DNA from: Shigella phage ESh26
Reading direction: 5' to 3' (one strand)
Sequence record: ON528736
Length of the DNA: 64,000 nt
Shown: positions 1-64,000 of the stretch, piece by piece
How positions within the stretch are numbered: position 1 is the stretch's first letter
Layout: each line of letters begins with the position of its first letter
Translations under genes and position numbers: made by a program
The notes under the pieces: generated by a model
The model's database searches: none
What the model saw: the letters and a program-made list of their open reading frames with translations, nothing else
Told to the model about the DNA's origin: nothing

Positions 1-541
1 AATTATCAGTCTGTTCATCATGTTTATCAATTATATTTAAAAACGAATCAAGCAAGATAAACGTCTCAAACGAAATTATATTCGATTGAAGTAGTTTAAA
101 AATATAACTTGATTGAACTTTTGGATTATACTCAAAGATTTCTTTAAAAGCAGAAACTTCAACTTTTTTACTAAAATAATAAATGTTGCGAATATCTTCT
201 TCAAACTTAAATTTAATTTGCTTTAAGCGTCCGATATATTCACGATAAAACACAAGTGCATCAGCGTCAGAGATGTCACCAATCCAAGCATCTTGGTTAG
301 CAACAAGATTGCTTATAAAGATTAAAGCAAGTTCCTTTAATTTATATTTTTCTGATAACTTCTGGAAAAAATACTTATCCCTTCGCTTTTGATAAGCGGC
401 ATCAGACACCCGCATGCACCAATTATACTTAATTACATCATACTTTCCATTCATATGTTGTTTTATCATTAAGTATAATTTATAAACTGATTTACCATCA
501 ATGTATCTTTCACCACCAGCAGGCATGCGGAGTTTAATCAT
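1..541 (-). CDS. 59: Helicase-loading protein gp59, N-terminal part (3' end lies beyond window start)
   Basis: Reverse complement of 520-541 reads MIKLRMPAGGERYIDGK...; frame stays open to position 1; ATG overlaps gp33 stop (ATGA); synteny 32-59-33. Confidence 0.85.
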   Translation of the reverse strand, partial: MIKLRMPAGGERYIDGKSVYKLYLMIKQHMNGKYDVIKYNWCMRVSDAAYQKRRDKYFFQKLSEKYKLKELALIFISNLVANQDAWIGDISDADALVFYREYIGRLKQIKFKFEEDIRNIYYFSKKVEVSAFKEIFEYNPKVQSSYIFKLLQSNIISFETFILLDSFLNIIDKHDEQTDN

Positions 542-876
542 AGTAGAAAATCTAATGTATTAGTTTTTTCACAACGAACAACAGAAGGACGTAAAAGATT
601 TTCGTCAATAGCTTCTGACTGAATTTTTTCAATTATACCCGAAGGAATAAATTTAGCAAATTGAGTTTCAGGAATAGAATTTTCTTCTAAGAATGCTGTT
701 GTAGCTTCAAGATAACTCATTCCAAACTCTTCTACCATTTTTTCAATAATAAATCCATTTTCTTGACGGTCAAGAAGCTTTGCAATTTCATCCTTTTCTT
801 TCTTAATTGAAAGTTCTTTTTCTGAAAGACCGGTCTCATCGACCGGACGAATATCATTTAGAGAAAACTGTGTCAT
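538..876 (-). CDS. 33: Late transcription co-activator gp33
   Basis: ORF track 538..885; internal start MTQFSLNDIRPVDETG... gives 112 aa, matching T4 gp33 from memory; synteny. Confidence 0.9.
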   Translation of the reverse strand: MTQFSLNDIRPVDETGLSEKELSIKKEKDEIAKLLDRQENGFIIEKMVEEFGMSYLEATTAFLEENSIPETQFAKFIPSGIIEKIQSEAIDENLLRPSVVRCEKTNTLDFLL

Positions 877-1123
877 AAAGTTCAACTACCTCTTCAGTTT
901 CAGCTTCAAACACATCACGGTTATCTTTATGATACAAAGCTAACAGACGATTAAACATCTTACCATCAACGCCAAGTTCATCTTTGGCACGAATTCGAAT
1001 ATCTTTAATCAATTCATTATAACCAGAAATTTTCAGTTTATGATCAGATGCTTCTTTAATAAATTTAGCCAAGTCTTCGCCATGGATAGCTTCATCAAAT
1101 TCAACCATTTCTTTTTTAGCCAT
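854..1123 (-). CDS. dsbA: DsbA double-stranded DNA-binding protein (late transcription enhancer)
   Basis: 89-aa ORF MAKKEMVEFDEAIHGEDLAKF...; size and position between rnh and 33 as in T4. Confidence 0.88.
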   Translation of the reverse strand: MAKKEMVEFDEAIHGEDLAKFIKEASDHKLKISGYNELIKDIRIRAKDELGVDGKMFNRLLALYHKDNRDVFEAETEEVVELYDTVFSK

Positions 1124-1131
1124 TATTCACC

Positions 1132-2049
1132 TCAAAATTCATTAATGCTATTAGTTAATTTAGAAAGACCCGCTTTTACAAAATATGAATAAATTTTGCC
1201 ACGCGGCGGTAATTTATATGAATTATAGTAATTCACAATGTTTGAAGCAATATTATCAGGAATATAATCAAAATCAATTAGAACTAAATTTTCTTTATAT
1301 CGATTATATTCAGATTCAGTGAGAAGCACCTTAGCTTGCTCGCGGTCATTAGCAATAGCTTCAACAATAGAGGTTTTCATTGAAGGAGTTCGTTCACCTT
1401 CAACTCTGGTAAACCAAAAGTCAGATCGTACTTTAACTGAAGCAACGTTATCCTTTTTGTCACCTTTAAGGATTTTAGTCATACAGTCAATTTCAGCAGA
1501 ACCGCTTTTAATTTTAACCCATTTCTTGTGCATCGGTGACCATTGCTTAACATTTGGGTATTTATGAAGTTGAGTAAAGTCACCATCCGATGAAATGATT
1601 AAAATCTTGTGTCCTTCTAAAGAGAACTTTTTAACAAGAACAGCAATATGGTCATCTGCTTCATACTTATCAATATCCATAACAATGTATGGCATATAAG
1701 CTTTCAATTCATCTATAACTTTATGACTGGATTCAAAATAACCTTCCCAGTCCCAAGTAGATTCTTCTCGTGCTTTTCCACGGTTTTTCTTATAATAATA
1801 AGCAAAATCACGACGCCAGTATCCAGATTTCGCATTATCAATACACAGTACAATTTTAGTGTATCCAAGAGCTTTTGCTTTTTTGACATTAAACTTAATT
1901 GAGTTCAATATCAAATGACGAACCATTGATAAATTAATTTTTTCTTTATCTGGAAAGTTTACCAAAGCAGTTGAAAGCGCAATTTGACTAAAGTCAATTA
2001 AGCAGATTCCTTCTTTGTAATCTTCATCCAGCATCATTTCTAAATCCAT
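1132..2049 (-). CDS. rnh: RNase H (5'-3' exonuclease, FEN-1 family)
   Basis: ORF track 1132..2064; ATG start MDLEMMLDEDYKEGICLIDFSQ... gives 305 aa; acidic-residue nuclease motifs; synteny. Confidence 0.92.
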   Translation of the reverse strand: MDLEMMLDEDYKEGICLIDFSQIALSTALVNFPDKEKINLSMVRHLILNSIKFNVKKAKALGYTKIVLCIDNAKSGYWRRDFAYYYKKNRGKAREESTWDWEGYFESSHKVIDELKAYMPYIVMDIDKYEADDHIAVLVKKFSLEGHKILIISSDGDFTQLHKYPNVKQWSPMHKKWVKIKSGSAEIDCMTKILKGDKKDNVASVKVRSDFWFTRVEGERTPSMKTSIVEAIANDREQAKVLLTESEYNRYKENLVLIDFDYIPDNIASNIVNYYNSYKLPPRGKIYSYFVKAGLSKLTNSINEF

Positions 2050-2078
2050 ATGAACCTCGTTCAATTAGTGAGATTTCT

Positions 2079-2108
2079 ATTATATACCATCCAAATCTTA
2101 AAGTAAAC
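2079..2108 (-). promoter_or_regulatory. T4-type early promoter upstream of rnh (-35 GTTTAC, 16-nt spacer, TGG-TATATAAT extended -10)
   Basis: Minus strand reads GTTTAC-tttaagatttggatgg-TATATAAT about 30 nt upstream of rnh ATG. Confidence 0.6.
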
Positions 2109-2111
2109 AAG

Positions 2112-2119
2112 TATAAATA
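2112..2119 (+). promoter_or_regulatory. Late promoter (TATAAATA) for gene 34
   Basis: Exact TATAAATA 34 nt upstream of gene 34 ATG; T4 late promoters are this octamer recognised by gp55. Confidence 0.8.
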
Positions 2120-2153
2120 CTTATTATTGAAAACACAATAGGAGCCCGGGAGA

Positions 2154-5100
2154 ATGGCCGAGATTAAAAGAAAGTTCAGAGCAGAAGATGGTCTGGACGC
2201 AGGTGGCGATAAAATAATCAACGTAGCTTTAGCTGATCGTGCCGTAGGAACTGACGGTGTTAACGTTGATTACCTAATTCAAGAAAATACAGTTCAACAA
2301 TACGATCCAACTCGTGGATATTTAAAAGATTTTGTAATCATTTATGATAACCGCTTTTGGGCTGCTATAAATGATATTCCAAAACCGGCAGGAGCTTTTA
2401 ATAGCGGACGCTGGAGAGCATTACGTACCGATGCTAACTGGATTACAGTCTCATCTGGTTCATATCAATTAAAATCTGGTGAAGCTATTTCGGTTAACAC
2501 TGCAGCTGGTAATGATATTACATTTACTTTACCATCTACTCCAATTGATGGTGATACTATCGTTCTCCAAGATATTGGAGGAAAACCTGGAGTTAACCAA
2601 GTTTTAATTGTAGCTCCAGTGCAAAGTATTGTAAACTTCAGAGGCGAGCAAGTACGTTCAGTACTAATGACTCATCCAAAGTCACAGTTAGTTTTAATTT
2701 TTAGTAATCGTCTGTGGCAAATGTATGTAGCTGATTATAGTAGAGAAGCTGTAGTTGTAACACCAGCGAATACTTATCAAGCGCAATCTAATGATTTTAT
2801 CGTACGTAGATTTACTTCTGCTGCACCGATAAATATTAAACTTCCGAGATTTGCTAATCACGGCGATATTATTAATTTCGTCGATTTGGATAAATTAAAC
2901 CCTCTTTATCATACAATTGTTACGACATATGATGAAACGACATCAGTACAAGAAGATGGAACTCATTCCATTGAAGGCCGTACATCGATTGACGGTTTCT
3001 TGATGTTTGATGATAATGAGAAATTATGGAGATTGTTTGACGGGGACAGTAAAGCACGTTTACGTATCATAACGACTAATTCAAATATTCGTCCAAACGA
3101 AGAAGTTATGGTATTTGGTGCAAATAACGGAACAACTCAAACGATTGAGCTTCAGCTTCCAACTAATATTTCTGTTGGTGATACTGTTAAAATTTCCATG
3201 AATTACATGAGAAAAGGACAAACGGTTAAAATCAAAGCTGCCGGTGAAGATAAAATTGCTTCTTCAGTTCAATTGCTGCAATTCCCAAAACGTTCAGAAT
3301 ATCCACCTGAAGCTGAATGGGTGACTGTCCAAGAATTAGTTTTTAATGGCGAAACTAATTATGTTCCAGTTTTACAACTTGCTTATATAGAAGATTCTGA
3401 TGGAAAATACTGGGTTGTACAACAAAACGTTCCAACCGTAGAAAGAGTTGATTCTTTAAACGATTCTACTAGAGCAAGATTAGGCGTGATTGCTTTAGCT
3501 ACACAAGCGCAAGCTAATGTCGATTTAGAAAATTCTCCACAAAAAGAATTAGCAATTACTCCAGAAACATTAGCTAACCGTACTGCTACAGAAACTCGTA
3601 GAGGTATCGCGAGAATAGCAACTACTGCTCAAGTGAATCAGAACACCACATTCTCTTTTGCTGATGATATTATCATCACTCCTAAAAAGCTGAATGAAAG
3701 AACTGCTACAGAAACTCGTAGAGGTGTTGCTGAAATTGCTACGCAACAGGAAACTAATGCAGGTACTGATGATACTACAATCATCACTCCTAAAAAGCTT
3801 CAAGCTCGACAAGGTTCTGAATCATTATCTGGTATTGTAACCTTTGTATCTACCGCAGGAGCTACTCCAGCTTCTAGTCGTGAATTAAATGGTACAAACG
3901 TTTATAATAAAAACACTAATAATTTAGTTGTTTCGCCTAAAGCACTGGATCAGTATAAAGCTACTCCAACGCAACAAGGTGCAGTAATTTTAGCAGTTGA
4001 AAGTGAAGTAATTGCTGGACAGAGTCAAGAAGGATGGGCAAATGCGGTTGTAACGCCAGAAACGTTACATAAAAAGACATCAACTGATGGAAGAATTGGT
4101 TTAATTGAAATTGCTACGCAAAGTGAAGTTAATACAGGAACTGATTATACTCGTGCAGTCACTCCTAAAACTTTAAATGACCGTAAAGCAACTGAAAGTT
4201 TAAGTGGTATAGCTGAAATTGCTACACAAGTTGAATTCGACGCAGGCGTCGACGATACTCGTATCTCTACACCATTAAAAATTAAAACTAGATTTGATAG
4301 TACTGATCGTACTTCTGTTGTTGCTCTATCTGGATTAGTTGAATCAGGAACTCTCTGGGACCATTATACCCTTAATATTCTTGAAGCAAATGAGACACAG
4401 CGTGGTACACTTCGTGTAGCTACACAGGTTGAAGCTGCTGCAGGAACATTAGATAATGTTTTAATAACTCCTAAAAAGCTTTTAGGTACTAAATCTACCG
4501 AATCGCAGGAAGGTGTTATTAAAGTTGCAACTCAGTCTGAAACTGTAACTGGAGCGTCAGCAAATACTGCTGTATCTCCAAAAAATTTAAAATGGATTGT
4601 ACAGAGTGAACCTACTTGGGCAGCTACTACTGCGATAAGAGGCTTTGTTAAAACTTCATCTGGTTCAATTACATTCGTTGGTAATGATACAGCTGGTTCT
4701 ACGCAGGACTTAGAGCTATACGAGAAAAATAGCTATGCAGTATCACCATATGAATTAAACCGTGTATTAGCAAATTATTTGCCATTAAAAGCAAAAGCTG
4801 CTGATACAAATTTATTGGATGGTCTAGATTCATCTCAGTTCATTCGTAGGGATATTGCACAGACGGTTAATGGTTCACTAACCTTAACCCAACAAACGAA
4901 TCTGAGTGCCCCTCTTGTATCATCTAGTACTGCTACGTTTGGCGGATCAGTTTCGGCAAACAGCACATTAACTATTTCTAATACTGGAACGGCAACTCGT
5001 CTGATTTTTGAGAAAGGACCTCAAACTGGAACTAACCCAGTACAGACGATGACTATCAGAGTTTGGGGAAATCAGTTTGGTGGCGGTTCAGATACAACAC

Positions 5101-6023
5101 GTTCTACTGTATTTGAAGTTGGTGATGAAACGTCTAATCACTTTTATTCTCAACGTAATAAAGCTGGGAATATAACGTTTAGTATCAATGGTACTGTAAT
5201 GCCAATAAATGTTAATGCTTCGGGTTCTTTGAATGCGAACGGCGTTGCAACATTTGGTAGTTCAGTTACAGCCAATGGCGAATTCATCAGCAAGTCTGCA
5301 AATGCTTTCAGAGCAATAAATGGCGATTATGGATTCTTTATTCGCAATGATGCTGCTAACACCTATTTTATGCTTACTGCATCGGGTGATCAGACTGGTG
5401 GATTTAATGGATTACGTCCTTTAGCTATTAATAATGCATCTGGTCAAGTAACGATTGGTGAAAGCTTAATCATTGCCAAAGGTGCTACTATAAATTCAGG
5501 TGGTTTAACTGTTAACTCGAGAATTCGTTCTCAGGGCACTAAAACATCTGACTTATATACCCGTGCTCCAACGTCTGATACTGTAGGATTCTGGTCAATC
5601 GATATTAATGATTCAGCTACTTATAACCAGTTCCCAGGTTATTTTAAAATGGTTGAAAAAACTAATGAAGTGACTGGGCTTCCGTACTTAGAACGTGGCG
5701 AAGAAGTTAAATCTCCTGGTACATTGACTCAGTTTGGTAACACACTTGATTCGCTTTACCAAGATTGGATTACTTATCCAACGACTCCAGAAGCACGTAC
5801 CACTCGCTGGACACGTACATGGCAGAAAACCAAAAACTCTTGGTCGAGTTTTGTTCAGGTATTTGATGGAGGTAACCCTCCTCAGCCGTCTGATATCGGT
5901 GCTTTACCATCTGATAATGCTACAATGGGGAATCTTACTATTCGTGATTTCTTACGAATTGGTAATGTTCGCATTATTCCTGACCCAGTGAATAAAACGG
6001 TTAAATTTGAATGGGTTGAATAA
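2154..6023 (+). CDS. 34: Long tail fibre proximal subunit gp34
   Basis: 1289-aa ORF, same length as T4 gp34; repeated ITPKKL/ATETRRG motifs; synteny 34-35-36-37. Confidence 0.95.
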   Translation: MAEIKRKFRAEDGLDAGGDKIINVALADRAVGTDGVNVDYLIQENTVQQYDPTRGYLKDFVIIYDNRFWAAINDIPKPAGAFNSGRWRALRTDANWITVSSGSYQLKSGEAISVNTAAGNDITFTLPSTPIDGDTIVLQDIGGKPGVNQVLIVAPVQSIVNFRGEQVRSVLMTHPKSQLVLIFSNRLWQMYVADYSREAVVVTPANTYQAQSNDFIVRRFTSAAPINIKLPRFANHGDIINFVDLDKLNPLYHTIVTTYDETTSVQEDGTHSIEGRTSIDGFLMFDDNEKLWRLFDGDSKARLRIITTNSNIRPNEEVMVFGANNGTTQTIELQLPTNISVGDTVKISMNYMRKGQTVKIKAAGEDKIASSVQLLQFPKRSEYPPEAEWVTVQELVFNGETNYVPVLQLAYIEDSDGKYWVVQQNVPTVERVDSLNDSTRARLGVIALATQAQANVDLENSPQKELAITPETLANRTATETRRGIARIATTAQVNQNTTFSFADDIIITPKKLNERTATETRRGVAEIATQQETNAGTDDTTIITPKKLQARQGSESLSGIVTFVSTAGATPASSRELNGTNVYNKNTNNLVVSPKALDQYKATPTQQGAVILAVESEVIAGQSQEGWANAVVTPETLHKKTSTDGRIGLIEIATQSEVNTGTDYTRAVTPKTLNDRKATESLSGIAEIATQVEFDAGVDDTRISTPLKIKTRFDSTDRTSVVALSGLVESGTLWDHYTLNILEANETQRGTLRVATQVEAAAGTLDNVLITPKKLLGTKSTESQEGVIKVATQSETVTGASANTAVSPKNLKWIVQSEPTWAATTAIRGFVKTSSGSITFVGNDTAGSTQDLELYEKNSYAVSPYELNRVLANYLPLKAKAADTNLLDGLDSSQFIRRDIAQTVNGSLTLTQQTNLSAPLVSSSTATFGGSVSANSTLTISNTGTATRLIFEKGPQTGTNPVQTMTIRVWGNQFGGGSDTTRSTVFEVGDETSNHFYSQRNKAGNITFSINGTVMPINVNASGSLNANGVATFGSSVTANGEFISKSANAFRAINGDYGFFIRNDAANTYFMLTASGDQTGGFNGLRPLAINNASGQVTIGESLIIAKGATINSGGLTVNSRIRSQGTKTSDLYTRAPTSDTVGFWSIDINDSATYNQFPGYFKMVEKTNEVTGLPYLERGEEVKSPGTLTQFGNTLDSLYQDWITYPTTPEARTTRWTRTWQKTKNSWSSFVQVFDGGNPPQPSDIGALPSDNATMGNLTIRDFLRIGNVRIIPDPVNKTVKFEWVE
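3540..4560 (+). repeat. Internal tandem peptide repeats within gene 34 (about six copies of a ~35-40 aa unit)
   Basis: Repeated units ...ITPKKLNERTATETRRGVAEIATQ..., ...VTPKTLNDRKATESLSGIAEIATQ...; nucleotide string actgctacagaaactcgtagaggt occurs twice. Confidence 0.7.
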
Positions 6024-6031
6024 GAGGTATT

Positions 6032-7147
6032 ATGGAAAAATTTATGGCAGAGTTTGGACAAGGATATGTCCAAACGCCATTTTTATCGGAAAGTAATTCA
6101 GTAAGATATAAAATAAGTATAGCGGGTTCTTGCCCGCTTTCTACGGCAGGACCATACGTTAAATTTCAGGATAATCCTGTTGGAAGTCAAACATTTAGCG
6201 CAGGACTTCATCTAAGAGTTTTTGACCCTTCCACCGGAGCATTAGTTGATAGTAAGTCATATGCTTTTTCTACTTCAAATGATACTACATCGGCTGCTTT
6301 TGTTAGTTTCATGAATTCTTTGACGAATAACAGACTTGTTGCTATATTAACTAGCGGAAAGGTTAATTTTCCTCCTGAAGTAGTATCTTGGTTAAGAACC
6401 GCAGGAACGTCTGCTTTTCCATCTGATTCTTTGCTGTCAAGATTTGACGTATCATATGCTGCTTTTTACACTTCTTCTAAAAGAGCTATTGCATTAGAAC
6501 ACGTTAAACTAAGTAATAGAAAAAGCACAGATGATTATCAAACTATTTTAGATGTTGTATTTGACAGTTTAGAAGACGTTGGAGCTACCGGGTTTCCAAG
6601 AAGAACATATGAAAGCGTTGAGCAATTTATGTCGGCAGTTGGCGGAACTAATAACGAAATTGCACGTCTACCAACTTCAGCTGCGATAAGTAAATTATCT
6701 GACTATAATTTAATCCCTGGTGATGTTCTTTATCTTAAAGCACAGTTATATGCTGATGCCGATTTACTTGCGCTTGGAACTACAAATATATCTATCCGTT
6801 TTTATAATGCATCGAATGGATATATTTCCTCGACACAAGCTGAGTTTACCGGGCAAGCTGGGTCTTGGGAATTAAAGGAAGATTATGTGGTTGTTCCAGA
6901 AAACGCTGTCGGATTTACGATATATGCACAAAGAACAGCACAAGCTGGCCAAGGTGGCATGAGAAGTTTAAGCTTTTCTGAAGTGTCAAGAAATGGAGGT
7001 ATTTCGAAACCCGCTGAATTTGGCGTCAATGGCATTCGTGTTAATTATATCTGTGAATCTGCTTCACCTCCGGATATAATGGTACTTCCTACACAAGCAT
7101 CGTCTAAAACTGGTAAAGTGTTTGGGCAAGAATTTAGAGAAGTATAA
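6032..7147 (+). CDS. 35: Long tail fibre hinge connector gp35
   Basis: 371-aa ORF immediately after gene 34 (9-nt gap); size as T4 gp35; synteny. Confidence 0.9.
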   Translation: MEKFMAEFGQGYVQTPFLSESNSVRYKISIAGSCPLSTAGPYVKFQDNPVGSQTFSAGLHLRVFDPSTGALVDSKSYAFSTSNDTTSAAFVSFMNSLTNNRLVAILTSGKVNFPPEVVSWLRTAGTSAFPSDSLLSRFDVSYAAFYTSSKRAIALEHVKLSNRKSTDDYQTILDVVFDSLEDVGATGFPRRTYESVEQFMSAVGGTNNEIARLPTSAAISKLSDYNLIPGDVLYLKAQLYADADLLALGTTNISIRFYNASNGYISSTQAEFTGQAGSWELKEDYVVVPENAVGFTIYAQRTAQAGQGGMRSLSFSEVSRNGGISKPAEFGVNGIRVNYICESASPPDIMVLPTQASSKTGKVFGQEFREV

Positions 7148-7152
7148 ATTGA

Positions 7153-7175
7153 GGGAGCCTTCGGGTTCCCTTTTT
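7153..7175 (+). terminator. UUCG-loop hairpin plus T-run after gene 35
   Basis: GGGAGCC-TTCG-GGTTCCC followed by TTTTT, 6 nt after gene 35 stop. Confidence 0.65.
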
Positions 7176-7178
7176 CTT

Positions 7179-7186
7179 TATAAATA
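7179..7186 (+). promoter_or_regulatory. Late promoter (TATAAATA) for gene 36
   Basis: Exact TATAAATA 24 nt upstream of gene 36 ATG. Confidence 0.8.
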
Positions 7187-7209
7187 CTATTAAAATAAAG
7201 GGGCATACA

Positions 7210-7875
7210 ATGGCTGATTTAAAAGTAGGTTCAACAACTGGAGGCTCTGTCATTTGGCATCAAGGAAATTTTCCATTGAATCCGGCCGGTGACGATGTAC
7301 TCTATAAATCATTTAAAATATATTCAGAATATAATAAACCACAAGCTGTTGATAACGATTTCGTTTCTAAAGCTAATGGTGGTACTTTTGCGTCAAAGGT
7401 AACATTTAATGCTGGTGTTCAAGTACCATATGCTGTAAACAATACAAACCCGTGCGGTATTTATCCAGGTAATGGCGATGCAGCTACTTTTGCTACAGCA
7501 AATATTGATATTGTTTCATGGTATGGTATTGGTTTTAAATCATCACAGGGTTCAGCAGCCCGAACTGTGGTAATTAACACACGTAATGGTGATATTAGTA
7601 CAAAAGGTGTTGTGTCGGCAGCTGGTCAAGTAAGAAGTGATGCTACTGCTCCTATAGCAGCAAATGACCTTACTAGAAAGGACTATGTTGATGGAGCAAT
7701 AAATACTGTTACGGCAAATGCAAACTCTAGAGTGTTACGATCTGGTGACACTATGACAGGAAACTTAACCGCACCAAACTTTTTCTCGCAGAATCCTGCG
7801 TCTCAACCTTCACACGTTCCGCGATTTGACCAAATCGTAATTAAGGATTCTGTTCAAGATTTCGGCTATTATTAA
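7210..7875 (+). CDS. 36: Long tail fibre distal connector gp36
   Basis: 221-aa ORF, same size as T4 gp36; synteny. Confidence 0.9.
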   Translation: MADLKVGSTTGGSVIWHQGNFPLNPAGDDVLYKSFKIYSEYNKPQAVDNDFVSKANGGTFASKVTFNAGVQVPYAVNNTNPCGIYPGNGDAATFATANIDIVSWYGIGFKSSQGSAARTVVINTRNGDISTKGVVSAAGQVRSDATAPIAANDLTRKDYVDGAINTVTANANSRVLRSGDTMTGNLTAPNFFSQNPASQPSHVPRFDQIVIKDSVQDFGYY

Positions 7876-7883
7876 GAGGACTT

Positions 7884-10800
7884 ATGGCTACTTTAAAACA
7901 AATACAATTTAAAAGAAGCAAAATCGCAGGTGCACGTCCTGCTGCTTCAGTATTAGCCGAAGGTGAATTGGCTATAAACTTAAAAGATAGAACAATTTTT
8001 ACTAAAGATGATTCAGGAAATATCATTGATTTAAGCATTTCCGCTGGCGGTAATATCAGTGGAAATATCACTCAAACTGGAGATTATTTACAGAACGGTA
8101 CATATAATCTCAATGGAAATCAGTTTGTTTATGCAGGAAAATATATTGAATTTTTACCTAAAACAGCTGGTAATGGTGCATGGGCAAATCAACACCTAAA
8201 TAAAGCTCCTATCTTTACAGATTTGAGCTCAACTACTTCCGTTTCAGAATATCATCCGCTGATTAAACAACGCTATAAAGATGGAACTTTTTCTGTTGGT
8301 ACGTTAGTAAACGAAGGAAGTTTTAAAATTCATTATATCAACGAATCGGGAACTTCAAAATACTGGACATTTCGTAGAGATGGCGGATTTGTTGTTGATA
8401 CAGGAAGTTTGACAGTAACAGATGGAAATATTTCTGCTTCTGGTAATATTAATTCGGCTACTGGGGTAGTTTCTGCTCCGCAAATCAATACAAAGACTAT
8501 AGTATTTGACACAAAAGCATTTGGACAATACGATTCACAATCATTAGTTCAATATGTTTACCCTGGAACTGGTGAAACAAACGGAATCAATTACCTTCGC
8601 AAATTCCGTGCAAAATCTGGTGGTACAATTTATCATGAATTAGCTTCTGCACAAACCGGAAAAAGTGATGAACTTTCTTGGTGGACTGGTAATACAGCGG
8701 TTAATAAACAAATGGGCCTTCGCAATGATGGTTCTTTAGTATTACGACGTTCACTTGCAATTGGTACAATTACAACAGATGAAAACATCAATAACTACGG
8801 CTCCACTGGAGCAATGGGTGAATGCTATATAGTAATTGGAGACGCCGCAACAGGTGTATCATATAAAAGATCTGGTGTATACGATTTAGTTGCTAACGGT
8901 CTTTCTATAGCATCTATTACTCCTGACAGTTTCCGTAGTACTCGTAAAGCGTTATTTGGGCGTTCAGAAGACCAAGGCGGAACGTGGATTATGCCTGGAA
9001 CGAATGCTGCATTTTTATCAGTTCAAACACAGGCTGATGAAAACGCTGCTGGAGACGGCCAGACACATATTGGCTATAACTCAGGCGGAAAAATGAACCA
9101 CTATTTCCGTGGTAAAGGCAAAACTAATATTAATACTCAAGAAGGCATGGAAGTTAACCCGGGTATTCTTAAAATAGTAACCGGTGCAAATAATGTAATG
9201 TTTTATGCTGATGGCGGTATTACATCCACTAAGCAGCTTTCAATATATAATGGTGTATATTTAGCAGCTAATAATTCTACTGCTGGGCTAACATTCGCTC
9301 CAACTACTACAATTGATGGCACTAAGCAAATTTTGTGGGAAGGCGGTACTCGTGCTGGACAGAATAAAAGCTATGTAACTGTTAAAGCGTGGGGTAATTC
9401 ATTTAACGCATCTGGCGATCGTAATCGTGAAACGGTTTTTGAAGTAGCTGACGGACAAGGTTATTATTTTTATGCGCAGCGTGTAGCTCCTGCATCAGGT
9501 TCAACAACTGGAGTAATTCAATTTAGAATTGCTGGAGCATTATTAACCGGTGGGGGTATTACATCATCAGGTTCTATTGTTACTGAGTCAAGTTTAGTTG
9601 CAAATAATGGATTGTCTGTAAATGGACAAGCTAAATTTGGTGGAACAGCAGATGCATTAAGAATTTGGAATGCTGAATACGGTGCTATTTTCCGCCGTTC
9701 GGAAACTAACTTTTATATTATTCCAACTTTACAAAATGCCGGAGAATCGGGCGGTATAAGTAATTTACGCCCATTTACCATCAATCTCGCAAATGGTAGT
9801 GTTATGATGGGCAATCATACACAAGCCGGAAAAAATTTGCTTACTATTGATAACGTATCAAAATTCGTTCAAACCGATGTTAGACTTCGAGTTAATATGG
9901 ATTCTGACGCTATTGTGGTAAATGCTTCTTCTCAAGCAGCGTCTAACTTTATCCAAGGACGTAAGGCTGATGTTACAAAATGGTATTTAGGTATTGGCGA
10001 TGGCGGAAACGTCGTTCGTATGCATAATTACACCTACTCTCACGGTATTGCATTAAACTCTGATACTGTCGATATTACTAAACCTCTTAAAATTAATGAT
10101 ATTCGAATTGGTACAGATGGTAACATCACAGGTGGTACTGGTAATTTTGCCAACTTAAATACAACGTTAAATCGTAAAACCAGCGTGGGCGGTTGGGCTG
10201 GTAGTTCTGTTGACGGATGGTATAAATTTGCTACGGTAACAATTCCTCAGGGTACTGGTACAGTGACTTTTAAGATTTCCGGCGGCGCTGGTTTTAATTT
10301 TAAAAGCTATGGCCAAGCTTCTGTTGCAGAAATAGTTCTTCGCACAGGTAATAATAATCCTAAAGGCATAAACGCTGTACTGTGGAATAGGTCAGACCTG
10401 AGTTTTAATCAGATAGCTACTATGAATACATCTGGCGATACTTATGATGTATACGTGTTCTGTGCCGGTTATACAAATGCATTAGTGGTTGAATATTCCT
10501 GTAGTGAAAACTCTTCAGTAACCGTAGTCGGTCTTAACGGAGGCATTCAGCCAGTTGTTGATGCATTGCCTGAGGGACATGTTGTAGGTAAAACAGTTCG
10601 TCTGTTAAATAATATTGGCGGAACTTTCGCAGCTGGAGAATCTAACATTGTTACTCGCGGTGAATACGTTACTGATAATCAAAAAGGCATGCGTATTAAA
10701 TCTAACGGTAATAATATCGGTTCTAACGCAGCTTTAATTAGAAATGATGGCGGAAGTTTTTATATTTTAGCTACAGATAAAAATACGGAAGAAAAACCCG

Positions 10801-11762
10801 ATGCAGCTAATGGTGATTGGAATGGCTTAAGACCTTTCTCTATTAATATGACTGATGGCCGCGTTGGTATGAACCATGGGTTGAATATTACTGGTGGTGG
10901 ATTAAACGTTACTGGCGGTAATACTAACTTAGGTAATATTAGCTCAAGACTAGTTTCATACGCCCGCGCAGCATCTGGATGGGGAGATACCTCAGATGCC
11001 ATGAAATCTAAAATCACCTTTATGGCAGATCATGGTGATTTATCTAATTCAGGTAGTTATTATCCTATTGTCGGTGCATGGAGTAACTATGGTTCAGCGG
11101 GTTATCGTCAAACCTTTGAGTTCGGATGGGTCGGTTCCGGCACTACAGCGGGTTGGCGCGATGGTATTATTCGTATTCGCGGAGATAATGCTAATGGCCA
11201 GCAAGCAAGATGGCGCTTTACAATGGACGGTACTTTAGATTGCCCTGGTAAAGTACTGCTACCACAAACAGGTGCCTTTGGTGTCAATACATCAAATGGT
11301 CTAGGTGGAAATAGTATAACATTTGGTGATAGCGATACTGGTATTAAGCAAAATGGTGATGGATTATTAGACATATATGCGAACAGCGTACAAGTATTCC
11401 GTTTCCAAAACGGTGATTTGTACTCATACAAAAATATAAATGCTCCAAACGTTTATATTCGTTCTGATATTCGTTTAAAATCCAACTTCAAACCTATCGA
11501 AAATGCGCTTGATAAAGTTGAAAAACTTAACGGTGTCATTTACGATAAAGCTGAATACATCGGTGGAGAGGCAATTGAAACTGAAGCGGGTATTGTGGCT
11601 CAAACGTTGCAAGACGTTTTACCAGAAGCTGTCCGTGAAACAGAAGACAGCAAGGGTAATAAAATACTCACTGTTTCTTCTCAAGCCCAGATTGCTCTTC
11701 TAGTTGAAGCTGTGAAAACACTTTCTTCTCGTGTAAAAGAACTTGAATCTAAACTTATGTAA
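7884..11762 (+). CDS. 37: Long tail fibre distal subunit gp37, T2-type with C-terminal intramolecular chaperone domain
   Basis: 1292-aa ORF (T4 gp37 is 1026 aa); C-terminus ...SDIRLKSNFKPIENALDKVEKLNGVIYDKAEYIGGEA... has the S-D-x-R-L-K autocleavage signature of fibre chaperone domains. Confidence 0.9.
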   Translation: MATLKQIQFKRSKIAGARPAASVLAEGELAINLKDRTIFTKDDSGNIIDLSISAGGNISGNITQTGDYLQNGTYNLNGNQFVYAGKYIEFLPKTAGNGAWANQHLNKAPIFTDLSSTTSVSEYHPLIKQRYKDGTFSVGTLVNEGSFKIHYINESGTSKYWTFRRDGGFVVDTGSLTVTDGNISASGNINSATGVVSAPQINTKTIVFDTKAFGQYDSQSLVQYVYPGTGETNGINYLRKFRAKSGGTIYHELASAQTGKSDELSWWTGNTAVNKQMGLRNDGSLVLRRSLAIGTITTDENINNYGSTGAMGECYIVIGDAATGVSYKRSGVYDLVANGLSIASITPDSFRSTRKALFGRSEDQGGTWIMPGTNAAFLSVQTQADENAAGDGQTHIGYNSGGKMNHYFRGKGKTNINTQEGMEVNPGILKIVTGANNVMFYADGGITSTKQLSIYNGVYLAANNSTAGLTFAPTTTIDGTKQILWEGGTRAGQNKSYVTVKAWGNSFNASGDRNRETVFEVADGQGYYFYAQRVAPASGSTTGVIQFRIAGALLTGGGITSSGSIVTESSLVANNGLSVNGQAKFGGTADALRIWNAEYGAIFRRSETNFYIIPTLQNAGESGGISNLRPFTINLANGSVMMGNHTQAGKNLLTIDNVSKFVQTDVRLRVNMDSDAIVVNASSQAASNFIQGRKADVTKWYLGIGDGGNVVRMHNYTYSHGIALNSDTVDITKPLKINDIRIGTDGNITGGTGNFANLNTTLNRKTSVGGWAGSSVDGWYKFATVTIPQGTGTVTFKISGGAGFNFKSYGQASVAEIVLRTGNNNPKGINAVLWNRSDLSFNQIATMNTSGDTYDVYVFCAGYTNALVVEYSCSENSSVTVVGLNGGIQPVVDALPEGHVVGKTVRLLNNIGGTFAAGESNIVTRGEYVTDNQKGMRIKSNGNNIGSNAALIRNDGGSFYILATDKNTEEKPDAANGDWNGLRPFSINMTDGRVGMNHGLNITGGGLNVTGGNTNLGNISSRLVSYARAASGWGDTSDAMKSKITFMADHGDLSNSGSYYPIVGAWSNYGSAGYRQTFEFGWVGSGTTAGWRDGIIRIRGDNANGQQARWRFTMDGTLDCPGKVLLPQTGAFGVNTSNGLGGNSITFGDSDTGIKQNGDGLLDIYANSVQVFRFQNGDLYSYKNINAPNVYIRSDIRLKSNFKPIENALDKVEKLNGVIYDKAEYIGGEAIETEAGIVAQTLQDVLPEAVRETEDSKGNKILTVSSQAQIALLVEAVKTLSSRVKELESKLM

Positions 11763-11763
11763 A

Positions 11764-11781
11764 AGAGGGCTTCGGCCCTCT
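11764..11781 (+). promoter_or_regulatory. UUCG-tetraloop hairpin between genes 37 and 38
   Basis: AGAGGGC-TTCG-GCCCTCT, 2 nt after gene 37 stop, followed by AAGGA Shine-Dalgarno of gene 38. Confidence 0.6.
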
Positions 11782-11792
11782 AAGGATTTTTA

Positions 11793-12587
11793 ATGGCAAT
11801 TGTAGGTGTTCCTGGCTGGATTGGTGAATCTGCCGTGAATGAAACTGGACAACGTTGGATGGATGCTGCGATGAGAGCAGTTCGTGTTTCAGTTCCTGGT
11901 TGGATGAGCTCAATGGCCGGACAATCTAAAGAAGTATATTACAGCATTGGTGCTAGCAATTCTTATAATAAAGACACACTAATAAATTATCTCAAATCTC
12001 AAGGTAGTACTCCTGTTGTTGTTACTATTACTGGTAACTTAGTTTCTTCATCTGCCGGGCAACCTTGCTTAGATTTTCCTAGTTCATTAACTAATGCTTA
12101 TGTAACGCTTATTATAAATGGCGGTGTAACAGTATATGGTCGCGGAGGACGCGGCGCGCAAGCGGGAAACCAGGCGGGTGAAGCTGGTGGTACTGCAATT
12201 AACAATGGTATAGGTACTCGTCTACGAATCACTAACAATGGAGCGATTGCTGGCGGCGGTGGCGGCGGTGGCGCCCAATCAACTGATAATGGATGGGGAG
12301 GTAAATATGTTTCTGGCGGCGGCGGCGGACGTCCTTTCGGAGCTGGTGGTAATAATGGAGCAAAAGCTCCGGGTGCATCAGCATCTTTAACATCTCCAGG
12401 CGCAGGCGGAAAAATGTATTCCGGCGTTGGATACTACGGTGGTGACGGTGGTAATGTTGGTGAACGAGGTAAGGATGCGGTTAGATTGAACGGCTATTCG
12501 AACTCACCTGGCGCAGCAGGTAAAGCTGTTACTGGTAATGCTCCAACTTGGACTAAAGTTGGTACAATATATGGTGCAAGAGTATAA
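11793..12587 (+). CDS. 38: gp38, T2-type tail-fibre tip adhesin with glycine-rich motifs
   Basis: 264-aa ORF with poly-Gly blocks (GGGGGGGAQ, SGGGGGRPFGAGG) between variable segments; position after 37. Confidence 0.85.
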   Translation: MAIVGVPGWIGESAVNETGQRWMDAAMRAVRVSVPGWMSSMAGQSKEVYYSIGASNSYNKDTLINYLKSQGSTPVVVTITGNLVSSSAGQPCLDFPSSLTNAYVTLIINGGVTVYGRGGRGAQAGNQAGEAGGTAINNGIGTRLRITNNGAIAGGGGGGGAQSTDNGWGGKYVSGGGGGRPFGAGGNNGAKAPGASASLTSPGAGGKMYSGVGYYGGDGGNVGERGKDAVRLNGYSNSPGAAGKAVTGNAPTWTKVGTIYGARV

Positions 12588-12618
12588 TTTTGAATAAATA
12601 TCCTTAAAAGGAGGGTCT

Positions 12619-13275
12619 ATGGCAGCACCTAGAATATCATTTTCGCCCTCTGATATTCTGTTTGGTGTTCTAGATCGCTTGTTCAAAGATAACGCTACCG
12701 GGAAAGTTCTTGCTTCCCGGGTAGCTGTCGTAATTCTTTTGTTTATAATGGCGATTGTTTGGTATAGGGGAGATAGTTTCTTTGAGTACTATAAGCAATC
12801 AAAGTATGAAACATACAGTGAAATTATTGAAAAGGAAAGAAATGCACGCTTTGAATCTGTCGCCCTGGAACAACTCCAGATAGTTCATATATCATCTGAG
12901 GCAGACTTTAGTGCGGTGTATTCTTTCCGCCCTAAAAACTTAAACTATTTTGTTGATATTATAGCATATGAAGGAAAATTACCTTCAACAATAAGTGAAA
13001 AATCACTTGGAGGATATCCTGTTGATAAAACTATGGATGAATATGCAGTTCATTTAAATGGACGTCATTATTATTCCGACTCAAAATTTGCTTTTTTACC
13101 AACCAAAAAGCCTACTCCCGAAATAAATTACATGTACAGTTGTCCATATTTCAATTTGGATAATATCTATGCTGGAACAATAACCATGTACTGGTATAGA
13201 AATGATCATATAAGTAATGACCGCCTTGAATCAATATGTGCTCAGGCGGCCAGAATATTAGGAAGGGCTAAATAA
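12619..13275 (+). CDS. t: Holin T
   Basis: 218-aa ORF MAAPRISFSPSDILFGVLDRLFKD... with one N-terminal TM segment; size and position as T4 t. Confidence 0.92.
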   Translation: MAAPRISFSPSDILFGVLDRLFKDNATGKVLASRVAVVILLFIMAIVWYRGDSFFEYYKQSKYETYSEIIEKERNARFESVALEQLQIVHISSEADFSAVYSFRPKNLNYFVDIIAYEGKLPSTISEKSLGGYPVDKTMDEYAVHLNGRHYYSDSKFAFLPTKKPTPEINYMYSCPYFNLDNIYAGTITMYWYRNDHISNDRLESICAQAARILGRAK

Positions 13276-13548
13276 TTATTTGTTCGTATACATCTCTAGA
13301 TATCGATATACACCCTCAAAACCCTCGTTGAATTCGTCGATGAGGGTTTTCTTATCTTCTTGAGTTAATTCAGAAACAATTTTACGGAATGAATTCTGAT
13401 TCAACTTTCTACCTTCATGCGTTACTCCAATCTCATTCAGAAATGCAATAAAATTAGCACGATTCTCAACAATATCTTCTCGGGAAAATTTAATCAAAAT
13501 AGACGCAACAGTAATAATTTCACGAACTGTATCAATATTTTTATTCAT
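13276..13548 (-). CDS. asiA: AsiA anti-sigma-70 factor
   Basis: 90-aa ORF MNKNIDTVREIITVASILIKFSREDIVENRANF... recognised as T4 AsiA. Confidence 0.92.
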   Translation of the reverse strand: MNKNIDTVREIITVASILIKFSREDIVENRANFIAFLNEIGVTHEGRKLNQNSFRKIVSELTQEDKKTLIDEFNEGFEGVYRYLEMYTNK

Positions 13549-13560
13549 TAACTATACCAC

Positions 13561-13713
13561 TCAATTAGTTGACTTTACTATAATATCATCAGACGTTTGA
13601 TTTGTAAACTGGTCTGTGGTATTTTCTTCAAAAATTTTTTCTACGAATTCCTTGAACGACTTACGTTCCTGAGCTACATTGTGCTCGATTACCTTTTCAA
13701 GATTATGACTCAT
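13561..13713 (-). CDS. Hypothetical small acidic protein (50 aa)
   Basis: ORF below track cutoff; ATG overlaps arn stop (ATGA); MSHNLEKVIEHNVAQERKSF...; overlaps the asiA promoter so uncertain. Confidence 0.3.
   Translation of the reverse strand: MSHNLEKVIEHNVAQERKSFKEFVEKIFEENTTDQFTNQTSDDIIVKSTN
13580..13609 (-). promoter_or_regulatory. T4-type early promoter upstream of asiA
   Basis: Minus strand GTTTAC-18 nt-TGA-TATTAT about 30 nt upstream of asiA ATG. Confidence 0.6.
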
Positions 13714-13988
13714 TCGAAATAATCTTCAATTTCATAATCAAGAACATAAATCATTATAGTTTTTAATACATCATCAATACTTTTTCCTGGAGCTGGAATT
13801 ACGTAAAAATATCCTGCTTTTGAGAGGTCTTTATAAGTTCCAACCAAGAAATCATTATTCTCAAGATGCAGTTCTTCAACTAATTCATTAACAATTGAGT
13901 GGTATAAATTTGGTAGAAACTTATATAGCTTTTCTAGAATATCAATTTTGATTGTGTATTGAACCACAGACTGAGAATCAATAATCAT
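13710..13988 (-). CDS. arn: Arn anti-restriction protein (McrBC inhibitor, DNA mimic)
   Basis: 92-aa acidic ORF MIIDSQSVVQYTIKIDILEKLYKFLPNLYH...; position between asiA and motA. Confidence 0.8.
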   Translation of the reverse strand: MIIDSQSVVQYTIKIDILEKLYKFLPNLYHSIVNELVEELHLENNDFLVGTYKDLSKAGYFYVIPAPGKSIDDVLKTIMIYVLDYEIEDYFE

Positions 13989-14071
13989 AGACCTTCCCCT
14001 TATGTTTCTGTTTGCGATTAGATTCTTTAAACGCTTTCTTCTTATCCTTATGGACAGAAGCTTTATTAAAA

Positions 14072-14290
14072 TTATGTTTTGCGACTAAATTGTTCATAGT
14101 GCTGAATTACCTCTCTTAAACATTTGCATGTGAATGAAAACTTTTTAGCTACACCACATTCAAATATATGTTCTCTTAAATCGCGTGTGTCAGTATATCC
14201 CATCTCAACAATAAAATGTCGTATTAGATTTTTATCTTTATCATTGAGAGAATTAAAATAATCGGATTTTGAATTAATTTCCCTGGCCAA
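14072..14290 (-). CDS. Hypothetical protein (arn.1 position), Cys-containing
   Basis: 72-aa ORF in compact minus-strand operon. Confidence 0.5.
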   Translation of the reverse strand: MAREINSKSDYFNSLNDKDKNLIRHFIVEMGYTDTRDLREHIFECGVAKKFSFTCKCLREVIQHYEQFSRKT

Positions 14291-14570
14291 ATTGAATCAC
14301 CTTCAGTTGACGTTTTAGTTCTTTTATCATTTCTTCGTTCATCGCAATATAAAGATCGCGTAAAGCAGGTTTTAGCATTCCATTTATTGGGGAACTAAAT
14401 GGACATACATAATCTTTTCCTACGAGCTTTTTGGTGAATTCCATATTACAGAATTGAAATGCCGGTTCATTGGCATAAATTCCCCAATTAGTTGACATCA
14501 TTTTATTGGCATATTCCAGTGCCTGGATTTGATTCTTAATTCCATCAATTTGAAACTTTTTAATATTCAT
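14274..14570 (-). CDS. Hypothetical protein (arn.2 position)
   Basis: 98-aa ORF, overlaps neighbours by a few codons. Confidence 0.5.
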   Translation of the reverse strand: MNIKKFQIDGIKNQIQALEYANKMMSTNWGIYANEPAFQFCNMEFTKKLVGKDYVCPFSSPINGMLKPALRDLYIAMNEEMIKELKRQLKVIQFGQGN

Positions 14571-15031
14571 TAGTAAAGGTCCTCAGAGTAAAGTTCTTTT
14601 TCACTACCACCACGTTCAATACGTACTTGTCCAGCGTAAGTTGCAATAATCATTGCTTCTTCACGTGTCCAGTAATTACTATATTGGTCAATAAACCCTT
14701 GGTCATCATCACAAACTTGTTGAGTAACTAATTGAGGTTTAACTACATCTAAAACTTCTGCCATATCTTTAGAATAATGACGAGCACCTGGAATAACAAG
14801 AGTTCGTCCATCTTTTAATTTAAAACGGTTGGCTGCGCAAACAATTCGTCGTTGATATTTTTGATTTTCGTCCCAATATGCAGACTGCCAACAGATTTCA
14901 GGAACTTCTGCAAGAATATCTTCTTCTGTGCATTTATAACCATGCGCTTTAAATTTTTCAACAAGACTTTCTGGAGTTTCACGAGATAAAGGAACATTCA
15001 GCATTTTTAAACGATTAATAAATGGGTTCAT
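14570..15031 (-). CDS. Hypothetical protein (arn.3 position)
   Basis: 153-aa ORF, start overlaps upstream stop. Confidence 0.55.
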
Positions 15032-15357
15032 TTAAACCATCCTTTAATACGCTGCCACAAAGTTTTCTGTTGAGCTTTGTTAACACCAATTGAGCGAATA
15101 ACTGGTTGAGATTCCTGGAATTCTTTATAATCAGCAAGGTAAATTTCGTAAGCTGCATCCGTAAATGAACTTATCGCCGCCATAAAATTATTGCGAATAC
15201 CTACTGGAGCATCTTTACTTTCACGAATAATCATGTATTTACCAGTCTTAATCTTTACGATAGTTCCAAGATAAGCTCCATGGTACCAGATGTCCCACCC
15301 CTCTTGAGTGGGTTCTGCACAACGACGAAGTTCATTAACAATTTCTAACTTGTTCAT
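15028..15357 (-). CDS. Hypothetical protein (arn.4 position)
   Basis: 109-aa ORF. Confidence 0.55.
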
Positions 15358-15367
15358 TATTTATTCC

Positions 15368-16003
15368 TCACAGTTCAGATGCTACGGTGATTACTGCTTC
15401 AATGTTTTCTGCCGAGCGTTTAATGTCAAGATACACATTACCGTTTTTAGCGATTTTACATGACATTCCGATATCAGTAAATTTCTGAATATGGTGTTCC
15501 ATCATTTTGTATCCAAAAATTCGCATATTTCCATTGTTATTAATTTCAAAATTACGAATTCCGTGAGTGCGTTTTTCTAAAATAGCAAGATAGTTACTGC
15601 GGTAAGTTTCAACCTTTTTAAGAACAAATCCATTTTCATCTAAAAGTTTTAACATGAAGTCTTTATCTTCTTCCATATCGGAAGTAATCTCACGAGCTTT
15701 ACGAGTTGCTCGTTTTTTCAGCAGTTCAGGAGCATTTTCCTGCGCATATAAAGTTGCCGCATTTGAAATAATATCCTGAGCTTCACCAGTAATGATTAAT
15801 CCATCACCAGATTTTTCCACCAGGCCTTTTTTAATCAATACCCCAATATTACTATTAACTACTGCGTTACCTAAATCTGGATGCACCTCACGAACTTCTG
15901 CAGCTGTAATGAAATCTTTCTTAGCAATGGTAATTAAAATCGCAGCAGTTTTTTCATTCAGAACATCGTTAGAAGCTTTGATGATGTAAGTTACTTTAGA
16001 CAT
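15368..16003 (-). CDS. motA: MotA middle-transcription activator
   Basis: 211-aa ORF MSKVTYIIKASNDVLNEKTAAILITIAKKDF... recognised as T4 MotA. Confidence 0.92.
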   Translation of the reverse strand: MSKVTYIIKASNDVLNEKTAAILITIAKKDFITAAEVREVHPDLGNAVVNSNIGVLIKKGLVEKSGDGLIITGEAQDIISNAATLYAQENAPELLKKRATRKAREITSDMEEDKDFMLKLLDENGFVLKKVETYRSNYLAILEKRTHGIRNFEINNNGNMRIFGYKMMEHHIQKFTDIGMSCKIAKNGNVYLDIKRSAENIEAVITVASEL

Positions 16004-16044
16004 TTTCTAATCTCCGTAATTCTGTATCAGTAGTTGATAGTTGT

Positions 16045-16074
16045 ATAGTACCACAGTATGCTTTGGTTGTAAAC
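16045..16074 (-). promoter_or_regulatory. Early promoter of motA (cassette copy A)
   Basis: Minus strand GTTTAC-18 nt-TGG-TACTAT, A/T-rich upstream element, 5'UTR caactatcaactactgatacag shared with other copies. Confidence 0.7.
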
Positions 16075-16098
16075 CGTTTTGTGAAAAAATTTTTGAAA

Positions 16099-16126
16099 TA
16101 AAAAAAGGGAGAGCCGAGGCTCTCCC
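16099..16126 (-). terminator. Rho-independent terminator upstream of the motA promoter
   Basis: GGGAGAGCC-(2 nt)-GGCTCTCCC inverted repeat followed on minus strand by a 7-U run. Confidence 0.7.
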
Positions 16127-16132
16127 TAAAAA

Positions 16133-16282
16133 TTACTGCATGACTGTGATAACTGTCATGATAACACGTTGAATTCCGAATGCAAGAAGACCTCCTGCTA
16201 CAGCTGGAACAACACCTAAACCCGCCAGTAAAATGCTACCAGATACTAATGCAGCGCTTGTAATACCTATAAATGGACTCAT
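16133..16282 (-). CDS. Small hydrophobic membrane protein (49 aa)
   Basis: ORF below cutoff; ATG overlaps gene 52 stop (ATGA); MSPFIGITSAALVSGSILLAGLGVVPAVAGG...; ends 7 nt before terminator. Confidence 0.4.
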   Translation of the reverse strand: MSPFIGITSAALVSGSILLAGLGVVPAVAGGLLAFGIQRVIMTVITVMQ

Positions 16283-17607
16283 TTGATTTCCTCTAAATCT
16301 TTGGTGTATTCTGTAACTACATCAGTAGTTTTCCAATATTCGTTTTCTTCTTTTTTAGATTTAGCTTCTTCAGCAAGTTTCTTTGCTTCGTCGGAAGTCA
16401 TATGAAAAATGTTCATTCCAACTAGTTTATCAACATAAGAAGAATACATATCAATTTTAGAAAGTTCTTCTGTCAGTTCTTTACGAGTTTTACCTTGTAC
16501 AACAATTTCACCTGAAATTACTTTCTTAATGAAATGTGCCTTGGCAAAGGCTAAACGAAATGCTGATTCAGTTTCTTTGATTTTGTTATCAATTCGTTTC
16601 TGAACATAAGTTTTACGAACTTCAACGAAGTCTTTGATTAAATCAACTACGTTATCGTAAACTTGCAGCTTTCCTTTCTCATTAATAACAGTAATATTCT
16701 GGGAACGACGCTCAATCAACCCGAAGTCTTTCATAATTTTCGCGTGACGTTCTTCTTCATTATCGCTCAAAGAGTATTCTTTGCGGAATTTAACTTTGAA
16801 GCCAAAACCATGCTCACCACAAGCATCATCCCACGTAATGAAGCCTTTATCTTCAAGCGGATCTAAGATTTTACTCACATAAGTTTCACGATCATACTTA
16901 TACGGAATCTCAGTGATATTCATTTGAGTTCGTGAAGTAAACTTGTACGTTCCACGAATTTCATATTGACCGTCAATTTCAACGACTTCACCACGAAATT
17001 CTGGGAATTCTACCTTCGGTTTAGTTACTTTCTTTCCTTGAAGAGCTTGTAGTACAGCTTTCTTGACAGAAGAAACACTATGAGGAAGAATGTAAGTTGC
17101 ATAACCAGTTGCAATACCGGAAACACCGTTAAGAAGAACAGTAGGAATAATAGGCAAATAGAAAGCAGGCGGAATGTGTTCTTTATCTTGATGTACCGGA
17201 GCATATTCAGTATCTTTATATACGCTATAGAAATTTTTACTTACACGAGCAAAAATATAACGACTTGCCGCTGCTTTTTGAACGGTACGAGAACCAAAGT
17301 TTCCTTGACCATCTAACAAAGGAAAGTTATTATTCCAAGTATTAGCCATCAAAGCACCGGCGTCTTGTGCAGAGTTTTCACCATGATGATATCCAAGGTC
17401 CGCTACACCACCTGCAATAGAAGCGAGTTTGTGAAACTTATCTTTATTTCCTCGTGCCAAATCAAGAGCTCGAGCAATAACAAATCGTTGAACTGGCTTA
17501 AATCCATCAATCATATTTGGGATAGCACGATTTTCAACCGTGTACATAGCATAAGCCAATGCTTCATTATCAATGATACTTTTTAAATCGCGATTATTCA
17601 GTTGCAT
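16279..17607 (-). CDS. 52: DNA topoisomerase II medium subunit gp52
   Basis: 442-aa ORF MQLNNRDLKSIIDNEALAYAMYTVENRAIP... GyrA-like N-terminus; size as T4 gp52. Confidence 0.92.
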   Translation of the reverse strand: MQLNNRDLKSIIDNEALAYAMYTVENRAIPNMIDGFKPVQRFVIARALDLARGNKDKFHKLASIAGGVADLGYHHGENSAQDAGALMANTWNNNFPLLDGQGNFGSRTVQKAAASRYIFARVSKNFYSVYKDTEYAPVHQDKEHIPPAFYLPIIPTVLLNGVSGIATGYATYILPHSVSSVKKAVLQALQGKKVTKPKVEFPEFRGEVVEIDGQYEIRGTYKFTSRTQMNITEIPYKYDRETYVSKILDPLEDKGFITWDDACGEHGFGFKVKFRKEYSLSDNEEERHAKIMKDFGLIERRSQNITVINEKGKLQVYDNVVDLIKDFVEVRKTYVQKRIDNKIKETESAFRLAFAKAHFIKKVISGEIVVQGKTRKELTEELSKIDMYSSYVDKLVGMNIFHMTSDEAKKLAEEAKSKKEENEYWKTTDVVTEYTKDLEEIK

Positions 17608-17611
17608 AAAT

Positions 17612-17752
17612 TTACCATACTAGTGAATGTAGTGCCATAATAACATCAGAAATGAAAAGCACGACTTGAATTAATCCGAACATTACTCCATAATATAGTG
17701 CTACTAATAAAGTAGCAAGGGCTAATGAATAGCCCAAGATTTTCTTAATCAT
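17612..17752 (-). CDS. Small hydrophobic membrane protein (46 aa)
   Basis: Hand-translated: MIKKILGYSLALATLLVALYYGVMFGLIQVVLFISDVIMALHSLVW; overlaps upstream ORF end. Confidence 0.4.
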   Translation of the reverse strand: MIKKILGYSLALATLLVALYYGVMFGLIQVVLFISDVIMALHSLVW

Positions 17753-17903
17753 TAGTAGATAACAACACAAATGTTAAATATGCACACATACCCTGGGCTA
17801 AAGCTTGTGAAAACACACTGCTAGCATCGATACAGATAGTTAAAACACATGCTACTATCCAACAAACAAATGAAATAACTCCTAATAATTTTGCGATATT
17901 CAT
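17745..17903 (-). CDS. Small hydrophobic membrane protein (52 aa), possibly the ac homologue
   Basis: Hand-translated: MNIAKLLGVISFVCWIVACVLTICIDASSVFSQALAQGMCAYLTFVLLSTND; T4 ac is a ~51-aa membrane protein at this locus (from memory). Confidence 0.4.
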   Translation of the reverse strand: MNIAKLLGVISFVCWIVACVLTICIDASSVFSQALAQGMCAYLTFVLLSTND

Positions 17904-17910
17904 ATTTTCC

Positions 17911-17991
17911 TCACTGGCGTCCAAAGACGCCTTTTGTTTTAAGATTGTTACGATAGAACTGCATCACATGTTCGTTATGGAAATTACTCAT
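17911..17991 (-). CDS. stp: Stp peptide (26 aa; modulator of host EcoprrI/PrrC anticodon nuclease)
   Basis: Hand-translated [26 protein letters not shown], matching the T4 Stp peptide as remembered; ATG overlaps upstream stop. Confidence 0.8.
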
Positions 17992-18157
17992 ACACACCAC
18001 ACATTTTGCATAAACGTTCAAAACAGATAAATCCGCCACCTACACACATCACGACAGCCACATTATCATTAAGAGGTAGACCTAAAGCCGTAAAGATTCC
18101 AGTCAATGTGAATAAGGCTAAAACTAATAGGTAACCCATTACAAATAGAGCTTTCAT
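17984..18157 (-). CDS. Small hydrophobic membrane protein (57 aa)
   Basis: Hand-translated: [57 protein letters not shown]; ATG overlaps ndd stop (TAATG). Confidence 0.4.
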
Positions 18158-18612
18158 TAGTATGCCTGCAAAACAAATTTAAAGTTATCAGCCAACATAC
18201 GGTTCATTTCTTCAAGCGTTTGATACTCAGAATGATGATTACGAGTAAACGCCAAAGCTAACTGACCTTTTCCAAATCCTGTCGTCAAAGGTTTCATCTT
18301 AGAAGTAGGAAGATAAAATACTGTGTATGGAACATTGTTATTTGCAATAGTACGCGCAAGCTGAGACCGACGCTGACGAATATGACTTAGAACTGCACTG
18401 AACCCTTGTTTAGAACGCTGATTACCTACATAAAATCGTGCAGATACACACGGACTATCAAATGGACCACCAAATTTGCTCACTAAAAAGTAAAATCCAG
18501 GGTTAGACAAAATGTCTTTATGCGGAGTTCCAAAAACCCATTCACCGCCCTTGATTGTACCAATAACAGTTGCGCCTGCATTATTCAAATCAGTAACAGT
18601 CATATATTTCAT
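18157..18612 (-). CDS. ndd: Ndd nucleoid disruption protein
   Basis: 151-aa [36 protein letters not shown]... recognised as T4 Ndd. Confidence 0.9.
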
Positions 18613-18672
18613 GTTAATTTCCTCTAATTATTTTCTACTCCAAGGCCGCATGAATACATACGGCCCGATAAA

Positions 18673-18888
18673 TTAATCGTCGCAGTCGACGCTCAATTCC
18701 CAAAACTCTTCTACGGTATAAGTTTCAGTATCATTTTCAATACAGAAACGTTCATTGCTGTTGTTTGCTAAAGTAGCATTAACTGTCATTTTCTCGCTAG
18801 TGCTCTTAAGAGGTGAAATACGAATTAACTGATCACCATTATCTAAGCAAAAAATTTCACCAACTTTTACATCTTTAAAAATTTTCAT
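18673..18888 (-). CDS. Hypothetical protein (ndd.x)
   Basis: 71-aa ORF. Confidence 0.5.
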   Translation of the reverse strand: MKIFKDVKVGEIFCLDNGDQLIRISPLKSTSEKMTVNATLANNSNERFCIENDTETYTVEEFWELSVDCDD

Positions 18889-19003
18889 AATTCACCTCAG
18901 GGAGTATAAAATCCAAATGCAGTTGTTGACCATCCCATCCAATACGGAAAATTTGCACCAACGTAAAACATGAGAATATAAAACCAACCACTCAGCAAAT
19001 TTA

Positions 19004-19222
19004 TCATTTTACACCATTCCAAATTGTTTCAACCACAGATTTTAAGCCATTTTGATGAATGTCCATTCCGACAACCGCCATCAAATAAATTCCAACTACA
19101 ACTGAACCTAAGGCAAAAATCAGCATGAAAATGAATAAAGCTGGAAAAATATTATCGAAAAACCATTTAATAAATGTAAAAGCACTGCGTTTACGCTTCA
19201 TATTTTCCTCACATAAATCCAA
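19004..19222 (-). CDS. Hypothetical membrane protein (ndd.x)
   Basis: 72-aa ORF with one strongly hydrophobic helix (FPALFIFMLIFALGSVVVGIYLMAVVG). Confidence 0.45.
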   Translation of the reverse strand: MDLCEENMKRKRSAFTFIKWFFDNIFPALFIFMLIFALGSVVVGIYLMAVVGMDIHQNGLKSVVETIWNGVK

Positions 19223-19322
19223 AGTAAGCGTTTAATACATCAATCATTAAAACGATTGGGAATATACTCAAAACTATTAATATTATAACTACATTCCATA
19301 TAGCTTTAACAATCTTTTTCAT
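19209..19322 (-). CDS. Small hydrophobic membrane protein (37 aa)
   Basis: Track ORF 19209..19418 starts non-ATG inside 5'UTR; ATG at 19322 follows GGAGG SD and gives MKKIVKAIWNVVIILIVLSIFPIVLMIDVLNAYFGFM. Confidence 0.4.
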   Translation of the reverse strand: MKKIVKAIWNVVIILIVLSIFPIVLMIDVLNAYFGFM

Positions 19323-19350
19323 TTTCTGTTCCTCCGTAGTTGATAGGGTA

Positions 19351-19380
19351 ATAATACCACAGAGGAACAGTCTTGTAAAC
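19351..19380 (-). promoter_or_regulatory. T4-type early promoter
   Basis: Minus strand GTTTAC-18 nt-TGG-TATTAT, then UTR with GGAGG SD before ATG at 19322. Confidence 0.6.
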
Positions 19381-19596
19381 AACTTTTTAAAAATATTCGT
19401 AATAAATGTGAATACCAATCACCACTGCCGAAACTTGCGCAACCCACCATGCACAAGCAATAAGTACAGAATTCAAAATTTTCATAATAACCTCATTACA
19501 AAAGTAAATATTAAACAAATTAATGGAATACTAACTAACCAAACAAAACACCACCACAATGAACTCATAGTTCAATCTCAACGATTTTCATTTTAC

Positions 19597-19803
19597 TCAA
19601 TAATCTGCTAAAAGATTGACGATTGCATCACGAAGACACTTATTCGCAATACGTTTAAGAGCAATTTCAGTTTCTGGAGCATTTTGAATAATCATTGAAT
19701 TCAATTCAGCCTCAGCAAACTGAAGTTCTTTAACTAATTCAGCTTTATATTTTCCTTGCCCTTTCTTAGCTTTTGCTCGTTTTAATTCAGCTGTAGTAAA
19801 CAT
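19597..19803 (-). CDS. Hypothetical protein (68 aa; denB-downstream)
   Basis: Track ORF 19597..19911 begins at TTG inside the UTR; ATG at 19803 (MFTTAELKRAKAKKGQGKYK...) follows the cassette SD ggagaataaa. Confidence 0.5.
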   Translation of the reverse strand: MFTTAELKRAKAKKGQGKYKAELVKELQFAEAELNSMIIQNAPETEIALKRIANKCLRDAIVNLLADY

Positions 19804-19844
19804 TTTATTCTCCAAATCCGTATCAGTTGATAGTTGATAGTTGT

Positions 19845-19874
19845 ATAGTACCACAGTCCTTGTGGTATGTAAAC
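19845..19874 (-). promoter_or_regulatory. Early promoter (cassette copy B)
   Basis: Minus strand GTTTAC-18 nt-TGG-TACTAT; promoter and UTR near-identical to copy at 46920-46983. Confidence 0.65.
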
Positions 19875-19892
19875 CGTTTTGTGAAAATTTTT

Positions 19893-20450
19893 TTAAATGG
19901 AAAGATACCATCCGTTGTAGTTGCTTTTTCTTACAACCTTACGAAGGTCTTCTCTATCACCGATGAACTTCGGAGTGTACTGGATGACACCTGGGTGAAT
20001 TTCTTTAGTGTTGAATATAATTATACAGTCAGCGACCTGATGATTCAGAATGGGCCCTAGATTTATTCCAGAACCGTATGGATACTCTCCGCTGCATCCT
20101 GTTGTTACAGAAATCCAACGTGAGTCAGTTTGATGTGTCTTAACTTCTACACGAAGCCCGCAGTATCTTGGATGCGCCAATACATCCCATGCGTATGTAT
20201 ACGGGTCATTAACATCCTCTTGGCCTTTGTTAACATACCCGCTTAGCCAATCTGCTACAAAAAACTCTGCGTACACCGCGATACGACATCTTTCGATAAC
20301 TTCTGCTTTATCCTGGTTCGGGTTTTGTTTTAAAGAGTATCTTGCTGTATCAGCAATTTTGACCTTCATTTCACTAGTCAAGTCACTGTTCGATAGGGTA
20401 AATGTCGGAATCTGAAATAGTCTCTGTAAACCCGGATTCGTTTTCTGCAT
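19893..20450 (-). CDS. denB: Endonuclease IV (DenB), cytosine-DNA-specific
   Basis: 185-aa ORF MQKTNPGLQRLFQIPTFTLSNSDLTSEMKVKIAD... recognised as T4 DenB. Confidence 0.9.
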   Translation of the reverse strand: MQKTNPGLQRLFQIPTFTLSNSDLTSEMKVKIADTARYSLKQNPNQDKAEVIERCRIAVYAEFFVADWLSGYVNKGQEDVNDPYTYAWDVLAHPRYCGLRVEVKTHQTDSRWISVTTGCSGEYPYGSGINLGPILNHQVADCIIIFNTKEIHPGVIQYTPKFIGDREDLRKVVRKSNYNGWYLSI

Positions 20451-20712
20451 TTAGACTTTCCTTTTTACCGCTGAGATAAGCGTTATATACTTTAAGAGTG
20501 CCGTAATAAATTCGGTCATTTTCATCTAAAGACTCACAGTCAAGTTCATCGAGTTCCTTTTTATCCATGACTATAATATCATTGCAGTAAAGAAACCCAA
20601 GTTTTTCGTGACCAAACTCAAATTTATTGCAGTACACAATATTAGCGTGATGATTTCCGTGCAGTTTAATCTCTTTTATGTCGGAATCACCGATATTCAT
20701 ACAATAAATCAT
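20383..20712 (-). CDS. Hypothetical protein (denB.1 position)
   Basis: 109-aa ORF, acidic C-terminus. Confidence 0.5.
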   Translation of the reverse strand: MIYCMNIGDSDIKEIKLHGNHHANIVYCNKFEFGHEKLGFLYCNDIIVMDKKELDELDCESLDENDRIYYGTLKVYNAYLSGKKESLNAENESGFTETISDSDIYPIEQ

Positions 20713-20730
20713 AATTTTTCCTTAAAACAA

Positions 20731-20748
20731 AAGGGTCGAAGCCCCTTA
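20731..20748 (-). promoter_or_regulatory. Hairpin with UUCG loop (imperfect stem)
   Basis: Plus strand aagggtcgaagcccctt reads AAGGGGC-UUCG-ACCCUU on the minus-strand transcript. Confidence 0.4.
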
Positions 20749-20750
20749 TT

Positions 20751-20945
20751 TTATTTGAATTGTGAAATTCTTTTTTCTAAACAATCTGCGTAAGATTTCA
20801 TTGAGATGAACTGTGAAAGCAGTAATTCTTGCTCAACTTCATTAATCGTTAGAAACTTTGTGCTTTCTAAAAATTTGCTCAGTGCATTAATTTTGAGCAT
20901 TAATTGATCGTATTCTTCTTTTACTCGTGCTTGATAACCTAACAT
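20751..20945 (-). CDS. Hypothetical protein (64 aa)
   Basis: ORF between rIIB and denB.1. Confidence 0.5.
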   Translation of the reverse strand: MLGYQARVKEEYDQLMLKINALSKFLESTKFLTINEVEQELLLSQFISMKSYADCLEKRISQFK

Positions 20946-20959
20946 AATTTTCCTTAGTT

Positions 20960-20975
20960 AAGGGCCGAAGCCCTT
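20960..20975 (-). promoter_or_regulatory. UUCG-tetraloop hairpin overlapping rIIB stop codon
   Basis: Minus-strand RNA AAGGGC-UUCG-GCCCUU; plus-strand text aagggccgaagccctt. Confidence 0.6.
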
Positions 20976-21912
20976 ATTTAAATTGTTCAGTAACGTCTTC
21001 AACTACTTCGTATTGGCAGGTACGCATTTTAGCATCGTTGTAATCAATTGGAATTGATACTACATCACGCGGATGTACTTTAACTTTTACAACTCGGCTG
21101 GTTGAACTGCCAAAGTGACGAATATAAGATTTAGAACACACATGCAGACCACGAGAACAAGTTTGTGTATCATCGTCATTCACACGAGTACGTGGCATTT
21201 TAACTACTTTACCAGGACTGTTATCAAAAGTATTTGAATGACAGTCAAAGTAATTACTGCGAACTACTTTCCAAGCATAGAAGTAACCATCTTCTGTAAT
21301 TTCAATATCGTTTGCTACCAAGAAATCGAAGAGTCGAGATACCGCTTTTTGGCTCGGGTTTTCCAACAGATTTTCCAAGAACGGAAAATAAAATTCAAAG
21401 TTTTCGCCTTTTTCCATCGAATCGAGAATACGATCAACTAAACCAGACCGCAATTCAATATTTTGATAGAACAAGCTTCCACCTTCAATTCGAACATCAC
21501 CGGAAATATATTTTTCAACAGCGCGACGAACATTAATTTTTTGTGCCGCTTCTTCCAATTTATCTGCAACAAGCAGATTAAGAATTTCCTGGAAGTTTGA
21601 ATGAGTATTAGGAGTTGCGTTATAAGTTACACCATCAACAGTAATTGAAATGAATTTTTTAGATGCATTCCAAATAATGTCAGATTTAGCAACTGGAGCA
21701 ATAGCGGTATCGCTATTAACTTTAACTGTAATATCACCGCTAATGGTAACTTTGGAGCGCTCAGCTTCTTCAGCATTTTTCAAAACACGACGGATTGTGT
21801 CAACCGATACACCTTGCCAATCAGCCAATTCCTGCTGGGTGTAATTACCACTTGAATACAGTTTGACAATTTCAGCTTGTTCGTTTTTGGTCAGGCATTT
21901 AATATTGTACAT
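20974..21912 (-). CDS. rIIB: rIIB membrane-associated protein
   Basis: 312-aa ORF MYNIKCLTKNEQAEIVKLYSSGNYTQQELADWQG...; size and position as T4 rIIB. Confidence 0.92.
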   Translation of the reverse strand: MYNIKCLTKNEQAEIVKLYSSGNYTQQELADWQGVSVDTIRRVLKNAEEAERSKVTISGDITVKVNSDTAIAPVAKSDIIWNASKKFISITVDGVTYNATPNTHSNFQEILNLLVADKLEEAAQKINVRRAVEKYISGDVRIEGGSLFYQNIELRSGLVDRILDSMEKGENFEFYFPFLENLLENPSQKAVSRLFDFLVANDIEITEDGYFYAWKVVRSNYFDCHSNTFDNSPGKVVKMPRTRVNDDDTQTCSRGLHVCSKSYIRHFGSSTSRVVKVKVHPRDVVSIPIDYNDAKMRTCQYEVVEDVTEQFK

Positions 21913-21923
21913 AATTTTCCTTA

Positions 21924-24101
21924 TTAGGCCGCAAGGGCCTTCATAGTTTTAGCGATTTGGGAAACTTCATCATCACTTAAAGAGTTGCGATAACCGATGA
22001 AGTCGGAAACAATACGGAATTTCTTGGTAAACTCAGCAACCATTTTATCACTATTTTTTGAAGCATTATTTGACAATACATCAAAAAGATTAGTTACTGT
22101 CCAGATGTCATGACCGATGGTACCTTTTCCACCGTTGAAATATATGCCCTGTAATGAACTAACCATATTACCAAGGCGAGTATATTCTTCAGAAACTTCA
22201 TCTACACTGAAGTACTTCATCATAAAATCGAGTTCAGGATACTTAATAATTTTATCAATATATCGTTTAGCTGAACTTGAATAACCTACATACTTATCAT
22301 AATCTACAGCATCAAAAGCATCTACATATAAATCACGTAGAGTTTCAAAAATACATTGGCACTGACCAAGTTCTTTTACCTTTTTCTGTAAAAGTGGACG
22401 AATAACATAAAACTCATTAATGCCAATAAGATTAGCCATACGAGTCAAAATACTCGTAGATGGATGACAAAGCGATGTAGTACCATCCATAGAGAAAATA
22501 TCAGAACGATGCATATACGCTACATAACCAGTAATTTCATCTGCTTCTGACGTAAGTGTAAACAATTCCTCTTTTTCCCAGCGCCCATCTTTAATTTCAA
22601 ACTTAAACGCAGTAGCAGTTTTAGGACGAGGAGCTTTACTTTTAACTGCCTTCGGAATATAACTTTTAACTAAAGCTTCAATTTCTGACAAATAATGAAT
22701 GTTAACTTCATCACTTTCAAACATTGCCATAATATCAGGGAGTAAATCAATCTGCGATTCTACTTCCGGATTAATAAACAGAAGACGCTCATTATGATGA
22801 ATATTCAAAGTGTTGTTAAATTCTTTATCATCTAACGCATGCGCTAATCCACGGACAATATTAACACGATTTTTAATATTATCAATAACGATATTAATTT
22901 TTGTTGTATTAATACCGAACAGACGATAACTTGATGCAATGGCTGAAGTTTCATGGCTTTGCTTAATGCGTTTCAGTCGAGGGTCAAGATTTACTTCATA
23001 CACAACTCCTGCATTGCATAGTTTACTATCAGGTTCAAACATGCTTTGCATCTTCTTATATGACAGATTTTTAGTCGTAAATTTGACTGAATTACTAATC
23101 ATATAATCTCGAGCAGAATATCCCATCTTCATCAATTCACGGTATGTATGACGAGGAGATGTAGATTCTTTAAATCGTTTTACATCTTCATTGAATGCCT
23201 TCTCACTAAGCTCTTTAACACGCTCAATAATATTTTTACGGGTACGATCATCTAGTGAAAGAGCTTCGCGTGATGGAGCAATATCAAGTGAACCCATTGG
23301 AAACTTAATGTAATTCACTTCATTGCGGATGCTTAACCAGTTACGGTCTCTAATAACACCATCGATAGGATAAACAATACCACCATAGATAGCATACAAT
23401 CCACCACGATCTGGCCAGTATCTTTCTGGATTTACGCCATAATAATCATCAAAATCCGGAAAATAATCAATTTCGCGGTCAAGACCATTAATAATAGCCA
23501 AATCTTTGAATGGTCGCATGATATAAGAAACTTCATAAGCAAAGTTTCTAAAGTCTTTTTCTTCAACTGGAACTACGATTTCAATACCAGTTTTATCATC
23601 TGGACCCATTTCTTTTACGAATGTAGGTTTAATTTGTGGACCATCGCCATCCATGTAAGCTACATAACCACGAATTTCGCCTTTATGATATGAAGTAATA
23701 CTAAATGTATCAGTATAACTAAACGGAGATTTAGAACCTAAACCAAATCCGCCAATGAAATCGTTAGATTCAGCCTTAGATGAACTAAAGTATGAATTAT
23801 ACAACCCAGGAGAATTATCATCACCTTGAATATCAAAATCGCTCATACCCGGACCAAAATCTCGGCAAACAAATCGCGGATCTAATCGTCCTGGAACTTG
23901 AATGATAAATTTTTCAGGATTTCCATTGAGAGCATGGGCATCAATCATGTTGGTAATCAATTCACGGACTACTGCGCGAATCTTGTTTGTATACAAATCA
24001 GATGACAGAATTTTAAATACTTTAGGATTTGCTGCGATGCTAAATGCTTTTGATTTAGAACCATTACCAAGAATTGTTTCTTTTTCAGTGGTGATAATCA
24101 T
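21924..24101 (-). CDS. rIIA: rIIA membrane-associated protein
   Basis: 725-aa [33 protein letters not shown]...; size as T4 rIIA. Confidence 0.92.
21926..21940 (-). promoter_or_regulatory. Hairpin between rIIA and rIIB
   Basis: AGGCC-GCAAG-GGCCT inverted repeat overlapping rIIA stop. Confidence 0.45.
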
Positions 24102-24111
24102 AATTTCCTCA

Positions 24112-24315
24112 TTAATTCATATTGCGTTTAATAACTTCAGCAACTTCTAGTAGTTCATCTTTAGTTGCAGTGTCAGATTGAATTTTATCTCTAATATCCT
24201 TAAAGCGGTTTTTAAACTCTTCGGCTTCTCCCATATCGAAAAAGCGTTGAATGATTCTATATTCTCGATGAACTGCTTTATCAAAAAGTTCTAAATTTAC
24301 TTTATATGATTTCAT
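24112..24315 (-). CDS. Hypothetical protein (rIIA.1 position)
   Basis: 67-aa ORF downstream of an early promoter. Confidence 0.6.
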
Positions 24316-24340
24316 TTCAATATCCTCATTTGCCCAATTA

Positions 24341-24370
24341 ATTATACCACATCCTTGTGGTAAAGTAAAC
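24341..24370 (-). promoter_or_regulatory. T4-type early promoter upstream of rIIA.1/rIIA (overlaps gene 39 stop)
   Basis: Minus strand GTTTAC-18 nt-TGG-TATAAT; spacer contains ccaca/tgtgg palindrome. Confidence 0.65.
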
Positions 24371-26187
24371 TACTGGCTCATCCATTCTTTACGAAGGTCA
24401 GCATTATCTCCCATGAGCATTTCAAAAAGCTCTTTCCAGTTCTCAGGAAGTTTAACAACATCATATACTGGGTTTTGAATCATCTCACGATATTCAGATT
24501 TTTCCAAAGAGCCAAGTCCCTTAATATAACGGATGCTATGTTTAGGTAGAGCATCTTTGGCACTCTCATATTCAGCGACTGTATAAAACCATTCTTGTTT
24601 TTTACCGACCTGAGCGATGATTACAGGAGTTTTGACGAAACGAATTCTTCCTTGTTCAAACAGTTCTGGCCAATTACTAAAAAATCCGAGCAGAGAAGGA
24701 TAAATGCTTCCTAGACCATCATGGTCAGCATCGGTCATAATAGCAATATTATGATAATTCAAGTTTTCAGCTTTTTCACCAAGAACTAATCCAGTGATTG
24801 CGCAAATATCAAACAGTTCTTTGTTTTTAAGCATATCAGCATATGACATACCCCAACTGTTGAGAACTTTACCACGCAATGGATAACCACCATGAAGTTC
24901 TTTATCACGAACATCAATGAGATATCCGATAGCAGAATCACCCTCAGTCAAGAAAAGAGTCGTGTCAGCATCTTTACCACAAAGATTCGCTTTAATATGT
25001 TTATGAACCTTAGCTTTAGAAGCCTTTTTAGCTGCTTTAGTTTCTGCTGCCTTTTCTGCCGCCAATTTACGAGCCAAGGCAGCTTCAATAATTGGCATTA
25101 AAATTGCTTCATTATTTAAAATAGCGCGTGAAATCTTTTTAGCATCAAGCTGAATATGACTACGAATTTCACCAAATGGAGAAGTCAAACGCTCTTTAGT
25201 TTGAGAATCAAATCGCATGTTTTTCATATCACGAACAAACATGACGATAGTCAAACATTCTTTAACACGTGCTTTAGTTACATCAATTTTGAACTTGCGT
25301 TTGATTTGTGGAATAAGGTCTTCACAAATATCATCCATAACACAATCAATGTGATGGCCACCATTCTTAGTATGAATGTTATTGACGTATGTTAATTGAC
25401 GAAAACCATCCGGTGAACGACCAACCGCAATAGAACAATTTTCTTGTTCTTGAACAATAGCATGCTCATCATATTGGCGTGCATATTTCTTAAAATTACC
25501 CTGAACCTTTTTACCGTTAAAGGTAAATTGAATATCAGGATAAACTACTGCAAGTGTCTGGAGACGATCTAATGTAATGTCAAGATAAACTTGAGATAGC
25601 TCATTAGTTTCAAATGACATAAAATCAGGAATGAAAGTAACACGAGTTCCTTTCCATTTTCCGGGAATATCTTCCCATGATTTATTTTCCATGCCATTTG
25701 AACAACGAACTACAATATTATTTTGACCGTCGCCAGTTTCACCGACAAACATCACAGAAAAAATGTTAGTTAAACTAGAACCAACACCATTCATACCGCC
25801 AGTGACGCGTTCTTTGTCATCACCAAAGTTACCACCTGCTTTTGGAATAGTCCAGGCAGCAACAGGACCAGGAATTTCTTCACCAGTAGGTGTTTTAACC
25901 ATCGCCTGTGGAATACCGCGACCGTTATCTTCAACTGTTACTTGATTGTTTTTGATAGTAACATTAATTTTATTTGCGAATTTAAACTTAGTACGAATAC
26001 CTTCATCTACTGAGTTATCGATAATTTCATCAATAAGCTTAACAAGACCAGGTACATACTGAACACTTTCCCATTTACCAAACAGAAAGCGCTCATGCAT
26101 TTCATTAGCAGAAGAACCAATGTACATGCCGCTACGCTTTTTGATATGTTCAATATCGCTCAGAATTTTAATTTCATTCTTAATCAT
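24370..26187 (-). CDS. 39: DNA topoisomerase II large subunit gp39, unsplit (includes the region that is a separate gene 60 in T4)
   Basis: ORF track 606 aa starting at GTG; ATG one codon in gives 605 aa; GHKL ATPase N-terminus plus TOPRIM-like EGDSA motif in one frame. Confidence 0.9.
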   Translation of the reverse strand: MIKNEIKILSDIEHIKKRSGMYIGSSANEMHERFLFGKWESVQYVPGLVKLIDEIIDNSVDEGIRTKFKFANKINVTIKNNQVTVEDNGRGIPQAMVKTPTGEEIPGPVAAWTIPKAGGNFGDDKERVTGGMNGVGSSLTNIFSVMFVGETGDGQNNIVVRCSNGMENKSWEDIPGKWKGTRVTFIPDFMSFETNELSQVYLDITLDRLQTLAVVYPDIQFTFNGKKVQGNFKKYARQYDEHAIVQEQENCSIAVGRSPDGFRQLTYVNNIHTKNGGHHIDCVMDDICEDLIPQIKRKFKIDVTKARVKECLTIVMFVRDMKNMRFDSQTKERLTSPFGEIRSHIQLDAKKISRAILNNEAILMPIIEAALARKLAAEKAAETKAAKKASKAKVHKHIKANLCGKDADTTLFLTEGDSAIGYLIDVRDKELHGGYPLRGKVLNSWGMSYADMLKNKELFDICAITGLVLGEKAENLNYHNIAIMTDADHDGLGSIYPSLLGFFSNWPELFEQGRIRFVKTPVIIAQVGKKQEWFYTVAEYESAKDALPKHSIRYIKGLGSLEKSEYREMIQNPVYDVVKLPENWKELFEMLMGDNADLRKEWMSQ

Positions 26188-26214
26188 CACTTATCCTCGT
26201 TTGGTTTCGGGAAT

Positions 26215-26240
26215 ATTATACTCCGGTAATCATAAAGCTA
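26215..26240 (-). promoter_or_regulatory. MotA-dependent middle promoter for gene 39
   Basis: Minus strand tAGCTTTA (MotA-box-like) - 12 nt - TATAAT, about 25 nt upstream of gene 39 ATG. Confidence 0.5.
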
Positions 26241-26256
26241 AAGGCCCGAAGGCCTT
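26241..26256 (-). promoter_or_regulatory. UUCG-tetraloop hairpin
   Basis: Minus-strand RNA AAGGCC-UUCG-GGCCUU, 1 nt from upstream ORF stop. Confidence 0.6.
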
Positions 26257-26529
26257 TTATTTAAAACGGATAGTCGAATCCTTGAAGAATAGACCAGAAC
26301 ATACGGTTCCTTCTACTTTCTGCCCGGTAGGTCCAATAGCACGAAATCCAGTATGTTGGAAATCATTTTCAGAGCAACCGAACCAATTGTATCCAGTGAT
26401 TTCAATATTAGTAAACCCACTTGAATACAAAACTTTGGTTGCATTATCAGCATCAGTACATCCTGCTAAAGACACTGCTAATACTAATGCCGCGATAGAA
26501 CGATTAACATATTTCATAATTTCACTCAA
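26257..26529 (-). CDS. Putative lipoprotein (90 aa)
   Basis: Signal peptide with lipobox MKYVNRSIAALVLAVSLAGC. Confidence 0.55.
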   Translation of the reverse strand: MSEIMKYVNRSIAALVLAVSLAGCTDADNATKVLYSSGFTNIEITGYNWFGCSENDFQHTGFRAIGPTGQKVEGTVCSGLFFKDSTIRFK

Positions 26530-26893
26530 ATTTAATGGCTTGAAGGAGACTAATAATTCTCAAGCGGCTTCTTTCATCTTTAACCGTAAAAGAAAGAGGG
26601 TCGCCAGATTTCATAGTGATAGTGCATTCAAAACTAAAATCTTCTGTAACTTCTTCGAAGAAGTCAAATTCTTCATCATAAATTAGAACATTACTCTGAA
26701 AACTGTGAAGAATTTTTCCATCATTTCCAGATGCTGTACTAATCATTGTAACATTATGGCCTTTCATATCTTCAACGATAAATTCGCTTGTAGATATTAC
26801 GGCATTAATAGAACCATTCCTATAAATAGAAGAAAGTAGATATTTCTTTTCTTCACCTTCGCGAACACGATATTTCTTACCGATTTTAAACAT
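26522..26893 (-). CDS. Hypothetical protein (123 aa)
   Basis: ORF overlapping neighbours. Confidence 0.5.
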   Translation of the reverse strand: MFKIGKKYRVREGEEKKYLLSSIYRNGSINAVISTSEFIVEDMKGHNVTMISTASGNDGKILHSFQSNVLIYDEEFDFFEEVTEDFSFECTITMKSGDPLSFTVKDERSRLRIISLLQAIKFE

Positions 26894-26895
26894 AA

Positions 26896-27072
26896 TTACC
26901 CTTTAAGTAAGTCGTAAAATCCACCATTCACATGCTTAGGAGCAGAAGGCCGACGAGTAGACAGACGATGACATTTAGGGCAAACATCATTTTCTCGTTC
27001 AGAAATCTTTTTAATTTTTTCATATTCATGCCCGCAATCTTCGGATTGGCATTTATAATCATACATTGGCAT
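26896..27072 (-). CDS. FmdB-like zinc-ribbon small protein (58 aa)
   Basis: Hand-translated MPMYDYKCQSEDCGHEYEKIKKISERENDVCPKCHRLS...; two CxxC pairs with typical MP-x-Y-D/E-Y-K-C start; below track cutoff. Confidence 0.5.
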   Translation of the reverse strand: MPMYDYKCQSEDCGHEYEKIKKISERENDVCPKCHRLSTRRPSAPKHVNGGFYDLLKG

Positions 27073-27074
27073 AA

Positions 27075-27494
27075 TTATTCCTTAAAGTGTGCTTTCAACA
27101 TCTGATACAAGGACCATGCCTGTTCATTATTTTCAATAGTAACTTTCATGACAGGAAATGCTGTGAAATCTTCTATTTGTTCTTGCTCTTCCTGCTCTTG
27201 CTCTTCAGCTGCCTGATATGGATTTTCAACTTCATCAAAGAACTCAGCTTCGTTAGTAGAAAGCCAGATAAAGTTTTCATCAAGGATATCACCATGTTTT
27301 GCATATCCAATTGTGCCAGTAAATGACATAATTTTAGTAGGACGCCCAAGATAATCAGCATCTAAAATTTTAAAAGGATGCATACCTAAACGGCGCGCAT
27401 AGATTCCATTATCAGTATGGTCTTTAATAAAATTTTCTTGAGCTTGTTTATTTTTAAATTGATACCATTTATTAACTTCAAATTTAATAGCCAT
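27075..27494 (-). CDS. Hypothetical acidic protein (139 aa; goF position)
   Basis: ORF with poly-Glu/Gln stretch [12 protein letters not shown]. Confidence 0.5.
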
Positions 27495-27709
27495 TAATAA
27501 ATTTCCTTCCAGTAAGTTGTGCCATCTTCAGTAATTTCACGGAATACACCGTAAATTGGTTGTTTATCGCCGACTTTCTCATACACATAAACCGAAGTCA
27601 AGTGAGTAAACTTAACAGTATGTTCCTTTTGAACTACTACCAAATCTGGATCGAATAATACATCTTCAAATTCATCATTAGTGCAATTCTGAACAATTTT
27701 GCGTTTCAT
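27494..27709 (-). CDS. Hypothetical protein (71 aa; cef position)
   Basis: 71-aa ORF; T4 cef is about this size at this position, identity not verified. Confidence 0.45.
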
Positions 27710-27722
27710 TACAATTTCCTCA

Positions 27723-27992
27723 TTAATTGAACAGTGGAGCGATGCGTTTCAGAAGAGTAGCAGCACCTTTGGCGAATTTTACATCATGAAAAACAGTTTC
27801 TTCTTCCGTTACAACACGAGCTTTAATGTTTTCACAATCCCAATTTTTACGAACAATCTTCAAAAGCTGCAGTAAATCTTTACATTCAGCAATATCGATA
27901 ACACATCCACGAGAATCTTCCATTATCGCACGATAACCGTAAGCCATACCATAATCGTTGAAAGATTGTTCGATGATAATTAAGTTTTCCAT
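27723..27992 (-). CDS. Hypothetical protein (89 aa)
   Basis: Track ORF starts at TTG inside UTR; ATG at 27992 follows cassette SD ggagaataaa (MENLIIIEQSFNDYG...). Confidence 0.5.
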   Translation of the reverse strand: MENLIIIEQSFNDYGMAYGYRAIMEDSRGCVIDIAECKDLLQLLKIVRKNWDCENIKARVVTEEETVFHDVKFAKGAATLLKRIAPLFN

Positions 27993-28035
27993 TTTATTCT
28001 CCAAGTTGTTTTCTGTATCAGTAGTTGATATTGAT

Positions 28036-28065
28036 ATAGTACCATAATCAACTACTGATGTATAT
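28036..28065 (-). promoter_or_regulatory. Early promoter (cassette copy D) with -10 inside a 13-bp inverted repeat
   Basis: TGG-TACTAT extended -10, degenerate -35 (ATATAC), A/T-rich upstream; flanked by atcagtagttgat (28017-28029) and atcaactactgat (28047-28059). Confidence 0.55.
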
Positions 28066-28089
28066 AGTTTTATGAAAAAATTTTAAACT

Positions 28090-28587
28090 TTATGCACAGC
28101 GAGCTTTGCTATAGTGTTTAATCCAACTTTCAGGAATGACTTTGTATGTTCCTAAAAATACCGCGTTGTACAACTTAACGCCATCTTCTACCCACTGATC
28201 GGTAATGTATGCACACATAGCGCGAGTACGATGTTTTTGAACAACACCTTCCTCATCTTCAGTAAATTCGAATTCATAAGGAGCAACGAACTTAATAGCT
28301 TGACCGAGTTTCCACTTAAAGTCTACGCCTACATGCGAAGTATCAATCGTTTCAATTCCTTTAGCAGGAACAGCTTTCAAAAACGCAGACTCAAGAAATT
28401 TCGCACGAACATAGCCAAACTGAGGTTTAGACTTTCCATCTTTAGGAATGATACGCACTTTTACTTCAGAATCTTCATCTTTAACACCGTGTTTAAGCTG
28501 AATGCTTACAATTTCAACCAATTTTCCTGCTGCTTTAGAGCGGGATTTATCAGATACACGAGCTAATTCACCAATATTAATAATCAT
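28090..28587 (-). CDS. Hypothetical protein (165 aa; motB position), paralogue of 28664..29206
   Basis: C-terminal motif YITDQWVEDGVKLYNAVFLGTYKVIPESW shared with the next ORF. Confidence 0.5.
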   Translation of the reverse strand: MIINIGELARVSDKSRSKAAGKLVEIVSIQLKHGVKDEDSEVKVRIIPKDGKSKPQFGYVRAKFLESAFLKAVPAKGIETIDTSHVGVDFKWKLGQAIKFVAPYEFEFTEDEEGVVQKHRTRAMCAYITDQWVEDGVKLYNAVFLGTYKVIPESWIKHYSKARCA

Positions 28588-28663
28588 AGTTATCTCTCAC
28601 TTGTTAAAAAGATTTTATACTCCACAGGACCATTATACTCTGGTCCCAAGAGTTTGTAAACTA

Positions 28664-29206
28664 TTAATTCAAAATAGCTACCACTGCACTACGAGGTACT
28701 ACACTAAAATCACCCGCATGAACAACGTTCAGAAGTTCAACACCATCTTCAATCCACTGGTCTGTTACCCAACCACAGACCGAAATAAATGGGGTCTTGA
28801 TAGCTACAGCACGAGTTAGAAGGTCAGTAGGATCGCATTCTTGGAAGAGGATAAGCTCTGCTTCAAAGACTATAGTTTTAATTACTTCATCATTATCTAA
28901 GCGTTGTGCTCGAATCACGTAAGCTTTATTCTTATCATGCCAATTACTTTTTGAAAAACTTTTAACCACAAACTCGCCTTCACCCAAAACACTGGTCAAT
29001 GCTTTATAACCCAAACTTAGTTCAGTAGTTTTAATTTCAGTTTCAACCAGTTTGTAGGTTTTGCCAATTTCGATGGTCCGAGCAGTCATAAAGGTTTCCT
29101 TAATTTCTAATGGTTTAACAAGAGTGCCGTACATGCTTGCTATATCCATATCAAATATTTTATCTATAGGATTTGGGGTGTATTCAGGATTATAATTAAA
29201 TTTCAT
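28664..29206 (-). CDS. Hypothetical protein (180 aa), paralogue of 28090..28587
   Basis: C-terminal WVTDQWIEDGVELLNVVHAGDFSVVPRSA matches the motif of the neighbour. Confidence 0.5.
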   Translation of the reverse strand: MKFNYNPEYTPNPIDKIFDMDIASMYGTLVKPLEIKETFMTARTIEIGKTYKLVETEIKTTELSLGYKALTSVLGEGEFVVKSFSKSNWHDKNKAYVIRAQRLDNDEVIKTIVFEAELILFQECDPTDLLTRAVAIKTPFISVCGWVTDQWIEDGVELLNVVHAGDFSVVPRSAVVAILN

Positions 29207-29208
29207 AA

Positions 29209-29721
29209 TTATCTCATTTCAATAAAATCTACAAGTTCAGCATGGGATTTGCGGAACATTACTTGGTGTCCGCCAATGATAACTTCATCTTCAGGAACTT
29301 CATAAATCGCAATGTACATTCCACGATCTTTTAAGTCTTCACGCTCTTCTCGGGTGAACCATCTCATCATATCATATTCATTAGCGAAAGCAAAATGATA
29401 TAATGAAATAAGCCACAATGGAATATAATTTTCAAATTGTGAATAATCTTTATTCCATTTAGTTTTAATAGCATCATTAGCATTTTCAACTAATAACTTA
29501 TCATCATGCGGAATAGGAATACTTTCATGGCTTTCATAATTATCGCTATGATGATGAAATGATGATGAATTAATACCACAAAATTTTAGCCAGGTTCGAG
29601 TTTTCATAGAATCAAATCCACGGTAAGGAGTTGATTGAACGCATAACTCTTGCCTAATTTTCACTATACCACTATCATCATTTAATGCGCTAAACGATGA
29701 TTCAACACGATAAATTTTCAT
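29209..29721 (-). CDS. Hypothetical protein (170 aa)
   Basis: Track ORF 29209..29760; ATG at 29721 (MKIYRVESSF...) sits downstream of early promoter. Confidence 0.5.
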   Translation of the reverse strand: MKIYRVESSFSALNDDSGIVKIRQELCVQSTPYRGFDSMKTRTWLKFCGINSSSFHHHSDNYESHESIPIPHDDKLLVENANDAIKTKWNKDYSQFENYIPLWLISLYHFAFANEYDMMRWFTREEREDLKDRGMYIAIYEVPEDEVIIGGHQVMFRKSHAELVDFIEMR

Positions 29722-29748
29722 TTTATTATCCTCAGTAGCTATGGTGTT

Positions 29749-29778
29749 ATAATACCACAACTAACCGAGGAAGTAAAC
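29749..29778 (-). promoter_or_regulatory. T4-type early promoter
   Basis: Minus strand GTTTAC-18 nt-TGG-TATTAT between dexA stop and next ORF. Confidence 0.6.
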
Positions 29779-29784
29779 AACTTT

Positions 29785-30468
29785 TTATCGTTTTGTTGGA
29801 AGAGAAAGAGGATCGCACTCTTCCTCTGACGGAGCATCTTCAAGACCCATAGCATATCGCAAAGCATACTTCATCATCAGGATGTCTTTCGCGCAGTCAT
29901 GAATAGAATCATGTGCAACGAATCCATCTAAAGTTCCCTTTGGAAGAGGACACGTGGTCATATCACGAACAAGCAGAAGTGCTTCAATTCTGGTACGAAT
30001 ATCACGCTGATTCCAGAATTTACAAGGTTCTAACTTAAACGTATCAAGCTCATTCTCAGATACACCATTGAGACGCTGAATATCGCGAATGAGATCAACT
30101 AAAATAGGAAAATCAAACGACATTCCACGGCACCAGCCTTGAGATTTCCAAGGATCGATGTTATGTGCATTGATGTAATCATTAAATTTTGCAATACCAT
30201 CGATAGTGCTTACATCTTCATCTGATGGTGCAATATTTTTTCGAGCTTCAGGAGATTGATTTTTCCACCATTCGATAGTGCTTTTAGTAAAAAGACGATG
30301 TCCTTTTTGGCTTTTTAAATCAAACTTGATTTTAATGCCGCGTGAAACTAATTCATCAAATGTTTCAACTACTTCCGGATTAGGGTCAAAGGCAATAACA
30401 GCCAAATCAATAACAGCTGCCTTTTCACCGCTTCCCATTGTTTCAAAATCTATAATAAAATCAAACAT
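29785..30468 (-). CDS. dexA: Exonuclease A (DEDDh 3'-5' exonuclease)
   Basis: 227-aa ORF MFDFIIDFETMGSGEKAAVIDLAV... with D-x-E exonuclease motif; size as T4 DexA. Confidence 0.9.
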   Translation of the reverse strand: MFDFIIDFETMGSGEKAAVIDLAVIAFDPNPEVVETFDELVSRGIKIKFDLKSQKGHRLFTKSTIEWWKNQSPEARKNIAPSDEDVSTIDGIAKFNDYINAHNIDPWKSQGWCRGMSFDFPILVDLIRDIQRLNGVSENELDTFKLEPCKFWNQRDIRTRIEALLLVRDMTTCPLPKGTLDGFVAHDSIHDCAKDILMMKYALRYAMGLEDAPSEEECDPLSLPTKR

Positions 30469-30743
30469 TAAATTTTCCTCGCTAAATCGCGAATTTGACC
30501 TACAGTATAATCTTGGATATAAACTTTATTAATGGGCTCATCAATAAATTTTGCCATAGATTCAATATCTTTTTGTATCTCTTCAAGACTGTATACTATC
30601 TTTAAAGCTTTTTCGCGAATAGTAACATTATCAGGTCCTGAATTTTCTTGGATGACAGCTTTAACATTTGTCATAAGAGATTTAAACTGCTGCAAACTTA
30701 ATTCAATCATTAATAACCGCCTTATAAAGATGGCTAATTTCAC
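30468..30743 (-). CDS. Hypothetical protein (dexA.1 position)
   Basis: 91-aa ORF. Confidence 0.45.
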   Translation of the reverse strand: MKLAIFIRRLLMIELSLQQFKSLMTNVKAVIQENSGPDNVTIREKALKIVYSLEEIQKDIESMAKFIDEPINKVYIQDYTVGQIRDLARKI

Positions 30744-30963
30744 CTAAAACATAATCACTGATTGTAACAGTTTTCACTTCACCGCAAAAGAATTCTAATG
30801 CAATCAAATCTCGTTCAATTTCTTCCAATTGAAGCATTAACTTGCCTGATTCAATTTTCACGTTTTTGCGATTTTTACTATAAGCTATTTCATAAATTTC
30901 GCTCACTTTATCTTGAAGTAGATAAAACTGGTCTTTAGTTATTTCCACGAATAGCTTCCTCAA
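30703..30963 (-). CDS. Hypothetical protein (dexA.2 position)
   Basis: 86-aa ORF. Confidence 0.45.
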   Translation of the reverse strand: MRKLFVEITKDQFYLLQDKVSEIYEIAYSKNRKNVKIESGKLMLQLEEIERDLIALEFFCGEVKTVTISDYVLGEISHLYKAVIND

Positions 30964-31195
30964 ATTTAATCAGCAGCTTACAGACACTTTCATCTAGCGT
31001 AATTACCGTGTCTGTGTTACTGTGATATGATTGTTTTTCAATTCGTTTAATTGCTAGTATAGTATCACTTATAAGATTAAGCTTATAAAGGAGCTCAGCT
31101 CCTGTTACCATAACACTGAGGTTATCTTGCTTATCAGTATGCTTCTTTATACCATCTATTAGACGATTTAAATATTTTGAATTGATGTTAATCAT
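30935..31195 (-). CDS. Hypothetical protein (86 aa)
   Basis: ORF just downstream of dda. Confidence 0.45.
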   Translation of the reverse strand: MININSKYLNRLIDGIKKHTDKQDNLSVMVTGAELLYKLNLISDTILAIKRIEKQSYHSNTDTVITLDESVCKLLIKFEEAIRGNN

Positions 31196-31201
31196 ATATC
31201 C

Positions 31202-32521
31202 TCACACATAAAACACATCATAACGACCACGAGTGACACCAACATAAAGAAGCTGCTGAGCCAATTCAGCATCTGCATAATGAATACAAGGCGTATAGAT
31301 GAAAGCCCGGTCTACAGACATGCCCTGAGCTTTGTGGAATGTTGATGCAGGAAGTGCTTTCACTTTACTAAACTGTGATTTAGCATCCCAAAAATCACTC
31401 CACGGAGCTTTTCCACCTTTATTCCAATTTTTATAAGTTTCTGCCGTTTTACCTAAAAATAAGTTAAACTTATACAGCTCTTCATCGGATGAAATTATTT
31501 TAATCTTTTCACGATAATATTCATCATCGCCGTAAGTTTCTACTGTTAAATCCCAATGACGAATTAGATATTCTCCAGAAACACCACGAGCTTTAACAAA
31601 CGTTGATGTATACTCTGCTTCTATAATACGAACTAATTGTCCGTTATTAAAAATAATTTCTGACACAGGCTTTCCATCAATTTTATATGTTTTAATTAAT
31701 GGTTCCTGCATTACAATAATTTCACCAACGATAAAATCTTTATCAGTTTCAAAAATCTTTTTGCGAATAATGCTATTTAACTTATCAACAGATTTATTCG
31801 TAAATGCCATTACGCGATTTTCAAACAAATCATCTAGTGATTTTACGATTGAAAAATAATTTACCATAAAATCGCGTAAAGCGGTATCACCAGTAAATCC
31901 ACGTACTCCATGCCCGTCAACAACTTTATCATAAATCCACTTACCGTTGCGAACATCAGTAGCTACATCAATAATAGGAGCATTACTGCGTTTAACTTCA
32001 GTGAGTTCACACTGATAAAAATCTTTATGTGTAAAGAACGGACTGATATAAGCGGTGTTTTCTCCTGGGTCAACAGGTCTAATTTGCTTATTATCCCCTA
32101 TTCCAATTATAGTACACCACGGCGGGATAGTTGAAAGCAGAATTTTAAATAGCTTTCTATCATACATTGACACTTCGTCGCAGATTAATACTCTGCATTT
32201 AGCTAAATCCGGTACTTCTTTTTGTTCAAAAAGAACGTTTTCTTCATATGTTACCGGGTTAATTTTGAGAATACTGTGAATAGTACTCGCTTCTTTCCCC
32301 GATAGTTTTGAAAGAATCTTTTTAGCCGCATGCGTAGGAGCTGCTAAAATAATACCAGTTTCGCCTGTAGATATTAAGGCTTCAATGATGAACTTAGTAA
32401 GAGTAGTCTTACCAGTACCAGCAGGTCCATTAATAGTTACATGATGTTTCTTTTCTTTAATAGCCCTCATAACGATGTTAAAGGCATTTTTCTGGCCTTC
32501 TGTCAAATCATCAAATGTCAT
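31202..32521 (-). CDS. dda: Dda DNA helicase (SF1B)
   Basis: 439-aa ORF with Walker A GPAGTGKT and DEVSM Walker B; size as T4 Dda. Confidence 0.92.
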   Translation of the reverse strand: MTFDDLTEGQKNAFNIVMRAIKEKKHHVTINGPAGTGKTTLTKFIIEALISTGETGIILAAPTHAAKKILSKLSGKEASTIHSILKINPVTYEENVLFEQKEVPDLAKCRVLICDEVSMYDRKLFKILLSTIPPWCTIIGIGDNKQIRPVDPGENTAYISPFFTHKDFYQCELTEVKRSNAPIIDVATDVRNGKWIYDKVVDGHGVRGFTGDTALRDFMVNYFSIVKSLDDLFENRVMAFTNKSVDKLNSIIRKKIFETDKDFIVGEIIVMQEPLIKTYKIDGKPVSEIIFNNGQLVRIIEAEYTSTFVKARGVSGEYLIRHWDLTVETYGDDEYYREKIKIISSDEELYKFNLFLGKTAETYKNWNKGGKAPWSDFWDAKSQFSKVKALPASTFHKAQGMSVDRAFIYTPCIHYADAELAQQLLYVGVTRGRYDVFYV

Positions 32522-32829
32522 CGTAAATTCCCTGCAATTGGTATACTAACAATACGCCCAGTATCTAAAATTCGCCGATATAATCTTTGTGTGTCTACAT
32601 CAGGCTTAACATGTTTAACTTCTATTTTATTAAACCAAAACTTGCGTGGAGTCTCGACTAATCTCGGAATTCCCATACCTAAAGCTAGTCGATACTGATC
32701 TTTAAGAGTTGTAAATACTTTATCAGCAATCTCCCTTTCAAAAAATACAGCAGGGCGATGTTCATCAAGCGGAACTGGCACTGCAAATCCATCTTTATCT
32801 CTATACACTATCGCATATACATAAAACAT
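32518..32829 (-). CDS. Hypothetical protein (dda.1 position)
   Basis: 103-aa ORF, stop overlaps dda start. Confidence 0.5.
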   Translation of the reverse strand: MFYVYAIVYRDKDGFAVPVPLDEHRPAVFFEREIADKVFTTLKDQYRLALGMGIPRLVETPRKFWFNKIEVKHVKPDVDTQRLYRRILDTGRIVSIPIAGNLR

Positions 32830-32830
32830 A

Positions 32831-33577
32831 TTATCCTCGGATAAGTTTAAAAATTGAACAATTTAGCGGGTATCCTCTTTTCAGTTTAAGTTTATCAATA
32901 AAAGACAAGTTTTGATACCGCTCTACACCTTGAATAATTTTATCACACATATCATATTGCATTTCTGCTTCTGACAACTTTTTCACAGTTTTCCAATCAG
33001 AGCCTTTAAGAAGAACGTTCAATTTAACAACTTCAGTGCCTTCTGCTATACGAGAACCATCAATACGAGCTTTGAGTGCTACAATCGTTAGCTTAATATC
33101 AGAGGTTTGTTTTGATTTAGAAAGCTGAGAAATGTGTTCAATTCGGTTTTCACGTTTTTTCTGTATAGCTTTAATTTGATTATAAGTCTTTTTGATTTTA
33201 GCCCATTTCTTTTCATCTAAATTTAGTTTATGAACTTTTTTCGCAGATGAACGACCAATTCGCAAAGCAAATAAATCACGCTTTTCAATCAACTCTTCTA
33301 AAGTATAATCAGAACGAAATGTATTATACTTTTTCTTTACTGCAATAACATTCCCTTTAATGTATCCAACGTTATTATCAAAACGTTCTAATGATAATTT
33401 CTCTCCTTCAATACGATTATCAAAAGGTTCTCCAGAGTAAGCGCAAACTTTCTGATCTAAAATGTTCTTAATGTAATTGAAGTCTAAGTTAAAATCTTTA
33501 GAACGTCTTTTAGCAGATGCCTGAGTATGCTCTAGACGACGTGTAATTTTACGAATTTGATTTTTAGACAGTTTCAT
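32831..33577 (-). CDS. srd: Srd (sigma-related early protein)
   Basis: 248-aa basic ORF at the position of T4 srd between dda.1 and modA; identity by synteny and size. Confidence 0.6.
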   Translation of the reverse strand: MKLSKNQIRKITRRLEHTQASAKRRSKDFNLDFNYIKNILDQKVCAYSGEPFDNRIEGEKLSLERFDNNVGYIKGNVIAVKKKYNTFRSDYTLEELIEKRDLFALRIGRSSAKKVHKLNLDEKKWAKIKKTYNQIKAIQKKRENRIEHISQLSKSKQTSDIKLTIVALKARIDGSRIAEGTEVVKLNVLLKGSDWKTVKKLSEAEMQYDMCDKIIQGVERYQNLSFIDKLKLKRGYPLNCSIFKLIRG

Positions 33578-33606
33578 ATTTTTCTCACGGACGGTTAACT
33601 ACTTAT

Positions 33607-33636
33607 ACTATAACATTTTTACTTCAGCTTGTAAAC
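33607..33636 (-). promoter_or_regulatory. T4-type early promoter upstream of srd
   Basis: Minus strand GTTTAC-18 nt-TGT-TATAGT about 30 nt upstream of ATG. Confidence 0.6.
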
Positions 33637-33692
33637 AACTTTATGAAAAATGCTTTAAAACTTTCATGGTATAATGAATCTAAGTCCTTCCA

Positions 33693-34295
33693 TTATAGAT
33701 TAAATCCTTCAAAGTCAAGAGTATAGATAGTGTATGTTGAATACTTTTTATACTCGTATCTATCCGCAATTTTAAATACACTTCCAGCTGGTATCATTAC
33801 TTCTTGTTCATCTGAAACTAATTCCATATTACGATAGCGATGGCTATCTGGAAACTTAAAACTCGGGCTGTATTCTTTACAACGTAGAGCTTTTATAGCA
33901 TACTCCTGGAAATTAAACACCATAGGAGCTTTGAATTCAAAAATAACTTGTGTATTGTATTCTAATCCAGAAGCAAAATGTAGAGCTATATTTTTATCAT
34001 ATGAAGCTGATACTACTTTATCAAATGTAATAATATCAATTCCTTGATTTAACACCTGCTTAGTCTCAACTGGAACACCTCTCCAAAGAGGTTTATCGTT
34101 TGGAACCAAACGAGATTTGATTATTTCATTTAACCAAGAATGATCGTCTGGCTTATTAGTAATACAATGAATTAAAAGTTCAATTTCAGATAAATTAAAT
34201 CCTTCGGAAAGTAATTCTTCACGAATAGAAGCACGCACGGATGCATCCATTGATTTGATTTTAAAATCTTTTAATTGCATTGCTGAATATTTCAT
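33693..34295 (-). CDS. modA: ModA ADP-ribosyltransferase
   Basis: 200-aa ORF; size, position and paralogy with adjacent modB. Confidence 0.8.
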   Translation of the reverse strand: MKYSAMQLKDFKIKSMDASVRASIREELLSEGFNLSEIELLIHCITNKPDDHSWLNEIIKSRLVPNDKPLWRGVPVETKQVLNQGIDIITFDKVVSASYDKNIALHFASGLEYNTQVIFEFKAPMVFNFQEYAIKALRCKEYSPSFKFPDSHRYRNMELVSDEQEVMIPAGSVFKIADRYEYKKYSTYTIYTLDFEGFNL

Positions 34296-34915
34296 TCAAC
34301 TACCTCAATATCATACACTTTAAATGTTCCAAATGAATCGTGTAATTTTTCTTTTGAAATAGAAGTTATTTTATACTTTCCAATTGGAATCATCCATTCT
34401 TGTTCACGTACAATCATCATTAAGTTATCAGTACGTTCTGAATCTAATCCATCAGTATCTTCATATGTATACTTAAACTCAGTATTAGGAGAAGAAAGTA
34501 TAATATCGCTGATATGGTCAGAATAATTAAAAGCTTTATCAGTTTTTAAGCGAAATATTATTTCAGTGAAATATTCGGCATAAGAAAAAGAACACGCTGT
34601 ATGCAAACTAGTAGTAAATGAATCTACTCTGTTCGTTGAAAACACTTCTCCAACTTGTAAATCTTTAATGAGTTCTTTTGTCGATTTTGATATACCACGA
34701 TATAGCTGATAAGGCGATTTAGTTAAATGCTTTTTAACGATTTTATTCAACTGCTGATGAAGAGCTTCATTCTTTTTGGCTTCCATACATTGCCAAAGAA
34801 TTGACTGTTCAAAGTCAGTAAATTTTTCACAGACCTTTTTATACATATCATATTGAAAATCGACACTTTCAGCTTTTATAGATAATTGTTCAACATCTGC
34901 AAGATTAATAATCAT
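34292..34915 (-). CDS. modB: ModB ADP-ribosyltransferase
   Basis: 207-aa ORF; stop overlaps modA start; shares fold-level motifs with modA. Confidence 0.8.
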   Translation of the reverse strand: MIINLADVEQLSIKAESVDFQYDMYKKVCEKFTDFEQSILWQCMEAKKNEALHQQLNKIVKKHLTKSPYQLYRGISKSTKELIKDLQVGEVFSTNRVDSFTTSLHTACSFSYAEYFTEIIFRLKTDKAFNYSDHISDIILSSPNTEFKYTYEDTDGLDSERTDNLMMIVREQEWMIPIGKYKITSISKEKLHDSFGTFKVYDIEVVE

Positions 34916-34941
34916 GATAGCCTCCGTATACTTCAGAAGCT

Positions 34942-34971
34942 ATCATATCATTGTTAGGAAGGAAAGTAAAC
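34942..34971 (-). promoter_or_regulatory. T4-type early promoter upstream of modB
   Basis: Minus strand GTTTAC-18 nt-TGA-TATGAT. Confidence 0.6.
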
Positions 34972-34982
34972 AACTTTTTGAA

Positions 34983-35165
34983 TTATTTTGCCCAGGGAGC
35001 CCAGGGCGGAGGGTCAAGATGGTATGAAGCTAGTTCTTCTAGAAGAGCATCTGGGGCTTCAATTCCATAATTCTGTAATACTATACGGTACTCTTTCTTA
35101 TAATCACTAGAATCATTCTGGATATTCGTAGAATGATTATCTTCTAACATCTCAAATAAATCCAT
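34983..35165 (-). CDS. Hypothetical protein (60 aa)
   Basis: ORF. Confidence 0.4.
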   Translation of the reverse strand: MDLFEMLEDNHSTNIQNDSSDYKKEYRIVLQNYGIEAPDALLEELASYHLDPPPWAPWAK

Positions 35166-35173
35166 ATTAATTC

Positions 35174-35644
35174 CTAGCGATAAAAACCAAAATGACGATT
35201 AGCTTCAATAATCTTTCTTTCTTCTTCGGACATTCTCCAGCGTAGTCCAACATCAAAATGAGCCCAGACCATCTTAACAAATGCATTTATATCTTTAATA
35301 TCTTCAATAATGAATGTTTTACTTTTAGAAGGTTGACTAGCTAATTTAACTTTATCGTCTTCAAACAGGTCAAAAAGACCATATTCATTAGCTCTTTTAT
35401 AGCCTTTAATAGTTAAAGCTTCAGAAGAAGAAAACGGTGAATCTGTATTATGTAAAATATCTTCAGTATGCTTTATAATTAGAATAACATTTTCTGGATA
35501 TTTTCTTTCTTTTATATCTTTAATTAAACGATCCGGATTTTCTGCTAAAGGAATAATTAATGAGCAATTTTTATTAAGTGTATTTACTGATTTACCTTCT
35601 TTAGACATAAATTCTATTGAATATCGTTTTGCTACTTCAATCAT
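35174..35644 (-). CDS. Hypothetical protein (156 aa; mrh region)
   Basis: ORF. Confidence 0.5.
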
Positions 35645-35797
35645 GTGATTTCCTTTTGCCTACTAATGGACCGTCAGGAATTTTGTTTTCCTGGATATAT
35701 TTCTCATTTTCTTCCATCATTTTACTGCCAATTTTAAGAAGCAAATCCATTGCTTCATTTGCTTTAGCTTTAGCCTCTTCTAATGTCATATCTCTGT

Positions 35798-36001
35798 TCA
35801 CGATTTATCCCCATAGATGTCTCTCATTAATTTAAGCGCTGAGCGTTCTAATTTCTTTTCTTTCTCAGCACTAATCATTGATTTCATCCATTCTTCTGAT
35901 TCGTTCTGCATTTCTTTATTTGCTTGTTCAACCCAACCATCATCAATATACATTGAGTTTGGTCTACTGAACCATTCAAGCATTTTCTTCAGAACTTTCA
36001 T
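35798..36001 (-). CDS. Hypothetical protein (67 aa)
   Basis: ORF. Confidence 0.4.
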
Positions 36002-36473
36002 TTGTTTTACCTAAAACAACAGTAGGAGCATCATCAAATTCATGAATTTTTAGCAAATTTGGATGTAAACTATTCCACACAGAAGAAATAAAGTATGATA
36101 AAGCATCTTCACTTGCAATTATAAATTTATTTCCTTTATCTATTTTCCAACTATATACTGAATCATACGAATAAAAAGATAAAGGGTTATCATTATATTG
36201 TTCTGCGCTAACATTAATGTATTCTGATTTAGTAAATGCTTCAATTGCTCTAAACGGAATATTTGGTACAGTTTCAATAATACCAATCTTTTTAAGTTTT
36301 ATTTCAGCATCTTCTGGAACTGGCATTGAAACGAAATTTTCTACGAGATACATTGGGTCACAATAACCCTTATCAATCATTACCGCTACGGTAATTGGAA
36401 CATCTTTAGCAAACGACAAACTATTACTGCTAATATACATTTCAAACAAAATCGCTTCCATAATTTTCCTCAA
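35976..36473 (-). CDS. Hypothetical protein (165 aa)
   Basis: ORF. Confidence 0.5.
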
Positions 36474-36808
36474 TCACAAGATGTAGATGAACAACTAAAA
36501 TCACAAGAACTTCCACATGAATCACCCGTCCACACATGAACAGGAACATTAGTATCATATGAATCAGAACTAGACTGTGTATTCTGCGTATTAGATGATG
36601 TAGGTGTTGACCAACGCCAAGGATTTTTATAATATTCTTGGGCTTCTTCATAAGTCATAGTAACTGCTTCTACTGTTCCATCTCCCATATAAACATATTC
36701 AACTACAGTTAAAGGAAGGTAGTCGTTTGAAATAGGAACTACACCTTCTCCGGGAGTTGTAGAGAAAAAATCCGTAAAGAAACTTTTAAACCAATTAAAG
36801 ATAAACAT
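36470..36808 (-). CDS. Hypothetical Cys/Ser-rich protein (112 aa)
   Basis: ORF with C-terminal ...[18 protein letters not shown]. Confidence 0.45.
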
Positions 36809-37014
36809 TACAAAAAGCCTCTCTTGAATTCGACTTGCTTTTCGCCATAATCATATCGAATCTCTGCATTAAATTCGACAGAACCATCTGCGTACATCAT
36901 AAATGAATGCACAACAACTTCTGTAGACCATGGCTGCAGTTCATATTTTTTCATTACATGCCGTGAAATGATAATATCTAAATCTTCATTTGGTTTAATC
37001 CAGCGATTTAACAT
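36808..37014 (-). CDS. Hypothetical protein (68 aa)
   Basis: ORF downstream of early promoter. Confidence 0.45.
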   Translation of the reverse strand: MLNRWIKPNEDLDIIISRHVMKKYELQPWSTEVVVHSFMMYADGSVEFNAEIRYDYGEKQVEFKRGFL

Positions 37015-37040
37015 AGTGCTCTCCTCTATAAGATAATTCT

Positions 37041-37070
37041 ATTATACCATACTCATTTTGGAAAGTAAAC
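37041..37070 (-). promoter_or_regulatory. T4-type early promoter
   Basis: Minus strand GTTTAC-18 nt-TGG-TATAAT. Confidence 0.65.
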
Positions 37071-37079
37071 CGGTAAAAT

Positions 37080-37105
37080 GAAAAAAGGACTCCCGAAGGA
37101 GTCCT
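37080..37105 (-). terminator. Rho-independent terminator after soc (UUCG loop)
   Basis: Minus-strand RNA AGGACUCC-UUCG-GGAGUCCU followed by 6-U run, 5 nt after soc stop. Confidence 0.7.
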
Positions 37106-37110
37106 TGAAT

Positions 37111-37356
37111 TTATTCACCAGTTACTTTCCACAAATCTTCGTTTGCAGTAATCCATTCAGTACGTTGATTTTCTTCATATACTGTAGAATATGCTGCTTT
37201 TTCTGAAGGGAATGTCTGGTAATGAGCGCCAGAAATTTTGTGAACGTCAGAATAAAGAGGGAAAGCTACAGAAATTTCCTTTCCTTCAATTTTCTTATTT
37301 CCATCTAATTTTTGCTCAAATGTTTTAATATTAACATAACCGCGAGTACTAGCCAT
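37111..37356 (-). CDS. soc: Small outer capsid protein Soc
   Basis: 81-aa ORF MASTRGYVNIKTFEQKLDGNKKIEGKEISVAFPLYSDVHKISGAHYQTF... recognised as T4 Soc. Confidence 0.92.
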   Translation of the reverse strand: MASTRGYVNIKTFEQKLDGNKKIEGKEISVAFPLYSDVHKISGAHYQTFPSEKAAYSTVYEENQRTEWITANEDLWKVTGE

Positions 37357-37372
37357 GTAATTCTCCTTTTAT

Positions 37373-37582
37373 TTAAATTACATGACTATTTATAATAAAT
37401 TCTTGCGGAACGTTAAAATACCCAATTTTAGTTAATATAACAACATCACCGTTAATAATTACCGGAGAATAATCGGCTGGAGCATTAAACTTCCAATGGG
37501 CTCTAATATTATATCCATCAGAACCAAATGCTCGACTAGCCGGTCTCCCGGCTTTTTGCCATGCATAAAAATCAAATTTCAT
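37373..37582 (-). CDS. Hypothetical protein (69 aa)
   Basis: ORF between soc and 56, where T4 carries gene 69/segF (from memory). Confidence 0.4.
   Translation of the reverse strand: MKFDFYAWQKAGRPASRAFGSDGYNIRAHWKFNAPADYSPVIINGDVVILTKIGYFNVPQEFIINSHVI
37387..37394 (-). promoter_or_regulatory. Late promoter (TATAAATA) for soc
   Basis: Plus-strand tatttata is TATAAATA on the minus strand, 30 nt upstream of soc ATG. Confidence 0.7.
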
Positions 37583-37782
37583 TTTGAATGCTCTACAATT
37601 AATTTTAAGGCTTCTTCATGCACACACTTACCTAATGGTATATGTCCAGTTTTAATTGTGTAAGCTTTGTGGAGCTGATTAGATAAGAGCTCGTATGTGA
37701 GCTCCTTGTCATAATTTTTAAATAGCTGGTCAATACGTTTCTTGTGGGCTTTCTTAAGCTGACGTTTATTTAAACGAGCCAT
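37579..37782 (-). CDS. Hypothetical basic protein (67 aa)
   Basis: ORF. Confidence 0.4.
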   Translation of the reverse strand: MARLNKRQLKKAHKKRIDQLFKNYDKELTYELLSNQLHKAYTIKTGHIPLGKCVHEEALKLIVEHSK

Positions 37783-38300
37783 TAATAACCTCGGTCTTGA
37801 CGAGCGAAGTTTTCAGCATTTTTCAGATAATAAAGTTTAAAGATTTCTTCAGCCGTAAGACCGAGACCTTGGAACATGTTCAGAACGAAATGAAGAATAT
37901 CAATCATTTCGAATTTAATTTCCAACTGGTCTTGTGGAGACAAATCAGTAATTAAAGTTTCACGACGTTCACCATGCTGTGACTTCCAAGGTTTCCATAC
38001 AGCAGATGCATCTTTTTCGCCATTGCTCATACCACCAAGAGAAGTCAGAAGTTCGCGGAATTCATCATCAATATAATCTTTCTGATTACGCAGCCAATCA
38101 ACAACTTCGCCTGCAGTAGCCAAATCATCAGGATGACGGTTATATTCAGGTTTATCTTTAGCTAAACGAACCTGCAGAGATTTCTGCATATCAAGCATAA
38201 CTTGCAGCGGGTCTTTTTCATCACCGAGAATATCCCAGTATTCATTTTGAGCTTTATCAGCGCCTTCAATCAGTTGTGAACATTCGTTAAAGTATGCCAT
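37782..38300 (-). CDS. 56: dCTPase/dUTPase gp56 (MazG-like NTP pyrophosphohydrolase)
   Basis: Track ORF 37782..38393 begins upstream at a non-ATG codon; ATG at 38300 (MAYFNECSQLIEGADKAQNEYWDILGDEKDPLQVMLDMQ...) gives 172 aa, similar to T4 gp56. Confidence 0.88.
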   Translation of the reverse strand: MAYFNECSQLIEGADKAQNEYWDILGDEKDPLQVMLDMQKSLQVRLAKDKPEYNRHPDDLATAGEVVDWLRNQKDYIDDEFRELLTSLGGMSNGEKDASAVWKPWKSQHGERRETLITDLSPQDQLEIKFEMIDILHFVLNMFQGLGLTAEEIFKLYYLKNAENFARQDRGY

Positions 38301-38334
38301 TATTTTTCCTTTCAATTCATGGGTTAGTAGATTA

Positions 38335-38359
38335 ATTATACAATAAATATATAAAGCAA
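38335..38359 (-). promoter_or_regulatory. MotA-dependent middle promoter for gene 56
   Basis: Minus strand TTGCTTTA (MotA box) - 11 nt - TATAAT about 35 nt upstream of gene 56 ATG. Confidence 0.6.
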
Positions 38360-38371
38360 TAAGGAGGACAT

Positions 38372-38572
38372 ATGGTACAAAAATTAATGGCACTTGTTAA
38401 TGCCATAAAAGGTAATAAAAAACGTATAGCTTTTACTATTTCTGCTATGGTAGGAATTTTACTCTGGAATTTTGTTTTATCACCAATTGCTATTGCTCAT
38501 GGTGTTAATATTCCAGTAATTACTCTTGATACATTCGTAGATTTAGCATTTGCTTTGGTTGGGTTAATTTAA
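38372..38572 (+). CDS. Plus-strand small two-TM membrane protein (66 aa)
   Basis: ATG preceded by AAGGAGG with 4-nt spacing; MVQKLMALVNAIKGNKKRIAFTISAMVGILLWNFVLSPIAIAHGVNIPVITLDTFVDLAFALVGLI; stop overlaps gene 61 stop on the opposite strand. Confidence 0.45.
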   Translation: MVQKLMALVNAIKGNKKRIAFTISAMVGILLWNFVLSPIAIAHGVNIPVITLDTFVDLAFALVGLI

Positions 38573-39597
38573 ATCTTAGCGTATTTAGATAGCCGCATTT
38601 TAGCCATCAACCCTTGGGCAATATTATTTTTCATATATTCCATAATTTGTTTAGGGGTTGCACCTTCCTTTCTAATCATATCATTAACATCCTTTGATTT
38701 CCAGGGAGATTTATCCCAAAACATAACCCTTTCTCCTGCATCAACTAATTTAGTCATTCGTTTAATAGTGTCAGGGTGACGAGGTTCATTATCTAAAACC
38801 CACACACGTCTATCTTTAAATGGAACAATTTCTAGGTCTAATTGACCACCCGTAATAGCTATACCATTTTCAATAAAAAGTGAATCTATAGGTCCTTCTA
38901 GAACATATACATCACCATCTTTGACTCGTTCAACTCCATAGATTTTTGTTGCCTCAGGATAAGCTTTGATGGTGATATATTTTTGAGGAGCATCTTTCTT
39001 TAATGCACGTCCTTGAAAAGACTCGGCTTTTCCGTTAGCATTATAAATTGGAATAACAAGACGAGGCTCGGGCATTTCCTTTTTATATGTTCCTGGCGCT
39101 ATACTATTAACTAATTTAGGCCATTCGGTTGTAAACCAAAGATATTTCCATTTATCCTTTGGAATACAACGAGCTTTTACATATTTTATAATTGGATGGT
39201 CTTCCGCCAGTTTATCTAGTCTAATGCATGACGGAAGAGATTTAATTATTTTCTTCTCAGGTTGTTTAGAAAGTTCTTTAGGTTTTTCTACTGGACGACT
39301 TTTACCTTTTTCTTTTCTTATTTCAAAGATATACTCACGATATAAATCAGGTTCAAACTCCTTTAAATATATTCCGATTGGTGCATGATAGTTACAGTTA
39401 TAACAATGAATATTTCCTTCATTATTATCGCCATAATACCATCCACGGGCTTTATTTTGATCGGTTTTTGAATCTCCACAAACAGGACATCTAAACCGTA
39501 ATTTAAAAGTTGAACTATTATTTACTTGTGCGAATTTAGGTAAATGAGCTAATGCACGGTATGCAAACTCATTATCAATCCAAGGTATTGATGACAT
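38569..39597 (-). CDS. 61: DNA primase gp61
   Basis: 342-aa ORF with N-terminal zinc-binding CPVCGDS...HCYNCNYH; size as T4 gp61. Confidence 0.92.
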   Translation of the reverse strand: MSSIPWIDNEFAYRALAHLPKFAQVNNSSTFKLRFRCPVCGDSKTDQNKARGWYYGDNNEGNIHCYNCNYHAPIGIYLKEFEPDLYREYIFEIRKEKGKSRPVEKPKELSKQPEKKIIKSLPSCIRLDKLAEDHPIIKYVKARCIPKDKWKYLWFTTEWPKLVNSIAPGTYKKEMPEPRLVIPIYNANGKAESFQGRALKKDAPQKYITIKAYPEATKIYGVERVKDGDVYVLEGPIDSLFIENGIAITGGQLDLEIVPFKDRRVWVLDNEPRHPDTIKRMTKLVDAGERVMFWDKSPWKSKDVNDMIRKEGATPKQIMEYMKNNIAQGLMAKMRLSKYAKI

Positions 39598-39599
39598 TT

Positions 39600-39764
39600 T
39601 TACTCTTCTTTTTCTTTAGATTCCTCTTTTTTCTTTTTAGGAATCTGTTCAGGACCTTTATTTACTACAGCGCCTGACGTTGTTCCAGTGGAGATATTTT
39701 CAGGATTACCACCTGAATCTCCAGCTACCATATCTTCTTTGATAAATTCTTTATATGTTTTCAT
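39600..39764 (-). CDS. Hypothetical protein (54 aa; 61.1 position)
   Basis: Hand-translated MKTYKEFIKEDMVAGDSGGNPENISTGTTSGAVVNKGPEQIPKKKKEESKEKEE; below track cutoff. Confidence 0.5.
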   Translation of the reverse strand: MKTYKEFIKEDMVAGDSGGNPENISTGTTSGAVVNKGPEQIPKKKKEESKEKEE

Positions 39765-39765
39765 A

Positions 39766-40392
39766 TTAACCTCTATTCATAAAAGCATTAAAAATTTGGT
39801 CATCAATAGAAACATTTACTTTAGACTGTTTTTCTGATAGTAATTCATATCCACATATTACAATTTTGTGATCAATATCAAAATGCACAGAAGCAATATG
39901 ATTAATGATGTTTTCAGTAAAGTCTAAATCAACATCAATATCTTTTTGACCACAGCCCAAAGGATAAATAATGCGAGTAATTCGATTATCTTTAACAAAG
40001 ATTCCACCGACATACTCTGTGCTGCGTTTAAAGTCTACACGCCGACGAAATGAAAAATATTCAGGCTCTTTATGAGCTCGGCTCATAGGACACAACGAGT
40101 AACTAGAATAAGAGATGTCAAATCCTACGCCTTCAATATGAGCCAAAGTATTACGATTAAACCAATTATAATCGTACGCCAAATCCATTAGATTATAATA
40201 TGTAAAAGGCACCGGATTAACATCATTAGTCACAAGCACGTAATTAGCAATTGCTATAATTTCATTGTTTTTAACGAATACAAACCGTGATTGATGGGAA
40301 TGACCTGGACCCGCGTTTTCACGATTAATGATATAACACTGGGCACCTTTATATTTGTATGTATCTTTGCACTTGTGCATTTGATAGAGCAT
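39766..40392 (-). CDS. Hypothetical protein (208 aa; 61.2 position)
   Basis: ORF. Confidence 0.55.
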   Translation of the reverse strand: MLYQMHKCKDTYKYKGAQCYIINRENAGPGHSHQSRFVFVKNNEIIAIANYVLVTNDVNPVPFTYYNLMDLAYDYNWFNRNTLAHIEGVGFDISYSSYSLCPMSRAHKEPEYFSFRRRVDFKRSTEYVGGIFVKDNRITRIIYPLGCGQKDIDVDLDFTENIINHIASVHFDIDHKIVICGYELLSEKQSKVNVSIDDQIFNAFMNRG

Positions 40393-40685
40393 TATTCACC
40401 TACCACTTCAGCGATGATATTTTTATTATTAAAGTTTTTATCGCAATACAGAACATAATTATACTGCATTACACCACCAGACTTAAGCTGTTTTTGCACT
40501 TCAGCTTTCATTTCAGGACGATCACGCTCAACAATATTCATAATATCTGCTTCAATTTGAGTTTCAACTTCAGTCTGATCTGCAGTCATAGACCATTCAC
40601 ACAAATCTTTGTCATAACCCGCCATAGCAGGCTGAGCAGCACAAGAAGATAAAGCAAAAATTATAGCAAAGATAAATTTTTTCAT
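40392..40685 (-). CDS. Putative secreted/periplasmic protein (97 aa)
   Basis: N-terminal signal peptide MKKFIFAIIFALSSCAAQPAMA. Confidence 0.5.
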   Translation of the reverse strand: MKKFIFAIIFALSSCAAQPAMAGYDKDLCEWSMTADQTEVETQIEADIMNIVERDRPEMKAEVQKQLKSGGVMQYNYVLYCDKNFNNKNIIAEVVGE

Positions 40686-40745
40686 GATAATCTCCTCAGT
40701 AGTTTATGTTTATATAGTATCTCAATTTCCAATAAAAGTAAACAG

Positions 40746-41045
40746 CTATTTTAAAACTTCTGCATAATCACATGTTACAAACTGTTTCTCTAACTTGACG
40801 ATTTTACGAAAGTATCTTTTGCATTGGCGAATCTGTCGCTTCGTAGGGCGCACAGCAAACTTAATAAATTCCACTCGACCAAATGGAGGACTTTCTTCTG
40901 CTGGAATATCTAATACCAATTCCCACGTATCTGCGATAAGTGCTTTGAATTGAGTATTTTTCCTGACGTTATACGGTGTAGGTTTAAATAAAACAATATG
41001 CATATTATCCTCGGCAATCCACTTCGCATACTTTCTTGTCATCAA
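40746..41045 (-). CDS. Hypothetical protein (99 aa)
   Basis: ORF. Confidence 0.5.
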   Translation of the reverse strand: MMTRKYAKWIAEDNMHIVLFKPTPYNVRKNTQFKALIADTWELVLDIPAEESPPFGRVEFIKFAVRPTKRQIRQCKRYFRKIVKLEKQFVTCDYAEVLK

Positions 41046-41187
41046 TGAAAGCTTTAACTAGCGCTTTATTAACTTCAGCATATTGAGTAGTAGCCCATTG
41101 AACGTCATCTTTCATCATTGTGATTTCTTTAGTAAACATGCTTTCGTTCTTAAACCACCCCATAAAAACTACCTTTACCAATTCCAT
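41005..41187 (-). CDS. Hypothetical protein (60 aa)
   Basis: ORF with GAGGAG SD downstream of early promoter. Confidence 0.4.
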   Translation of the reverse strand: MELVKVVFMGWFKNESMFTKEITMMKDDVQWATTQYAEVNKALVKAFIDDKKVCEVDCRG

Positions 41188-41216
41188 AAAAATCTCCTCA
41201 TTTAACCAACAAGACT

Positions 41217-41246
41217 ACTATACCATAGTCTTGTCGGCTTGTAAAC
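41217..41246 (-). promoter_or_regulatory. T4-type early promoter; -10 lies inside an 8-bp inverted repeat; -35 overlaps gene 41 stop
   Basis: Minus strand GTTTAC-18 nt-TGG-TATAGT; inverted repeat caagacta (41210-41217) / tagtcttg (41226-41233). Confidence 0.6.
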
Positions 41247-42673
41247 TAAAATTTTAATTCATTTGCCAAAGCATCTAACTGAGCTCGAGCGGATTCGTTT
41301 CTTTGATAGCGATTCTGTTCAGCCTGAATCTGCTGTGAACCTGCTACTTCGTTCACTTCGGTTGGAGTAGAATCTTGCTCAATTTCTACCCATTTCTGAT
41401 TTCCTTTTTGAACACCCATCAAAAACTTATTCCATTTATTCTTATCACCGTATCGTGATTTGATTTGCTTAATGAGTTGTTGTTCAGCAGCTGCTAGCTC
41501 CTCGGTTTCAATGACCGCAAGCATAAAATCAGCTGTTGCTGGAAGACCGGCAGATTCTGCAATATCGCTCATGTTAACATCAGAAGAGTCCCAAGCTTGC
41601 TTACCAACCTGTGCTGCAGTCCAAAGAACAGTTTCGGTTTCAACAGCCAGAGCACGCAATTCCTCTGCGATAGCTTTAACAGTCGTGTAACTATTTTCTG
41701 AATAAACTCTGATGCGGCAAGATTTACAAATACCCAGATAGTCAACAATAATGATTGTTGGAACAAAATTCTTCTTGAGCTTTAATTCATTTAAAAGCGA
41801 CCGAAATGTATTAGCGTCTGCTCCACCAGTAGGATATTGCTTAACGATTAAACGACCGAGAGTAGATTTCTCACGCCATTTTTCCATTTTTCCTTTATAC
41901 TCAGCGTAAGAAATATGCCCATCATCAATGTCATCAAGGGAAACATCAAGCATATTAGCATCAATACGTTTAGCACAAACTTCTTCTGCCATTTCCATGG
42001 AAATGTAAAGAACATTGTGTCCGAGCTGCAAATAATCTGCTGCCAATGAACACAATCCTAATGACTTGCCAACGTTAACACCGGCCATTAAAACGTTCAG
42101 TGTTCCAGTTTCAGCTCCGCCTTTAGTAATTTTATTTAGAATTTTGAGTTTAAATGGAACCTTACGAGCTTTATTCATATAAGATAGCCAACGTGCTTCG
42201 TAGTCATCCATCCAATCATGACCAACGTAACTATCAAATGAAATTGATAATGCTTGGCGCATGATGTCAGGAATAGCACCAACATCCGGCATTTTCTTAT
42301 TTCGTTTTTCTGGAGGAAGCTCAGCATTAGTTTGAATTTCAATTATTTTAGACGTAGCATTAAACATCGCCCTTTGCTGAACATATTTTTCTGTTTCTTT
42401 TACTAACCAGCTGTGGTCTTCTGGAGAATCGGCTAGTTTCGAAATAAGTGTTTTTACACCAGAATATTCTGTTTCAGTAAATGAACTATTTTCTAATGCA
42501 ACATTTAACGCATTAATAGATGGAACGCTATGGTATTCATTAACATGAGATTTAATTAATTTGAATGTATTTTTAGCTGGACCACTTTCAAAATATTCTG
42601 AATCCATATATGGCCAAACTTTTGAAAAATAAGCTTGATCAAATATGAGATGAGAAAGAATAATTTCTACCAC
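41246..42673 (-). CDS. 41: Replicative DNA helicase gp41 (DnaB-like)
   Basis: 475-aa ORF, Walker A GVNVGKS; size as T4 gp41. Confidence 0.92.
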   Translation of the reverse strand: MVEIILSHLIFDQAYFSKVWPYMDSEYFESGPAKNTFKLIKSHVNEYHSVPSINALNVALENSSFTETEYSGVKTLISKLADSPEDHSWLVKETEKYVQQRAMFNATSKIIEIQTNAELPPEKRNKKMPDVGAIPDIMRQALSISFDSYVGHDWMDDYEARWLSYMNKARKVPFKLKILNKITKGGAETGTLNVLMAGVNVGKSLGLCSLAADYLQLGHNVLYISMEMAEEVCAKRIDANMLDVSLDDIDDGHISYAEYKGKMEKWREKSTLGRLIVKQYPTGGADANTFRSLLNELKLKKNFVPTIIIVDYLGICKSCRIRVYSENSYTTVKAIAEELRALAVETETVLWTAAQVGKQAWDSSDVNMSDIAESAGLPATADFMLAVIETEELAAAEQQLIKQIKSRYGDKNKWNKFLMGVQKGNQKWVEIEQDSTPTEVNEVAGSQQIQAEQNRYQRNESARAQLDALANELKF

Positions 42674-42682
42674 ACTTACTCC

Positions 42683-43045
42683 TTAAAAGAATTTAAATTT
42701 TTTCTTTGACCTTTTATTAAATGCATCTTGTAGTTGCATTGTAATACATTTTTCTACATGAGGAGCTAACTCAGCTTTTCTTTCTTGGTCAAGAACAGCA
42801 AAGTCCATTACGACTTTTCCATCAACCCAATCTAATTTTGTCACATACACAATGTGTGTAGAACCGTCTTCTAGTTTAATGACAATCTCCTGGATAACAT
42901 TTTCCATGGCAGATTTAATTATCTTAAGAGATTCATTAAAAAGACGTTCTTTTCTTTCTTCTTCCCCCTCCGAAGAGGGGGATTCATCGATAATTTCTAG
43001 ATCTAAATCTAAATCATCTTTATTCATTAAATTCTTCCATATCAC
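42683..43045 (-). CDS. 40: gp40 head-assembly protein
   Basis: 120-aa ORF between uvsX and 41 as in T4; call by synteny and size. Confidence 0.6.
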   Translation of the reverse strand: MIWKNLMNKDDLDLDLEIIDESPSSEGEEERKERLFNESLKIIKSAMENVIQEIVIKLEDGSTHIVYVTKLDWVDGKVVMDFAVLDQERKAELAPHVEKCITMQLQDAFNKRSKKKFKFF

Positions 43046-44201
43046 TTAACTGATCTAGGTCAGTTTCTAAATCAGCTGCTGATTTACTTTTACTTTCTGG
43101 AGATTTAAATTTTTCAACCTTTGAGTTAATCAATTCATCAACTTCAGCTTCAACAATTTCATTACTATCAATAGCACCTAACTGATAAGCACGTTTAATA
43201 GCATCTCGGAATGGCTGATGCTTAAATAAAGGACCCCAGAATGTAGTGCAGTTGGTATCTTTTGCACGCCAAGATTTTTCTTCGCGAATCATCTCACCGG
43301 TTTCTTCGTCAAGAAATTCACGAGCATACCAGCCATTTTTAGGTTTTACCACAAATCCTAATTCTAGAGCCATATCTAACAATCCAGAATAAGGATCGAT
43401 GCCACCGTCAAATTTAACATCAATAAAGAATTTACTTTTTTCTTTAACGGTACGAGATTTTTCTACATTTAGAACAAATTGATACCCCTGAAGATCAGAA
43501 CCATCTTTAATCTGGCGCTTACCGATAATGAATACGGTATCAGCCGAATACATTACGCCTGTACCACCTGTCATCACGGTTTTACTAAACATTTCAATTG
43601 TTTCAATTGTATGGTTAACCGCAACGCATGGAATGTTTTTAATACTAAAATAAGGAGTAACAATACGGAATAATGACTTCAGTGATTTAGCACGAGTCAT
43701 ATCTGCTACAGATTTTTCATTCAAGGCATCTTCCGTTTCTTTCTTAGAAGCCATATTACCGATTGAGTCGATGAATACAATAACTTTTTCACCGCGCTCA
43801 ATAGCTTCAAGCTGATTCACCATATCAATTTTCAGCTGTTCAACTGACTGAATTGGTGTATGAATTACTCGTTCCGGGTCAACTCCCATGGATCGCAAAT
43901 AAGCTGGAGTAATACCAAATTCGCTATCATAAAATAGACAAACCGCGTCAGGATATTTGTTCAAATACGCCGCAACCATAGTCAAAGACATATTTGATTT
44001 AAAGTGTTTAGAAGGACCTGCAAAAATGGTTAAACCAGACTGCATACCACCATCAATCGCACCAGAAATAGCGATATTAAGCATTGGGATTTTTGTACGG
44101 ATTACATCCTTTTCATTAAAGAATTTAGATGCAGTCAGTTCAGCAGTCATTTTAGAAGTGGAAGCTTTAATCAAACGGGATTTTAAATCTGCAATAGACA
44201 T
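43020..44201 (-). CDS. uvsX: UvsX recombinase (RecA-like)
   Basis: 393-aa ORF MSIADLKSRLIKASTSKMTAELTASKFFNEKD...; RecA-fold ATPase motifs; close to but not identical with remembered T4 UvsX. Confidence 0.92.
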   Translation of the reverse strand: MSIADLKSRLIKASTSKMTAELTASKFFNEKDVIRTKIPMLNIAISGAIDGGMQSGLTIFAGPSKHFKSNMSLTMVAAYLNKYPDAVCLFYDSEFGITPAYLRSMGVDPERVIHTPIQSVEQLKIDMVNQLEAIERGEKVIVFIDSIGNMASKKETEDALNEKSVADMTRAKSLKSLFRIVTPYFSIKNIPCVAVNHTIETIEMFSKTVMTGGTGVMYSADTVFIIGKRQIKDGSDLQGYQFVLNVEKSRTVKEKSKFFIDVKFDGGIDPYSGLLDMALELGFVVKPKNGWYAREFLDEETGEMIREEKSWRAKDTNCTTFWGPLFKHQPFRDAIKRAYQLGAIDSNEIVEAEVDELINSKVEKFKSPESKSKSAADLETDLDQLSDMEEFNE

Positions 44202-44278
44202 TCATTTTTTCCATAGGCATCATTATATTTTCCTCACTGGTTAAAGATAGAGTAATTATAACACAATAAATTTAGGCA

Positions 44279-45127
44279 TTAATCGACTGCTATTGGATGA
44301 ATAGCATTAAACTTATGAAACGCTTCTGATTTTTCTTTGCGTGAAACACACATGCGAAGAACCTTTAATGGCTCGTCTTCTTCACCCAACGATTTTCTCT
44401 TTTCGATATTCGATGTTTTCCAACGAGCTTGCTCTGGAAACTCTCTATTGATTTGCTCAAGAGCTCTATTATGTTTTGAATTACTACGAATTGAACTACA
44501 TCCGCCAGGAGCTTGTGCTTTTCCAGATACAACCAGATATTTGAACAAGGCCAAATGCGGATAACCTTGATTAATTAAATTGAGAAATGCATACATATCT
44601 TCGCATAAATCAATTTTTCCATACCCAATTTGTTCTGTCGTGAGTTTTCCAAGGTCATACCATGTATTCGTGAATCCATATGAATTTTCACGATAATTAC
44701 CCCAAGATGAAGTAATTTTAAAAATTGGTAGACGAGCATGGCCATGATAATACCCACAATCCATGGCATCTTCAACGTATTGAATCAATTCATAGAACTG
44801 TTCACGAGTTAATTGATTAATTTTATCTACACAGCGACGATCATCTTTCTTTCGCATTGAACTCATACGAATAGTAGTATCATCGTCAATCATCCAGATT
44901 CGTTGACCTGCATACATATCAGTAATTGCTTTACGAGTACCAGCAATTCCATTAACATCATCAGGAATAGTTATAATTTTGGCTTTAGACCCGTAAGCGT
45001 CATAATAAGCTTTTTCTTCGTGTTCACGTACTACAATATGAGGTTCATAATCAGTCGGAAACATATCAAGGGCAGAAACTGCCCCTACGCGTTGATAGCT
45101 TGGAATTACGAATTGAATCATTTCCAC
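44279..45127 (-). CDS. Glycosyltransferase (282 aa) at the beta-gt locus; candidate beta-glucosyl-HMC alpha-glucosyltransferase
   Basis: ORF with DDD motif (RIWMIDDDTTI); occupies the uvsX-42 interval where T4 has 351-aa beta-gt; no resemblance to remembered T4 beta-gt. Confidence 0.55.
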   Translation of the reverse strand: MEMIQFVIPSYQRVGAVSALDMFPTDYEPHIVVREHEEKAYYDAYGSKAKIITIPDDVNGIAGTRKAITDMYAGQRIWMIDDDTTIRMSSMRKKDDRRCVDKINQLTREQFYELIQYVEDAMDCGYYHGHARLPIFKITSSWGNYRENSYGFTNTWYDLGKLTTEQIGYGKIDLCEDMYAFLNLINQGYPHLALFKYLVVSGKAQAPGGCSSIRSNSKHNRALEQINREFPEQARWKTSNIEKRKSLGEEDEPLKVLRMCVSRKEKSEAFHKFNAIHPIAVD

Positions 45128-45858
45128 TCACCATTATAATCTTTTTTCACAATATGAGTTTCGCCAGTATTCCACCAATGATCAACCAAGTAAAAATGAC
45201 GAGAATATACATGAAGACTTCCAACATTCCATATAATAGAACCTGCTTTATACTGACGAGTTGAATCACCTGCATTCAAATCAGATACTAATTTATCTAG
45301 TACGTATTTTTGCCATGCATAATCATTACGGAATCCGAAGACAACGTCATTTGAACGCATGCTCACTACTGCATTGACTTTCTTATCACGAATCAGGTAC
45401 TGTACTGTATTCGTACACATGAAATCTGACATACCATCTTTATTGTAGTCAAACTGCATGGATGGACGAGTATAAATCATGATACCGCGTCGAGAATCAG
45501 GATTTTGACCAAGTTCAGCTAAACACATATCATATTGGGCATAGTTATCTTCTGACCAGATGGCCCAACCATAATTCGAATTAATTTCGCCTTTAGAAGA
45601 TGCTACCTGTTGCCAAATCTTCGGTGTTTCACCTGGAATATCTTTAACAAACAAACTTTTAGATTTATACCATTCAAGTTCACGCTGAATGTATTCATCA
45701 TTAAGAGCGCCAAAAATAAATGGTTCATCTGCTACAAATGATGCGCCAATAATTTCAATAGTTTTAACGCCAGTTTTATCAACTACGAAATCTTTTTCCT
45801 TTAATGCAAGCCCCAAATGAAGACGGATTTCTTCAACTGTCATAGAGTCACTAATCAT
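45118..45858 (-). CDS. 42: dCMP hydroxymethylase gp42
   Basis: 246-aa ORF; thymidylate-synthase-like fold; size as T4 gp42. Confidence 0.92.
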   Translation of the reverse strand: MISDSMTVEEIRLHLGLALKEKDFVVDKTGVKTIEIIGASFVADEPFIFGALNDEYIQRELEWYKSKSLFVKDIPGETPKIWQQVASSKGEINSNYGWAIWSEDNYAQYDMCLAELGQNPDSRRGIMIYTRPSMQFDYNKDGMSDFMCTNTVQYLIRDKKVNAVVSMRSNDVVFGFRNDYAWQKYVLDKLVSDLNAGDSTRQYKAGSIIWNVGSLHVYSRHFYLVDHWWNTGETHIVKKDYNGEWK

Positions 45859-45865
45859 TTAAACC

Positions 45866-46015
45866 TCAATTGATACATTCATATTTAACTTGTAACAGTA
45901 ATAAACCCCAACCTATAATAAGTGTCGGAATCATACAAGGAACCGTTACGCTATAGTATATACTTATTATAATCATCAAGATTAAAAGCAATACTGCTAA
46001 AATTTTGCTTTTCAT
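45866..46015 (-). CDS. Small hydrophobic membrane protein (49 aa)
   Basis: Hand-translated MKSKILAVLLLILMIIISIYYSVTVPCMIPTLIIGWGLLLLQVKYECIN; ATG overlaps imm stop (ATGA). Confidence 0.35.
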   Translation of the reverse strand: MKSKILAVLLLILMIIISIYYSVTVPCMIPTLIIGWGLLLLQVKYECIN

Positions 46016-46263
46016 TCCTTCTCTCTGATGATAATTACTTGATTCGGTTGTGCAGATTTTTTAGTTTCACCCGCAATTGACCAAATAAATGTAATAAACC
46101 AACCAATAATTGACCAATTAAACAGTAAAGATGTGAAAAAGATTCCTACTGTCGATTTTGACCCACGCATCAAGGCGATGAACCACGGAAGCATGTATAT
46201 AATGATAGCCAACACGCCTGAAACTAAAACCATAAAAATTGAACCTGCTACTAAAGTTTCCAT
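46012..46263 (-). CDS. imm: Imm superinfection immunity protein
   Basis: 83-aa two-TM ORF METLVAGSIFMVLVSGVLAIIIYMLPWFIALMRGSK... recognised as T4 Imm. Confidence 0.88.
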   Translation of the reverse strand: METLVAGSIFMVLVSGVLAIIIYMLPWFIALMRGSKSTVGIFFTSLLFNWSIIGWFITFIWSIAGETKKSAQPNQVIIIREKE

Positions 46264-46270
46264 GTTTTCC

Positions 46271-46651
46271 TCACTTAGTCAAATTTTTTACACATGAATT
46301 ATAAGAATTCACTACATACTCCATCGGAGCATTTTTACCGGTACGCCATTGGTAATTATTAGCCCAATTAGCCCAAAGTTCGGCGCAGTAGTTTTCAATT
46401 TTTTCTTCGCGTGTAATTACATCTGAATTACGATATGCTTGAGCAGATTCATCTGGACGAATAGCTTCGTCAAAATTCGCCTGCATTTGTTCTACTGTCT
46501 GTTTTGGAGCTTCTTTATAACACTTGACGTTAGGATTATAAAATTTGCTTGAACAGTTTACAATTTTTCCTACATCAGATTGATTTACTACCGGTCCTTG
46601 AGCTACACAGCCAGTAAGACCCAATGTAATAACCAAAATAGCAATTTTCAT
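46271..46651 (-). CDS. Putative lipoprotein (126 aa)
   Basis: Signal peptide with lipobox MKIAILVITLGLTGC. Confidence 0.55.
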   Translation of the reverse strand: MKIAILVITLGLTGCVAQGPVVNQSDVGKIVNCSSKFYNPNVKCYKEAPKQTVEQMQANFDEAIRPDESAQAYRNSDVITREEKIENYCAELWANWANNYQWRTGKNAPMEYVVNSYNSCVKNLTK

Positions 46652-46661
46652 AATAATTTCC

Positions 46662-46919
46662 TCAAATACAAGCAGTAATTACTCCAGTAGTGCTTACACA
46701 GGTATTACCTAATTGAACACCAAGCGTTCCATTAGTATTCATATGAAGATTATCATCAATTTTTGTTGATACTTTACCATTCATGTGAATAACAGTATTA
46801 GATTCAATCACATTCTGAGTGTCATTTTCAATATCAATAAATGGAACAGCTGCTAATGCAACTAGAACAACTGCTAATGCAACTAAACACGCTGCTAAAC
46901 AACCATAAACAATTTTCAT
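46662..46919 (-). CDS. Hypothetical membrane/secreted protein (85 aa)
   Basis: Track ORF starts upstream inside UTR; ATG at 46919 follows cassette SD ggagaataaa; MKIVYGCLAACLVALAVVLVALAAV... Confidence 0.5.
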   Translation of the reverse strand: MKIVYGCLAACLVALAVVLVALAAVPFIDIENDTQNVIESNTVIHMNGKVSTKIDDNLHMNTNGTLGVQLGNTCVSTTGVITACI

Positions 46920-46953
46920 TTTATTCTCCAAATCCGTATCAGTTGATAGTTGT

Positions 46954-46983
46954 ATAGTACCATGGAAGAACAGAGATGTAAAC
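46954..46983 (-). promoter_or_regulatory. Early promoter (cassette copy C)
   Basis: Minus strand GTTTAC-18 nt-TGG-TACTAT; UTR identical to copy B apart from a 7-nt duplication. Confidence 0.65.
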
Positions 46984-47065
46984 CGTTTTGTGAAAAAATT
47001 TTTAATGAATTTACAGGACCTAGAATCATCTATTTTTCCTAAGTATAGATTTATATTACTTGTAT

Positions 47066-47087
47066 GAAAAAGGGACCCGGAGGTCCC
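47066..47087 (-). terminator. Terminator hairpin after gene 43
   Basis: GGGACC-(4-nt loop)-GGTCCC followed on minus strand by 5-U run, 14 nt after gene 43 stop. Confidence 0.6.
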
Positions 47088-47100
47088 TAGATTTATTCTA

Positions 47101-49797
47101 TCAGCCAAACAGGAAGTCTAACGAAGCTTTTTCCTCATAGTCCATACCTGCCGATTCACACATACCCGCAAGCGGTTTAACAAACGATTTTTGGAACAAA
47201 GTTGAGTAGTCAATCCAAGACAGTACGTCAGAACGAATTTCTTTTGGAAGTTCTGTACCCGATGGCCAAGCAATGCACTTATCACCAAATGGATTTCCTT
47301 CACGCAATGGAAGAACCATTACCTTATTTCCATCCAAAATTGGAGCTACACCTAAACCACTAACAGCTCGACGATAAGTTAGCACACCACGAATATGGAA
47401 CGGACATTTAAATCCTGGCCACCCTTTATCATCATATTTCGCTATATCGTTCGCAGTTTTTACTTCAGCAATAACTTTATAGTCAAGTTGACGATATTCT
47501 TTCTCAAAGTTCTTGTAATATTCTTGGACAGACTCTTCACCTTCCTGAAGAATACGACGAATACTTTCTTCGAGAGCTTCTTGTACTGCTTTTGGTGTTG
47601 AACTCTGTTGAGTTTCCATACCCATAATTTTTAGATGCGGTTCGGCAAATCGCTTATCTTCCATATCATAAACGTTCAGAGCATAACGTTTTTTCGCTTT
47701 CCAAAATCCACCAACACCCTTTGAACCAAGTGGAGGGCAAGAAATAGCTTCACGGTCCATATGCATCAGATGCTCGCGGTTATTCATATAATCACATAAC
47801 TCACGATATGCAACATCAATCATAGGTTCCATCTTTTTCTTACCAAACTGATTCATGAATTCAACTAAATCATTTTGTTCTTTAAAGCGATCAAGACCTA
47901 CTTTTTCAATAACTTTATCTACACAGACATATACCGAATCAGTATCACCTGCTGCGATGAAATCTTCACCATTAGTTCCACATACTTTATTCAGATATTC
48001 ATTAATTTTGCGAGCAATCCACTGAATACCGACTTGACCGAAAATTGTGATAGCAGTAGCATTTCGCAAATCATAGTAACGGAAATGAATATTACCAAGA
48101 GCACCATAAAGACTGTTAATAAGAATTTTACGGTTCAGCTGATTTGTGTTAGCAAGTGTAGCTGCTTTTTCACATTCTTCGATCAGACTATTAAGAACAG
48201 ATTCGGTGTAATTCGATAATTCGTTTAAGAAATCATCACTGAACTTAACATATCGTTCAACTTCTGGTTTAGTTGAGCAAGACCCTGCACCTTTCATAAT
48301 AATCTTTTTAATAGCTTCGGCATTCATTTCTTCCGCGAACATTTTCTTTTTCCAATCTTTACGCTGGAAAAATACTTTAGCGATTTCCTTTGGAATGATA
48401 CCTTCTTGGTGCTTATCATACATCCATCCATTCGGAGAGCAAGAATATTCATCACTTGGCTTAGGAGCTGTTCCTGCGATATATTCATGAATTGGATGAA
48501 CTTTAAACTGCCCGCGAATAGTCTCAGGACTAATGTTAACCTGACGAATAATGCTAGGATACAGAGACGTCAAGTCAAAACTCATAATGTATCGACGAGC
48601 AATCGGTTTAGGTTCAAATACAAATGCACCTGGAAAACTCTGTTTAACGTGCGAACCTTGTTGAGGAATAACCTTATGTTCACCTTTCAGTGAGTTAAAA
48701 ATAATAGCATCCCAAGTTTTAATAGGACTCATTACACCAGAAAAAGGCATTTTAGCGTAATAAGACATACTTAAAACTAGATCGATAAACCCACGAATTT
48801 TATCAATTGCTTGAACTGATTCTACGTCAATGATGTTATAACTAATGTATCGTTGATGATTAGTCTCACGAAGTTTATTAATAGGACCATCGTACGGCAA
48901 TTTACCTTTTTTGGTTTCATGTTGAGCAACTGATTCCAAAGAGAACGATGGCAAATTAGTAAATGCGAACTTCTTGTATAAATCTAAATAATCAAGAATA
49001 GATACGCCATCAATAGAATAAATTTCTTTGCTACCGTACATATTTTGAATTAGTTTAGATTTTACTCGACCGATTGGAGAGAAGCGTTTCATACTGCGTT
49101 CACCGAGAACCATTTTAACACGGTTCATGATATACGGAACGTCAAATCCCTCAATATTCCAACCAGTAAAAATAGCAGGTCGTTTCTGTTCCCAGAGATT
49201 AATATATTCCATGAGCATATCACGCTCATTATCGAATGGCATATAAATTACTCGGTCAAGAATTTCTTGAGGAACTTCATCACCACCTTCACAGTCAAGC
49301 TTAGCAGCTAACTTTGCATCCCATTTTGATACTGAACCGTACATTGAATTCAACAAATCAAAGACGTAAAAACGATCGTCAATTGAATCATAATGAGTGA
49401 TAGCATCAATTTCATATTCTGCTTTCATTGGGTCAGGAAATTTATCACCAGTAACCTCAATGTCACAGTTAGCTACACGAACAAATTTTCGGTCATAAAC
49501 AATTTCTGAACCATATGTATCACTGATATAAGCGAGTTTAAAATCGTTCATACCGAGAGCTTCGAGACCGATGTCTTCCATTCGCTTCATCCAGTCTCGT
49601 GCATCTTTCATTGATGGAAATTTTTGAGGAGCACAGTTTTTACCATAAATGTCTTTGTATTTTGACTCTTCCTTACAATGTCTAAACATAGTCGGAAGAT
49701 ATTCTACTTCACGAGTACGTTCCTTTCCGTTTTCATCAATATAACGCTCAACAATATTATTTCCGACTGTTTCGATAGAGATATAAAATTCTTTCAT
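47101..49797 (-). CDS. 43: DNA polymerase gp43 (family B)
   Basis: 898-aa ORF, same length as T4 gp43; MKEFYISIETVGNNIVERYIDENGKERTREVEY... Confidence 0.95.
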   Translation of the reverse strand: MKEFYISIETVGNNIVERYIDENGKERTREVEYLPTMFRHCKEESKYKDIYGKNCAPQKFPSMKDARDWMKRMEDIGLEALGMNDFKLAYISDTYGSEIVYDRKFVRVANCDIEVTGDKFPDPMKAEYEIDAITHYDSIDDRFYVFDLLNSMYGSVSKWDAKLAAKLDCEGGDEVPQEILDRVIYMPFDNERDMLMEYINLWEQKRPAIFTGWNIEGFDVPYIMNRVKMVLGERSMKRFSPIGRVKSKLIQNMYGSKEIYSIDGVSILDYLDLYKKFAFTNLPSFSLESVAQHETKKGKLPYDGPINKLRETNHQRYISYNIIDVESVQAIDKIRGFIDLVLSMSYYAKMPFSGVMSPIKTWDAIIFNSLKGEHKVIPQQGSHVKQSFPGAFVFEPKPIARRYIMSFDLTSLYPSIIRQVNISPETIRGQFKVHPIHEYIAGTAPKPSDEYSCSPNGWMYDKHQEGIIPKEIAKVFFQRKDWKKKMFAEEMNAEAIKKIIMKGAGSCSTKPEVERYVKFSDDFLNELSNYTESVLNSLIEECEKAATLANTNQLNRKILINSLYGALGNIHFRYYDLRNATAITIFGQVGIQWIARKINEYLNKVCGTNGEDFIAAGDTDSVYVCVDKVIEKVGLDRFKEQNDLVEFMNQFGKKKMEPMIDVAYRELCDYMNNREHLMHMDREAISCPPLGSKGVGGFWKAKKRYALNVYDMEDKRFAEPHLKIMGMETQQSSTPKAVQEALEESIRRILQEGEESVQEYYKNFEKEYRQLDYKVIAEVKTANDIAKYDDKGWPGFKCPFHIRGVLTYRRAVSGLGVAPILDGNKVMVLPLREGNPFGDKCIAWPSGTELPKEIRSDVLSWIDYSTLFQKSFVKPLAGMCESAGMDYEEKASLDFLFG

Positions 49798-49835
49798 AGA
49801 TATTCCTTAGTTTATAGCCCGAGTTATTAGGCTCT
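49798..49835 (-). promoter_or_regulatory. Gene 43 translational operator (gp43 autoregulation site)
   Basis: Minus-strand RNA GAGCCUAAUAACUCGGGCUAUAAACUAAGGAAUAUCUAUG: hairpin plus SD region matching the known T4 gp43 operator as remembered. Confidence 0.7.
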
Positions 49836-49856
49836 TAATATATTATACTCCAAATA

Positions 49857-49872
49857 AGGGGCCGAAGCCCCT
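49857..49872 (-). promoter_or_regulatory. UUCG-tetraloop hairpin upstream of gene 43 operator
   Basis: Minus-strand RNA AGGGGC-UUCG-GCCCCU. Confidence 0.6.
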
Positions 49873-49877
49873 TTGCT

Positions 49878-50114
49878 TTAAATTTCTATTGTACGACGCG
49901 ATATAACGGACTTGCCATCTTTATTTGTGGTTTTGATAATCGCATGAAATGCGAGCTGGTGCGGGTAAACTAATCGTTGGAATTCTTTTTGGAATTCTAT
50001 TTGTTTATCTTCCGGGAGGTCAAAAACCAGTTGGGTAGAAGACAGACCATATGTTTGTTTTAGATTTTCGAATATTAGAAAAGCTTCGGTAAACTGAATC
50101 TCTGATTGTGTCAT
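49878..50114 (-). CDS. Hypothetical protein (78 aa) between regA and gene 43
   Basis: Track ORF 49878..50135 starts at TTG; first ATG at 50114 (MTQSEIQFTEAFLIFENLKQ...); overlaps regA 3' end; weak SD. Confidence 0.35.
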   Translation of the reverse strand: MTQSEIQFTEAFLIFENLKQTYGLSSTQLVFDLPEDKQIEFQKEFQRLVYPHQLAFHAIIKTTNKDGKSVISRRTIEI

Positions 50115-50124
50115 ATAATTTGCC

Positions 50125-50493
50125 TTAATTACCAATCGTATATTTAGGAACGAGTTTCCATTCGTGTTTTTGTTTAAAAGAAATAACTCGGAAGTTATTA
50201 GTTAAATCTTTCATAAAAGTTCTTTGACCAGGAACGATTTCAATCAGTCCCCAATCTTCTAACAGCCACGCAATCGAATCACGACGAACTTCATCTTCTT
50301 CTGTCATTTCAACCTGACGGCCATCCATACGAAGCATTTCTTTAAAATGAACGATATAGTATAGTCCTTTTTTCTGAAGAATATGACAGGACTGATACAG
50401 AACTTTATCTTTATTATTAGCAATTCCCATACGAGTCAAGGTTTCTTTTACTTTCAGAAAATCTTCAGGTTTTTTAAGAGTAATTTCAATCAT
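50125..50493 (-). CDS. regA: RegA translational repressor
   Basis: 122-aa ORF MIEITLKKPEDFLKVKETLTRMGIANNKDKVLYQSCHILQK... recognised as T4 RegA. Confidence 0.9.
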   Translation of the reverse strand: MIEITLKKPEDFLKVKETLTRMGIANNKDKVLYQSCHILQKKGLYYIVHFKEMLRMDGRQVEMTEEDEVRRDSIAWLLEDWGLIEIVPGQRTFMKDLTNNFRVISFKQKHEWKLVPKYTIGN

Positions 50494-50494
50494 T

Positions 50495-51058
50495 TTACCA
50501 TTCCAATGCTAGTTTTTTGAGTTGTTTCTGTTCTTTTACATTCTTAGTCACTTCTTTCAAAAAATCATCCGTGACTAAACCTTTTAGTTCTTTTAATACT
50601 AAAGGAAGTTTTCCATTTTTAGTAAGAATTGATTTATAGTTAATTGCATCATTTGTATTAACTTGATACCGCTTAGCAAGTAACTTAATAATCAATACTT
50701 CGGTAGAATCTTCGACCAGTTTTGCCCATTTACCATATCTTTTACCACGAGGAACAGCAGCCATCAGATAATTAAAATGGGCTTCATCACTTAAACCTGA
50801 TCCAATTAAATTCATCGCATATACAGCTGGCATGCATTCAGGAAATTGTGATAATGCATTCTCAACCATGTATTTTGAATAATCTTTTTGAGCAATAGAG
50901 CATTTAGTTTTATTATTAATAGCTCCAATTATTTCAAAAAATTCATTTTCAGCTTTTTCCTTAAAAGAATCAGCAGCAGATTGGACAGCTGTCCAATCTT
51001 TTGAATACCAAGCAACTTGATGCTCGTTTAATTGAATATCATCTTCAAATAAGCTCAT
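50495..51058 (-). CDS. 62: Clamp-loader subunit gp62
   Basis: 187-aa ORF, size and position as T4 gp62. Confidence 0.9.
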
Positions 51059-51059
51059 A

Positions 51060-52019
51060 TCACTTCCACTGCATTTCGCATGCTAATTGAATGAAAAGAT
51101 ATGCTAAATGTAATTCCGTATTAGCCGCAATTCCATGATATTGGTTATTTTCACCAACAATTTCATACATACGAATAATACTTTGCGGAGTTACGCGTGT
51201 ATAAATTTCTTCGGCAAGTTTACCTACGAACCACGAATAATCAGCTGCATATTTTGGCGCTAAAGCTCTGAGCTGTTTAACATCTTTATTTTTGAGAGAT
51301 TCAAGAACATCATCAATAGCACCACGATCGTTAGTAACCAGTGATAAAATACCAGCATCCAAAACACCTTTAGATGAATAACTATCGAGCTCACCAATAG
51401 TTTTACGAAAATCAGGAAAATTCTTTTTAACCAAAGCTGCTACAACTTTCATATCAGCTATAGCAATTCCTTCATGCTTGCAGATTTCAGTCAATCGACG
51501 AATCATCTGCTTCATCATTTCAATTTTATCTTCATCGGTCGGCTGACCGAACGTAATAACTCGGCAGCGTGACTGAAGCGGTTTAATAATACCATCAATA
51601 TTGTTAGCAGTAATAATAATACTACAGTTTGAACTATAAGCTTCCATAAAGGAACGAAGATGTCGCTGAGACTCTGCTAACCCTGAACGGTCAAATTCAT
51701 CAATAATGATTACTTTTTGACGACCATCAAATGAAGCTGCACTAGCAAAATTAGTCAAAGGACCACGAACGAAATCAATTTTACAATCTGACCCATTCAC
51801 AAACATCATATCAGCATTTACATCATGACACAATGCTTTTGCTACAGTTGTTTTACCTGTTCCTGGAGAAGGAGAATGAAGAATAATATGTGGAATCTTA
51901 CCTTTACTTGTAATAGATTTAAAGGTTTCTTTATCAAAGGCGGGAAGAATACATTCATCGATAGTAGATGGACGATATTTCTGTTCAAGAATGTGTTCTT
52001 TTTCATTTACAGTAATCAT
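51060..52019 (-). CDS. 44: Clamp-loader ATPase gp44
   Basis: Track ORF 324 aa; ATG start [22 protein letters not shown]... gives 319 aa as T4 gp44; Walker A SPGTGKTT. Confidence 0.92.
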
Positions 52020-52051
52020 AATTTCCTCATTCAAGTTTTAGTGTAAATTAT

Positions 52052-52069
52052 AAAGGGCCGAAGCCCTTT
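52052..52069 (-). promoter_or_regulatory. UUCG-tetraloop hairpin between genes 45 and 44
   Basis: Minus-strand RNA AAAGGGC-UUCG-GCCCUUU. Confidence 0.6.
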
Positions 52070-52070
52070 A

Positions 52071-52757
52071 TTAAAAATCGTGGGTAGAATCAGCTTCAAG
52101 AGCTACTACATAATTCGCGTGTTCACCTTCAAATTTAGCAGCACCTTGTTTACCTTTTGCCCAGAGCAGAAGTTTATAATTTCCTGGTTGCATTTTCATA
52201 TTTGCCATATTGATAATGAAATTAAATGTATTTTCACCATCATAATCACCAAGAGTCAAAGAATATTTAACGCGAGTCAAAGCAGAATCTTCTACTTTGT
52301 TAAAACCGTTAATTACAATTTTACCTTCTTTTACTGTGATAGCAATTGTATCAATCTGCAGACCACGAGATACACGCAACAGCTGTTGAAGGTCTTCAGC
52401 TTTAATTTCGGTAACAACAGATGCTACCGGGAATGGAATTGGTTTATTAGGAGCAACTACTGTACTCGGATCGGCTGCTGGCCAAAAAATTGTTGAACGA
52501 GCATCAGCAATTTTAATATTTCCATCTTCTGACTGGGAAATTTCTGCATCGTCATTAACTAAAGACAGAATACCGAGAAAACCGTTCAAATCGTAAATTG
52601 CTACATCAAAATCAATAGTGTCAGAAATATTTGCTTCCGCATAAGTTGTACCATTAACTGCGCGAGTCATAATAAATTGACCAGATTTAAGCATAATACC
52701 AGAGTTAATAGTAGCGAAATTTTTGAGCAGAGCAGTAGTATCTTTAGACAGTTTCAT
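52071..52757 (-). CDS. 45: Sliding clamp gp45
   Basis: 228-aa ORF MKLSKDTTALLKNFATINSGIMLKSGQFIMTRAV... recognised as T4 gp45. Confidence 0.92.
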   Translation of the reverse strand: MKLSKDTTALLKNFATINSGIMLKSGQFIMTRAVNGTTYAEANISDTIDFDVAIYDLNGFLGILSLVNDDAEISQSEDGNIKIADARSTIFWPAADPSTVVAPNKPIPFPVASVVTEIKAEDLQQLLRVSRGLQIDTIAITVKEGKIVINGFNKVEDSALTRVKYSLTLGDYDGENTFNFIINMANMKMQPGNYKLLLWAKGKQGAAKFEGEHANYVVALEADSTHDF

Positions 52758-52812
52758 GTAATTTCCTTCAATTCAAATGAGATTTAATTTTATAACTAAT
52801 TTAATCAAGCAA

Positions 52813-53202
52813 TTAACGATTAAAATCGGCAGCAATTGTTTCTGCAACAATTTGAGCAGCAACAATTAGACGTTCATCTGCATTACCACAATAATCATCT
52901 TCAAGACGTTCACCACATGAAGTCATAATAAATTTAGCACCAGCATTTAAAGATTCTGTCGTATGTTTGCGCATTAGTTCAATCCATTTATTACTTACTT
53001 CACGATCGATAGCTTCATAATACGCATGACGAGCAGGTGCAGATTTAATTTTGCTCTGAATAACTTCCATCGCGTTATCAGAAAGAGACAAAACCCATGC
53101 TCGACGAATTTTATTTTGGTTTTGTGGATTTGAATCAGAACGCACGTGTTTTGGCTGAATATCTTTTACATCAACAGTATAATTCACAGTAATTTTAGTC
53201 AT
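52813..53202 (-). CDS. rpbA: RpbA RNA polymerase-binding protein
   Basis: 129-aa ORF at the 45/46 junction as in T4. Confidence 0.8.
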
Positions 53203-53211
53203 AATACACCT

Positions 53212-53400
53212 TTAGTCATAATAATCAGTAACAGTCCAAGCTTCATTCCTGTTGGACATTATTTTCGTATATTCTGATTTAAATGCATTCTTAAGCATAG
53301 ATTCAGTAACTATATGCTCTTCATTAGAAAAATTATTTCTCAGAATATATCGTTTTATTTCAGGAATAGTTAATAGATGCTGTCCAGTTGAATATTCCAT
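53212..53400 (-). CDS. Hypothetical protein (62 aa; 45.2 position)
   Basis: ORF. Confidence 0.45.
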   Translation of the reverse strand: MEYSTGQHLLTIPEIKRYILRNNFSNEEHIVTESMLKNAFKSEYTKIMSNRNEAWTVTDYYD

Positions 53401-53455
53401 GTTTTTCCTCCATAGAGATTATACTCTAATAAATTAAAGCATAATCTCTTATAAA

Positions 53456-55138
53456 TTAAACCATTACAGTAAATCGACCAACTTTCTTCATTTGAAGATG
53501 CTGACCATATGCTTGCGGGTCATGGTCTCTATGTGAAATAACAAAAACATTAGTATTTTTTAAACTATCTAAAATAGTTGAAATAGCTTTTACACCTTCA
53601 ACATCGGTTGCTGAATCAAAAACTTCATCAAGAATTAATGTGTTTATTTTAACACCTGAAACTTTTTCAGCAATATCACGCCAAGTAAATAAAAGAGCAA
53701 TATCAATTCGTGCTTTTTCACCTTGACTAAATGAAGCATAACTAAAATCTTCACGACCGCGGGATTTAATTGTCTCATTAAATTCTTCATCTAATGTAAA
53801 CACATAATCCGCTTCCATTATTTTAAGATAATGGTTAATCTGCTTATTAAATAATGGAATGTACTTTTTAATAATAGCACCTTTAATACCAGAATCTTTT
53901 AGCATATCAGTCAAAATTCCTCGGTGGTATTTTTCCATTACTAAATTAGTTTTTGTCTTAACAATTTTATCAAGTTCTTCTTGAAGCAGTGCTATTTCAT
54001 CAGCATGGTCAATAAACTCGGATGATGCTTTTTCTATAGCTGCTTTAACTTTTTTAGCTTTATCTACCGTCGTGATTAGAGATTGCTTTTTATTGCGAAT
54101 ATCATTCGCCAACGTCTGCTGGGTTTTAATATTATCTCGGTATTCATCAACGAGAACTTTTAAATTATCACGATGTGTTGAAAGCTGTTCAAACGAATGT
54201 GTGCATTCAGAAACTTTATCTTTAATTTTAGAAACAACTTTATCACCGGAACTTAATTGTGACAAACAAGTTGGACATAATCCACCTTCGTGATACATAT
54301 TAATGACTTTATTATACGAGTCAATTTTTGATTTAATTAAAAATGCTTCTTGACCGATTTTATTAAATGCATCAGTTGGATCTTCATCCAAAACAATATT
54401 AACTAATCTTTCATTAGCTTCTTCTATTTCCGATTTTAACGTTCTAGCTTCTTTTGCCAAATCATCATACATATTCTGTAGACGAGTAAGGTTATCACCA
54501 GTTAATTTTTTCTGGCGTTCAACGTTATCATTATATATTTTAATTTGTTGGATAATACTATCTTTTTTAACATCAAGCACTTGGTTTTGTGAATTTAATT
54601 CACGTATTAGTGCTTTATTGAGCTTATCCATTTCAGCTAATGTTCCTACCTCGAGTAGGTCTTCGACGAGTTTTCTTCTTGCAGGAGTGGATAGGCCCAT
54701 AAAAGGGGTATATCCAGCCGTGCCGAGTACGACGATCTGTTTGAAACTGGCGTATGACATTCCGATAAGCTGTTCAAATTCTGCTTGGAAATCTTTACTG
54801 CTGGCAGATTCATTAAGACGTGTACCGTTAACGGTGATTTCGAAAACGTTTGGTTTTTGTCCTCTTTTGATATAGTACTTTTTCTCATCATATTCCATCC
54901 ACAGTTCAACTAAAAGTTCTTTCTTATTCGTGCTGTTTATTAATTGACCTTTCTTTACATCACGAAATGGCTTGCCAAAAAGCCCAAATGTAATGGCTTC
55001 TAACATAGTAGACTTACCACCGCCATTTCGCCCAGTAATAAGAGTTTTTTGAACCTTATCTAGTTGAATGTCAATAGGATTTCCACCTACTGACATTATA
55101 TTTTGATACCTAACTCGGTTTAGTTTAAAATTCTTCAC
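53456..55138 (-). CDS. 46: Recombination endonuclease subunit gp46 (Rad50/SbcC-like)
   Basis: 560-aa ORF with N-terminal Walker A GRNGGGKST, coiled-coil middle, C-terminal signature/D-loop; size as T4 gp46. Confidence 0.92.
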   Translation of the reverse strand: MKNFKLNRVRYQNIMSVGGNPIDIQLDKVQKTLITGRNGGGKSTMLEAITFGLFGKPFRDVKKGQLINSTNKKELLVELWMEYDEKKYYIKRGQKPNVFEITVNGTRLNESASSKDFQAEFEQLIGMSYASFKQIVVLGTAGYTPFMGLSTPARRKLVEDLLEVGTLAEMDKLNKALIRELNSQNQVLDVKKDSIIQQIKIYNDNVERQKKLTGDNLTRLQNMYDDLAKEARTLKSEIEEANERLVNIVLDEDPTDAFNKIGQEAFLIKSKIDSYNKVINMYHEGGLCPTCLSQLSSGDKVVSKIKDKVSECTHSFEQLSTHRDNLKVLVDEYRDNIKTQQTLANDIRNKKQSLITTVDKAKKVKAAIEKASSEFIDHADEIALLQEELDKIVKTKTNLVMEKYHRGILTDMLKDSGIKGAIIKKYIPLFNKQINHYLKIMEADYVFTLDEEFNETIKSRGREDFSYASFSQGEKARIDIALLFTWRDIAEKVSGVKINTLILDEVFDSATDVEGVKAISTILDSLKNTNVFVISHRDHDPQAYGQHLQMKKVGRFTVMV

Positions 55139-55350
55139 AAAAGATTCCTTTTAATGTATCTTTTAGACCATTCTATCATATCATCATAATCTAAAAAGTA
55201 TTCATCAAATTCAGCCATGCAAACAACACCTTGTGCTGCTTTTGATGTGATATAAATTATTCCAACATATCTAGAATCTTCTTCGGTGTAATCAATATTT
55301 GCTACGAATTCATCGTTAATGTCAAATGTCGAAAACTTCACAGTATGCAT
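55135..55350 (-). CDS. Hypothetical protein (46.1 position)
   Basis: Track ORF 55135..55398; ATG at 55350 (MHTVKFSTFD...) gives 71 aa. Confidence 0.4.
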   Translation of the reverse strand: MHTVKFSTFDINDEFVANIDYTEEDSRYVGIIYITSKAAQGVVCMAEFDEYFLDYDDMIEWSKRYIKRNLL

Positions 55351-55585
55351 CCTTAATACAAGATACAGCCATATCTTGTAATGATTTAGGTGTGTCATTA
55401 TCTAAAATGTTGAAGTTAAAAGATACAGCCCAGTCAGTGCAGACCGTAACCTTTTTAATACAATTATCTTCAACCTCTAGCGGTTCAAACCAATATTCAA
55501 TAATTTCTTTATGCCCAATATCATCTTTTACTTCGCATTCAAAATGCTGACTCATCATAACATTTTTAAATTCATCAAAAGTCAT
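55322..55585 (-). CDS. Hypothetical protein (87 aa; 46.2 position)
   Basis: ORF, stop overlaps gp47 start. Confidence 0.45.
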   Translation of the reverse strand: MTFDEFKNVMMSQHFECEVKDDIGHKEIIEYWFEPLEVEDNCIKKVTVCTDWAVSFNFNILDNDTPKSLQDMAVSCIKDAYCEVFDI

Positions 55586-56601
55586 TGTGTTGCCTCTACA
55601 TATAACTGATTTGCATATTGAATAAGTGCTTCGCGGTCAGAATCAGTGATGTCTGGAATTGCATTAATGTATTCTTCCATCAACGTCTGAAGAGATTGAA
55701 CTTCAACTTCTTCACTATCATCTGACTCGACTGAGTTATCAATCTTTGACACAACTCGTAATGAATGCACAACTTTTTCTAGTTCAGATTCGAACTTCGT
55801 TAAATTTTTGTCTACTTCAGTTACTATAACACGCACTGATAGATTTGTAAAATCTTTATAGTCAATTTTTCCCTTAAATGGATATTGAATTCGACGATGC
55901 CAGGTGGTGTTGTTTGGAATAAATTCCATTCGTTCTGTTTCTGTATCAAACATCCAGAACCCACGAGGGTCATTCTCGTCACCTGCAGTTAGTGTCCATG
56001 GTGTCCCAATATATCTGACGTTAGCAGCCTCAGAGATAGTATGGAAGTGACCAGACCACACCTCTTTATAAGTCTTAAGGAAATCAGGTTCAAGACCGTG
56101 AGATTTCATTCCTTTATAAAAATAAAATCCATTCAGTTCCCAGTGACCAACACAAAAAGAAGCAGATGAAGTTTTGATGTGTTCAAGAATTTCACCAGTA
56201 TTTTCTTCGCACATCCAAGGAATTAAATCAATCAAACACCCGTCAAAATCTACTGTAGTAGGCTTATCATATACTTTAACATTAGGATATTTAGCCAAAA
56301 GCTCAGTAGAAGCATTTGGAGTTAAAGTATTTTTAAAGTGCATATCATGGTTTCCTACGACAGTATGTAGGGTAATACCAGCATCATCAAGCATTTGAAC
56401 TATTTCACGAGCGAACTCCATAGTTTTATGTGTGATTGCTTTTCGCACATCAAAAATATCGCCGTATTGAATCCATGTAGTAATTCCGTTTTTCTTAGAA
56501 TATTCTATTGCTTGTTTAATTCCATCCAACTGAATGGATTGAACCCACTCATCATCGGCTTTAACACCTAAATGCCAATCACCTAAATTTAAAATTTTCA
56601 T
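55582..56601 (-). CDS. 47: Recombination endonuclease subunit gp47 (Mre11/SbcD-like)
   Basis: 339-aa ORF with metallophosphoesterase motifs (GDWH, GNHD); size as T4 gp47. Confidence 0.92.
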   Translation of the reverse strand: MKILNLGDWHLGVKADDEWVQSIQLDGIKQAIEYSKKNGITTWIQYGDIFDVRKAITHKTMEFAREIVQMLDDAGITLHTVVGNHDMHFKNTLTPNASTELLAKYPNVKVYDKPTTVDFDGCLIDLIPWMCEENTGEILEHIKTSSASFCVGHWELNGFYFYKGMKSHGLEPDFLKTYKEVWSGHFHTISEAANVRYIGTPWTLTAGDENDPRGFWMFDTETERMEFIPNNTTWHRRIQYPFKGKIDYKDFTNLSVRVIVTEVDKNLTKFESELEKVVHSLRVVSKIDNSVESDDSEEVEVQSLQTLMEEYINAIPDITDSDREALIQYANQLYVEATQ

Positions 56602-56761
56602 ATATCAAGAACCGTCATTGAAATGCAAAATAAAATTATTGAAATAAATCCATCTGGAGTGCTAAAGAACCCAATCCAACATGCTCTAGTGAATAGATAA
56701 AACGCGAGAAAAAGTATCACATATCCAAGAAATATCATTATATCAAACTCCGTATAAAGCT

Positions 56762-56779
56762 AAAGGGCCGAAGCCCTTT
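56762..56779 (-). promoter_or_regulatory. UUCG-tetraloop hairpin overlapping a-gt stop
   Basis: Minus-strand RNA AAAGGGC-UUCG-GCCCUUU. Confidence 0.6.
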
Positions 56780-57980
56780 ATTTTGTAATAATGTCAAACT
56801 GTTCTTTAAAGCAGAAGCTTGAATCTTGATGCTGATACAAAAATTCATAAGCTTTTTCGCGTTCACGGTCATAAAGAGCTCGGTCAGATGACAGTTCTTT
56901 AATACGCTCAAATGTTGATTCCATGTCATTTTCATCAAACCAAACGATACCGCTATCATGAGAAATTAACGGAGTATTATCAACACGGAATTTTAAATTT
57001 TCGCCAGTAGATTTCCAAAATACCGGAATTGTTCCGCACGCACCAAGCTCGAGATGAGTATATTCTAAAGAACGTTGTAGATATTTTTTGTCCAACTTAC
57101 TCAACTGATAACCAAATCCGGATTTACTCATGCGTTCAAGCATTTCGCTATTTACATAACGGTCGAGAATTTGCGTTGGCAAATTAGGAGCAATTTTAAT
57201 TTGGTCTACTTGATGAAGACGATAATACTCGTATGGAATTCCTTTTTCTTTAATAGGAATGAACGCTGGAGAACGTTCCAGACCTTCCATAATAGTACTT
57301 AGTCCAGCAGGTTTAAGATGTTTTTCGTGAAAATCAAACATCTGATAAAAGCCTTTCCATGTAGTCGTACGACCAATCCAACGGTTGACATTCATGTTAA
57401 TTTCAGAAACATCTTTCCAGTATGTTGATCGAACTTTCGCAATATCCATAGGAGGCTGAAAGTTGTATACGGTCGGTGCTTCTTCAATATCATCAAACAG
57501 AGAAACTGTTTCTGGATACCATTCTTTCATCAGAACTTTATTAAAATCACCATTATCAGAATGACTAAAAATAACATCAGCTCGGCGAACAGTTTCTTCT
57601 AATCCCAAATTTCGACGCAAAGAAAGAGAAGAATGGTCATGTTGATAAACTACAACACGAACCGAAGGTTTAATGTTATCAATAATTTTTTTATAGTTAT
57701 TAATAGTGTCTTCTTCGACTGAAGTAGCAGGAACTGAATTGATAATTAGAATATCACAATCATTTACCAGCTTAAGTGTTTTATCGTATTCTTTTGCCAA
57801 TAAAACCGGAATTGAAAATGATTTATAATCATGCGCGCAATTACGTGTAAATGATTTATCTTTAGCATAAACCAAAGTTACTTCATGACCATTTTTAATA
57901 AACCAATCACGCTGCTCAAGAGAAAATTTAGTTACGCCGCAACCTTCAAGACCTCGAGCCATAAAAATGCATACTTTCAT
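56778..57980 (-). CDS. a-gt: DNA alpha-glucosyltransferase
   Basis: 400-aa ORF MKVCIFMARGLEGCGVTKFSLEQRDWFIKNGHEVTL... recognised as T4 AGT. Confidence 0.9.
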   Translation of the reverse strand: MKVCIFMARGLEGCGVTKFSLEQRDWFIKNGHEVTLVYAKDKSFTRNCAHDYKSFSIPVLLAKEYDKTLKLVNDCDILIINSVPATSVEEDTINNYKKIIDNIKPSVRVVVYQHDHSSLSLRRNLGLEETVRRADVIFSHSDNGDFNKVLMKEWYPETVSLFDDIEEAPTVYNFQPPMDIAKVRSTYWKDVSEINMNVNRWIGRTTTWKGFYQMFDFHEKHLKPAGLSTIMEGLERSPAFIPIKEKGIPYEYYRLHQVDQIKIAPNLPTQILDRYVNSEMLERMSKSGFGYQLSKLDKKYLQRSLEYTHLELGACGTIPVFWKSTGENLKFRVDNTPLISHDSGIVWFDENDMESTFERIKELSSDRALYDREREKAYEFLYQHQDSSFCFKEQFDIITK

Positions 57981-58031
57981 TTAATATCCTCATTGTTTTG
58001 GTTTATTTTACCAAAAATTTATAAAGCAATA

Positions 58032-58049
58032 TAGGAGCCGAAGCTCCTA
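58032..58049 (-). promoter_or_regulatory. UUCG-tetraloop hairpin upstream of a-gt
   Basis: Minus-strand RNA UAGGAGC-UUCG-GCUCCUA. Confidence 0.55.
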
Positions 58050-58223
58050 TCCGCATAATACACCGTACAGAGGCTCATTAGAGCTTCTAAATTTTATACG
58101 CTTATATGTTATAGTTCCTTCTGCTTTAGCTTTATCATGAGACTCTTTAAAGCGTCTCATCATTTCTACTTTAGAGGAACGAATTTTATTATAATCTATT
58201 TCAGAAGTCTGGGTGTTCATCTT

Positions 58224-58430
58224 TCACAGTTGCCACCATTTTTTGACTTGATAGGAATCAACCCACACTTTCATATTAGGGTCTGCTCTTACAATAGGAG
58301 GATTAACTTCTTTAATTGAACTATCATGGTATTCTTTTTCAGAAATTTTCACACAAAGATGACCATTCAAAGATTCAGTAAATCCGGCATTAATTTTAAG
58401 ACGCTTGAATTTTACGTGTGTAAGCATCAA
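58224..58430 (-). CDS. Hypothetical protein (68 aa)
   Basis: ORF. Confidence 0.4.
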   Translation of the reverse strand: MMLTHVKFKRLKINAGFTESLNGHLCVKISEKEYHDSSIKEVNPPIVRADPNMKVWVDSYQVKKWWQL

Positions 58431-58713
58431 TCATATCCTCAATCTGCGATCTAGTAGTCTTCCAAAGAATACTAATGAGTTCATCGTTATATGGCTGTTT
58501 TAGAATATCCCGACTTTTCTTGATAGCATATTCGTATTGAGCAAAATTATTGTTTTCAGCTGCAAGCTGAGCGTGCTTATAAAGACGGTTCAATTCGCGT
58601 TTGTTTTTAGACAATAACTTATTTGCTTTTCTTTCTGCTTCAAGACGGTTCTTTTCTTCAATAGAAGAAATAAGCTTTTCCACTTCATCATTAATTTCGG
58701 GTTTATCAGTCAT
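58396..58713 (-). CDS. Hypothetical protein (105 aa)
   Basis: ORF. Confidence 0.45.
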   Translation of the reverse strand: MTDKPEINDEVEKLISSIEEKNRLEAERKANKLLSKNKRELNRLYKHAQLAAENNNFAQYEYAIKKSRDILKQPYNDELISILWKTTRSQIEDMIDAYTRKIQAS

Positions 58714-58714
58714 A

Positions 58715-58933
58715 TTATTTCTCTAATATAAAATAAAAATCATCATCTGTTAAATGATACCGATAGTTTAATTCTACACCATTAGATTTAAAAGCGGTAT
58801 CATACGGATTTTCTGGATCAATATCAATGTCAAGAGCTAAAACTTCCCTGAGATACATTTTAAGTAAATAGGGAATAGCTTCAACTTCAGGTATTTCTTC
58901 CAAGAATCCGGAGAGGTTAATCGTTAGCCTCAT
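58715..58933 (-). CDS. Hypothetical protein (72 aa)
   Basis: ORF. Confidence 0.45.
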
Positions 58934-59474
58934 ATAAAAAATCCAAACTAGGAGAATCGTCTACAACACTTTTCTTTTCAGCCCCCGGTGTTCTATAGGT
59001 TGATTCTTCGTAATGCGTCATTTTATCGTAGATGTCTTGAATAAAAGTTTCATCTACTAACGCAACCATATCGTCGTCACGACTGTCATAGACATTGTGA
59101 ACGAAGTAACTGTATTTCTTTGCAACTTCCTTACGTTCTTTTTTAATACGTTGGACGAATGCATTAAAACAAGCTTGAGTTATATATGCATGTGGGTTTT
59201 TATATTTCGTTTCATCAAAATTATGAAGCCCCTTAATAGAAGCTTCTATACCATCTGCAATCATTTCTTGTTTCCAGGATTGGGTGTATCCTGAAAAGTT
59301 GAAACGTTTAGATAAGCCTTCTGCGATAAGCATAATGGCTAATCCGATAGTATCATTCTGACGAACTACTTTATTTGGGTCTTTATTATTTGCTAATTCT
59401 GTTTTCCAATCAATAATAGCTTGTAAAAGCTCTTTATTGTTTACGTAATTATATTTAGGCTTAGTTTCTGACAT
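58917..59474 (-). CDS. 55: Late sigma factor gp55
   Basis: Track ORF 187 aa; ATG start [26 protein letters not shown]... gives 185 aa as T4 gp55. Confidence 0.9.
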
Positions 59475-59552
59475 TTTCACCTCTTAGCTCAATTCATAGA
59501 TCTATTATATCATAATATTTGAAGATCTATCTTAAAGCATAGAGGATATCAG

Positions 59553-59822
59553 TTATCTAAGTAAGCAGTATGCTTGGAATACTTTCTCCATCATCTTTTT
59601 AAATTCATGAATATCTATATAATGACTAGTTAAATCAGCATGATATAAAAAGTCTAAAAACTTTTCATGTGTGCTAGCATATTCACTTTCATTTAATTCA
59701 GAAACATGGCTTTCCCAATATCCAACACCAGTCTTATTTGGGAAAAATGAAATTTTCATGTATTGGTCAACATAGAAAATTCCATAATTTTCAATAGTAA
59801 TAGAAATATTAATAAATTTCAT
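59553..59822 (-). CDS. Hypothetical protein (89 aa; 55.x)
   Basis: ORF. Confidence 0.45.
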   Translation of the reverse strand: MKFINISITIENYGIFYVDQYMKISFFPNKTGVGYWESHVSELNESEYASTHEKFLDFLYHADLTSHYIDIHEFKKMMEKVFQAYCLLR

Positions 59823-60040
59823 ACATTCATCAACTTAGCCGCTTCAAGAGCTGCATCTAACGAATCAAACTGGTCAACGTATTCAATCAATTCGCCATAA
59901 TTAGCGTATAACCACCATTGGCTAAATTCATACTCAAGGATGAATCCATTTCCTTCAATTTGAGTTAAACCAATGCCATTTGTATTTACTTCATATCCGG
60001 CAAGACGCAAATCGTTAATAAGAGCTTCGTTCATATTCAT
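59819..60040 (-). CDS. Hypothetical acidic protein (73 aa; 55.x)
   Basis: ORF. Confidence 0.45.
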   Translation of the reverse strand: MNMNEALINDLRLAGYEVNTNGIGLTQIEGNGFILEYEFSQWWLYANYGELIEYVDQFDSLDAALEAAKLMNV

Positions 60041-60363
60041 ACCTTAGCAATTTTCAGGTCAGCAAATTTTTTCTTGCGTTGATTTTTCATACGACGAATA
60101 GTTTTATCGGAAATTTCATGCTTTTGATAAGCTTTAGATTCTACGCCAAAAGCTTTAACATCAAATTCTGACAAGATATATTGAACCAACAATTCACGGA
60201 CAGTATTGCGCCCAATCTTCTGATCATTCTGTTTCATCGTCTGATGAAGCTCTTTTTCCCATTTATCCAAAATTTGAGGAGTTACAATATCACCTTTTTC
60301 TAGCAAAGAAACTACTTTATCATATGCATAAGAATTGATGGCGTTTTTAATTTGAATAGTCAT
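60037..60363 (-). CDS. Hypothetical protein (108 aa; 55.x)
   Basis: ORF. Confidence 0.5.
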   Translation of the reverse strand: MTIQIKNAINSYAYDKVVSLLEKGDIVTPQILDKWEKELHQTMKQNDQKIGRNTVRELLVQYILSEFDVKAFGVESKAYQKHEISDKTIRRMKNQRKKKFADLKIAKV

Positions 60364-60400
60364 ACATTATCCTCAATTACATTAAAATTTTATTATCCAA

Positions 60401-60416
60401 AAGGGCCGAAGCCCTT
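60401..60416 (-). promoter_or_regulatory. UUCG-tetraloop hairpin
   Basis: Minus-strand RNA AAGGGC-UUCG-GCCCUU overlapping stop of 60415..60615 ORF. Confidence 0.6.
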
Positions 60417-60615
60417 AGCTAAATTTTTTGGCACCCTTCCAGCCTTCGTACATCATTGCAGCTGATATTAATATTGCTCCTGCGCATTTTGAATATTTGT
60501 GATTCCAAAACCAGTTTAGAAAAACTTCGTCATCAATACCTTGGGCTATCATATTTTCAAAGAACTGACGACGAGCTTCAGCAATTCGTTGCGATAATTT
60601 AGATTCAGGATTCAT
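60415..60615 (-). CDS. Hypothetical protein (66 aa)
   Basis: ORF. Confidence 0.45.
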   Translation of the reverse strand: MNPESKLSQRIAEARRQFFENMIAQGIDDEVFLNWFWNHKYSKCAGAILISAAMMYEGWKGAKKFS

Positions 60616-60831
60616 TTAAATTTTCCAGTTACCATTTTCATCAATAAATTTAATCCAGTCATTTACTGACCACTTGGTCGTATCGCCTTTTGGAGCAACA
60701 TTTAAAGTGTATAATCCTTGTTTAAAAAGCATGCGTTTGATATTCATATTTTCCTCAGCTATAACGATAACACTCGTTTGATTTACGCTTAGCAACTCGT
60801 TGAGAAGTATTGTAATCAAAATCATCGTCAA
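60616..60831 (-). CDS. Hypothetical protein (71 aa)
   Basis: ORF. Confidence 0.4.
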   Translation of the reverse strand: MTMILITILLNELLSVNQTSVIVIAEENMNIKRMLFKQGLYTLNVAPKGDTTKWSVNDWIKFIDENGNWKI

Positions 60832-61048
60832 TGTAAACTGATTTTTTCAACTTTCTTACTTCACCACGTAATTGACGATTTAGCTCATCTTTAACTTCTG
60901 AATCAATGCCTTTCATTCTACGCCATTTATCTGAGCGAAAAATGTTTTCAACCATATCTTTATGACTTACACCATCAGGAGCTTTACGCTTTCCGAAATA
61001 GTCATAATCACGAACTTTCAAGTCTTTACGACGATACGTTTTACCCAT
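60755..61048 (-). CDS. Hypothetical highly basic protein
   Basis: Track ORF 60755..61093; first ATG at 61048 gives MGKTYRRKDLKVRDYDYFGKRKAPDG... (97 aa); Lys/Arg-rich. Confidence 0.4.
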   Translation of the reverse strand: MGKTYRRKDLKVRDYDYFGKRKAPDGVSHKDMVENIFRSDKWRRMKGIDSEVKDELNRQLRGEVRKLKKSVYIDDDFDYNTSQRVAKRKSNECYRYS

Positions 61049-61223
61049 GGAGTTTAATTTCCTTAGCAACTGAACTAAATACAGCACGATCACAAATCAT
61101 CTGTTTATGTAACTTGAGTATAAGATAATAAACTTCAAAACCGTTTACATAAGTAACACGAACAACATTACCATTAATAAAATAATATTGTCCCTTTTTA
61201 ATTTCTTTATCAACCACAACCAT
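61041..61223 (-). CDS. Hypothetical protein (60 aa)
   Basis: ORF downstream of early promoter. Confidence 0.4.
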   Translation of the reverse strand: MVVVDKEIKKGQYYFINGNVVRVTYVNGFEVYYLILKLHKQMICDRAVFSSVAKEIKLHG

Positions 61224-61253
61224 ATCAAATCCTCAAAGGCAATTCATATGTTA

Positions 61254-61283
61254 ATAATACCATAGTTTGAACTTCTTGTAAAC
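61254..61283 (-). promoter_or_regulatory. T4-type early promoter
   Basis: Minus strand GTTTAC-18 nt-TGG-TATTAT. Confidence 0.6.
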
Positions 61284-61363
61284 AACTTTGTGAAATTATT
61301 TTAGGGAACGATAAGAAGGGAACGATAGATTAGAATGGTAATATACAGAATGCGAGAAAGAAA

Positions 61364-61376
61364 GGCCCAGAGGGCC
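61364..61376 (-). promoter_or_regulatory. Short GC hairpin after nrdH
   Basis: GGCCC-AGA-GGGCC inverted repeat 5 nt after nrdH stop. Confidence 0.4.
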
Positions 61377-61380
61377 CGTC

Positions 61381-61689
61381 TTAGTCTTCTATGATATCTC
61401 TATCATATCCAAGTGAAATGAGAGTTTCTTTGAAGTGTTTAATGTTCTTTTGTCTAGAATCATTGATGAAAATGACTGGATAACGAATGTTAAGAGATGT
61501 GAATCCAGCGCGTTTAGCAAGAGATACAATCAGTGGACGATCATACTCAATCTTACCATTATTTGTAAGAACTTTATAGAAAGTAAAAGGAGCATTGAGC
61601 TCCTTTAGAAGTTTTGTAACTGATTGACATCCAGGACAACGACCTACTTCATCTGGAATTCCATAGACTTCAATCTTATTTTGTTTCAC
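61381..61689 (-). CDS. nrdH: NrdH glutaredoxin-like protein
   Basis: 102-aa ORF with CPGC redox motif, adjacent to nrdG/nrdD. Confidence 0.75.
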   Translation of the reverse strand: MKQNKIEVYGIPDEVGRCPGCQSVTKLLKELNAPFTFYKVLTNNGKIEYDRPLIVSLAKRAGFTSLNIRYPVIFINDSRQKNIKHFKETLISLGYDRDIIED

Positions 61690-61691
61690 AA

Positions 61692-61904
61692 CTATTCCTT
61701 ACTAAGAGCAGCATTCAGCTTATTAGTAATTTTATCCAGACGCTCATTGAACTCGCTAGAAGACAGTCCTTTTTCTGGAGAAATCAAACTAATCACGAAA
61801 AATATAACAATAAAAGGAATAAGGAAAATAGCTCCAACTGCCATAAACAAAAAGAATGTTACGGTTGTAAGAAAATCAGCTAAACCTTTACGAAATTTAT
61901 ACAT
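61692..61904 (-). CDS. Hypothetical single-TM membrane protein (70 aa)
   Basis: ORF with hydrophobic helix FLFMAVGAIFLIPFIVIFFVISLI. Confidence 0.45.
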   Translation of the reverse strand: MYKFRKGLADFLTTVTFFLFMAVGAIFLIPFIVIFFVISLISPEKGLSSSEFNERLDKITNKLNAALSKE

Positions 61905-62019
61905 ATTTTACCCTTAATTGATTAACCAAGCATTGATAAGCACTAAACTATATTGCGAATAAAATTCTGGACCAAAATGAAAAATCATATCATTTATAGT
62001 GTCCATAATATAATTCAAT

Positions 62020-62490
62020 TTAATCATGTTTCCACACCCCATCGGTATTTGACCAAAGTCGCTGATTATCTGATCCTCGCCACAGCTTTTTGGTCGGAAG
62101 ATTTTTCTCATACTTCCCATCAATAATAACATCAACATATTTAAGCATTTCTAGTTGTTTAATATCTTCAAACTTATATCCTGTCCACAACCAAATGCTT
62201 TTATTTGGATAAAGATTTTTTACTGTTTGAACCACAGAGTGAATAACATCTCGGTTATCGGGATAGAGAGGGTCTCCTCCAGTTATAGTTAATCCTTCTA
62301 TATAATCATTATTCAAACATTCAATTAATTGTTCTAGTGTTTCACCAGTGAATGGAACGCCATTTCTAGCGTTCCATGTTGATTTATTATAACACCCTTC
62401 GCATTTATGCAAACAACCTGTAACGAAAAGAACGACCCTGCATCCAGGGCCATTCACAAAATCGCAAGGATAAAATCTATCATAATTCAT
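62020..62490 (-). CDS. nrdG: Anaerobic ribonucleotide reductase activating protein NrdG (radical SAM)
   Basis: 156-aa ORF with CxxxCxxC cluster (GCLHKCEGCYN); size as T4 NrdG. Confidence 0.9.
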   Translation of the reverse strand: MNYDRFYPCDFVNGPGCRVVLFVTGCLHKCEGCYNKSTWNARNGVPFTGETLEQLIECLNNDYIEGLTITGGDPLYPDNRDVIHSVVQTVKNLYPNKSIWLWTGYKFEDIKQLEMLKYVDVIIDGKYEKNLPTKKLWRGSDNQRLWSNTDGVWKHD

Positions 62491-64000
62491 TGGTGTTTAA
62501 CCCTATGCATGATTTCTTTATTTTTGCCGAGATTAAATCCGCGTTCGTTCGGATTTCCCAAATAACCACAAGTTCTTCTTATTGTGTTCATCTTTTTAGG
62601 ATCAGTTTCTCCACAAATAGAACAAACAAATCCGTTTTCAGTAGGAGTCATTTCATGGGTACTTCCACATGTAAAACATTTATCTACTGGCATATTAACG
62701 CCAAAATAATCTAAATGTTGTGCAGCATAATCCCATACAGCCTCAAGACCTTTTAGGTTATTTTTCATATCAGGAAGTTCAACATAAGAAATGTGACCGC
62801 CTGTCGCAATGAAATGATATGGTGCTTCGCGAGAAATCTTTTCAAACGGAGTGATATTTTCTTCTACTGAAACATGGAAACTGTTAGTGTACCATCCTTT
62901 ATCAGTAACGTCTTTTACACTTCCATATTTTTCAGTATCAAGTTTACAGAAGCGATAACAAAGGTTTTCAGCAGGTGTAGAATACAAACTAAAAGCAAAA
63001 CCGGTTCTTTCAGTCCACTGTTTAAGACGAGCATTCATTTTAGTCAAAATTTCCTGTCCAATATCACGACCGACAAGAATATTCAATTCGTGAATACCAA
63101 TGTATCCTAGGGACACTGAACTTCTACCGTTTTTAAATAACTCAATTATGTCGTCATCAGGTTTAAGACGAACCCCGAATGCACCTTCTTGGTAAAGAAT
63201 AGGAGCAACAGTCGCTTTAACTCCTTTTAAGGAACTAATTCTACACATCAAAGCTTCAAAACACAAATCCATTCGTTCATTGAACAATTCGGTAAATTTC
63301 TGTTCATTGAACTGTGTTCCAATATAAGAATCTAATGCGATACGAGGAAGATTCAGTGTTACAACACCGAGATTATTACGTCCATCAAGAATTTCATTAC
63401 CAGTCGAATCTTTCCATACACTCAAGAAACTACGGCAACCCATTGGAGAAACAGGAATAGATGAACCGGTGATAGCTTTATTATTCTTAACTGAAATAAT
63501 ATCAGGATACATTCTTTTGCTTGCACACTCTAGAGCAAGCTGCTTAATATCATAGTTCGGATCGTCTTTATAAAGATTAACGCCTTCTTCAACGAACATA
63601 ACAAGTTTAGGGAAAATAGGAGTTATCCCATCGCGACCAAGGCCTTTAATACGATTTTTCAGAATTGCTTTCTGAATCATTCGTTCAGTCCAGTCAGTTC
63701 CCGTACCAAACGTAATTGTCACAAAAGGCGTTTGCCCATTTGAACTAAAGAGAGTATTTACTTCATATTCATAAGCTTGGAATGCATCGTATACGTCTTT
63801 TTCTGTTTTAGATTGAGCGTAATTCAACGCATCAGCGATTTGCCATTTTTCTGCATCCTCAATATGTTTTGCATAGGTGCGTTTAACATAAGGAGAAAGT
63901 ACTTTATCTACATTAGCAAAAGTCGTTCCGCCATATTGATGAGAAGCAACCTGCGCAGTAATTTGTGCCATAATTGCAGTAGCAACGCCGATTGATTTAG
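62487..64000 (-). CDS. nrdD: Anaerobic ribonucleoside-triphosphate reductase NrdD, C-terminal ~500 aa (5' end beyond window)
   Basis: ORF open to the window end; C-terminal glycyl-radical motif RRTCGYLG and Zn-ribbon CxxC...CxxC; stop overlaps nrdG start. Confidence 0.9.
   Translation of the reverse strand, partial: KSIGVATAIMAQITAQVASHQYGGTTFANVDKVLSPYVKRTYAKHIEDAEKWQIADALNYAQSKTEKDVYDAFQAYEYEVNTLFSSNGQTPFVTITFGTGTDWTERMIQKAILKNRIKGLGRDGITPIFPKLVMFVEEGVNLYKDDPNYDIKQLALECASKRMYPDIISVKNNKAITGSSIPVSPMGCRSFLSVWKDSTGNEILDGRNNLGVVTLNLPRIALDSYIGTQFNEQKFTELFNERMDLCFEALMCRISSLKGVKATVAPILYQEGAFGVRLKPDDDIIELFKNGRSSVSLGYIGIHELNILVGRDIGQEILTKMNARLKQWTERTGFAFSLYSTPAENLCYRFCKLDTEKYGSVKDVTDKGWYTNSFHVSVEENITPFEKISREAPYHFIATGGHISYVELPDMKNNLKGLEAVWDYAAQHLDYFGVNMPVDKCFTCGSTHEMTPTENGFVCSICGETDPKKMNTIRRTCGYLGNPNERGFNLGKNKEIMHRVKHQ

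Follow-up and report, generated by a model that had tools for sequence, protein, structure and literature searches.

A T2-type long-tail-fibre tip module in Shigella phage ESh26: gp37 with a C-terminal S74 chaperone domain and a glycine-rich gp38 adhesin with OmpC as its predicted receptor

We have analysed the distal tail fibre genes in a 64,000-nucleotide stretch of DNA from Shigella phage ESh26 (sequence record ON528736), referred to here as the window; all positions are those of this stretch and all features lie on the plus strand. Gene order around the module is canonical, g34 (2154-6023) being followed by g35, g36, g37, g38 and the t holin gene. g37 (7884-11762) is an open reading frame encoding the 1292 aa precursor of a T2-type distal long-tail-fibre subunit, the length given in the preliminary description. 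Separated from it by a gap of 30 nt, g38 (11793-12587) encodes a 264 aa protein identified by Pfam and PDB matches as a tail-fibre tip adhesin, and the t holin gene (12619-13275; Pfam Phage_holin_T, E 1.9e-117) forms the downstream boundary of the module. The module is already known, its features being textbook ones for T2-like phages, and both proteins are present in GenBank as exact ESh26 entries, gp37 as URY13526.1 and gp38 as URY13527.1, the latter labelled 'hypothetical protein'. Homologous gp38 records, for example those of ime09, SA21RB and T6, carry the label 'distal long tail fiber assembly catalyst'.

gp37 contains Pfam matches to Gp34_trimer, gp37_trimer and Peptidase_S74, the last lying within the final 99 aa, downstream of the two fibre trimerisation domains. 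At the DNA level g37 is 98.3-98.5% identical to the genes of SH-2, SH-1 and CrRp10, and the protein is of the SH-2/CrRp10 type. Full-length identity is 77% with T2 gp37, which exceeds the ESh26 protein by 49 aa and diverges from it in blocks at approximately aa 450-750, and 85% with the 1276 aa KRT47 gp37, which differs in being strongly divergent at aa 51-200 (16-28% identity in blocks). Toward the C-terminus, the ESh26 and T2 proteins do not differ at all over aa 1100-1193, and a single difference, S1282A, separates them over the whole of aa 1100-1292.

The sequence S-D-I-R-L-K begins at 11463, as previously described, and spans gp37 aa 1194-1199 (11463-11480), with Ser1194 (codon 11463-11465) the predicted nucleophile and Lys1199 (codon 11478-11480) the predicted general base. 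From Ser1194 to the C-terminus there are 99 residues, constituting the intramolecular chaperone or autocleavage domain (aa 1194-1292; 11463-11759). The match to Pfam Peptidase_S74 (PF13884) spans aa 1194-1251 and takes in all of model positions 1-58 of 58, with E 3.5e-15 and 56.5 bits compared with a curated cutoff of 22 bits; because the match extends over the whole model, SDIRLK is not a chance motif, and its reading as an intramolecular-chaperone signature is upheld. The gp37 C-terminus also aligns with the S16 gp37 chain 6f45_A, in which SDRRIK lies opposite SDIRLK (E 5e-6), and with chain 7dc3_A, the autocleavage domain of MYRF (E 7.5e-4). The S74 mechanism also needs upstream residues contributed by neighbouring subunits. 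Spacing of the catalytic pair, with Lys at +5 from Ser, equals that of Ser1264/Lys1269 in T5 pb1 (PMC4690869).

Conservation of this arrangement was assessed in 46 gp38-bearing loci. In 43 of these, the gp37 encoded upstream contains S-D-x-R-x-K at a distance of 92-117 aa from its end, and in two more S-D-x-S-x-K replaces the motif, giving 45 of 46; these two are CC31-type gp37s, which the search expression used, S[DE].[RK].K, leaves out. At the single other locus, L018, no long open reading frame ends upstream of gp38. The position of g38 directly 3' of an S74-ending g37 and 5' of t is thus the layout of 43-45 of the 46 related loci.

Cleavage of ESh26 gp37 is predicted from its relatives. 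C-terminal cleavage is reported for T2 gp37, and in S16 the gp37 cleavage site has been mapped and cleavage unmasks the gp38 docking site (PMC7917993). In the alignment with S16, NVYIR^SDIRLK lies opposite the cleavage site DLNVS^SDRRIKK. Since the S74 domain is nearly identical to that of the processed T2 protein and is homologous to that of S16, we infer that gp37 is autoproteolytic, in support of the preliminary description, and that the chaperone domain would be removed after trimer folding. The predicted mature gp37 consists of aa 1-1193 (7884-11462), ending ...NAPNVYIR, as indicated by the S16 site alignment and the T2 identity, and gp38 is predicted to dock on the tip of this mature protein.

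gp38 is rich in glycine (22.6%), which forms uninterrupted runs of seven (G7, aa 154-160) and five residues (G5, aa 175-179). The protein matches Pfam GP38 (PF05268) over 218 of 218 model positions (245 bits, E 8e-73) and Gp38_N (PF21721) with 64.6 bits and E 8e-18. PDB matches are to the receptor-binding domain of PP01 gp38 (9v85; E 2e-55) and to S16 gp38 (6f45_D; E 8e-46), and the protein aligns with the adhesins of T2, T6, PP01 and S16, in agreement with its earlier assignment as a T2-type adhesin. Because the receptor-binding half is 62% identical to the PP01 crystal structure and the S16 match is significant at E 8e-46, a polyglycine-II sandwich fold is expected for gp38. By analogy, gp38 would be located on the tip of the virion fibre, where it would set the receptor.

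The N-terminal attachment and linker region of gp38 (aa 1-113; 11793-12131) is of the T2 subtype, being 75% identical to T2 gp38 and 42-46% identical to PP01, T6 and S16. Trp9, Trp22 and Trp37 are invariant in an alignment of the gp38s of ESh26, KRT47, PP01, T2, T6 and S16, as are the glycine motifs. In S16 gp38, Trp 'prongs' insert into gp37 (PMC7917993). The receptor-binding domain (aa 114-264; 12132-12584) is 100% identical to that of KRT47, 62% to PP01 and 58.5% to T2. Within it, conserved motifs are observed at aa 116-121, 132-133, 154-160, 175-186, 203-205 and 217-226. Mean column conservation among 36 distinct gp38s is 0.71-0.79 in the main glycine motifs and 0.22-0.44 in the intervening segments, a profile which bears out the described architecture of polyglycine blocks separating variable segments and agrees with the published GRM/HVS scheme for gp38 (PMC3157838).

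Of the five variable segments, one lies at aa 123-131 and the other four (aa 161-174, 187-202, 207-216 and 227-241) are contained in a variable cassette at aa 161-241 (12273-12515). The cassette is defined by comparison with SH-2, the gp38 of which is 100% identical at aa 1-160, carries one difference (A262S) at aa 242-264 and diverges at aa 161-241. Correspondingly, DNA identity to SH-2 across g38 is 99-100%, decreases to 52-68% in the cassette and then recovers. This natural swap from HVS2 onward mirrors an engineered swap which switched porin specificity (bioRxiv 10.64898/2026.04.02.716166); the same work indicates that single variable-loop substitutions can change porin specificity. Combined, the conservation profile, the natural cassette swap and the literature (PMC3157838; bioRxiv 10.64898/2026.04.02.716166) support the earlier suggestion that the loops between the glycine motifs are the likely specificity determinants.

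Nucleic acid elements were also considered. An exact match to the T4-type late promoter consensus, TATAAATA, is situated upstream of g36 (7179-7186). A second copy occurs at 2112, upstream of g34, with the count in the window not above chance. On the basis of position and established knowledge of T4 late promoters, the copy at 7179 is the probable start of a g36-g37-g38-t late transcript. Between g37 and g38, a putative C(UUCG)G tetraloop hairpin, AGAGGGC-TTCG-GCCCTCT (11764-11781), was detected by folding and as a match in a terminator-like scan, and is followed by the g38 Shine-Dalgarno sequence AAGGA (11782-11786). Hairpin and ribosome-binding site are unchanged in T2, and a hairpin with different stem and loop sequences recurs in T6, PP01, S16 and T4. 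Folding energy of the hairpin region is unexceptional relative to shuffled sequences (z -1.02), the element being noteworthy only for its recurrence across phages. Matches to sigma-70 promoters were dismissed, 19 being observed compared with 21.3 in shuffles, and an Rfam search and a tRNA scan detected no matches in the window.

The ESh26 module most resembles systems in which gp38 is the adhesin. The T2 gp37-gp38 pair makes up the receptor-recognising adhesin system known from the work of Riede, Drexler and Henning, and ESh26 shares its gene order and, with one difference, the first 46 residues of gp38. The receptor-binding half, in contrast, is only 58.5% identical, and a receptor different from that of T2 is therefore expected. 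In the Tequatrovirus ime09 group, gp38 is 98.9-99.6% identical to that of KRT47, Sf22, ime09 and Citrobacter phage CrRp10. Salmonella phage S16 (PDB 6F45), of the genus Gelderlandvirus, likewise combines a C-terminal gp37 chaperone bearing S-D-x-R-x-K with a gp38 composed of Trp-bearing attachment and polyglycine domains, although its gp38 is only 47% identical, its chaperone is 112-113 aa rather than 99 aa, and its gp37 is much shorter (749 aa). Escherichia phage PP01, which binds E. coli O157 OmpC, provides the best-scoring structure (PDB 9V85) through its receptor-binding half. PP01 gp38 is reported to be compatible with T2 gp37 only after its first 113 residues have been exchanged for those of T2 gp38 (PMC12892980). 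The S74 domains of K1F endosialidase, the T5 pb1 L-shaped fibre and MYRF resemble that of gp37 in the full Pfam match, in Ser with Lys at +5 and in their C-terminal placement on a trimeric fibre. In K1F and T5, however, the mature protein itself carries receptor binding, whereas in ESh26, as in S16, removal of the domain is predicted to create the docking site of a separate adhesin.

We consider it very probable that this region encodes the receptor-binding end of a T2-type Tequatrovirus long tail fibre that operates by S74 cleavage, gp38 docking and OmpC recognition. The proposal builds on what is directly observed, namely the ORFs and domain matches, the pattern of catalytic residues and conservation, the near-identities and the cassette swap. 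According to it, gp37 would first be made as a 1292 aa precursor, the last 99 residues of which would form a trimeric S74-type intramolecular chaperone that aids folding of the distal fibre trimer. Upon correct folding, Ser1194 activated by Lys1199 would cut the Arg1193-Ser1194 bond and the chaperone would depart. The newly bared tip (...NVYIR) would then bind the N-terminal domain of gp38 via the conserved tryptophans, and the C-terminal half of gp38 would form a polyglycine-II sandwich of the conserved glycine-rich motifs, from which the intervening variable loops would protrude to touch an outer-membrane porin, for this allele most likely OmpC. Cleavage, docking geometry and receptor identity are the predicted steps of this scheme, and no sequence feature contradicts it.

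An arrangement of the T4 type, in which the gp37 tip binds the receptor and gp38 acts solely as an assembly chaperone outside the virion, has next to no credibility, despite the 'assembly catalyst' label still attached to the homologous genes of ime09, SA21RB and T6. The two phages are alike in their syntenic genes and in the N-terminal two-thirds of gp37 (47% identity over aa 1-815). However, T4 gp37, confirmed to be 1026 aa as cited in the preliminary description, has no S74 match, binds the receptor with its own tip and carries, close to its C-terminus, matches to Collar and Phage_fiber which are absent here. T4 gp38, a 183 aa protein with no Pfam match, is an unrelated chaperone, similarity to ESh26 gp38 not exceeding a BLASTP best E of 0.8 over 6 residues, and the T4 RefSeq note itself calls the T2-subfamily gp38 unrelated and the adhesin. 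ESh26 gp38, in contrast, matches solved adhesin structures. Both comparisons which could have told against the preliminary description were thus carried out, the gp37 C-terminus resembling chaperone domains and gp38 failing to align with the T4 type. A reading in which the S74-like domain still assists folding but has ceased to be cleaved, so that it remains on the fibre and gp38 binds elsewhere, is also very unlikely. Cleavage in ESh26 is predicted from sequence, which leaves room for this reading, but the catalytic Ser and Lys at +5 are intact, the domain is one residue removed from that of T2, whose gp37 is reported to be processed, and the S16 gp38 docking site is exposed by cleavage.

In its receptor-binding half, ESh26 gp38 shows 100% identity with KRT47 gp38, and over the entire protein 99.2% identity with Sf22 gp38. 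Papers citing Tinney et al. 2022 (PMC12892980, PMC11654681) state that KRT47 and Sf22 need OmpC, a result for the whole phage and not for gp38 alone, and mutations in OmpC loops 5 and 7 are reported to impair Sf22/KRT47 adsorption (PMC12892980). From the identity to KRT47 and this reported dependence, OmpC is predicted as the most likely receptor of the allele. The gp38s of PP01 and S16, the next-best structural relatives, also bind OmpC. That the module works as proposed but with a primary receptor other than OmpC, whether OmpF or FadL (as for T2), OmpA or Tsx, is improbable. Such a receptor would be consistent with the T2-type gp38 N-terminal domain and gp37 tip, with the ability of single variable-loop substitutions to switch porin specificity (bioRxiv 10.64898/2026.04.02.716166) and with the second-hand nature of the Sf22/KRT47 requirement, but the T2 resemblance decreases to 58.5% in the very half that matches KRT47 at every position, and the solved structure with the best score belongs to an OmpC-binding gp38, that of PP01.

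The same gp38 receptor-binding allele, identical or nearly so over aa 114-264, is found in phages that were isolated with Shigella, E. coli or Citrobacter rodentium as host. Tentatively, and with somewhat less than even confidence, we suggest that the ESh26/SH-2 gp38 pair defines a minimal porin- or loop-specificity cassette and that a conserved OmpC epitope could explain the cross-genus host range. The module contributes nothing new to phage biology, its value lying in annotation and prediction. gp38, a 'hypothetical protein' in ESh26 and an 'assembly catalyst' in some relatives, is better named a receptor-recognising adhesin, and the predicted OmpC receptor is of use where Shigella cocktails are to combine phages that differ in receptor.

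The T-even long-tail-fibre operon is located on the + strand of the window in the order g34-g35-g36-g37-g38-t, as determined from ORFs and Pfam assignments: g34 at 2154-6023, g35 at 6032-7147, g36 at 7210-7875, g37 at 7884-11762 (1292 aa), g38 at 11793-12587 (264 aa) and the t holin gene at 12619-13275, with a T4-type late promoter consensus at 2112, 5' of g34, and at 7179, 5' of g36. The g37 stop codon is followed by a C(UUCG)G tetraloop hairpin (11764-11781) and then by the g38 Shine-Dalgarno. A hairpin at this junction is also kept in T6, PP01, S16 and T4 with differing stem and loop sequences, lying between the Shine-Dalgarno and the ATG in T4 whereas it is 5' of the Shine-Dalgarno here. 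A hairpin of the same class is observed at 7151-7172 in the g35/g36 intergenic region. In addition, aa 58-127 of gp35, the fibre hinge protein, match Pfam ILEI (interleukin-like EMT inducer, PF15711; 34.3 bits, curated cutoff 27, E 3.4e-8).

The preliminary description of a T2-type gp37/gp38 module proved correct. In gp37, SDIRLK does start at nt 11463, corresponding to aa 1194-1199, and Ser1194 is 99 residues from the stop. The proposed chaperone identity of the C-terminus is borne out by Peptidase_S74 ('chaperone of endosialidase'), the whole model of which spans aa 1194-1251 (56.5 bits, cutoff 22, E 3.5e-15), and by matches of the last 129 aa to the solved structures of Salmonella phage S16 gp37 (6f45_A, E 5e-6), in which SDRRIK aligns opposite SDIRLK, and the MYRF autocleavage domain (7dc3, E 7.5e-4). 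T2 gp37 yields an S74 match as well; none was detected with Pfam in T4 gp37. The S16 chaperone is reported to autocleave at DLNVS^SDRRIKK after trimerisation, baring the gp38 docking surface (PMC7917993), and the equivalent bond here is predicted to be NVYIR^SDIRLK, Arg1193-Ser1194. The five-residue spacing of Ser1194 and Lys1199 is that of T5 pb1, in which scissile Ser1264 is activated by Lys1269 (PMC4690869). Across aa 1100-1292, gp37 differs from T2 gp37, the C-terminal processing of which was the topic of Drexler, Riede and Henning (1986), solely by S1282A, and we infer autocleavage in this phage from near-identity to that experimentally studied protein. Further upstream, aa 508-633 and 443-675 of gp37 are homologous to the gp34 C-terminal trimerisation domain (Pfam Gp34_trimer, E 1.7e-14; PDB 4uxe and 5nxf, E ~4e-15), a similarity which indicates that the proximal and distal fibre halves have modules in common.

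As anticipated, gp38 is glycine-rich (22.6%) with poly-Gly blocks, G7 at aa 154-160 and G5 at aa 175-179. Its assignment as a T2-type adhesin is upheld by Pfam GP38 (E 8e-73, 218/218 positions) and Gp38_N (E 8e-18) and by the solved PP01 receptor-binding domain (9v85, E 2e-55) and S16 gp38 (6f45_D, E 8e-46), whereas the T4 gp38 chaperone exhibits no similarity (BLASTP best E 0.8). When gp38 is aligned with those of Shigella phage KRT47, PP01, T2, T6 and S16, no variation is seen at Trp9, Trp22 and Trp37 or in the glycine blocks, the tryptophans being the attachment 'prongs' of the S16 description (PMC7917993).

Related loci (41 from IMG/VR) provided an alignment of 36 distinct full-length gp38s. 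The main glycine-rich motifs (aa 114-122, 132-160, 175-186 and 217-226) reach a mean column conservation of 0.71-0.79, compared with 0.22-0.44 for the intervening segments (aa 123-131, 161-174, 187-202, 207-216 and 227-241), the alternation constituting the GRM/HVS architecture of Trojet et al. S-D-x-R-x-K occurs 92-117 aa from the upstream gp37 end in 43 of 46 gp38-bearing loci and S-D-x-S-x-K in two further loci; the gp37 motif and the gp38 adhesin move together as one module. In the CC31-like loci L020 and L024, S-D-x-S-x-K replaces S-D-x-R-x-K at the predicted cleavage site. No long ORF ends directly upstream of gp38 in the ECD7-like L018, an arrangement which could be consistent with the gp38 displacement from gp37 reported in genus Krischvirus (bioRxiv 10.64898/2026.04.02.716166), were L018 a member. 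Short gp38 relatives of 155-174 aa were also observed on IMG/VR contigs (L038-L041, L043-L047); their similarity is confined to the N-terminal attachment domain (about aa 1-45), the glycine-rich receptor-binding half being absent, and they still lie 3' of a gp37 with S-D-x-R-x-K, which in L044-L047 is immediately preceded by collagen-like G-x-x repeats.

Exact GenBank look-up identified gp37 and gp38 as URY13526.1 and URY13527.1 of Shigella phage ESh26, a 167,539-bp Tequatrovirus of sewage origin (ON528736; PMC9686686). Over its first 25 kb, the window has its best matches within the phage collection in Shigella phage SH-2 and in CrRp10, at about 97% identity. Both the module and the phage lineage are already known. 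URY13527.1 is deposited as 'hypothetical protein', and many deposited homologues carry this name or 'distal long tail fiber assembly catalyst'. The latter is the function of T4 gp38. On these adhesins, the identical ESh26 protein included, both labels are annotation errors.

Whole gp38 is 99.6% identical to KRT47, ime09 and ECP2301, 99.2% to Sf22 and 98.9% to CrRp10. The N-terminal region (aa 1-113; 75% identity to T2, 42-46% to PP01, T6 and S16) is of the T2 subtype, in keeping with the T2-type gp37 tip. Over the receptor-binding half (aa 114-264), identity with KRT47, PP01 and T2 is 100%, 62% and 58.5%, respectively. As cited in PMC12892980 and PMC11654681, Tinney et al. (2022) reported that Sf22 and KRT47 require OmpC and that their adsorption is impaired by mutations in loops 5 and 7 of this porin; PP01 and S16 gp38 likewise bind OmpC (PMC12892980). 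OmpC is therefore the predicted receptor.

The closest g37 DNA is that of SH-2, SH-1 and CrRp10 (98.3-98.5%), and KRT47 gp37 diverges at aa 51-200. SH-2 gp38 is identical over aa 1-160, diverges across aa 161-241 (12273-12515) and differs once, A262S, within aa 242-264; g38 DNA identity falls from 99-100% to 52-68% inside this cassette and then recovers. Bounded by the G7 motif and a conserved C-terminal motif, the difference looks like a clean natural exchange of the variable loops, paralleling an engineered swap 'from HVS2 onwards' which changed porin specificity (bioRxiv 10.64898/2026.04.02.716166). Combined, the natural exchange and its engineered parallel support the proposal that the loops between the Gly motifs carry receptor specificity.

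Follow-up and report, generated by a model that had tools for sequence, protein, structure and literature searches.

Four small genes between ndd and gene 52 of a T4-like phage: stp, ac, 52.1 and a predicted membrane-hairpin gene absent from T4

Gene content and junctions of the interval between ndd and gene 52

The window, by which we mean the whole 64,000-nt stretch of DNA that was analysed, is a T4-like Tequatrovirus mosaic whose best-matching record across 22 kb, at 96.9%, is Shigella phage SH-1. All genes in the part considered here are encoded on the minus strand, and the interval between ndd (18612..18157) and gene 52 (17607..16279) holds four closely packed tiny ORFs, exactly where the original prediction had placed them. 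The following features were assigned in and around this interval, together with one more distant small ORF:

19482-19568, minus strand: ndd.6, T4-type small ORF upstream of ndd
19387-19485, minus strand: ndd.5, T4-type small ORF upstream of ndd
19209-19322, minus strand: ndd.4, T4-type small ORF upstream of ndd
19004-19201, minus strand: fused ndd.2a/3, T4-type small ORF upstream of ndd
18897-19007, minus strand: ndd.2, T4-type small ORF upstream of ndd
18673-18888, minus strand: ndd.1, T4-type small ORF upstream of ndd
18157..18612, minus strand: ndd, nucleoid disruption protein, 151 aa (Pfam PF06591, E=2.7e-88, and T4 annotation)
17984..18157, minus strand: ORF57, predicted two-helix inner-membrane hairpin of 57 aa ending in CGVYE (PHROG 5941)
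17911..17991, minus strand: stp, 26-aa hydrophilic peptide (PF08133, E=2e-21; phrog_6763; T4 comparison)
17916..17931, minus strand: hairpin GGCGUC-UUUG-GACGCC within the 3' end of stp (folding, dG -13.6 kcal/mol)
17745..17903, minus strand: ac, predicted two-helix membrane peptide, 52 aa (phrog_2501, E=1e-24; T4 comparison)
17612..17752, minus strand: 52.1, hydrophobic peptide, 46 aa (PF24129/DUF7396, E=3.5e-23; phrog_3595)
16279..17607, minus strand: gene 52, topoisomerase II medium subunit, 442 aa (PF00521, E=1.4e-76, and T4 annotation)
16133..16282, minus strand: motA.1, 49-aa hydrophobic ORF that overlaps the gene 52 stop and is the last gene of the unit (phrog_3487, T4 annotation)
16106..16127, minus strand: terminator-like hairpin followed by a T-run (sequence scan)
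45866-46015: PHROG 3610 ORF, located between imm and gene 42

Of the five junctions in the interval, three are stop/start overlaps. The ndd and ORF57 genes overlap by 1 nt in a TAATG, in which the ndd stop codon TAA shares bases with the ORF57 ATG, while overlaps of 8 nt connect ORF57 to stp (ATGAGTAA) and ac to 52.1 (ATGATTAA). The stp and ac genes are separated by a 7-nt spacer after the TGA with a strong Shine-Dalgarno sequence (GAGGAAAA), and a spacer of 4 nt lies between 52.1 and gene 52. The earlier description of four overlapping ORFs therefore applies to the ORF57/stp and ac/52.1 pairs and fails for stp and ac. A recognisable Shine-Dalgarno sequence was not found for 52.1. Shuffled controls were more structured than the overlapping junctions; weak structure is what one would expect of initiation regions, and the observation is suggestive only. 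Very close packing of the TAATG and ATGAxTAA type implies that ribosomes leaving one gene probably restart on the next; judged from junction geometry alone, translation is thus probably coupled along the cluster.

Consensus scans pointed to early-promoter-like sites at 19873..19845 and 19379..19351; matches to the sigma-70 consensus were not significantly enriched over shuffles, and no MotA box was found inside the cluster. The strong terminator-like hairpin at 16127..16106 after motA.1 is the probable end of the transcription unit. T4 with the saDelta9 deletion, which takes out 52.1, ac, stp, ndd, ndd.1-6 and denB, is viable with about 50% yield and loses its stimulation of phosphatidylglycerol synthesis (PMC6071114). 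A literature search on ribosome profiling of T4 small proteins returned nothing relevant. The additional small hydrophobic ORFs that had been noticed elsewhere in the window are real and of T4 type: those at 16133-16282, 19209-19322 and 45866-46015 correspond to motA.1, ndd.4 and the PHROG 3610 ORF, and the region of unlisted candidates at 19470-19590 covers ndd.6 as well as the start of ndd.5.

Stp, Ac, 52.1 and the ORF57 family

The T4 RefSeq annotation lists ndd, stp, ac, 52.1 and 52 in the same order and with the same overlaps. Three of the four ORFs (stp, ac and 52.1) are already known as annotated T4 genes, and ORF57 is the only one absent from T4; it has itself been deposited as a hypothetical protein and catalogued as PHROG 5941. 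In a four-way DNA alignment, ORF57 came out as an insertion of exactly 166 nt relative to T4; it separates the TAA of ndd from the ATG of stp, has ATGA at both borders and preserves the coupling geometry. In T4, stp is coupled straight to ndd (TAATG), whereas in the window it is coupled to ORF57 via ATGAGTAA.

The 26-aa ORF matched PF08133 ('Anticodon nuclease activator') with 75.3 bits against a cutoff of 25, over residues 1-26 of 26, and phrog_6763 with E=4.4e-21. Its product is hydrophilic (GRAVY -1.03) and identical to T4 Stp, in line with the original assignment; the identity includes the N-terminal 18 residues, which are implicated in the interaction with EcoprrI and are critically needed for Stp function (PMC3014915). 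Stp, a soluble peptide, inhibits the type Ic restriction enzymes EcoprrI and EcoR124I and unmasks the PrrC tRNA-Lys anticodon nuclease in prr+ hosts, and PrrC is countered by T4 polynucleotide kinase and RNA ligase 1 (PMC3014915), so that the link to EcoprrI/PrrC had been drawn correctly. Because the two sequences are identical, the Stp of the window would be expected to share type Ic inhibition and PrrC activation. The hairpin at the 3' end of stp has a 6-bp GC-rich stem (-13.6 kcal/mol, z = -2.8) and lies just before the ac ribosome-binding site. Both the hairpin and the downstream TGAGGAAAATATG junction are common to the window and T4, which differ in the loop: UUUG in the window versus UUCG, in the C(UUCG)G tetraloop form, in T4.

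The 52-aa ORF had been called ac-like and is Ac itself. It matched phrog_2501 over residues 1-51 (E=1e-24), occupies the position and frame of T4 ac and is identical at 50 of the 51 T4 residues, including D26-A27 at the predicted turn and G38; it differs by I13V and by an extra Thr before the C-terminal ND. The ac gene is a classical T4 gene whose loss leads to acridine resistance, and E. coli that expresses Ac becomes more sensitive to acriflavine and ampicillin (10.1101/2025.06.30.662393). Infected cells accumulate acridines when Ac is present. According to a hypothesis put forward in a 2025 preprint, Ac is a two-helix membrane hairpin that blocks AcrAB-TolC efflux; the preprint reports that replacement of G38 by Arg gives resistance and that a common variant with the additional Thr, to which the Ac of the window belongs, is still acridine-sensitive in phage PP01 (10.1101/2025.06.30.662393). 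A 2026 PNAS paper takes the Ac/AcrAB-TolC idea as an assumption (PMC13250531).

The 46-aa ORF, 52.1, matched PF24129 with 81.9 bits against a cutoff of 27 over residues 1-46 of 46, and it differs from T4 52.1, likewise 46 aa long, by one substitution; the 8-nt overlap with ac and the 4-nt gap to gene 52 are found in T4 as well. Members of the family are 44-46 aa long and conserve an LF motif at positions 32-33 and the motif 'ISDVI'. Hydropathy analysis revealed a single long hydrophobic stretch in 52.1 (residues 4-46, GRAVY 1.68), and two such stretches each in Ac (GRAVY 1.41) and in ORF57 (Kyte-Doolittle, GRAVY 1.34), which agrees with the original description of all three as membrane peptides. 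We infer that Ac is a two-helix inner-membrane hairpin and that ORF57 and 52.1 are small helical peptides of the inner membrane. The neighbours of stp had also been described as uncharacterised; this is accurate for the function of ORF57 and 52.1, but ac is a classical acridine gene with a proposed action on AcrAB-TolC, and 52.1 is an annotated T4 gene.

ORF57 gave a full-length match to the phrog_5941 profile (E=2.1e-27, residues 1-57 of 57). Along the family alignment, a basic N-terminus is followed by helix 1, a G-x-P-x-N/T-D/S turn, helix 2, an (F)ER(L/I) motif and a short tail ending in GV.K/E. Apart from the start, L10, G26, P28, E47, R48 and G54 are kept in at least 90% of the sequences. 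An AlphaFold2 model built on a 4-sequence alignment contained helices at residues 2-24 and 31-52 with a loop between them at moderate confidence (pLDDT 71). ORF57 is thus predicted to have two transmembrane helices with a conserved Glu-Arg following helix 2, and the positive-inside rule would give an N-in/C-in hairpin with the conserved Glu-Arg ... Gly tail in the cytoplasm.

Using tblastn, ORF57 homologues were found in 245 phage records, comprising phages of Escherichia, Klebsiella, Enterobacter, Serratia, Kosakonia, Erwinia and Edwardsiella from several Tevenvirinae genera, and the annotations place most of them next to ndd among the matches listed. Family members are 57-61 aa long; sequences from different genera share only 31-70% identity, and yet their conserved residues are retained. 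When 1.84 billion representative proteins were searched with the family profile, only about 11 clusters were recovered apart from three spurious repeats, all of them phage peptides between 47 and 61 aa long, and a word-indexed protein search gave only 3 matches. ORF57 had no match in Pfam or NCBIfam and no meaningful sequence match in the PDB, and a Foldseek comparison of the AlphaFold2 model with the PDB retrieved generic helical hairpins only, with E above 1. The family appears to be confined to T4-like phages.

Identical ORF57 proteins (100%) occupy the same place between ndd and stp in Escherichia phage PinkRuby (XNS39888.1) and in vB_EcoM-101117BS1 (QZI79388.1), both assigned to PHROG 5941. 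PinkRuby, 101117BS1, Sf24 and ime09 are 99% identical to the window over the interval and carry ORF57 as an annotated "hypothetical protein", and such near-identical phages have annotations for each of the four ORFs. The JS98 RefSeq record leaves ORF57 unannotated. Annotation pipelines are inconsistent on these sub-60-codon ORFs.

Reading-frame conservation and variation among relatives

For the comparative analysis, 36 ndd loci from IMG/VR were combined with T4, three GenBank loci and the window, and codons were aligned per family. In each of the four families, no relative had a stop in the proposed frame, compared with 0.2-6.8 stops per sequence in the five alternatives; the proposed frame also had the lowest dN/dS of the six. 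The median Nei-Gojobori dN/dS of the proposed frame, calculated with many saturated pairs excluded, was 0.49 for ORF57, 0.52 for ac, 0.40 for 52.1 and 0.06 for stp; the values of 0.4-0.5 for the membrane peptides represent moderate constraint only. Four of the other five frames had a dN/dS of 0.73-2.8. The antisense frame that shares wobble positions gave 0.12-0.65, but contained 1-2 stops per sequence. Stop-free frames with the lowest dN/dS argue that the frames are conserved and under purifying selection, and on this comparative evidence the four tiny ORFs are genuine protein-coding genes. Missing conservation of the frames in close relatives was one of the outcomes that the original prediction had named as refuting it; the proposed frames are open in all of them, and on this point the prediction is not refuted.

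Long stop-free antisense stretches were also considered as possible genes and rejected: they are broken in relatives and mirror only the constraint on the sense strand.

Across relatives, the interval follows a general order of ndd, optional ORF57, optional stp, zero to two copies of ac, an optional 'GxWxP' family (46-55 aa, phrog_9347), an optional 43-44-aa family, 52.1 and gene 52, with junction gaps of mostly -1, -4 or -8 nt. ORF57 was present in 25 of the 37 analysed loci, 52.1 in 34 and stp in 17. Where ORF57 is missing, stp directly follows ndd (12/12 loci). Where it is present, its start lies within 1 nt of the ndd stop, usually overlapping it, in 23 of the 25 loci, and in L024 and L025 an ac-like gene intervenes. 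52.1 is always immediately upstream of gene 52, with a spacer of 1-11 nt where measured, and three loci (L013, L033 and L040) have gene 52 without 52.1. The arrangement that includes ORF57 is ancestral-looking across Tevenvirinae yet rare among Tequatroviruses. Only 20 of the 568 phage records matching the 801-nt region show the same contiguous arrangement, and ORF57 at an identity of at least 90% is encoded by only 21 records.

The ORF57-stp segment is 92-100% identical between Dhakavirus IME341 and the window, whereas identity drops to 52-63% over most of ndd and to about 80% over gene 52, and the gene at the ac position is unrelated. These identities clearly point to horizontal exchange of the ORF57-stp segment between genera, separately from ndd. 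In addition, stp with its 3' hairpin and TGAGGAAAATATG is almost invariant before whichever gene comes next. Some Tequatroviruses contain a true ac paralogue (37% identity, same PHROG), which is inserted as another 166-nt block.

The term tandem array in the original description does not hold in the sense of paralogous genes. Profile-profile comparison by hhalign among the ORF57, Ac, 'GxWxP' and 52.1 families gave probabilities of 0.2-0.6%, and this lack of detectable kinship identifies the interval as a mosaic of unrelated cassettes and not an array of paralogues. An all-vs-all BLAST without composition correction had merged ORF57 with 52.1 and Ac with 'GxWxP', a grouping that hhalign shows to be an artefact of hydrophobic composition.

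Interpretation and comparison with known systems

Taken together, the interval very probably represents the downstream portion of a polycistronic unit that is early and non-essential, in which four genuine genes form a mosaic of unrelated single-gene cassettes. The unit would run from ndd.6 through ndd, ORF57, stp, ac, 52.1 and gene 52 to motA.1 and the terminator, and its conserved stop/start and ribosome-binding-site junctions would be the places at which T4-like genera have acquired, lost and traded single-gene cassettes. By analogy with Ac, we tentatively propose that ORF57 and 52.1 may each bind and modulate a host inner-membrane protein during early takeover, as accessory, non-essential factors. 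The genes are real but ordinary for T4-like phages, which makes the original interpretation largely right and its novelty overstated; a role of ORF57 and 52.1 in host takeover or exclusion, as it suggested, would be plausible.

A more specific version of this suggestion is that ORF57 and 52.1 serve in superinfection exclusion or anti-defence, like Imm/Sp or inhibitors of membrane defences. Both are small membrane peptides encoded in a dispensable early region shared with the anti-restriction gene stp, and the presence/absence polymorphism and horizontal exchange of ORF57 are typical of counter-defence genes. However, similarity to known exclusion or anti-defence proteins was not detected in Pfam, PHROG, NCBIfam or the PDB or by Foldseek, there are no reported phenotypes, and 52.1, which almost all loci possess in well-conserved form, does not behave like a typical arms-race gene. 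We therefore consider this explanation unlikely. Quite unlikely, too, is a scenario centred on ORF57, which occurs beside ndd more often than stp does. ORF57 would here be an early effector that has escaped recognition, either working together with Ndd or directed at an inner-membrane target conserved in Enterobacterales, and it would have been lost in T4 and most Tequatroviruses, leaving stp in the coupled slot. If true, the T4 reference genome would have hidden a conserved takeover function of the subfamily.

A partnership with Ndd in particular, in which the ORF57 hairpin is made in step with Ndd and helps to move the host nucleoid to the envelope, could account for the start of ORF57 at the ndd stop in nearly all loci, for the adjacency of most listed homologues to ndd and for the conservation of the cytoplasmic Glu-Arg ... 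Gly tail. The adjacency is weak evidence because the gene order of the region is conserved anyway, and it is interrupted by the ac-like gene in L024 and L025. Moreover, the classical nucleoid-disruption protein is the Ndd of T4, a phage that, like most Tequatroviruses, has no ORF57, and the ORF57-stp segment has travelled from genus to genus without ndd; such a partnership is very unlikely. Similarly doubtful is the possibility that the small ORFs, 52.1 especially, matter mainly as translated leaders that feed ribosomes to the next gene, here gene 52. The missing Shine-Dalgarno sequence of 52.1, its 8-nt overlap with ac, the short distance from its stop to gene 52 in every locus that has it and the unstructured junction regions would all fit a leader. 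Nevertheless, the amino-acid sequences are under purifying selection with conserved motifs (LF and 'ISDVI' in 52.1), the length of 52.1 is steady, and gene 52 occurs without 52.1 in three loci, which leaves a mere leader role with little probability.

Tandem duplication, by which the hydrophobic peptides would be diverged paralogues with one common function, draws on their similar size and hydrophobicity, on the uncorrected BLAST grouping and on the true duplication of ac in some phages, but it is highly improbable given profile-profile probabilities below 1%, the compositional origin of the BLAST grouping and the different conserved motifs. That ORF57 is no gene but a chance open frame in an insertion remnant, as its absence from T4, its lack of annotation in JS98 and the few database proteins called for it might suggest, is hardly credible for a frame that is open in every homologue examined, with its length and residues kept across genera and a dN/dS of 0.49.

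Comparative evidence backs these ORFs of fewer than 60 codons as real genes, one of which, ORF57, looks ancestral in Tevenvirinae although the T4 reference lacks it. The locus also illustrates cleanly how single-gene cassettes are exchanged at junctions of translational coupling, and ORF57 and 52.1 are candidates for studies of small-membrane-protein function beside Ac.

T4-type genomes contain hyperplastic regions and undergo modular shuffling, for example of promoter/stem-loop 'PeSL' cassettes. The interval resembles these in that single small ORFs are gained, lost and swapped between genera at short conserved junctions. It differs in its junctions, which consist of stop/start overlaps plus a ribosome-binding site shared within a single operon; the borders of ORF57 are ATGA microhomologies, with neither a promoter-like site nor a hairpin, and ORF57 is thus distinct from a PeSL cassette. 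At the level of the peptides, a comparison can be made with AcrZ of E. coli, a small membrane protein with a single helix that acts on AcrB and assists the pump. The cluster's predicted membrane peptides would resemble AcrZ in their size class of about 50 aa and their membrane location, and Ac also in its proposed action on AcrAB-TolC. The difference is that AcrZ has one helix and aids the pump, whereas Ac is proposed to have two helices and to block it.

Exchange and insertion around stp

The segment of the Tequatrovirus window that carries stp and ORF57, which encodes a predicted two-helix membrane peptide of 57 aa, is 92-100% identical (17911-18157) to its counterpart in Dhakavirus IME341 (locus L038, 2941-3184), whereas the flanking ndd is 52-63% identical between the two phages. 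This contrast indicates that a module of about 250 nt, comprising ORF57 and stp, was exchanged recently between genera. In some Tequatroviruses, a second and divergent paralogue of ac is present, which has 51 aa (37% identity) and falls into the PHROG of ac. It is inserted between stp and ac as a stretch of 166 nt, with a repeated ribosome-binding-site sequence at both ends:

L002, 1898-2053: ac paralogue
L003, 1732-1887: ac paralogue

This paralogue and ORF57 are both present in Escherichia phage vB_EcoM-101117BS1.

Hairpins in stp and ORF57

17916-17931 (-): GC-rich 6-bp hairpin within the final codons of stp

Its loop reads UUUG in the window but UUCG in T4 and most relatives, and the hairpin is followed by an invariant TGAGGAAAATATG, whichever gene comes next. 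This RNA element may be partly behind the conserved GVFGR C-terminus of Stp. A perfect hairpin, GGAGGGG-TTAA-CCCCTCC, was also observed in the ORF57 homologues of related loci L019-L022, within the codons of the inter-helix loop (WEGLTPPP).

Small genes and their annotation

Small genes such as ORF57 are annotated inconsistently among T4-like genomes. In JS98 (L042), both ORF57 (944-1117) and a 53-aa ORF of the 'GxWxP' family (about 1493-1654) are intact and unannotated in the RefSeq record NC_010105. A further small ORF overlaps the imm stop in the window:

45866-46015 (-): 49-aa hydrophobic ORF, PHROG 3610, between imm and gene 42

Its T4 copy is intact (L041, 1728-1877) and is likewise unannotated in RefSeq NC_000866, which has a 153-nt gap at this site.

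Differences from T4 near ndd

19004-19201 (-): single 65-aa ORF, Pfam DUF7248, phrog_2401
19597-19911 (-): 104-aa ORF between denB and ndd.6

At the first position, the T4 reference instead shows a pair of short genes, ndd.3 (26 aa) and ndd.2a (40 aa), whose reading frames differ. Because most relatives also have the single ORF, T4 appears to be frameshifted here, and its ndd.3 probably does not represent a genuine gene. Between denB and ndd.6, T4 carries a 42-aa ORF in place of the 104-aa ORF of the window and other relatives have variants of 87-120 aa, so that this position is another variable spot in the early region that holds the ndd-52 cluster.

Follow-up and report, generated by a model that had tools for sequence, protein, structure and literature searches.

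Two intergenic elements in a T4-like phage genome, one between motB and an 89-aa ORF (site 1) and the other between gene 41 and dmd (site 2), are probably composite cassettes of the promoter-early stem-loop (PeSL) type, in which a hairpin formed by read-through RNA would insulate adjacent cistrons and an embedded promoter would restart expression at the next gene. The window that we analysed, a stretch of 64,000 nucleotides from Shigella phage ESh26 (ON528736), comes from a Tequatrovirus (T4-like) genome, in which the early genes are encoded by the minus strand. Over the 2.5 kb surrounding site 1, identity with many Tequatrovirus genomes (Escherichia and Shigella phages) is 93-96%, and the area is the counterpart of the goF-cef-motB region of phage T4.

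PeSLs were described in phages phi1 and RB49 as ~100-nt intergenic cassettes containing an A/T-rich tract, a sigma-70-type early promoter, a stem-loop, an SD and an ATG (Arbiol 2010, PMC2839356). The class was extended to the PST/T4 and nt-1/KVP40 phages, with the consensus TTTACW-N17-TAYWAT and more variable, AT-rich stems in the PST/T4 group (Comeau 2014, PMC4122927). By sequence match, sites 1 and 2 appear to fall in this class of T4-like elements, which is already known. What they add to it, namely the lack of U tracts, a bias of G·U pairs to the sense strand and compensatory change, points to insulation at the RNA level over classical termination or a cruciform.

Anatomy of the two sites

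A sequence-only reading of the window had placed a 13-bp perfect inverted repeat around the -10 of a promoter at site 1, and direct reading confirmed its coordinates exactly: ATCAGTAGTTGAT at 28017-28029 is followed, after a spacer of 17 nt, by its exact reverse complement ATCAACTACTGAT at 28047-28059 (Table 1). On the minus strand the element reads TAA-AGTTTAAAATTTTTTCATAAAAC-TATACA-TCAGTAGTTGATTATGG-TACTAT-ATCAAT-ATCAACTACTGAT-ACAGAAAACAACTT-GGAG-AATAAA-ATG, and TGG-TACTAT does lie in the spacer of the repeat on that strand, as had been proposed; the promoter itself we infer from its paralogy with the motA-type early promoter cassette. Its -10 is identical to that of the motA paralog, and the last A of its -35 is also the first base of the hairpin 5' arm. 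A Dhakavirus-like ortholog has the same hexamers, TATACA-N17-TACTAT. The promoter was missed by a generic sigma-70 scan because only 8 of 12 consensus positions are matched, the -35 being weak, and it differs by one mismatch from the published PST/T4 consensus. If transcription starts about 7 nt past the -10, +1 would fall at about 28029, and the promoter's own transcript would therefore lack the 5' arm and retain the 3' arm.

At site 2, the 8-bp arms reported earlier (41210-41217 and 41226-41233) were correct as far as they went, but the perfect repeat is really 9 bp long (41209-41217 and 41226-41234). On the sense strand it extends to a 15-bp stem including three G·U pairs. The -10 of the promoter, TTTACA-N17-(TGG)TATAGT, is found at 41222->41217, in the loop and with one base overlapping the 3' arm. 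In Yersinia phage fPS-2 the homologue of this site carries the annotation 'predicted early promoter', as do the two neighbours of site 1; an equivalent of site 1 is absent from the predicted early promoters of that phage, and the GenBank records of T4 are without promoter or terminator features.

Table 1. Features of the two sites, their neighbouring genes and two related elements.
Feature	Position	Strand	Remarks
Cef	27494-27709	-	Minus-strand gene context; ORF assignment
89-aa ORF, function unknown	27723..27992	-	phrog_3720; downstream of the putative site-1 promoter
SD GGAG (28002-27999) and ATG (27992-27990) of the 89-aa ORF	27990..28002	-	3' end of the site-1 cassette
Site-1 3' arm, ATCAACTACTGAT	28017..28029	-	Within the leader conserved among paralogous early promoters
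Site-1 putative extended -10, TGG-TACTAT	28036..28044	-	Apical part of the hairpin; hexamer 28041->28036
Site-1 5' arm, ATCAGTAGTTGAT on the minus strand	28047..28059	-	Most of the promoter spacer; unique to the locus
Site-1 putative -35, TATACA	28059..28064	-	5/6 matches to the PST/T4 PeSL consensus TTTACW (PMC4122927)
motB stop codon (28092-28090) and A/T-rich UP-like tract AAGTTTAAAATTTTTTCATAAAAC into the -35	28060..28092	-	From reading of the sequence
motB	28090..28587	-	PF17613, E = 2e-99; upstream of site 1; its read-through RNA would carry the whole hairpin
motB promoter element	28626..28660	-	TTTACA-N17-TATAAT, -10 in the loop of GGGACCA/TGGTCCT; z = -4.55
Third consecutive element	29729..29777	-	TTTACT-N17-(TGG)TATTAT, -10 in the loop of a 17-bp hairpin; z = -7.3
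dmd	41005-41187	-	phrog_2102 Dmd, E = 3e-39; SD GAGGAG at 41199-41194
Site-2 hairpin	41204..41239	-	5' arm 41239-41225, loop 41224-41219, 3' arm 41218-41204
Site-2 -35, TTTACA	41240..41245	-	Directly past the gene 41 TAG
gene 41 (helicase) stop codon TAG	41248-41246	-	Upstream of site 2

The paralogous early promoters (16 kb, 19.8 kb and 46.9 kb) have the UP-like tract of site 1 as well. Among relatives, the T-run within it (28066-28080) varies from 5 to about 13 T, and the hairpin is invariant. A Pfam domain was not found in the 89-aa ORF (27723-27992).

The hairpins are not expected by chance

Perfect inverted repeats of at least 13 bp with loops of 3-40 nt were counted in the window and in 200 dinucleotide shuffles of it. 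Two were observed against a mean of 0.105 per shuffle, and two or more occurred in 0.5% of the shuffles. Repeats of at least 8 bp numbered 84, compared with 52 +/- 5 in shuffled sequence, and the 8-9 bp repeat at site 2 is therefore not significant on its own; it is the extended hairpin that is significant (z = -6.4, with 15 pairs enclosing the -10 in the promoter segment).

Folding supported the proposal that read-through transcripts would form hairpins at both sites. For site 1, the read-through RNA had a predicted energy of -20.4 kcal/mol (z = -4.0; 0 of 200 shuffles equally stable), and the promoter segment gave z = -6.1 with 17 pairs enclosing the -10. An inner 5-bp helix, UGGUA/UAUCA, lengthens the hairpin, and the minimum free energy (MFE) fold contains a weak outer helix, UUUUUCA/UGGAGAA, contributing ~3 kcal/mol extra. 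Folded as single-stranded DNA, the two strands of site 1 gave -11.5 and -10.9 kcal/mol. The corresponding RNA hairpin at site 2 had an energy of -21.8 kcal/mol. The accompanying idea that such a hairpin 'sequesters' the promoter region is meaningless at the RNA level, where the read-through hairpin would hide the leader.

The architecture recurs in the window

Thirteen strict matches to the early promoter were found in non-coding DNA, and in four of these, at 28036, 28632, 29749 and 41217, a hairpin encloses the -10 (z about -4.5 to -7.3), the stem sequences being unrelated to one another. A fifth match has its SD and ATG under a hairpin. Of the four, three occupy successive intergenic gaps around motB (27993-28089, 28588-28663 and 29722-29784). 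Perfect repeats of at least 8 bp were 2.8-fold enriched in the non-coding 4.7% of the window, where they consist of terminators with UUCG loops and of long-loop repeats bracketing a -10 or an SD. An analogous arrangement is seen at a middle promoter (59475-59552), in which a MotA box, TGCTTTA, is accompanied by a -10, TATAAT, bracketed by the 8-bp repeat ATAGATCT/AGATCTAT; this element resembles the 'PmSL' described for phage nt-1. Two further intergenic repeats, at 34914-34946 and 37354-37384, have their 3' arm over the downstream SD and start codon and are candidate translational hairpins of the gene e type.

Site 1 also belongs to a family of paralogous early-promoter cassettes, present four times in direct orientation (16020-16093, 19801-19893, 27990-28089 and 46917-47002) and composed of AAAATTTTTTCAcAAAAC, GGTTTACA, N17, TGGTACTATACAACTATCAACTACTGATAC and then TTGGAGAATAAAATG. 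The four share identical stretches of 30-35 nt, and TTGGAGAATAAAATG, with which the site-1 cassette ends, recurs at 19801-19815 and 46917-46931. The copy at 16.0 kb is the motA promoter. All four share the leader, and only the site-1 copy has a spacer complementary to it. Copies of the cassette are also present in Mosigvirus genomes. Classic GC-rich terminators with UUCG loops are found elsewhere in the genome, often directly before a promoter, as at motA, where the promoter is preceded by GGGAGAGCC-TCGG-GGCTCTCCC-T7.

Conservation and strand bias of pairing

T4 has a site-1 element identical at every base, located at about 6582-6624 of T4 with its arms at 6612-6624 and 6582-6594. The 103-nt element was at least 99% identical in 363 of 535 records, the surrounding 2.5 kb being mostly 80-95% identical. 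A metagenome scan for site 1 returned 36 loci, about 10 of them true orthologs, and the arms were invariant in all of these; in a scan of viral contigs, the 14-mer of the loop retrieved mostly unrelated contigs, and longer patterns retrieved ~6 T4-like contigs per site. Over all the orthologs retrieved (T4, RB51, IMG/VR and metagenome contigs), the only change in the arms was one A>G giving a U·G pair, and covariation at site 1 was not found among them. Since the arms are invariant, the argument for a structure here rests on the frozen spacer as against the polymorphic leader just downstream, and on the comparison across genera.

In Dhakavirus-like genomes, the region downstream of motB contains TATACA or TGTACA, N17, and TACTAT or TAAGAT, and here it is a different hairpin, (A)TAGGGTA/TACCCTA(T) (ATAGGGTA/TACCCTAT for Dhakavirus), whose loop holds the -10. 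The Mosigvirus counterpart, GTTTAC-N17-TATTAT, has its -10 in the loop of CTCCTCTGGTT/AACCAGAGGAG, and the SD is part of its 3' arm. All that is left at the locus in Gaprivervirus and a Yersinia phage is a hairpin, GATAGGG/CCCTATC. In the hairpin of the adjacent motB promoter, the 6-bp core around TATAAT was paired in 41 of 41 cells, representing 7 distinct sequences, and three of the six pairs showed double (compensatory) changes across genera, whereas slid controls paired at 17-54%. In the dmd hairpin, all four variable stem positions within Tequatrovirus keep pairing in the sense RNA (C-G>U·G, G·U>A-U, G·U>G-C and A-U>G·U), a result for which we estimate a chance of ~1 in 4 and which is only consistent with retention of pairing.

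Pairing was also asymmetric between the strands. The sense RNA was more stable than the antisense RNA in 10 of 13 hairpins, by 5-9 kcal/mol at four sites in the window, and across the 13 hairpins 14 G·U pairs fell on the sense strand against 5 on the antisense strand. Such a bias speaks for action within the sense transcript, although formally the folding of the non-template DNA strand would account for it too. Taken together with stems that differ or are compensated across genera, the bias points to selection on the structure of the read-through RNA and not on a cruciform or a protein operator. An Rfam covariance-model search of 27500-30000 gave no match at E <= 1.

Breakpoints and gene content around the cassettes

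Gene content changes at the edges of site 1. Compared with the window, RB51 is 98.8% identical from 28096 downstream and ~70% identical or unalignable upstream, where it has a ~70%-identical motB allele and an extra motB-like gene. In RB51 (604-1506 of record L139) and at two Mosigvirus loci, the single T4-type motB is replaced by a divergent motB, with about 45% aa identity, and a second motB-like gene behind it that is shorter; the junction in RB51 repeats GCATAAA. At the other edge, T4 and many relatives have a deletion of 27785-27984, 200 nt internal to the 89-aa ORF and beginning 8 nt past its ATG. T4 (record L001, about 1950-2070) keeps the promoter, the SD, the ATG, these 8 nt and then the last ~60 nt of the ORF, and several junction variants of this deletion are present among metagenome contigs. 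The T4 junction, GGAAAA|TTCGC, has 4-5 nt of microhomology and lies inside the ORF, and the deletion looks like an ordinary microhomology-mediated event. In Dhakavirus, Gaprivervirus and a Yersinia phage, cef directly follows motB. Farther upstream, 28777-29220 encodes a 180-aa ORF (phrog_2333) whose C-terminus is MotB-like; T4 has the 119-aa motB.1 in its place, and homology to T4 resumes ~110 nt inside the 3' end of the 180-aa ORF.

The gene after gene 41 differs in each genus examined. Behind gene 41, a canonical terminator and then a separate promoter are found in Mosigvirus and Dhakavirus, and the fused hairpin-promoter in Tequatrovirus, which suggests that the fused element is a more compact way of doing the same job.

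The comparison of gene content among related phages was thus positive in a limited sense, with a swap in RB51, a deletion in T4 and a variable gene after gene 41. Mosaic breakpoints lie at both edges of site 1 (28096 and 27984) and none lies in the stem. Breakpoints at the edges of a conserved cassette fit, as an association only, the 'conserved linker' idea, under which PeSLs were proposed to serve modular shuffling (PMC2839356, PMC4122927).

Relation to known hairpin and promoter elements

The features by which PeSLs are recognised were found at both sites: an early promoter with an A/T tract by sequence match (TTTACA-N17-TATAGT at site 2 and TATACA-N17-TACTAT at site 1, both with TGn); a stable stem-loop overlapping the promoter boxes; a location between genes, with the downstream gene's SD and start codon at its end; a ~100-nt motif that is repeated and clustered in hyperplastic regions (four cassettes; three consecutive gaps); and indels or replacements between close relatives, with junctions at the cassette edges. 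The position of the stem-loop in PeSLs is flexible, being between -35 and -10, over either box, or up- or downstream (PMC2839356). A figure legend places the stem-loops of the PST type just upstream of the promoter (PMC4122927), unlike the bracketing of the -10 seen here, a layout that is documented for phi1/RB49 (PMC2839356). The stems also differ. Those of phi1/RB49 are G-rich/C-rich, whereas the stems here are AT-rich and without a U tract. Promoter activity was demonstrated for phi1 PeSLs, and one phi1 stem-loop cut downstream lacZ expression as strongly as rrnB T1 (PMC2839356).

Like intrinsic terminators, the hairpins stand at the end of the upstream cistron, directly before a promoter that would restart transcription. 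The canonical terminators of the window have a GC-rich stem, a UUCG loop and a T tract, none of which is present at sites 1 and 2. Site 1 continues past its stem with ACAGAAAAC and site 2 with AAATGAGG; there is no U tract in either, and neither hairpin is therefore a canonical terminator. Scanning 27600-30000 and 40600-41600 gave 0 terminator-like sites. For these AT-rich stems, termination as part of the PeSL model is thus only putative. The suggestion of a combined promoter and terminator or processing site that may also be a recombination point, made in the sequence-only reading, is essentially the published PeSL model and is partly supported, though not as a canonical terminator. A literature search for genome-wide mapping of T4 5' and 3' ends at these loci found nothing usable.

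REP-type intercistronic hairpins in E. coli operons are stable structures without a U tract that could stall 3' exonucleases and uncouple the decay of adjoining cistrons. The hairpins at sites 1 and 2, which likewise lack a U tract and stand at the 3' end of an upstream cistron, resemble such barriers; REP elements are not embedded in promoters, whereas these hairpins are.

In T4 itself, genes e, soc, 49 and I-TevI have a promoter inside hairpin-encoding DNA, an arrangement that serves translational control (PMC3014915). As predicted for sites 1 and 2, the read-through RNA folds, and the 5' arm is missing from RNA started at the internal promoter. However, those promoters are late or middle and the helix hides the SD or AUG, whereas here the promoters are early and the SD is outside the helix at both sites. 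Pairing of the SD or AUG in the main read-through helix was found in the Mosigvirus counterpart and at neither of the two sites.

Proposed mechanism

Each site may be regarded as an 'uber' early promoter (a UP-like A/T tract, -35, TGn and -10) whose spacer is complementary to the stretch that the promoter itself transcribes first. RNA reading through from motB or gene 41 would contain both arms and would form a hairpin of -20 to -22 kcal/mol at the end of the cistron, whereas transcripts from the embedded promoter would start at or inside the 3' arm and remain unfolded. The hairpin could attenuate read-through, or stop 3'-to-5' exonucleases once the downstream leader has been cut, for instance at a RegB-type GGAG, or both. 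As an exonuclease barrier it would protect the upstream cistron, and the local promoter would then re-initiate for the next gene. Insulation acting on read-through RNA is favoured by the absence of a U tract and of a terminator-like site, by the presence of textbook terminators elsewhere, and by the fused form at gene 41. The ~100-nt cassette may in addition serve as a passive homology patch for the exchange of modules, because it is highly conserved and repeated in the genome. If this is correct, the cassettes would be where expression units, and likewise the exchangeable modules of T4-like genomes, naturally begin and end, which matters for annotation and engineering, and they would mark places where phage engineers can insert or remove genes without disturbing the neighbours.

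Alternative explanations

The hairpin in read-through RNA could instead lower translation of the downstream ORF, such that only promoter-proximal transcripts would be translated well, as in the e, soc, 49 and I-TevI type of control. This is a known paradigm in T4 (PMC3014915); the SD lies inside the Mosigvirus 3' arm, AACCAGAGGAG, and the hairpin at 34914-34946 covers an SD and ATG. The site-2 hairpin does stop only 4 nt ahead of GAGGAG, but its MFE structure leaves the SD and AUG unpaired. The SD of site 1 is 14 nt beyond the 3' arm and outside the main helix, and the weak outer helix that would reach it is worth ~3 kcal/mol and is formed with a T-run of polymorphic length. Translational control would apply clearly to the Mosigvirus counterpart, and at sites 1 and 2 it can only be partial at most; as the principal explanation of these two sites we regard it as unlikely.

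A more speculative thought, to which we would give little credence, is that hairpins bracketing a -10 tell transcripts apart by their origin. The site-1 spacer is antisense to an early-mRNA leader, CAACUAUCAACUACUGAUAC, which is common to the motA promoter and at least two other early promoters; this leader would be masked in RNA derived from upstream and free in RNA started locally, and the two populations of RNA would then differ in translation or in RegB- or RNase E-dependent decay. It is even less likely that the non-template DNA strand folds and presents the -10 as single-stranded DNA, with which the G·U bias would be equally compatible.

Insulation by read-through RNA is also to be weighed against a recombination site at the DNA level, with a cruciform or hairpin DNA as the target of the recombination machinery and the overlap with a promoter incidental. 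The papers on PeSLs propose recombination and the formation of mini-circles between them. The cassette is present four times in direct orientation with its identical stretches of 30-35 nt, and mosaic breakpoints are found at 28096 and 27984. Against this, the breakpoints are at the cassette edges and not in the stems, and the T4 junction is inside the ORF with a microhomology of only 4-5 nt. The stems differ between loci, and there is therefore no common recognition sequence. Loops of 6-17 nt disfavour the extrusion of a cruciform. The loops here are in this range, and the hairpins are asymmetric between strands, with G·U pairs on the sense strand that become C·A on the other. The cruciform raised in the sequence-only reading does not fit these properties; of the recombination site suggested with it, the shift in gene content and mosaicism at the edges of the element stands. 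We consider a dedicated recombination site improbable.

An operator for a dimeric repressor over the -10, bound by the product of the downstream ORF or by a MotB-like protein, has in its favour the perfect 13-bp half-sites centred 30 bp apart (about three helical turns) on either side of the -10, their invariance in hundreds of genomes, and neighbouring genes annotated as transcriptional regulators. However, the other repeats that bracket a -10 are unrelated in sequence, and other genera keep the structure and not the sequence, so that a recurring half-site conserved as sequence is lacking; compensatory changes and the G·U bias are properties of pairing and not of duplex recognition. The 3' half-site is the leader of paralogous promoters that have no 5' half-site, and the element is intact in T4 and others in which the downstream ORF, which has no Pfam domain, is destroyed. 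We therefore hold an operator to be very improbable, and autoregulation by the 89-aa ORF was rejected, since its product lacks a DNA-binding domain and the element survives in genomes that have lost the ORF.

It is just as hard to credit that the repeat has no function and is a neutral accident, for instance a quasipalindrome-templated copy of the leader into the spacer, kept by conservation of the promoter region. The absence of covariation at site 1 and the origin of the 3' arm in a pre-existing conserved leader would agree with such an accident. A spacer sequence is normally under weak constraint, but this one is invariant, as opposed to the polymorphic leader just downstream. The chance expectation is 0.1 per window, other genera have a different hairpin at the same place, and the architecture recurs, with compensatory change nearby. 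A replication origin was discarded, as none is described at either site and a review places oriA near soc.

The only other 13-bp perfect repeat in the window (421-433 and 468-480, in the region 380-545) is inside gene 59, which encodes the helicase loader on the minus strand. A second repeat, CCGCATGC/GCATGCGG, encloses it, and the sense RNA folds at -39.6 kcal/mol compared with -31.1 kcal/mol for the antisense RNA.

What the first reader, a model, noticed from the sequence alone, without database searches (positions are those of the whole stretch)
28090..29206. Adjacent paralogous early genes sharing a conserved C-terminal domain
The 165-aa and 180-aa ORFs have divergent N-terminal regions but share a C-terminal block: (A/V)(Y/W)(I/V)TDQW(V/I)EDGV(K/E)L(Y/L)N(A/V)V...(K/S)V(I/V)P(E/R)S. 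A tandem duplication with N-terminal divergence suggests a common effector or binding domain with different targeting, in the region that holds motB in T4.
Basis: seen in the sequence. Interest (0 to 1): 0.45.

Follow-up and report, generated by a model that had tools for sequence, protein, structure and literature searches.

The report
T4-type motB and motB.1 paralogues

Summary
The 165-aa ORF (28090-28587, minus strand) and the 180-aa ORF (28664-29206, minus strand) share a C-terminal block: 16/32 identical, BLASTP E 4e-11, and profile-profile 98.6% probability, E 5e-16, over about 53 columns.

The window is a Tequatrovirus (T4-like) genome. The 165-aa protein is MotB, 89% identical to T4 MotB. 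The 180-aa protein is a MotB.1-type protein at the T4 motB.1 position.

The shared C-terminal domain, the different N-terminal domains and a duplication origin were published by Son et al. 2021 (PMC7827196). Pfam PF17613 already matches both proteins. The finding is therefore already known.

This analysis adds five points:
- The shared core is acidic in nearly all relatives and is the most conserved part of both families. This favours a partner-docking role over DNA binding (inference).
- KOW-like N-terminal domains occur with both subtypes of the C-terminal domain, which indicates domain swapping.
- A recurrent linear motif, D-x-D-[IV]-x-x-M-Y, is present.
- The 119-aa MotB.1 of the T4 reference record results from one extra G that 13 other T4-type records lack.

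The parts
28090..28587 (-). motB gene (165 aa), modifier of transcription / DNA-binding early protein
   Evidence: 89% identity to T4 MotB over the full length. Pfam PF17613 at E 2.3e-99, covering residues 1-163. Annotated motB in close relatives.
28387..28587 (-). MotB N-terminal KOW/SH3-like domain (aa 1-67), basic
28093..28320 (-). MotB C-terminal domain (aa 90-165), the copy of the shared domain that carries a long hairpin insertion
   Evidence: hhalign aligns MotB 90-159 with residues 126-178 of the 180-aa protein. In the AF2 model the 10-residue blocks from 91 to 160 have mean pLDDT 83-94.
28126..28221 (-). Shared 32-aa block in MotB (aa 123-154: AMCAYITDQWVEDGVKLYNAVFLGTYKVIPES)
   Evidence: BLASTP segment. 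This is the most conserved stretch of the MotB family: 81% mean pairwise identity against 67% for the NTD.
28632..28660 (-). Promoter-like site TTTACA-17 nt-TATAAT between motB.1 and motB (T4 early-promoter type). The -10 hexamer lies in the loop of a short inverted repeat, GGACCA...TGGTCC.
   Evidence: Consensus scan, 11 of 12 matches. Sequence read. Conserved in T4 and KMB42. Function not tested.
28664..29206 (-). motB.1-type gene (180 aa)
   Evidence: It occupies the motB.1 position between motB.2 and motB. PHROG 2333 at E 4.3e-76. 232 homologues, mostly 177-183 aa. hhalign to the T4-type MotB.1 family gives 99.9%, E 4.8e-36.
28667..28840 (-). C-terminal domain of the 180-aa protein (aa 123-180), the minimal form of the shared domain; SH3/Tudor-like five-stranded barrel, acidic
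28688..28783 (-). Shared 32-aa block in the 180-aa protein (aa 142-173: SVCGWVTDQWIEDGVELLNVVHAGDFSVVPRS)
   Evidence: BLASTP segment. Residues 144-176 have 98% mean pairwise identity across 115 homologues.
28841..29086 (-). N-terminal module of the 180-aa protein (aa 41-122), starting IEIGKTYKL; related to the T4 MotB.1 N-terminal (LSm-like) domain in its second half
   Evidence: hhalign aligns residues 74-122 with T4-type residues 36-86. The module occurs twice in 246-251-aa relatives. No Pfam match. Its structure was not predicted here.
29096..29167 (-). N-terminal leader with the linear motif FDMDIASMYGTLVKPL (aa 14-37)
   Evidence: The pattern D-x-[DN]-[IVTL]-x-x-[MA]-Y is found in 10 of the 25 representatives scanned, which have three different N-terminal architectures. 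Residues 1-40 have 92% mean pairwise identity in the family.

Best explanation
What it is (shown, about 0.95). The two ORFs are the early genes motB and motB.1 of a T4-like (Tequatrovirus) phage.
- MotB consists of a basic KOW/SH3-like N-terminal domain, a disordered linker and a C-terminal small beta-barrel.
- The 180-aa protein consists of a short conserved leader with a linear motif, a MotB.1-type N-terminal module and the same C-terminal barrel without MotB's hairpin insertion.
- The shared barrel is an old duplication. The DNA of the two cores is only about 51% identical. The N-terminal heads are exchangeable modules.

How it most likely works (inferred, about 0.4).
- The shared C-terminal barrel has an SH3/Tudor-like fold. 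I propose it is a common docking or oligomerisation module that brings two different heads to the same partner or complex on the infected cell's nucleoid.
- MotB's basic KOW-like head supplies the tight non-specific DNA binding shown experimentally for T4 MotB. T4 MotB co-purifies with H-NS/StpA on DNA, is toxic when overexpressed and doubles burst size.
- The MotB.1 head is LSm/SH3-like in T4 and supplies another, still unknown, binding activity.

Shown: homology, architecture, predicted fold, charge distribution and conservation pattern. Inferred: the docking role and the assignment of DNA binding to the N-terminal domain.
For: Identity:
- 92-96% DNA identity to Tequatrovirus genomes.
- Gene order dexA - motB.2 - motB.1 - motB - cef - goF.
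- 89% identity to T4 MotB.
- Pfam and PHROG matches.
- hhalign to T4-type MotB.1 at 99.9%.

Paralogy: BLASTP E 4e-11 and hhalign E 5.3e-16. It is published in PMC7827196.

Fold:
- The model of the domain alone has pLDDT 89.2. Its strand order, with a 3-10 turn between the last two strands, is typical of SH3-like barrels.

Docking rather than DNA binding:
- The region from 25 residues before the TDQW motif to the C-terminus is neutral or acidic in all 25 representatives computed (net 0 to -12). It is -5 in the 180-aa protein.
- MotB's N-terminal domain is +5, pI 9.75.
- The shared block is the most conserved part of both families (98% and 81% mean pairwise identity, against 78% and 67% for the N-terminal domains). 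This is expected for a surface that must fit a conserved partner.

Modularity:
- The domain is always C-terminal, behind heads of 65-195 residues.
- KOW-like heads occur with both tail subtypes, for example in Klebsiella, Edwardsiella and Enterobacter T4-like phages, where the gene is annotated motB.

MotB biology (DNA binding, H-NS/StpA co-purification, toxicity, burst size): PMC6070864 and PMC7827196.
Against: - No experiment assigns any activity to the C-terminal domain. Son et al. state that either domain of MotB could bind DNA.
- MotB's own copy is near neutral (+1) and carries basic residues in its hairpin insertion and C-terminal tail.
- The fold assignment rests on predicted models, not solved structures. 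No relative has a solved structure.
- A delta-motB.1 T4 phage has no burst-size or latent-period phenotype, so the function of MotB.1 is unknown.
- Kim et al. could not obtain confident AlphaFold3 homodimer or hexamer models for MotB.1. That was the 119-aa form, which lacks most of the shared domain.
Confidence: 0.8

Rival explanations
1. The shared C-terminal domain is itself the nucleic-acid-binding domain (OB-fold/cold-shock-like, as proposed from HHpred). MotB and MotB.1 would then both be DNA- or RNA-binding proteins, and their different heads would modulate or target that binding.
Confidence: 0.25
2. The shared domain is purely a self-association module. It would let MotB and MotB.1 form homo- and hetero-oligomers, so that MotB.1 modulates MotB's action on the nucleoid.
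For: The genes are adjacent and co-conserved in many Tevenvirinae; 40 genomes besides T4 carry both (PMC7827196). The domain is highly conserved. T4 MotB.1 ran as monomer and dimer on non-reducing SDS-PAGE.
Against: That dimer was seen with the 119-aa form, which lacks most of the shared domain, and only without reducing agent, which suggests a disulfide. AlphaFold3 gave no confident homomultimers. More distant T4-like phages carry a single gene with this domain, so hetero-oligomerisation cannot be its original role.
Confidence: 0.2
3. The similarity is a chance or low-complexity match between unrelated small ORFs.
For: The block is short (32 aa), and the remaining parts of the two proteins do not align.
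Against: BLASTP E 4e-11, a Pfam score above the curated cut-off and hhalign E 5.3e-16. A profile of the domain finds only 36 proteins at E <= 0.001 among 1.84 billion representatives; those below about 1e-8 are small proteins of this family, while the long repetitive proteins among the weaker hits look like chance matches. The block is the most conserved part of both families.
Confidence: 0.01

Closest known systems
T4 MotB (gene motB, Pfam PF17613, PHROG 1671)
   Same: The 165-aa ORF is its orthologue: 89% identity over the full length, the same position downstream of motB.1 and upstream of cef, and the same two-domain layout.
   Different: It is three residues longer in the hairpin of the C-terminal domain, with a few substitutions. 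A 93-aa ORF lies between motB and cef in this phage, where the T4 reference has only a spacer.
T4 MotB.1 and the MotB.1 groups of Son et al. 2021 (categories 2-4), PHROG 2333
   Same: Same genomic position. The C-terminal domain is nearly identical (DPTDLL...GWVTDQWIEDGVELLNVVHAG..SVVPRSAVVAILN). The second half of the N-terminal module can be aligned.
   Different: The protein here is 180 aa, against 143 aa for intact T4 MotB.1 and 119 aa in the reference record. It has an extra leader of about 40 residues carrying the motif FDMDIASMYGTLVKPL. Its N-terminal module is not detectably similar to T4's by BLASTP. It probably corresponds to the category with 'another distinct NTD' in Son et al.; I could not check their table.
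Tudor / PWWP / chromo / KOW small beta-barrels (SH3-like fold)
   Different: Sequence identity is 6-19%, with no sequence-level relationship. The presence of an aromatic cage or any ligand site was not tested. This is a resemblance of fold, not family membership.
OB-fold cold-shock-like domain (SCOPe b.40.4.5), the published prediction for the MotB CTD
   Same: Both are small all-beta barrels of similar size that often bind nucleic acids.

Membership tests
MotB (Pfam PF17613 / PHROG 1671), 165-aa ORF | Full-length match to the family profile above the curated cut-off | tested here: met
   330.3 bits against a cut-off of 25, residues 1-163 on profile positions 1-160 of 162. PHROG 1671 at E 4.5e-76. 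89% identity to T4 MotB.
MotB (Pfam PF17613 / PHROG 1671), 165-aa ORF | Position in the T4-type early region between motB.1 and cef | tested here: met
   The gene order matches T4 and annotated relatives.
MotB (Pfam PF17613 / PHROG 1671), 165-aa ORF | Tight non-specific DNA binding, H-NS/StpA co-purification, toxicity in E. coli | not testable with these tools
   Shown only for T4 MotB (PMC6070864, PMC7827196). Inferred here from 89% identity.
MotB.1 group (Son et al. 2021; PHROG 2333), 180-aa ORF | MotB.1-type C-terminal domain (DPTDLL...GWVTDQWIEDGVELLNVV) with a non-KOW N-terminal part | tested here: met
   Alignments. hhalign to the T4-type MotB.1 family at 99.9%, E 4.8e-36. No KOW-like SRSKAAG motif in the N-terminus.
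MotB.1 group (Son et al. 2021; PHROG 2333), 180-aa ORF | Gene immediately upstream of motB | tested here: met
   28664-29206 lies 76 nt upstream of motB on the same strand. T4 has the same layout.
MotB.1 group (Son et al. 2021; PHROG 2333), 180-aa ORF | LSm-like N-terminal fold (Kim et al. 2025, for T4 MotB.1 residues 1-82) | tested here: inconclusive
   Only the second half of the module aligns with T4's (residues 74-122 with 36-86), and BLASTP finds no similarity in the N-terminal part.
Pfam motB, applied to the 180-aa ORF as a whole | Match over the whole family profile | tested here: not met
   Only profile positions 120-153 of 162 match (residues 142-175, 34.2 bits). It shares a domain with MotB but is not a MotB orthologue. 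Database names such as 'transcriptional regulator' for it are carried over from that partial match.
OB-fold / cold-shock DNA-binding domain (for the shared domain) | OB topology and structural similarity to cold-shock/eIF5A-C domains | tested here: not met
Tudor/SH3-like small barrel (for the shared domain) | Five-stranded barrel superposable on Tudor/KOW/PWWP domains | tested here: met
Tudor/SH3-like small barrel (for the shared domain) | Aromatic cage or another defined ligand-binding site | not tested
   Conserved aromatic residues exist (W in TDQW; Y/L and F/H in LYNxVF / LLNVVH). Their spatial arrangement could not be inspected with these tools.

The most novel reading that the evidence does not exclude
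The shared Tudor/SH3-like tail is a dedicated docking module for one host or phage target, for example H-NS/StpA-bound nucleoid or RNA polymerase. T4-like phages would plug interchangeable nucleic-acid-binding heads (KOW-like, LSm-like, single or doubled) onto it. The conserved linear motif D-x-D-[IV]-x-x-M-Y would act as a second, independent contact. A corollary follows from the T4 reference sequence, which truncates MotB.1 inside this tail. Kim et al. 2025 worked with a 13.8-kDa (119-aa) MotB.1, so their published biochemistry on MotB.1 appears to have used a protein lacking the module. The negative results might change with the intact 143-aa protein.
Probability: 0.2. Interest if true: 0.45.

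Novelty: already known. Interest (0 to 1): 0.15.

Why it matters
The paralogy adds nothing new. It is in the literature (Son et al. 2021) and is implicit in Pfam and PHROG annotation.

Three by-products are of modest practical value to people who work on T4 early proteins:
- The shared domain looks like a Tudor/SH3-type barrel with an acidic, extremely conserved surface. Experiments should therefore look for a protein partner rather than DNA binding by this domain.
- The family is modular, so the heads and the tail can be studied separately.
- The 119-aa MotB.1 in the T4 reference record, the size of the 13.8-kDa protein used in published expression experiments, is cut short by a single extra G. 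Thirteen other T4-type records lack that G. Intact MotB.1 is 143 aa and contains the complete shared domain.

Tried and rejected
- Chance similarity: rejected by the BLASTP, Pfam and hhalign statistics.
- Recent gene conversion between the two tails: rejected. The DNA of the cores is only about 51% identical, and the best stretch is 27 nt at 81%.
- Further copies of the domain in the window: none found in a six-frame profile search.
- Relation of the neighbouring motB.2 ORF (29209-29760) or the 93-aa ORF (27723-28004) to the pair: no Pfam match, and their PHROG families are unrelated.
- Solved structures of relatives: none. Only spurious hits at E 0.0045 and 1.3.
- Foldseek against viral models: it returned the family itself and then generic small barrels.
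- Long repetitive proteins among the weak hits of the representative search (P0259, P0262, P0264-P0266, P0269, P0270): judged chance matches of short repeats such as GYATEQWV.
- My automatic pattern for 'KOW-like' heads missed several obvious cases (P0246, P0247, P0253, P0257). The classification of these heads rests on reading the sequences.

Full report
**Observation**

The two ORFs are present exactly as described, on the minus strand: 28090-28587 (165 aa) and 28664-29206 (180 aa).
- BLASTP of one against the other gives a single significant segment, residues 123-154 against 142-173. It has 16/32 identities, 24/32 positives and no gaps, at E 4e-11 for the single comparison. The N-terminal parts do not align.
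- Pfam's motB model (PF17613) matches the whole 165-aa protein (330 bits). It also matches residues 142-175 of the 180-aa protein at 34.2 bits, above the curated cut-off of 25.
- The PHROG MotB-like family matches residues 121-178 of the 180-aa protein at E 1.1e-16.
- I built family alignments from 232 and 138 database homologues. Profile-profile comparison gives 98.6% probability, E 5.3e-16. It aligns residues 126-178 of the 180-aa protein with residues 90-159 of the 165-aa protein, which carries a 14-18-residue insertion.
- The shared unit is therefore a whole domain of about 55-70 residues, not just a 32-residue block.
- No other ORF in the window carries the domain.

**What the genes are**

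The region is 92-96% identical in DNA to many Tequatrovirus genomes.
- In annotated relatives and in T4 itself the gene order on this strand is dda, dexA.2, dexA.1, dexA, motB.2, motB.1, motB, cef, goF.
- The 165-aa protein is 89% identical to T4 MotB over its full length.
- The 180-aa protein lies at the motB.1 position. It aligns with T4 MotB.1 by BLASTP only over the start of the shared domain. Profile-profile comparison with a T4-type MotB.1 family alignment gives 99.9% probability, E 4.8e-36, from residue 74 to the C-terminus. This includes the second half of the N-terminal module.
- A strong promoter-like site of T4 early type (TTTACA, 17 nt, TATAAT) lies in the 76-nt spacer between the two genes. 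It is conserved in T4.

**What is already published**

Son et al. 2021 (Viruses 13:84, PMC7827196) state that T4 MotB and MotB.1 share a conserved C-terminal domain and have different N-terminal regions. [quoted passage not shown] They report that 40 other phage genomes carry both genes and that both are early genes in a non-essential region.
- The same group showed that T4 MotB binds DNA tightly and non-specifically, co-purifies with H-NS and StpA, is toxic in E. coli and doubles burst size (PMC6070864, PMC7827196).
- Kim et al. 2025 (PMC12152347) predicted an LSm/SH3-like fold for the N-terminal domain of T4 MotB.1. They found no phenotype for a motB.1 deletion.
- These are the only two papers in the searchable library that mention motB.1.
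- The finding is therefore correct but already known.

**Structure of the shared domain**

An AlphaFold2 model of the window's MotB (39-sequence alignment, mean pLDDT 78) shows three parts:
- a small N-terminal barrel (residues 8-67);
- a disordered linker (69-86);
- an all-beta C-terminal domain (97-159), with 10-residue-block mean pLDDT of 83-94 across residues 91-160.

- The model has mean pLDDT 89.2. It has five strands with a short 3-10 turn between strands 4 and 5, which is the SH3-like arrangement.
- This disagrees with the OB-fold assignment that Son et al. derived from HHpred. It rests on a predicted model only.
- No relative has a solved structure.

**Clues to function**

- Charge. 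The shared core is neutral or acidic in all 25 representatives for which I computed charge. Its net charge is -5 (pI 4.2) in the 180-aa protein, whose overall pI is 4.9. MotB's KOW-like N-terminal domain is +5 with pI 9.75.
- Conservation. The shared block is the most conserved part of both families. Mean pairwise identity is 98% for residues 144-176 of the 180-aa family, against 78% for its N-terminal module. It is 81% for MotB residues 124-155, against 67% for the MotB N-terminal domain.
- Inference (about 0.4). MotB's DNA binding resides mainly in the basic N-terminal domain. The shared barrel is a docking or association module for a conserved partner.
- Main rival (about 0.25). The tail itself binds nucleic acid.
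- Second rival (about 0.2). The tail is purely an oligomerisation module.
- None of these has been tested experimentally.

**Family anatomy**

A profile of the shared domain, searched against 1.84 billion representative proteins, finds only 36 proteins at E <= 0.001. By reading the sequences I judge about 25 of them genuine. All of these are small proteins with the domain at the very C-terminus, behind 65-195 other residues.

Reading these sequences shows a modular family:
- KOW-like heads with the MotB-type tail (FKWKL...KLYNIVF);
- KOW-like heads with the MotB.1-type tail (DPTDLL...ELLNVV). These are found in Klebsiella, Edwardsiella, Kosakonia and Enterobacter T4-like phages, where the gene is annotated motB;
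- T4-type MotB.1 heads;
- heads of the type in this window, sometimes doubled.

The combination of one head type with both tail subtypes argues for domain replacement rather than simple N-terminal divergence after duplication. The DNA of the two tails in the window is only about 51% identical, so the duplication is old and there has been no recent gene conversion. A short linear motif, D-x-[DN]-[IVTL]-x-x-[MA]-Y, recurs in 10 of the 25 representatives scanned, which have three head types. It is followed by T-x-x-x-P in several of them. In the window's 180-aa protein it lies at residues 19-33 (FDMDIASMYGTLVKPL).

**A by-product: the T4 reference motB.1**

- T4's annotated MotB.1 is 119 aa and ends ...GWVTDQWIGRWR, in the middle of the shared motif.
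- The T4 reference DNA has one extra G (TGGATTGGAAGATGG, against TGGATTGAAGATGG in this window and in phage KMB42). The next frame continues DGVELLNVVHAGEYSVVPRSAVVAILN and then stops.
- I ran tblastn with the frame-repaired 143-aa protein. It matches 13 other T4-type records at 100% in a single piece. These include several independent T4 sequences, T4T, RB55 and RB59. Only AF158101.6 and NC_000866.4 need two pieces.
- One such record, MT984581, annotates the 143-aa gene and lacks the extra G.
- In the protein collection the 143-aa form was seen on 256 contigs and the 119-aa form on 2.
- Neither paper on MotB.1 mentions a frameshift or truncation. Kim et al. worked with a 13.8-kDa MotB.1, which is the 119-aa form.
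- Whether the extra G is a sequencing error or a strain-specific mutation cannot be decided here.

**Verdict**

Interest is low. The most novel reading still open combines three ideas:
- The tail is a dedicated docking module with swappable heads.
- The linear motif provides a second contact.
- Published MotB.1 biochemistry used a tail-less protein.

I give this combined reading about 0.2 probability, and moderate interest if true.

Noticed in passing
L003 (T4 NC_000866.4) locus 3292-3303, compared with window 28735-28750: The T4 reference motB.1 (119 aa) carries one extra G inside the codons for the shared TDQWIEDGV motif, and this truncates the protein. Thirteen other T4-type records (T4, T4T, RB55, RB59) encode an intact 143-aa MotB.1 with the full C-terminal domain. 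The 143-aa form is on 256 contigs and the 119-aa form on 2. The two papers on MotB.1 do not mention this.
   Followed up: yes
window 29096-29167 (aa 14-37 of the 180-aa protein): A conserved linear motif, D-x-D-[IV]-x-x-M-Y (FDMDIASMYGTLVKPL here), recurs in linkers or leaders of 10 of the 25 representatives scanned that carry the shared domain, behind three different kinds of N-terminal head. It may be a short interaction motif. Nothing about it was found in the papers read.
   Followed up: partly
window 28632-28660, minus strand: A near-consensus early-type promoter (TTTACA-17-TATAAT) lies between motB.1 and motB. Its -10 hexamer sits in the loop of a short inverted repeat (GGACCA GAGTATAA TGGTCC). 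It is conserved in T4, while KMB42 differs in the loop.
   Followed up: no
window 27723-28004, minus strand: A 93-aa ORF (PHROG 3720, unknown function) lies between motB and cef. It is annotated as hypothetical in close relatives. The T4 reference has only a spacer of about 170 nt there.
   Followed up: partly
proteins P0248 (251 aa) and P0250 (246 aa) from the representative search: These relatives of the 180-aa protein carry two N-terminal modules in tandem before the shared C-terminal domain (in P0248 both begin I-x-[IV]-x-K-T-Y-Q-L). The head is therefore a repeatable unit.
   Followed up: no
database annotations of the 180-aa family: Homologues of the 180-aa protein carry names such as 'transcriptional regulator', 'motB.-1' and 'putative adenylribosylating enzyme'. 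The first of these probably comes from the partial Pfam motB match. None is supported by evidence seen here. RefSeq also calls T4 dexA.2 a 'dextranase', which looks like a name-based error.
   Followed up: no
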